Shown here: positions 1-4,944 of the stretch, piece after piece | How the letters are laid out: the number at the start of each line of letters is the position of its first letter | Position numbering within the stretch: position 1 is the first letter of the stretch | Virus record (IMG/VR): IMGVR_UViG_648276662_000020 | DNA from: a virus | Lineage: Duplodnaviria > Heunggongvirae > Uroviricota > Caudoviricetes | Reading direction: 5' to 3' (one strand) | DNA: 4,944 nt | Notes under the pieces: model-generated | Told to the model about the DNA's origin: nothing | What the model saw: the letters and a program-made list of their open reading frames with translations, nothing else | Database searches by the model: none | Translations under genes and position numbers: made by a program

Positions 1-35
1 CCCCCCCCCCCCCCCCCCCCGGGGTGGGGGGGGCG
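1..35. repeat. Homopolymer block: C20 followed by G-rich run (GGGGTGGGGGGGGCGG); probable sequencing/cloning artefact or contig edge
   Basis: Directly visible: 20 consecutive C, then 16 nt that are G except one T and one C. No coding potential; no resemblance to any motif I recognise. Confidence 0.9.
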
Positions 36-62
36 GTTTTAATGCAGTTGCACTGACACGCT

Positions 63-90
63 CAGACCGCGCCGGGAATGGTGCGGTCTG
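63..90. other. Inverted repeat / stem-loop (8-bp stem CAGACCGC / GCGGTCTG, 12-nt loop) in the region distal to psu
   Basis: Perfect 8-bp reverse-complement arms at 63-70 and 83-90. No flanking T-run, so not called a terminator. Confidence 0.4.
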
Positions 91-118
91 CAGAAAATGA
101 GGCAGGAAAACGCATGCA

Positions 119-150
119 AAGCCATGCACCTTATCGATGCATGGCTTTTT
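119..150. terminator. Candidate bidirectional intrinsic terminator (9-bp stem AGCCATGCA / TGCATGGCT, 9-nt loop, T-run on + strand; interrupted U-tract on - strand)
   Basis: Stem 119-127 pairs with 137-145, followed by TTTTT at 146-150. It lies 35-60 nt downstream of the psu stop on the minus strand, where the minus-strand read-out after the stem is TTTGCATGCGTTTTCC. Confidence 0.5.
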
Positions 151-181
151 TCAGTAAAAACGGGAGGATTTTCGGGGAATT

Positions 182-755
182 TTACACAGACTGACGTGAT
201 GCCAGTTGCGCACTTTTACGCGAAAAAATCATGTTCTGCGCAGGGGTGAATTTTTCACGGCTGTCATCCACCGAAGCCGCGTCAGGCCTGAATCCGATGG
301 TCGTTAAAATGTCACTATCCTGTGCGGAATAATTAATTTTTTCCCCCCTTCGCAAGCCAGGACAGAAGGGCTTCACGCAGGGCATCTGTGGCACGCTGTA
401 TGGCACAGTTTCGGGCAATGGCCGTCAGCTCACTGTAGCCCATCAGCTCCGGTGCCAGTGCCGCCGCCAGTGCTGTGCCGTGCTGCTGCATAAAATCATT
501 CAGCCGGTCGCGGATGCTGATGTGCTGAACGGCTTCATGCGAACGAATATAACGACCGGCGGCCTGATTCACCTGCCATTTTCTGACTTCGATAATATTG
601 CGTAATTCGTCCAGGCGACTGACGTTTCTGCCTTCTCCTGACTGAAGCCGCAGATATTCCTGTTCGGCCGCAGCCAGCTCATTTTTGCGTTGCAGCCATG
701 CTGCTTTGTTATTCTGACAGGTGTCAAAGGCCTGCTGTAAGGCTGTGCTTTCCAT
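182..755 (-). pseudogene. psu: psu (polarity suppression / capsid decoration protein, Rho antagonist), interrupted by a +1 frameshift in a G6A6 homopolymer at about 336-347
   Basis: ORF 333..755 (140 aa, ending ...WLAKGGKN*) and the C-terminal 53 aa of ORF 182..418 (EKINYSAQ...RQSV) are in adjacent frames. Removing one base from the run GGGGGGAAAAAA joins them into exactly 190 aa, the length I recall for P4 Psu. Position immediately downstream of delta fits the sid-delta-psu operon. Confidence 0.75.
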
Positions 756-828
756 CGTTATCTCTTTCTCATCATGCTGAAGAATAAAAATACGGTGTGC
801 GGCGACGGCCGGTGTTAACCGGCAGCCC

Positions 829-1329
829 TCATTCCAGACGCAGCGAATATGATTGTGTTTTTAACCGTACTGGCGGCAGTTCCTGTTTTTCATGCAGGCT
901 TTCTGCAAGCTCGTCCGGCGTGACCGGGCGGACAATGAAGCGGTTGATGGTCTGAAGCGTTTTAAACACCAGACCACAGCCCGGATCCGTGCACACATAA
1001 AAACGCTCGGTGACTTCCTGAGACAGACGCCGCGATGTTCTTGACAGCGCAAGGCCTTTACATCTCCGACAACAATATCCGGTAACAAGCATTCTTTTCG
1101 GGCGCTTCATGCTGCCGGAGGCTGACGTCAGTGAATCGCGGTATCTCTGTTTGCCTGAAATGTATTCCATTCCTGAATCTTTACAGTCAGAGAAAAAGCT
1201 TTCACTCGCTTCAAATGTCGCAGAGCAATAAATATTCCGGCACTGTGCAATCATTATCTTGGTGCCATCGTCCATGAAATGTGCGCGACGGGTATGAGCA
1301 ACATGTCCACACGACGGGCAGTAAATCAT
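829..1329 (-). CDS. delta: delta: late-gene transactivator, tandem duplication of an Ogr-type zinc-finger domain (166 aa)
   Basis: Two C-x2-C ... C-x4-C motifs (CPSCG...CRNIYC and CCRRCKG...CTDPGC) in a 166-aa protein, as expected for P4 Delta. The start ATG overlaps the sid stop (ATGA), indicating translational coupling. Confidence 0.85.
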   Translation of the reverse strand: MIYCPSCGHVAHTRRAHFMDDGTKIMIAQCRNIYCSATFEASESFFSDCKDSGMEYISGKQRYRDSLTSASGSMKRPKRMLVTGYCCRRCKGLALSRTSRRLSQEVTERFYVCTDPGCGLVFKTLQTINRFIVRPVTPDELAESLHEKQELPPVRLKTQSYSLRLE

Positions 1330-2060
1330 GACAGCAGTCCTCTGGCCTTAAGCTCTGCTCCCTGCTGGTCTATTTTGTCCTGCCACACCTTGCGCTGTGC
1401 CGGTGTGCCTGCCACCTCATAATCCATGTGCGGGAGTGTTGCCGCTGACAGTCCGGTCAGCCGGAGAACCGGCTCGCCGGTGAGGCTGATTTGCATCTGT
1501 TTTATTTTCTGTTCCAGCGATGATTTCACCTGCTGCATGACAGCCGTATCGGGTGCGACGTAGCCCTGATGCCCGGTGGTGTTGGCGAGCGGATTTTCCT
1601 GTACCAGAATGCTCAGATGCATTGCCCGGACAAGCGCCTCACAGGTTTCATTCAGGGCGTGTTCCAGCTCATGCTCTGCATACAGACTCAGAAGGTGATG
1701 ATGTGCCTTCCGGTAGGCGGTGGCCGTGCTGTCACACGCCCCTTTCAGGCGTTCGCGTTCAAAATTCAGCACCACGGCCAGATTGTCATATTCCTGTACC
1801 AGCTCCCGGCGTGCCACGCGCTCAATGTGGCGCTGTTTCAGCTCGTCGCTCAGGACACCACCGGCTGCACGAAAGGCCGTGCGCCAGTCGTCAGCGTCGT
1901 TTCCGTCGGCCTGCGTCAGCGCATTTTTTTCCTGCTCTGCCCGTTCAATGGCCGTGACGGTCTCATCCATCAGGCGGGCGTTCTCAAGATGGGCGGCTCT
2001 GGCCTTTTCCAGTTGTGCCAGTGCGGGTTGCAGATATTCAGGGATAGTGTGGTCAGACAT
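1326..2060 (-). CDS. sid: sid: capsid size-determination (external scaffold) protein, 244 aa from ATG at 2058-2060
   Basis: The ORF track gives 250 aa from an upstream ATG. I prefer the internal ATG (MSDHTIPEY...) because a GAGGAG Shine-Dalgarno sits 6-11 nt upstream and 244 aa matches the recalled Sid length. First gene of the leftward late operon. Confidence 0.8.
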   Translation of the reverse strand: MSDHTIPEYLQPALAQLEKARAAHLENARLMDETVTAIERAEQEKNALTQADGNDADDWRTAFRAAGGVLSDELKQRHIERVARRELVQEYDNLAVVLNFERERLKGACDSTATAYRKAHHHLLSLYAEHELEHALNETCEALVRAMHLSILVQENPLANTTGHQGYVAPDTAVMQQVKSSLEQKIKQMQISLTGEPVLRLTGLSAATLPHMDYEVAGTPAQRKVWQDKIDQQGAELKARGLLS

Positions 2061-2085
2061 TTTCCGGCTCCTCGTCACTTCAGGT

Positions 2086-2150
2086 TAAGAAAATTGTGAC
2101 GTACACCGGACAACAACACGACACATTGCAGATGTGCCAGTCCTGACACA
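2086..2150 (-). promoter_or_regulatory. Psid-like late promoter: Delta/Ogr activator site TGT-N12-ACA at 2133-2150, -10-like CACAAT (minus strand, 2094-2099)
   Basis: TGT-N12-ACA is the established recognition dyad of Ogr/Delta activators, centred near -55. Centre at 2141.5 predicts a TSS near 2086, giving a ~26-nt leader to the sid ATG. Confidence 0.5.
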
Positions 2151-2227
2151 GGAGACTCATCCTCACACCGGCAAGCCAGGAAAAGGTCACAGGAAAAACC
2201 GGCTTACTGTTTGTTTTTTATATTTTA

Positions 2228-2333
2228 CTGTTCACCTCTGTTCACCTTAATAAAAAAGATAAGTAATACAGTAAGTTAAAGGGTGAACAATCGCAGTAAT
2301 GACTGTTTACCGTCTATTCACCACTGTTCACCC
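2228..2333. repeat. Replication-origin-like iteron cluster (P4 ori-type): octamer TGTTCACC in direct and inverted copies
   Basis: Perfect TGTTCACC at 2229-2236, 2239-2246 and 2325-2332; inverted copy GGTGAACA at 2282-2289; one-mismatch copies at 2304-2311 and 2315-2322. An AT-rich stretch follows (about 2370-2460). TGTTCACC is the alpha-protein binding octamer of P4 ori/crr as I recall it. Confidence 0.6.
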
Positions 2334-2436
2334 GTTGATGGGCTTTTTGTGCTGTTTACTACTGTTTGTTTTTATTAATTCGCCGGGAATGAATAAGAAA
2401 AAACGATTTGTATTTCACTATAAAAATTACGAATTG

Positions 2437-2466
2437 CTTTAAGTGGCTTTAAATGACTTTAAGTGG
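2437..2466. repeat. Three tandem 10-bp repeats (CTTTAAGTGG / CTTTAAATGA / CTTTAAGTGG) at the edge of the AT-rich region
   Basis: Directly visible head-to-tail 10-mers; units 1 and 3 are identical, unit 2 differs at 2 positions. Function unknown (origin unwinding element or regulator binding site). Confidence 0.6.
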
Positions 2467-2491
2467 AGATGAACAAAAAACACACAAGCAT

Positions 2492-2556
2492 TGTAAGGCT
2501 GCCGGAACAAATCCCCCCTGTTGCGTCTGCTGAAAATATTTACAAAATAAAGCGCT
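2492..2556 (+). promoter_or_regulatory. PLL-like Delta/Ogr-dependent late promoter upstream of vis: TGT-N12-ACA at 2492-2509, -10-like TACAAAAT at 2541-2548
   Basis: The dyad centre (2500.5) predicts a TSS near 2555, about 395 nt upstream of the predicted PLE start, matching the ~400-nt PLL-PLE spacing reported for P4. The -10-like sequence resembles that of the Psid candidate. Confidence 0.45.
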
Positions 2557-2611
2557 ACCCGAAGCCGGACGGACTTATCCGGTGCTGTATGGACATTAAC
2601 GAGGTAGCCCG

Positions 2612-2878
2612 ATGCAAGCTGTTTTTTCTTCCCCGTCTCCCGCCCCTGTGACACCACTGATGCCGCTGCCGGACATCACGCAGGAGCGTTTTTTACGTCT
2701 GCCGGAAGTGATGCACCTGTGCGGCCTGTCACGCTCGACCATCTATGAACTCATCCGTAAGGGGGAATTTCCGCCGCAGGTGAGTCTTGGCGGTAAAAAT
2801 GTGGCCTGGCTGCACTCTGAAGTCACCGCATGGATGGCCGGGCGCATCGCCGGACGCAAACGGGGGTACGACGCATGA
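2612..2878 (+). CDS. vis: vis: AlpA/Vis-family helix-turn-helix regulator / excisionase-like protein (88 aa)
   Basis: 88-aa ORF with a GAGG Shine-Dalgarno 7 nt upstream; the central segment [28 protein letters not shown] is typical of AlpA-family HTH proteins. Position and size match P4 vis (orf88), the first gene after PLL. Confidence 0.8.
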
Positions 2879-3474
2879 TGATGCCCGCTCTGCAAAAACT
2901 CCCTTTTTCTGGCTTGCCTTTTTCCGGCATTTGCGGATATAGTTTTTCCGCTGTCGCAAAATCGGCAGCCGGGCGTGGAAACCCGTGTAACTCGAAGGCG
3001 ACATATGACGCGCCATGCGTCTTTTTTTGTGTCGCAATCAACGCCACAGAGCGCCAGATTATGGTGTGGTGTGTGGTCAGTCGTGCAGATGGCATTCCGT
3101 GCATCCTGCCCGCGTCCGCTCATTATGCCGCAGAGTCAATGGTAGCTCAGGCGGGGCAGCCTCCGGGCTGGCCGGTATTCTTCGAGGCCGGTATTTCCAC
3201 CCCCGTCTGGGCTATCGCCATTGAGCGTGGAAACTCCGGCTATAGCAGTTATTTGCTACTCGAAGGAGGCTGCCTTATGGCTACAACCCTTACCCCCTCA
3301 CACCCTGAATTTGTCTTTGTGTTTGCGGCTGTCCGTCGTGCAGACCGTCATCCCCGTATCTGTATGCTTCGCACCGTCGCCGGTGATGAACGCAGTGCCC
3401 GCCGTTCCCTTGTCCGTGACTATGTGCTCTCCCTTGCTGCCCGTCTGCCGGTGATGGGGGTGTCCCGTGCGTAA
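2875..3474 (+). CDS. eta: eta: long ORF beginning upstream of PLE, with kil as its in-frame terminal part (197-199 aa depending on which of three consecutive ATGs is used)
   Basis: Three consecutive ATG codons at 2875-2883 overlap the vis stop (ATGATGATG) and give 199/198/197 aa, matching the description of P4 eta as I recall it. I reject the ORF-track start at 2830 because it lies inside vis. High-GC non-coding RNA sequence is embedded, so coding status rests largely on the literature. Confidence 0.55.
2914..2950 (+). promoter_or_regulatory. PLE-like sigma70 promoter: -35 TTGCCT (2914-2919), 18-nt spacer, -10 TATAGT (2938-2943)
   Basis: Hexamer match and spacing read from the sequence. Lies just upstream of the seqA-like element and about 330 nt upstream of kil. 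Adjacent repeated CCTTTTTC (2902-2909, 2917-2924) could be a regulator site. Confidence 0.4.
3007..3028 (+). terminator. Intrinsic-terminator-like hairpin (GACGC / GCGTC stem, 5-nt loop) followed by T7, immediately downstream of the seqA-like element
   Basis: Stem 3007-3011 pairs with 3017-3021; T-run 3022-3028. The short stem makes it a weak candidate; it may act as an attenuator or pause site in the PLE leader. Confidence 0.3.
3165..3210 (+). ncRNA. cI: Candidate core of the cI-type immunity RNA (seqB-like), complementary to the seqA-like (2971-2998) and seqC-like (3224-3268) elements; ends not determinable
   Basis: The reverse complement of 3172-3200 contains GTGGAAA...CTCGAAG. Both blocks also occur in direct orientation at 2975-2981 / 2991-2997 and 3227-3233 / 3259-3265. 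This matches the P4 immunity arrangement in which CI RNA pairs with seqA and seqC on the nascent transcript. Confidence 0.4.
3277..3474 (+). CDS. kil: kil: 65-aa host-killing peptide, first gene translated from PLE transcripts
   Basis: ATG at 3277-3279 preceded by a strong Shine-Dalgarno GAAGGAGG (3262-3269), giving exactly 65 aa, the size reported for P4 Kil. The Shine-Dalgarno lies inside the seqC-like element. Confidence 0.6.
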
Positions 3475-3754
3475 TAAAAAAGCCCCTCAGACCGTCTCAG
3501 CGCGTCATGACGCCCGTGAACACCTCAGCATTGAGGCTTACCATAAGCTCAACCGCGCCAGCGCCGTATCCCAGTTTGTTGGGGGTGATTTGATTCACCG
3601 TGAACTCTCCGGCCTGCATCAGCTCTACATTCCGCATATTTTCAGCTACCTGAATGAAGATATTGATTTTGTGCTGAATGAGCTGAAAGCCAAAGGCCTG
3701 TGCCGCGATTTTCTCGCCCAGCAGAAAGACCGGGGAGACAGGACGCATGTTTGA
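3467..3754 (+). CDS. epsilon: epsilon: small protein (95 aa from GTG), candidate derepressor/antirepressor of the helper prophage
   Basis: The ORF has no in-frame ATG; GTG at 3467-3469 overlaps the kil stop and is preceded by a G-rich stretch. Its stop overlaps the next ORF start (ATGTTTGA). Identity is inferred from position between kil and the 151-aa ORF; the start codon is uncertain. Confidence 0.55.
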
Positions 3755-4202
3755 TTTTCCCCAGCCCGGTGAGATTTACCGTTCTGCCGGTTTTCCCGAT
3801 GTGGCCGTGGTCGGCATTCTGGAAGACGGTATTCCGTGGGAAATGCCGTACCGCTGCCCGGAAATTGTCTGGAACCCGTACCGCCGTAAATTCAGTATCC
3901 TTGTGCGTATCCTCGCCGACGGGCGCACCACAGACATCCCGCTGGGGCGTTTTCTGAGGGAATTTACCTGTGACCGTCCTGACCTGTTTAAACGCAGCCC
4001 CGTAAACCGGCATGCGGTACTGAAAGAAATGGCCGGAGACCCGGAATTACAGAAATGGCGGGAGAAATATCTGGATATTTACCCGCAGGACACTGTTCCG
4101 GTCAGCCGGGCGGCACCGGTGGCGCGGGAATGGCGGGAAATTCCCCGCACGGAGCCTGACCCGGAAATCACCCCGGATAACAGTTACCGCAATTATCTGT
4201 AA
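3747..4202 (+). CDS. Conserved hypothetical protein of the left operon (151 aa; orf151 in P4 nomenclature)
   Basis: ATG with Shine-Dalgarno GGGGAGA 8 nt upstream; length and position match P4 orf151. Function unknown. Confidence 0.75.
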   Translation: MFDFPQPGEIYRSAGFPDVAVVGILEDGIPWEMPYRCPEIVWNPYRRKFSILVRILADGRTTDIPLGRFLREFTCDRPDLFKRSPVNRHAVLKEMAGDPELQKWREKYLDIYPQDTVPVSRAAPVAREWREIPRTEPDPEITPDNSYRNYL

Positions 4203-4230
4203 TTAAAAAACGACACCCGAAAAATTAAAT

Positions 4231-4256
4231 GTGCGTATTCGCGCAGGGATACGCAC
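4231..4256 (+). other. Stem-loop (8-bp stem GTGCGTAT / ATACGCAC, 10-nt loop) in the intergenic region after the 151-aa ORF, without a T-run
   Basis: Perfect inverted repeat read from the sequence. It is not followed by a U-tract, so it is more likely an RNA processing/stability element or protein site than an intrinsic terminator. Confidence 0.4.
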
Positions 4257-4337
4257 GTCTTCAGGAGACGCAGATATGCCTTATCAGTTAATGCAACCGG
4301 CACGGAATGCAGTCATCTGTCACAGGGAGGAAAGCAA

Positions 4338-4658
4338 ATGAAAACACCCTTACCGCCCGTCTTACGCGCAGCCCTTTACCGTCGCGCTGTCGCCTGTGCC
4401 TGGCTGACCGTGTGCGAACGTCAGCACCGCTACCCGCATCTCACCCTTGAATCACTGGAGGCGGCCATCGCCGCTGAGCTGGAAGGCTTTTATCTGCGCC
4501 AGCACGGTGAGGAAAAAGGGCGTCAGATAGCCTGTGCCCTGCTGGAAGATTTAATGGAATCCGGCCCCCTGAAGGCCGCGCCGTCGCTGTCCTTTCTCGG
4601 GCTGGTTGTGATGGATGAACTCTGTGCCCGTCACATAAAAGCGCCGGTACTGCACTGA
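4338..4658 (+). CDS. Conserved hypothetical protein of the left operon (106 aa; orf106 in P4 nomenclature)
   Basis: ATG with Shine-Dalgarno GGGAGG 8 nt upstream; ends 14 nt before the alpha start. Function unknown. Confidence 0.75.
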
Positions 4659-4672
4659 AGGAGAACAACACC

Positions 4673-4944
4673 ATGAAAATGAACGTAACCGCCACCGTCA
4701 GCCATGCGCTCGGCCACTGGCCGCGTATTCTCCCGGCGCTGGGGATTCAGGTGCTGAAAAACCGTCATCAGCCCTGTCCGGTCTGTGGCGGGAGTGACCG
4801 CTTCCGTTTTGATGGCAGGGAGGGGCGCGGCACCTGGTACTGCAATCAGTGTGGTGCCGGTGACGGCCTGAAACTGGTTGAAAAGGTGTTTGGTGTCTCC
4901 CCGTCCGACGCGGCCACAAAGGTGGCTGCCGTGACCGGCAGCCT
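4673..4944 (+). CDS. alpha: alpha: replication primase-helicase, N-terminal 90 codons only (zinc-ribbon primase domain); continues beyond the window
   Basis: ATG at 4673 with Shine-Dalgarno AAGGAG at 4658-4663. The translation MKMNVTATVSHALGHWPRILPALGIQVLKNRHQPCPVCGG...WYCNQCGAGDG carries a C-x2-C ... C-x2-C zinc-binding motif typical of P4-alpha-type primases. The frame stays open to the window end. Confidence 0.9.
   Translation, partial: MKMNVTATVSHALGHWPRILPALGIQVLKNRHQPCPVCGGSDRFRFDGREGRGTWYCNQCGAGDGLKLVEKVFGVSPSDAATKVAAVTGS

Follow-up and report, generated by a model that had tools for sequence, protein, structure and literature searches.

The satellite phage P4 protein Psu (NP_042044.1) has been described structurally (PDB 3RX6/4DVD) and in cryo-EM complexes with Rho (8PEU, 8PEW, 8PEX, 8PEY, 9GCS, and 9GCT). 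The protein consists of seven helices, of which alpha1 and alpha2 form a coiled-coil stem and alpha5 to alpha7 constitute a "CT-belt" wrapping around this stem, while the central region with alpha4 forms a knotted dimer (PMC3821671, PMC7552001). The C-terminal region comprising residues 170-190 (helix 7) binds Rho directly, and the substitutions P157L/S, R166C/P, and F169V lead to the loss of Rho binding, antitermination, and overexpression toxicity (PMC3737525). In the Rho-Psu cryo-EM structures, alpha7 (170-186) occupies the cleft that separates two C-terminal domains of Rho, where it covers the nucleotide pocket; the same study describes Psu as a potent toxin at high levels and proposes that the psu operon reads through into co-directional defense cargo (PMC11718236). 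In addition, Psu has a capsid-stabilizing role that is reported to be non-essential for P4 viability, and in its P4 paralogue Sid, which shares the same fold, the C-terminal helix makes most of the contacts with the capsid protein gpN (PMC7552001).

The locus considered here is located in a stretch of 4,944 nt (hereafter the window), which aligns to the reverse strand of the P4 record (X51522 / NC_001609) with 97.9% identity over positions 30-4944. By its sequence, it corresponds to the right arm of an Escherichia coli prophage of the P4-like satellite type. According to the P4 annotation and the list of open reading frames (ORFs), the gene order is cos, psu, delta, sid, the ori repeats, an 88-aa Vis/AlpA-like gene, the cI/Icd region, epsilon, orf151, orf106, and the start of alpha. 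As in other P4-like satellites, psu is the last gene of the sid-delta-psu late operon and adjoins cos. Of 5,426 complete E. coli genomes, more than 1,000 harbor a close relative as a prophage, the closest one (99.9%) being found in E. coli Br_178_kylling (L003), where the element adjoins ssrA and carries an integrase. The gene order of the window is shared by L002, L003, and L004 (GCA_946407085.1, an NCBI assembly), all of which contain an integrase and cargo beyond cos. Apart from psu, all genes of the window are intact, as are alpha and the integrase of L004. The features relevant to the following analysis are:

1..29 (no strand): corrupted contig end, C20 followed by GGGGTGGGG, replacing cos-region sequence; L003, L004, and L005 read GCTTTCCCCGCCTCGCCCGCCCGCTTTGC here.
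182..755, minus strand: psu of the P4-like satellite, a frameshifted allele or pseudogene owing to a 1-bp insertion, identified from the P4 annotation under the match and from the repaired translation, which equals WP_001430678.1.
333..755, minus strand: translated N-terminal ORF, Psu 1-137 followed by GKN, with the TAA stop at 333-335, giving a 140-aa product (ORF list; PF07455 positions 1-134; exact protein EFK17744.1).
337..348, minus strand: homopolymer tract G6A6 (GGGGGGAAAAAA) with an extra G; the closest intact relative (L003) has C5.
182..343, minus strand: out-of-frame C-terminal remnant, Psu 138-190 (alpha5-alpha7, the Rho-binding part) and the original stop (PF07455 positions 134-181).
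829..1329, minus strand: intact delta, which encodes a zinc-finger activator of the Ogr/Delta type and lies upstream of psu in the sid-delta-psu operon (ORF list, P4 annotation, Pfam PF04606).
1326..2060, minus strand: intact sid, which determines capsid size and opens the operon (ORF list, P4 annotation; without indel relative to L003).

On the plus strand, the disrupted site reads AATTAA TTTTTT CCCCCC TTCG, in which T6 occupies 337-342 and C6 occupies 343-348, one base away from the interval 336-347 given in the original prediction. The minus-strand codons at the break are CTT GCG AAG GGG GGA AAA AAT TAA. The proposal that the two minus-strand ORFs (333..755 and 182..418) join into exactly 190 aa upon removal of one base was recomputed and holds: deletion of one C from 343-348 yields a 573-nt ORF of exactly 190 aa. 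Translation as written likewise bears out the predicted ending ...WLAKGGKN, giving 140 aa in which 137 native residues are kept, followed by the non-native tail GKN, and the last 53 residues (138-190) are lost. The Pfam family PF07455 (Psu; curated cut-off 27.4 bits) matches the N-terminal ORF with 207.4 bits at profile positions 1-134, while the remnant in the other frame (185-343) scores 73.1 bits at positions 134-181 of 182, so that the two pieces abut exactly. A single continuous ORF of approximately 190 aa covering the whole profile is absent from the window, the match being split at position 134 between two frames. The residues of helix alpha7 (170-186, including the conserved P171/A172/Q173 and K/R180) are thus encoded within 182-343, out of frame with the N-terminus. 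Since the insertion is a deterministic sequence feature, chance is not at issue. On sequence grounds, the psu gene of the window is a disrupted member of the Psu family (pseudogene or truncated allele) rather than a member of another family.

The suggested alignment against the reference P4 protein confirmed this identity, as the repaired protein is identical to P4 Psu at 188 of 190 residues (differences Q38L and A159V). P4 psu corresponds to this gene and likewise lies in a sid-delta-psu-cos arrangement, whereas the window allele carries a 1-bp insertion after codon 137 and leaves residues 138-190 untranslated in frame. The intact allele matches the Psu of PDB 3rx6 with E=9e-120. In P4, Gly137 is encoded by GGT, which interrupts the G run (GGGTGAAAAAA), whereas the allele widespread in E. 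coli prophages has the synonymous codon GGG and, because of this codon, a run of five G. A three-way alignment accordingly shows T6C5 in E. coli 4/4, T6-CACCC in reference P4, and T6C6 in the window. The repaired window protein shows 100% identity to the intact Psu that is common in P4-like prophages of E. coli (WP_001430678.1; for example strains 4/4 and Br_178_kylling), and over 150-800 the DNA of this intact allele is identical to the window except for one extra base (G5A6 vs G6A6 in the window). Over 30-4944 (4,915 aligned bases), the window and L003 differ by six substitutions and a single indel, namely the extra C. Moreover, a protein of E. coli MS 21-1 annotated as "phage polarity suppression protein (Psu)" (EFK17744.1) is exactly the 140-aa product of the window (333..755). 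The exact truncated product is therefore already present in public databases, and the locus represents an unremarkable frameshift in a gene that is already well known; nothing here points to a novel type of system.

Because a one-base change in a homopolymer invites the suspicion of an artifact, the distribution of tract lengths was surveyed. Complete genomes were searched with 36-mers so that each megablast seed (28 nt) had to span the tract, as 651-nt and 70-nt queries confounded "G6 plus a SNP" with "G5". Among 5,426 complete RefSeq E. coli genomes, the G5A6 36-mer was found at 810 places at 100% in 751 genomes, and the G6A6 36-mer had no match. An exact 31-nt G6A6 pattern likewise had no match in GTDB species-representative genomes or in IMG/VR viral contigs, the source contig of the window included, and the same pattern retrieved one contig from a metagenome scan, the ENA contig OJKQ01001218.1 (L005). 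Alleles were further counted by exact look-up of their protein products in a collection of 15 billion proteins:

G5A6 (intact): at least 1,000 contigs.
G6A6 (allele of the window): 150 contigs.
G4A6: 7 contigs, the longest 1.5 Mb.
G5A5: 2 contigs, the longest 5.19 Mb.
G5A7: 0 contigs.
G7A6 and G6A7: 0 contigs.
G6A5 (E138G missense, WP_001463789.1): 1 contig.

The 150 contigs encoding the exact 140-aa protein extend up to 5.17 Mb and come from NCBI, JGI/IMG, Logan, ENA, and NCBI nr; in a gene-position index, the protein occurs in 226 blocks, with the same neighboring genes in all 24 contigs read. The 72-kb contig L004 carries the same G6A6 tract (GGGGGGAAAAAA), with no mismatch to the window over 150-800 and three differences over 30-4944 (4,915 positions). 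L005 also has G6A6 and differs from the window at two positions, and L004 and L005 are 99.97% identical to each other over 12.4 kb. The DNA of the out-of-frame remnant is identical to that of intact alleles. The contigs with G4A6 and G5A5 could represent either long-read deletion errors or rare real mutations. Two substitutions, at window positions 2308 (C>T) and 3957 (C>A), are unique to the window in comparison with L002-L005 and P4; the latter is synonymous in orf151 (AGG vs CGG), and both may reflect strain variation or consensus errors.

These data bear directly on whether the frameshift is real. The G6A6 allele is uncommon: neither the complete RefSeq genomes nor the GTDB representatives nor IMG/VR contain it, so that the evidence for its existence comes from draft assemblies and metagenomes. 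It could be argued that the true tract is G5A6 and that psu is intact in the organism from which the window derives, since a +1 change in homopolymer length is a classic sequencing or assembly error, the first 29 bases of the window are corrupted and homopolymeric, which indicates an imperfect assembly, and none of the 5,426 complete genomes carries G6A6. The extra C as the only indel relative to L003 would, taken alone, also suit an error, and the rare -1 alleles at the tract, with longest contigs of 1.5 and 5.19 Mb, could be long-read deletion errors. At least one early source, the HMP strain E. coli MS 21-1, may have been sequenced on a platform prone to homopolymer errors. Against this stand the identical allele on approximately 150 contigs and in 226 index blocks (NCBI, JGI, ENA, and Logan) and the two independently fetched contigs lying within two to three SNPs of the window haplotype, as an error arising at random would not track a single haplotype. 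Furthermore, the tract does not yield systematic insertions, given that complete genomes contain G5A6 at 810 places and that at least 1,000 contigs have it too. An error is thus improbable, and of the two possibilities raised in the original prediction, a homopolymer sequencing error is disfavored by the near-identical haplotypes of L004 and L005, while a real truncated allele is favored by approximately 150 contigs from four independent sources with a shared haplotype. The odd homopolymers at the window start, which had been suggested to fit an error in the psu tract, are a separate artifact with no bearing on psu, the tract being confirmed by independent contigs.

If the allele is real, the split frames might still be functional. 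One such reading is programmed recoding, in which +1 ribosomal or transcriptional slippage on G6A6 would supply full-length Psu(E138G) in small, possibly beneficial amounts. The sequence AAA AAT TAA would indeed allow tRNA-Lys to re-pair with the overlapping AAA in the +1 frame, producing ...AKGGKINYSAQ... (a stop follows two codons later), and full-length E138G occurs naturally as the missense allele WP_001463789.1, which suggests that this residue change is probably tolerated. A low dose would also be in keeping with the toxicity of Psu at high levels (PMC11718236), and the C-terminal remnant is still perfectly intact; however, the latter is equally explained by a recent mutation. The need for a frameshift is not conserved, as psu is encoded in a single frame in at least 1,000 contigs, in 810 complete-genome copies, and in P4 itself, and at the slip position the A site would hold AAT, a common Asn codon that is neither a stop nor rare. 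Reading of the upstream sequence revealed no Shine-Dalgarno-like stimulator of +1 frameshifting, nor was any other stimulatory element apparent. Homopolymer runs of six are shorter than those known to give efficient transcriptional slippage, and recoding is considered highly unlikely. Even less credence is given to a contingency switch by which psu would frequently alternate between ON and OFF in a population. Such phase variation could account for the presence of G5 in Br_178_kylling and G6 in the window, L004, and L005 despite only seven differences in 4.9 kb, as well as for the existence of G4A6 and G5A5 at low frequency. Yet OFF alleles number 0 of 810 in complete genomes, alternative lengths are found on nine contigs vs 150 for G6A6, which is in keeping with a single clonal event and not with repeated toggling, the gene neighborhood is the same in all 24 G6A6 contigs read, and the tract contains only five to six G. 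Typical contingency tracts are longer than 5-6 nt. A further reading, to which only a small probability is assigned, holds that G6A6 is a selected attenuation, either through Psu(E138G) made by slippage or through a coiled-coil/knot fragment with its own activity, altering Rho-dependent read-through into the cargo; the activity of such a fragment may consist of dimerization or of partial capsid or Rho contact via R43/D49/E56. If so, the lineage would escape Psu toxicity and change read-through into its co-directional defense cargo. Independent translation of the C-terminal remnant was also considered and appears unlikely, because the alternative-frame TTG at 418 and an inner ATG are not preceded by a Shine-Dalgarno-like sequence. 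Isolated Psu helix 7 has been reported to be inactive (PMC8141534).

Consequently, the disruption of psu is very probably an inherited one-base insertion that created a loss-of-function allele in an otherwise intact satellite. Its inheritance is indicated by the many independent assemblies sharing G6A6 on one haplotype, and the dominance of a single frameshift allele on that haplotype argues for one event followed by clonal spread rather than recurrent error or rapid phase variation. The mutation also appears to be recent, given that the remnant is still identical to intact alleles and that every other gene in the window is intact. Mechanistically, one G would have been gained in the G5 run spanning codons Lys136-Gly137-Glu138, most likely through replication slippage, changing AAG GGG GAA to AAG GGG GGA, after which translation would stop three codons later at TAA. 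The 140-aa product would then keep the alpha1/alpha2 coiled-coil and the dimer-forming alpha4, with the whole belt alpha5-alpha7 gone. An AlphaFold (AF2) model of this product from the single sequence contains helices at residues 4-38, 45-105, and 112-135, with a mean pLDDT of 81. In the model, the break falls just past the last retained helix, taken as alpha4, with alpha5 onward missing.

The structural literature supports one of the two roles that had been suggested for the lost region and fits the other less well. Its importance for Rho antagonism is well documented through alpha7 (170-186/190) and residues P157, R166, and F169 (PMC3737525, PMC11718236). Dimerization, in contrast, is assigned to the central region and alpha4 (PMC3821671, PMC7552001), which lie upstream of the break and are retained. 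The laboratory mutants P157L/S, R166C/P, and F169V (PMC3737525) affect the same functional region as the window lesion, namely the C-terminal belt and alpha7, but they are point substitutions in full-length proteins, whereas the window allele lacks all of 138-190 and is therefore more drastic. As the belt with alpha7 is missing, and in light of these point mutants and the structures, the 140-aa product should neither bind nor inhibit Rho by the known mechanism; without alpha7, which covers the nucleotide-binding pocket of Rho in the Rho-Psu structures, the anti-Rho function would be lost. Capsid decoration by the truncated Psu is probably lost as well, by analogy with the paralogue Sid, which contacts gpN via its C-terminal helix; Sid itself is intact in the window (1326..2060), and its likeness to Psu in capsid binding is assumed here. 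The satellite is probably still functional, since the capsid role of psu is reported to be non-essential and the other window genes, together with alpha and the integrase of L004, are intact.

For annotation, psu at this locus should be recorded as a frameshifted pseudogene or truncated allele and not "repaired" as a sequencing error, whereas the homopolymers at the contig start (1-29) should be trimmed as an artifact. The allele would represent a natural loss of function in an anti-Rho toxin and capsid-decoration gene, carried on more than 100 contigs with the rest of the satellite intact, and natural loss of psu suits the published reports that the gene is dispensable and toxic at high dose. 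Such a natural C-terminal deletion could be used to ask how Psu affects the expression of co-directional defense cargo and the transfer of the satellite. The cargo between cos and int is mosaic (L004 10878-13619; L002 2988-5729; L003 6081-7620). In L004, the gene following cos encodes a 913-aa Mrr_cat/nSTAND1 protein and is co-directional with psu; this gene of the G6A6 element (L004 and L005) is 99.3% like its counterpart in E. coli 4/4, whereas the core of the element (the range of the window) is closest to Br_178_kylling, whose cargo differs. Loss of Psu could conceivably lower both the cost of the element and the expression of its cargo.

Positions 1-29 of the window are a contig-end artifact separate from the psu lesion. 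They could mark either the end left by cos cleavage of packaged DNA or a place where the assembly broke off in the GC-rich sequence around cos. If the replacement at 1-29 keeps the length, position 1 corresponds to the third base of the 19-nt cos GTGCTTTCCCCGCCTCGCC. Scans of the window for promoters and terminators yielded no feature relevant to the psu lesion that exceeded the expectation from shuffled sequence. An inverted repeat, GCCATGCA-N9-TGCATGGC, followed by T6, is located at window positions 121-151, approximately 30 nt downstream of the psu stop, and was missed by the simple terminator scan because its loop measures 9 nt. The repeat is terminator-like on the plus strand, with a weaker T tract on the psu strand, and may act as a bidirectional terminator between psu and cos.

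Follow-up and report, generated by a model that had tools for sequence, protein, structure and literature searches.

A P4-type immunity region with matched changes in its three complementary RNA blocks and a predicted immunity specificity of its own

Results

A close relative of P4

The window, that is, the whole 4944-nt stretch of DNA that was analysed, was 97.9% identical to P4 over positions 30–4944, with 101 differences across 4915 aligned positions and an identical, collinear gene order. The genes psu, delta and sid are on the minus strand. The ori repeats lie between them and the plus-strand genes, which are, in order, vis/orf88 (AlpA family), the immunity region, epsilon (Pfam Derepression), orf151, cnr (DUF5375) and the start of the alpha primase gene. 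The CI gene is located in the leader of the replication (alpha) operon, 3' of a promoter-like site and on the same strand as its targets.

Two peculiarities lie near the left end. Positions 1–29 consist of C20 followed by GGGGTGGGGGGGG, and homology to P4 starts only at position 30, which corresponds to a site 12 nt inside the P4 right cos end. This segment resembles a homopolymer artefact (from tailing, or from sequencing or assembly effects at the end of a linear phage) and is unlikely to be biological. The psu gene (minus strand, 755 to about 183) is frameshifted by one extra C in a C-run at 343–352; its ORF ends at 140 aa and spans 1–134 of the 182-position Pfam Psu model, whereas psu is intact in E. 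coli relatives (about 190–200 aa). The frameshift is either a homopolymer sequencing error or the mark of a defective copy, and because of it the element as sequenced may be defective even with an intact immunity region.

Features of the immunity region

The following features, all on the plus strand, were identified.

2830–3474, plus strand: eta-like long ORF in the kil frame, spanning seqA, cI and seqC; 214 aa from the first ATG
2914–2943, plus strand: PLE-like sigma-70 promoter (TTGCCT, 18-nt spacer, TATAGT); predicted transcript start near 2950
2950–3027, plus strand: leader RNA, IsrK-like ('seqA RNA'); full-length match to Rfam RF01394 isrK, 71.3 bits (gathering score 50), E 2.3e-14
2975–2998, plus strand: seqA, the upstream target; GTGGAAA (2975–2981) pairs with 3194–3200, and CTCGAAGG (2991–2998) pairs with 3179–3186
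3007–3028, plus strand: t1-like intrinsic terminator; stem 3007–3011 with 3017–3021, then seven T
3135–3222, plus strand: CI (C4-family) antisense RNA gene; Rfam RF01695 C4, 76.7 bits (gathering score 45), E 2.4e-14
3176–3200, plus strand: seqB, the antisense determinant; hairpin-2 loop 3176–3187 and unpaired bulge 3193–3200
3227–3269, plus strand: seqC, the downstream target; GTGGAAA (3227–3233) pairs with 3194–3200, and CTCGAAGGA (3259–3267) pairs with 3178–3186
3265–3279, plus strand: kil translation initiation region; GGAGG 3265–3269, 7-nt spacer, ATG 3277–3279
3277–3474, plus strand: kil, 65 aa, Icd-like cell-division inhibitor; NCBIfam NF033153 phage_ICD_like, 76.1 bits (cut-off 25)

For comparison we gathered 120 loci, one genome per species, using a pattern that fixed the conserved CI scaffold alone and left the loop, the bulge, seqA and seqC free. 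Alignment A2 comprises 66 P4-like loci from many Enterobacterales genera.

When both strands of 2400–3600 were scanned, the PLE-like site was the only promoter-like site found and t1 the only terminator-like one. The promoter stretch is exactly that of P4, and its −35 and −10 elements are conserved in A2. The leader RNA consists of a hairpin (2950–2969), a second hairpin (2970–2985) with GUGGAAA in its loop, the single-stranded CUCGAAGG immediately 5' of t1, and t1 itself; its helices were 84–98% paired across the 66 loci. This is the make-up of IsrK, namely two 5' hairpins and a Rho-independent terminator, 5' of a C4-like RNA. The terminator differs from that of P4 by one base. Its stem was 98.1% paired across the 66 loci, with an outer pair that swaps between CG and GC (35:25), and it lies between seqA and cI, as P4-type immunity requires.

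About 45 extra nucleotides between t1 and cI (3030–3134; A2 columns 243–286) were present in the window, in P4 and in loci L062 and L116, and absent from the other 62 loci. This insert places seqA 178 nt 5' of the scaffold motif, compared with 133–139 nt in loci without it.

The CI fold has a 17-bp closing stem (3140–3156 with 3201–3217), hairpin 1 (3157–3170) and hairpin 2 (3171–3192). The segment 3140–3220 (81 nt) had a minimum free energy (MFE) of −48 kcal/mol with z = −4.23, and the shape of the MFE structure was that of Rfam C4. The closing stem was 99.7% paired across the 66 loci; helices 5 and 6 were invariant in A2 but had been fixed by the search pattern, and they were excluded as evidence. 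The scaffold is identical to that of P4 or nearly so. An initial annotation, made from the sequence without database searches, had held that the exact ends of the CI RNA could not be read from the letters; homology to C4 processing narrowed them to about 3141–3219, where the mature RNA is predicted to lie. This prediction follows from the rule published for C4, in which RNase P cleaves 5' of GGW at the stem foot (PMC5320573). Signals of the processing type are found at both ends, with GGU (3141–3143) at the stem foot and CCA (3218–3220) 3' of the stem.

Downstream, kil is the first gene to be translated, and its translation start region is overlapped by seqC. The initial annotation had put a seqC-like copy over the kil Shine–Dalgarno sequence at 3262–3269; the overlap itself held, but the GGAGG core lies at 3265–3269. 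The overlap is real because the seqB loop pairs with 3259–3267, and this seqC loop target, CUCGAAGGA, extends into the GGAGG. The GGAG and ATG columns of the kil start are conserved in A2. The two blocks are 25 nt apart in seqC, compared with 9 nt in seqA, and the seqC spacer can form a small hairpin (about 3243–3258) that was 75% paired across loci and is moderately supported. The 5' part of kil is C-rich and G-poor (rut-like), with C minus G of +0.17 in 3250–3340, the 97th percentile of the window. All the defining features of P4-type immunity that can be tested on sequence were present in the window.

Three blocks match the exposed parts of the CI RNA

We searched all 4944 bases on both strands for the two short blocks. 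GTGGAAA was found on the plus strand at 2975 and 3227 only, and TTTCCAC at 3194 only; likewise, CTCGAAG was found at 2991 and 3259 only, and CTTCGAG at 3180 only. The composite pattern GTGGAAA-N(5–30)-CTCGAAG had three matches, two on the plus strand (2975–2997 and 3227–3265) and one on the minus strand (3180–3200), whereas 200 dinucleotide-preserving shuffles gave a mean of 0.00 and a maximum of 0. The two direct copies with a reverse complement between them, as described in the initial annotation, were confirmed by this search. The middle copy was also upheld, but its proper extent is 3180–3200, since the start proposed at 3172 takes in the stem of the presenting hairpin. Pairing reaches one pair beyond the blocks, U3179 pairing with G2998 and with G3266.

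The seqB cores are CTTCGAG (3180–3186), in the 12-nt loop of hairpin 2, and TTTCCAC (3194–3200), in the bulge before the closing stem. The reverse-complement copy is therefore located exactly in both unpaired parts of the CI fold. Folding and duplex prediction, which the initial annotation had suggested as a check, bore out the pairing, with the reverse copy unpaired in the CI fold and cognate duplexes of about −20 kcal/mol.

Pairing is maintained by compensatory changes

Alignment A2 was then used to examine covariation. For seqA:seqB, 98.7% of cells were paired, and both partners had changed at 12 of 15 pairs, with 275 compensatory cells; sliding the partner by 1–3 columns reduced pairing to 37–52%. 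For seqB:seqC, 95.2% of cells were paired, and at 13 of 18 pairs changes were seen in both partners, with 274 compensatory cells. Slid controls over both pairings gave 35–52%. A flank test was performed on 121 loci, Burkholderiales, Ralstonia and Cellvibrionaceae among them. In 99 of the 121, a locus's own elements had complements of 7 nt or more on both the upstream and the downstream side, whereas elements from other loci had such complements in 19 of 1210 trials. Together with the Rfam C4 and isrK matches and the exposed positions in the fold, the covariation over 66 loci supports the CI RNA architecture with an upstream and a downstream target that the initial annotation had proposed.

The variable cores contained 34 G.U wobbles and 12 A.C mismatches. 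This excess of G.U over A.C is consistent with pairing of the plus-strand transcript rather than DNA-level symmetry, and it bears on the idea that the blocks are operators or looping sites at which a protein repressor binds DNA. Repeats in direct and inverted orientation close to a promoter are a typical feature of operators, and the P4 ORF that overlaps the region carries the RefSeq label 'transcriptional repressor'. However, strand-asymmetric wobbles are not expected of DNA sites, all three copies lie 3' of the promoter in the transcribed leader, and the central copy sits inside a structured RNA family. We searched the eta/kil ORF for a DNA-binding domain and detected none, and published P4 genetics assigns immunity to RNA (PMC4825925, PMC3632133). 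The chance that the blocks act as operators is close to negligible, and RNA–RNA pairing is the reading that we retain.

The tripartite layout was also seen around C4-like RNAs of Ralstonia, Burkholderia, Cupriavidus and Cellvibrionaceae (L005, L015, L018, L023, L024, L027, L033 and others). In these loci a complement of the bulge lies about 90–100 nt upstream and about 30–35 nt downstream, and a complement of the loop extends into a GGAG about 60 nt downstream. Four P4-like loci (L062, L110, L052 and L087) came from assemblies labelled Clostridiales (MAGs) and Vagococcus; enterobacterial contamination or mis-binning is the most likely explanation for them.

The region is also part of an open reading frame

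The kil and eta frames are nested in the window, and in 55 of 63 P4-like loci the frame is open for at least 100 codons 5' of the kil ATG. Pfam PF10554 Phage_ASH matched residues 37–161 of the eta-like ORF with 80 bits (window 2938–3312), covering seqA, cI and seqC, and the old P4 annotation names a cI protein here. These observations favour an explanation in which the repeats are a by-product of coding in the eta/'Ash' ORF, through peptide motifs or codon constraints, and have nothing to do with RNA–RNA pairing. Peptide repetition, however, cannot yield a reverse-complement copy. Nor does it account for the compensatory base-pair substitutions in the two pairings, or for the position of the middle copy exactly in the unpaired parts of the Rfam C4 fold.

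A comparison with P4 points the same way. In the seqC spacer, a +1 insertion (A3247) and a −1 deletion (3274/3275) lie 27 nt apart, and as a result the eta frame is regained after 9 shifted codons; the RNA blocks are undisturbed. The same pair of indels was also seen in L116 (Tenebrionibacter intestinalis).

We regard coding as a very improbable source of the blocks. Coding and RNA function coexist in the region, and the blocks are not explained by coding. The RNA elements are probably the main driver of conservation in the Phage_ASH family, even though maintenance of the eta frame is real.

The blocks differ from P4 in concert

The alignment to the P4 cI region that the initial annotation had called for placed the three blocks exactly on the P4 immunity region. 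The 83 nt of these blocks hold 19 of the 101 differences from P4, with 1.7 expected (P about 1e-15). In seqB, five in-block positions (3182, 3183, 3186, 3196 and 3197) and position 3179 are changed. The five in-block changes are matched in seqA at 2995, 2994, 2991, 2979 and 2978, and in seqC at 3263, 3262, 3259, 3231 and 3230, respectively, and Watson–Crick pairing is thus retained at all 10 of the 10 pairs. In total seqA has seven differences, five of which compensate the seqB changes. The target and bulge read GUGGAAA/UUUCCAC in the window but GUGAGAA/UUCUCAC in P4, and the target and loop read CUCGAAG/CUUCGAG in the window but UUCACAG/CUGUGAA in P4.

Since the element differs from P4 precisely in the blocks, a different immunity specificity is predicted, which goes beyond what the initial annotation had seen. 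We calculated duplex energies for the exposed elements. Cognate duplexes had −19.6 kcal/mol with seqA and −21.0 kcal/mol with seqC, whereas cross duplexes (window CI with P4 targets, and P4 CI with window targets) had −8.0 to −10.0 kcal/mol. Cross-pairing with P4 is therefore predicted to be weaker by about 10–12 kcal/mol. On the basis of these energies and the coordinated differences in the three blocks, the element and P4 are predicted to be heteroimmune, each conferring immunity to itself and not to the other.

Two other calculations were tried and set aside. Whole-molecule cofolding of CI with seqA or seqC gave no more than −3 to −6 kcal/mol in ddG and did not favour cognate targets, since loop–loop contacts cannot form in an MFE dimer; it was replaced by the exposed-element duplexes. 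When the window was scanned with a 33-nt seqB query as a specificity test, seqC ranked first (−34.7 kcal/mol), but unrelated GC-rich sites at 4091 and 1426 were nearly equal; this poor discrimination arose because the query contained hairpin-stem bases.

The matched triple substitutions relative to P4 amount to a natural compensatory-mutation experiment, which gives the published seqA/seqB/seqC pairing model an independent confirmation. A further prediction from them is mutual superinfection, in which the satellite of the window and P4 would each be able to superinfect lysogens of the other.

Distribution and modularity of the blocks

Some P4-like cI region was found in 1,242 of 5,426 E. coli genomes, and in 21 complete E. 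coli genomes the 401-nt region of the window was present with an identity of 99% or more. Three E. coli relatives that carry the allele of the window were inspected. They differed in cargo and in chromosomal context, one adjoined a tRNA-Leu gene, and no retron was seen beside the element in the three.

The 66 loci carried 24 different loops and 8 different bulges, each matched at both targets, and these occurred in 37 combinations, indicating that the modules reassort between elements. The bulge of the window, AUUUCCAC, was common to 9 loci, and its loop, UAUUCUUCGAGG, was unique among the 66. Locus L062 combines the P4 loop with the bulge of the window. These patterns tentatively suggest that the allele made up of loop UAUUCUUCGAGG and bulge AUUUCCAC is an uncharacterised specificity and that P4-like satellites have an RNA 'immunity code' combined from two modules, a proposal to which we give somewhat less than even odds. 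No mention of such a code was found in the large surveys of P4-like elements that were consulted. If the proposal is true, three sites within a translated ORF, together spanning about 290 nt, have been replaced repeatedly in concert, and satellites diversify immunity as lambdoid phages diversify repressors. Should the modular diversity hold, the thousands of P4-like satellites of Enterobacterales could be sorted into immunity groups by sequence.

Discussion

A model for immunity control

The interval is very probably the immunity region of a P4-like satellite prophage, with a PLE/seqA/t1/CI/seqC/kil mechanism as in P4. The P4 immunity mechanism has been described (PMC4825925, PMC3632133), and in P4-like prophages the homologue of C4 is the CI RNA and that of IsrK is the seqA leader (PMC3632133, PMC4825925). 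For annotation, the consequence is that pipelines name such a stretch only by its ORF ('Icd-like protein' or 'Ash/cI protein'), whereas its true function is that of an immunity switch based on RNA.

The proposed sequence of events is as follows. The PLE-like promoter would transcribe a leader in which seqA is followed by t1, a weak intrinsic terminator, and then by the CI gene, seqC and the start of kil. The C4-family fold of CI is predicted to expose the hairpin-2 loop CUUCGAG and the bulge UUUCCAC, both complementary to seqA and to seqC. These parts, the fold and the complementarity were computed here; the steps from CI excision onwards, as far as the escape of PLL transcripts, are inferred from published P4, P1 and P7 work. 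By that analogy CI would be excised from the PLE transcript, with its 5' end made by RNase P and corresponding to G3141 in the window. Pairing of CI with seqA of nascent transcripts would lead to more stopping at t1, and CI would in this way limit its own synthesis. Pairing of CI with seqC would block kil translation, and the untranslated, C-rich kil RNA would as a consequence be terminated (t4, Rho-dependent timm). In the lysogen, such termination would silence epsilon, orf151, cnr and the alpha primase. Transcripts that start at the PLL promoter, further upstream, may escape CI control because ribosomes translating eta would traverse the whole region. Part of the basis for these steps is the P4 work of Forti et al. 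1999 and Briani et al. 2000.

We looked for a seqA-dependent antiterminator/terminator switch at t1 by equilibrium folding, and the pair probability of t1 was 0.9 whether or not seqA was masked. An alternative fold, in which GCGUGG pairs with the 3' half of t1, lay about 2 kcal/mol above the MFE and was not convincing as a switch. As t1 was predicted with or without masking of seqA, the modelling gives no account of CI-stimulated termination; and as the folding contained no equilibrium antiterminator at t1, the seqA step in our model is based on the literature rather than on modelling.

This result bears on a simpler circuit of the P1/P7 kind, in which CI would be purely a translational repressor of kil (icd) through seqC, Rho alone would terminate, and seqA would serve as a decoy or titration site for autoregulation. 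Besides the folding without a seqA-dependent switch, such a circuit gains from the homology of kil to Icd, from the rut-like composition of the 5' region of kil, and from the C4 b' loop, which occludes a ribosome-binding site (PMC5320573). On the other side, nearly all of the 66 loci have kept both t1 and seqA, with about 10 nt between them. In addition, Briani et al. 2000 reportedly observed in vitro that termination at t1 was enhanced by CI and that seqA was required. Taken together, we consider a circuit without the seqA–t1 step unlikely, and the dual action of CI on seqA and seqC is the reading that we prefer.

Comparison with known systems

The leader of the window scores as Rfam isrK and can be set beside the IsrK/STnc1160–orf45–anrP region of Gifsy-1 in Salmonella. 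IsrK is a structural homologue of the P4 seqA RNA, with a C4-like RNA downstream (PMC4825925, PMC3632133). The short IsrK of Gifsy-1 acts in trans and activates translation of an antiterminator-related toxin, a role that is neither known nor indicated for the window.

With the immI region of P1 and P7 (C4–icd–ant), the window shares the Rfam C4 family and two exposed elements that pair upstream of, and at, the ribosome-binding site of an icd-like gene. By analogy it would also share a small RNA processed from the transcript that it controls, and translation-coupled termination. The two differ in the genes controlled, which in the window are the satellite epsilon, cnr and alpha replication operon, and in the second, upstream target, seqA, which is coupled to an intrinsic terminator. 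The antirepressor gene ant is absent from the window, where kil is followed by epsilon, orf151, DUF5375 and primase, and the region is thus not a member of the P1/P7 c4–icd–ant module.

A conceptual parallel is offered by phiR73, a P4-like retronphage that, according to Sabbattini et al. 1996 in Virology, is reportedly heteroimmune to P4. Its immunity specificity is said to be set by matched changes in seqA, seqB and seqC. We liken the window to phiR73 by concept, as a P4 relative with matched block changes, and not by sequence.

The closest system is P4 itself. The order PLE–seqA–t1–cI RNA–seqC–kil/eta is the same in the window, as are the spacing and strand of the parts and the flanking genes (vis/orf88, epsilon, orf151, cnr, alpha, sid, delta and psu). 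What sets the window apart is the concerted alteration of five positions in seqB together with the ten bases that pair with them in seqA and seqC, and the +1/−1 indels in the seqC spacer. The known system was thus correctly recognised, and its member here is new or at least uncharacterised: an ordinary P4-type immunity region, probably with an immunity specificity of its own.
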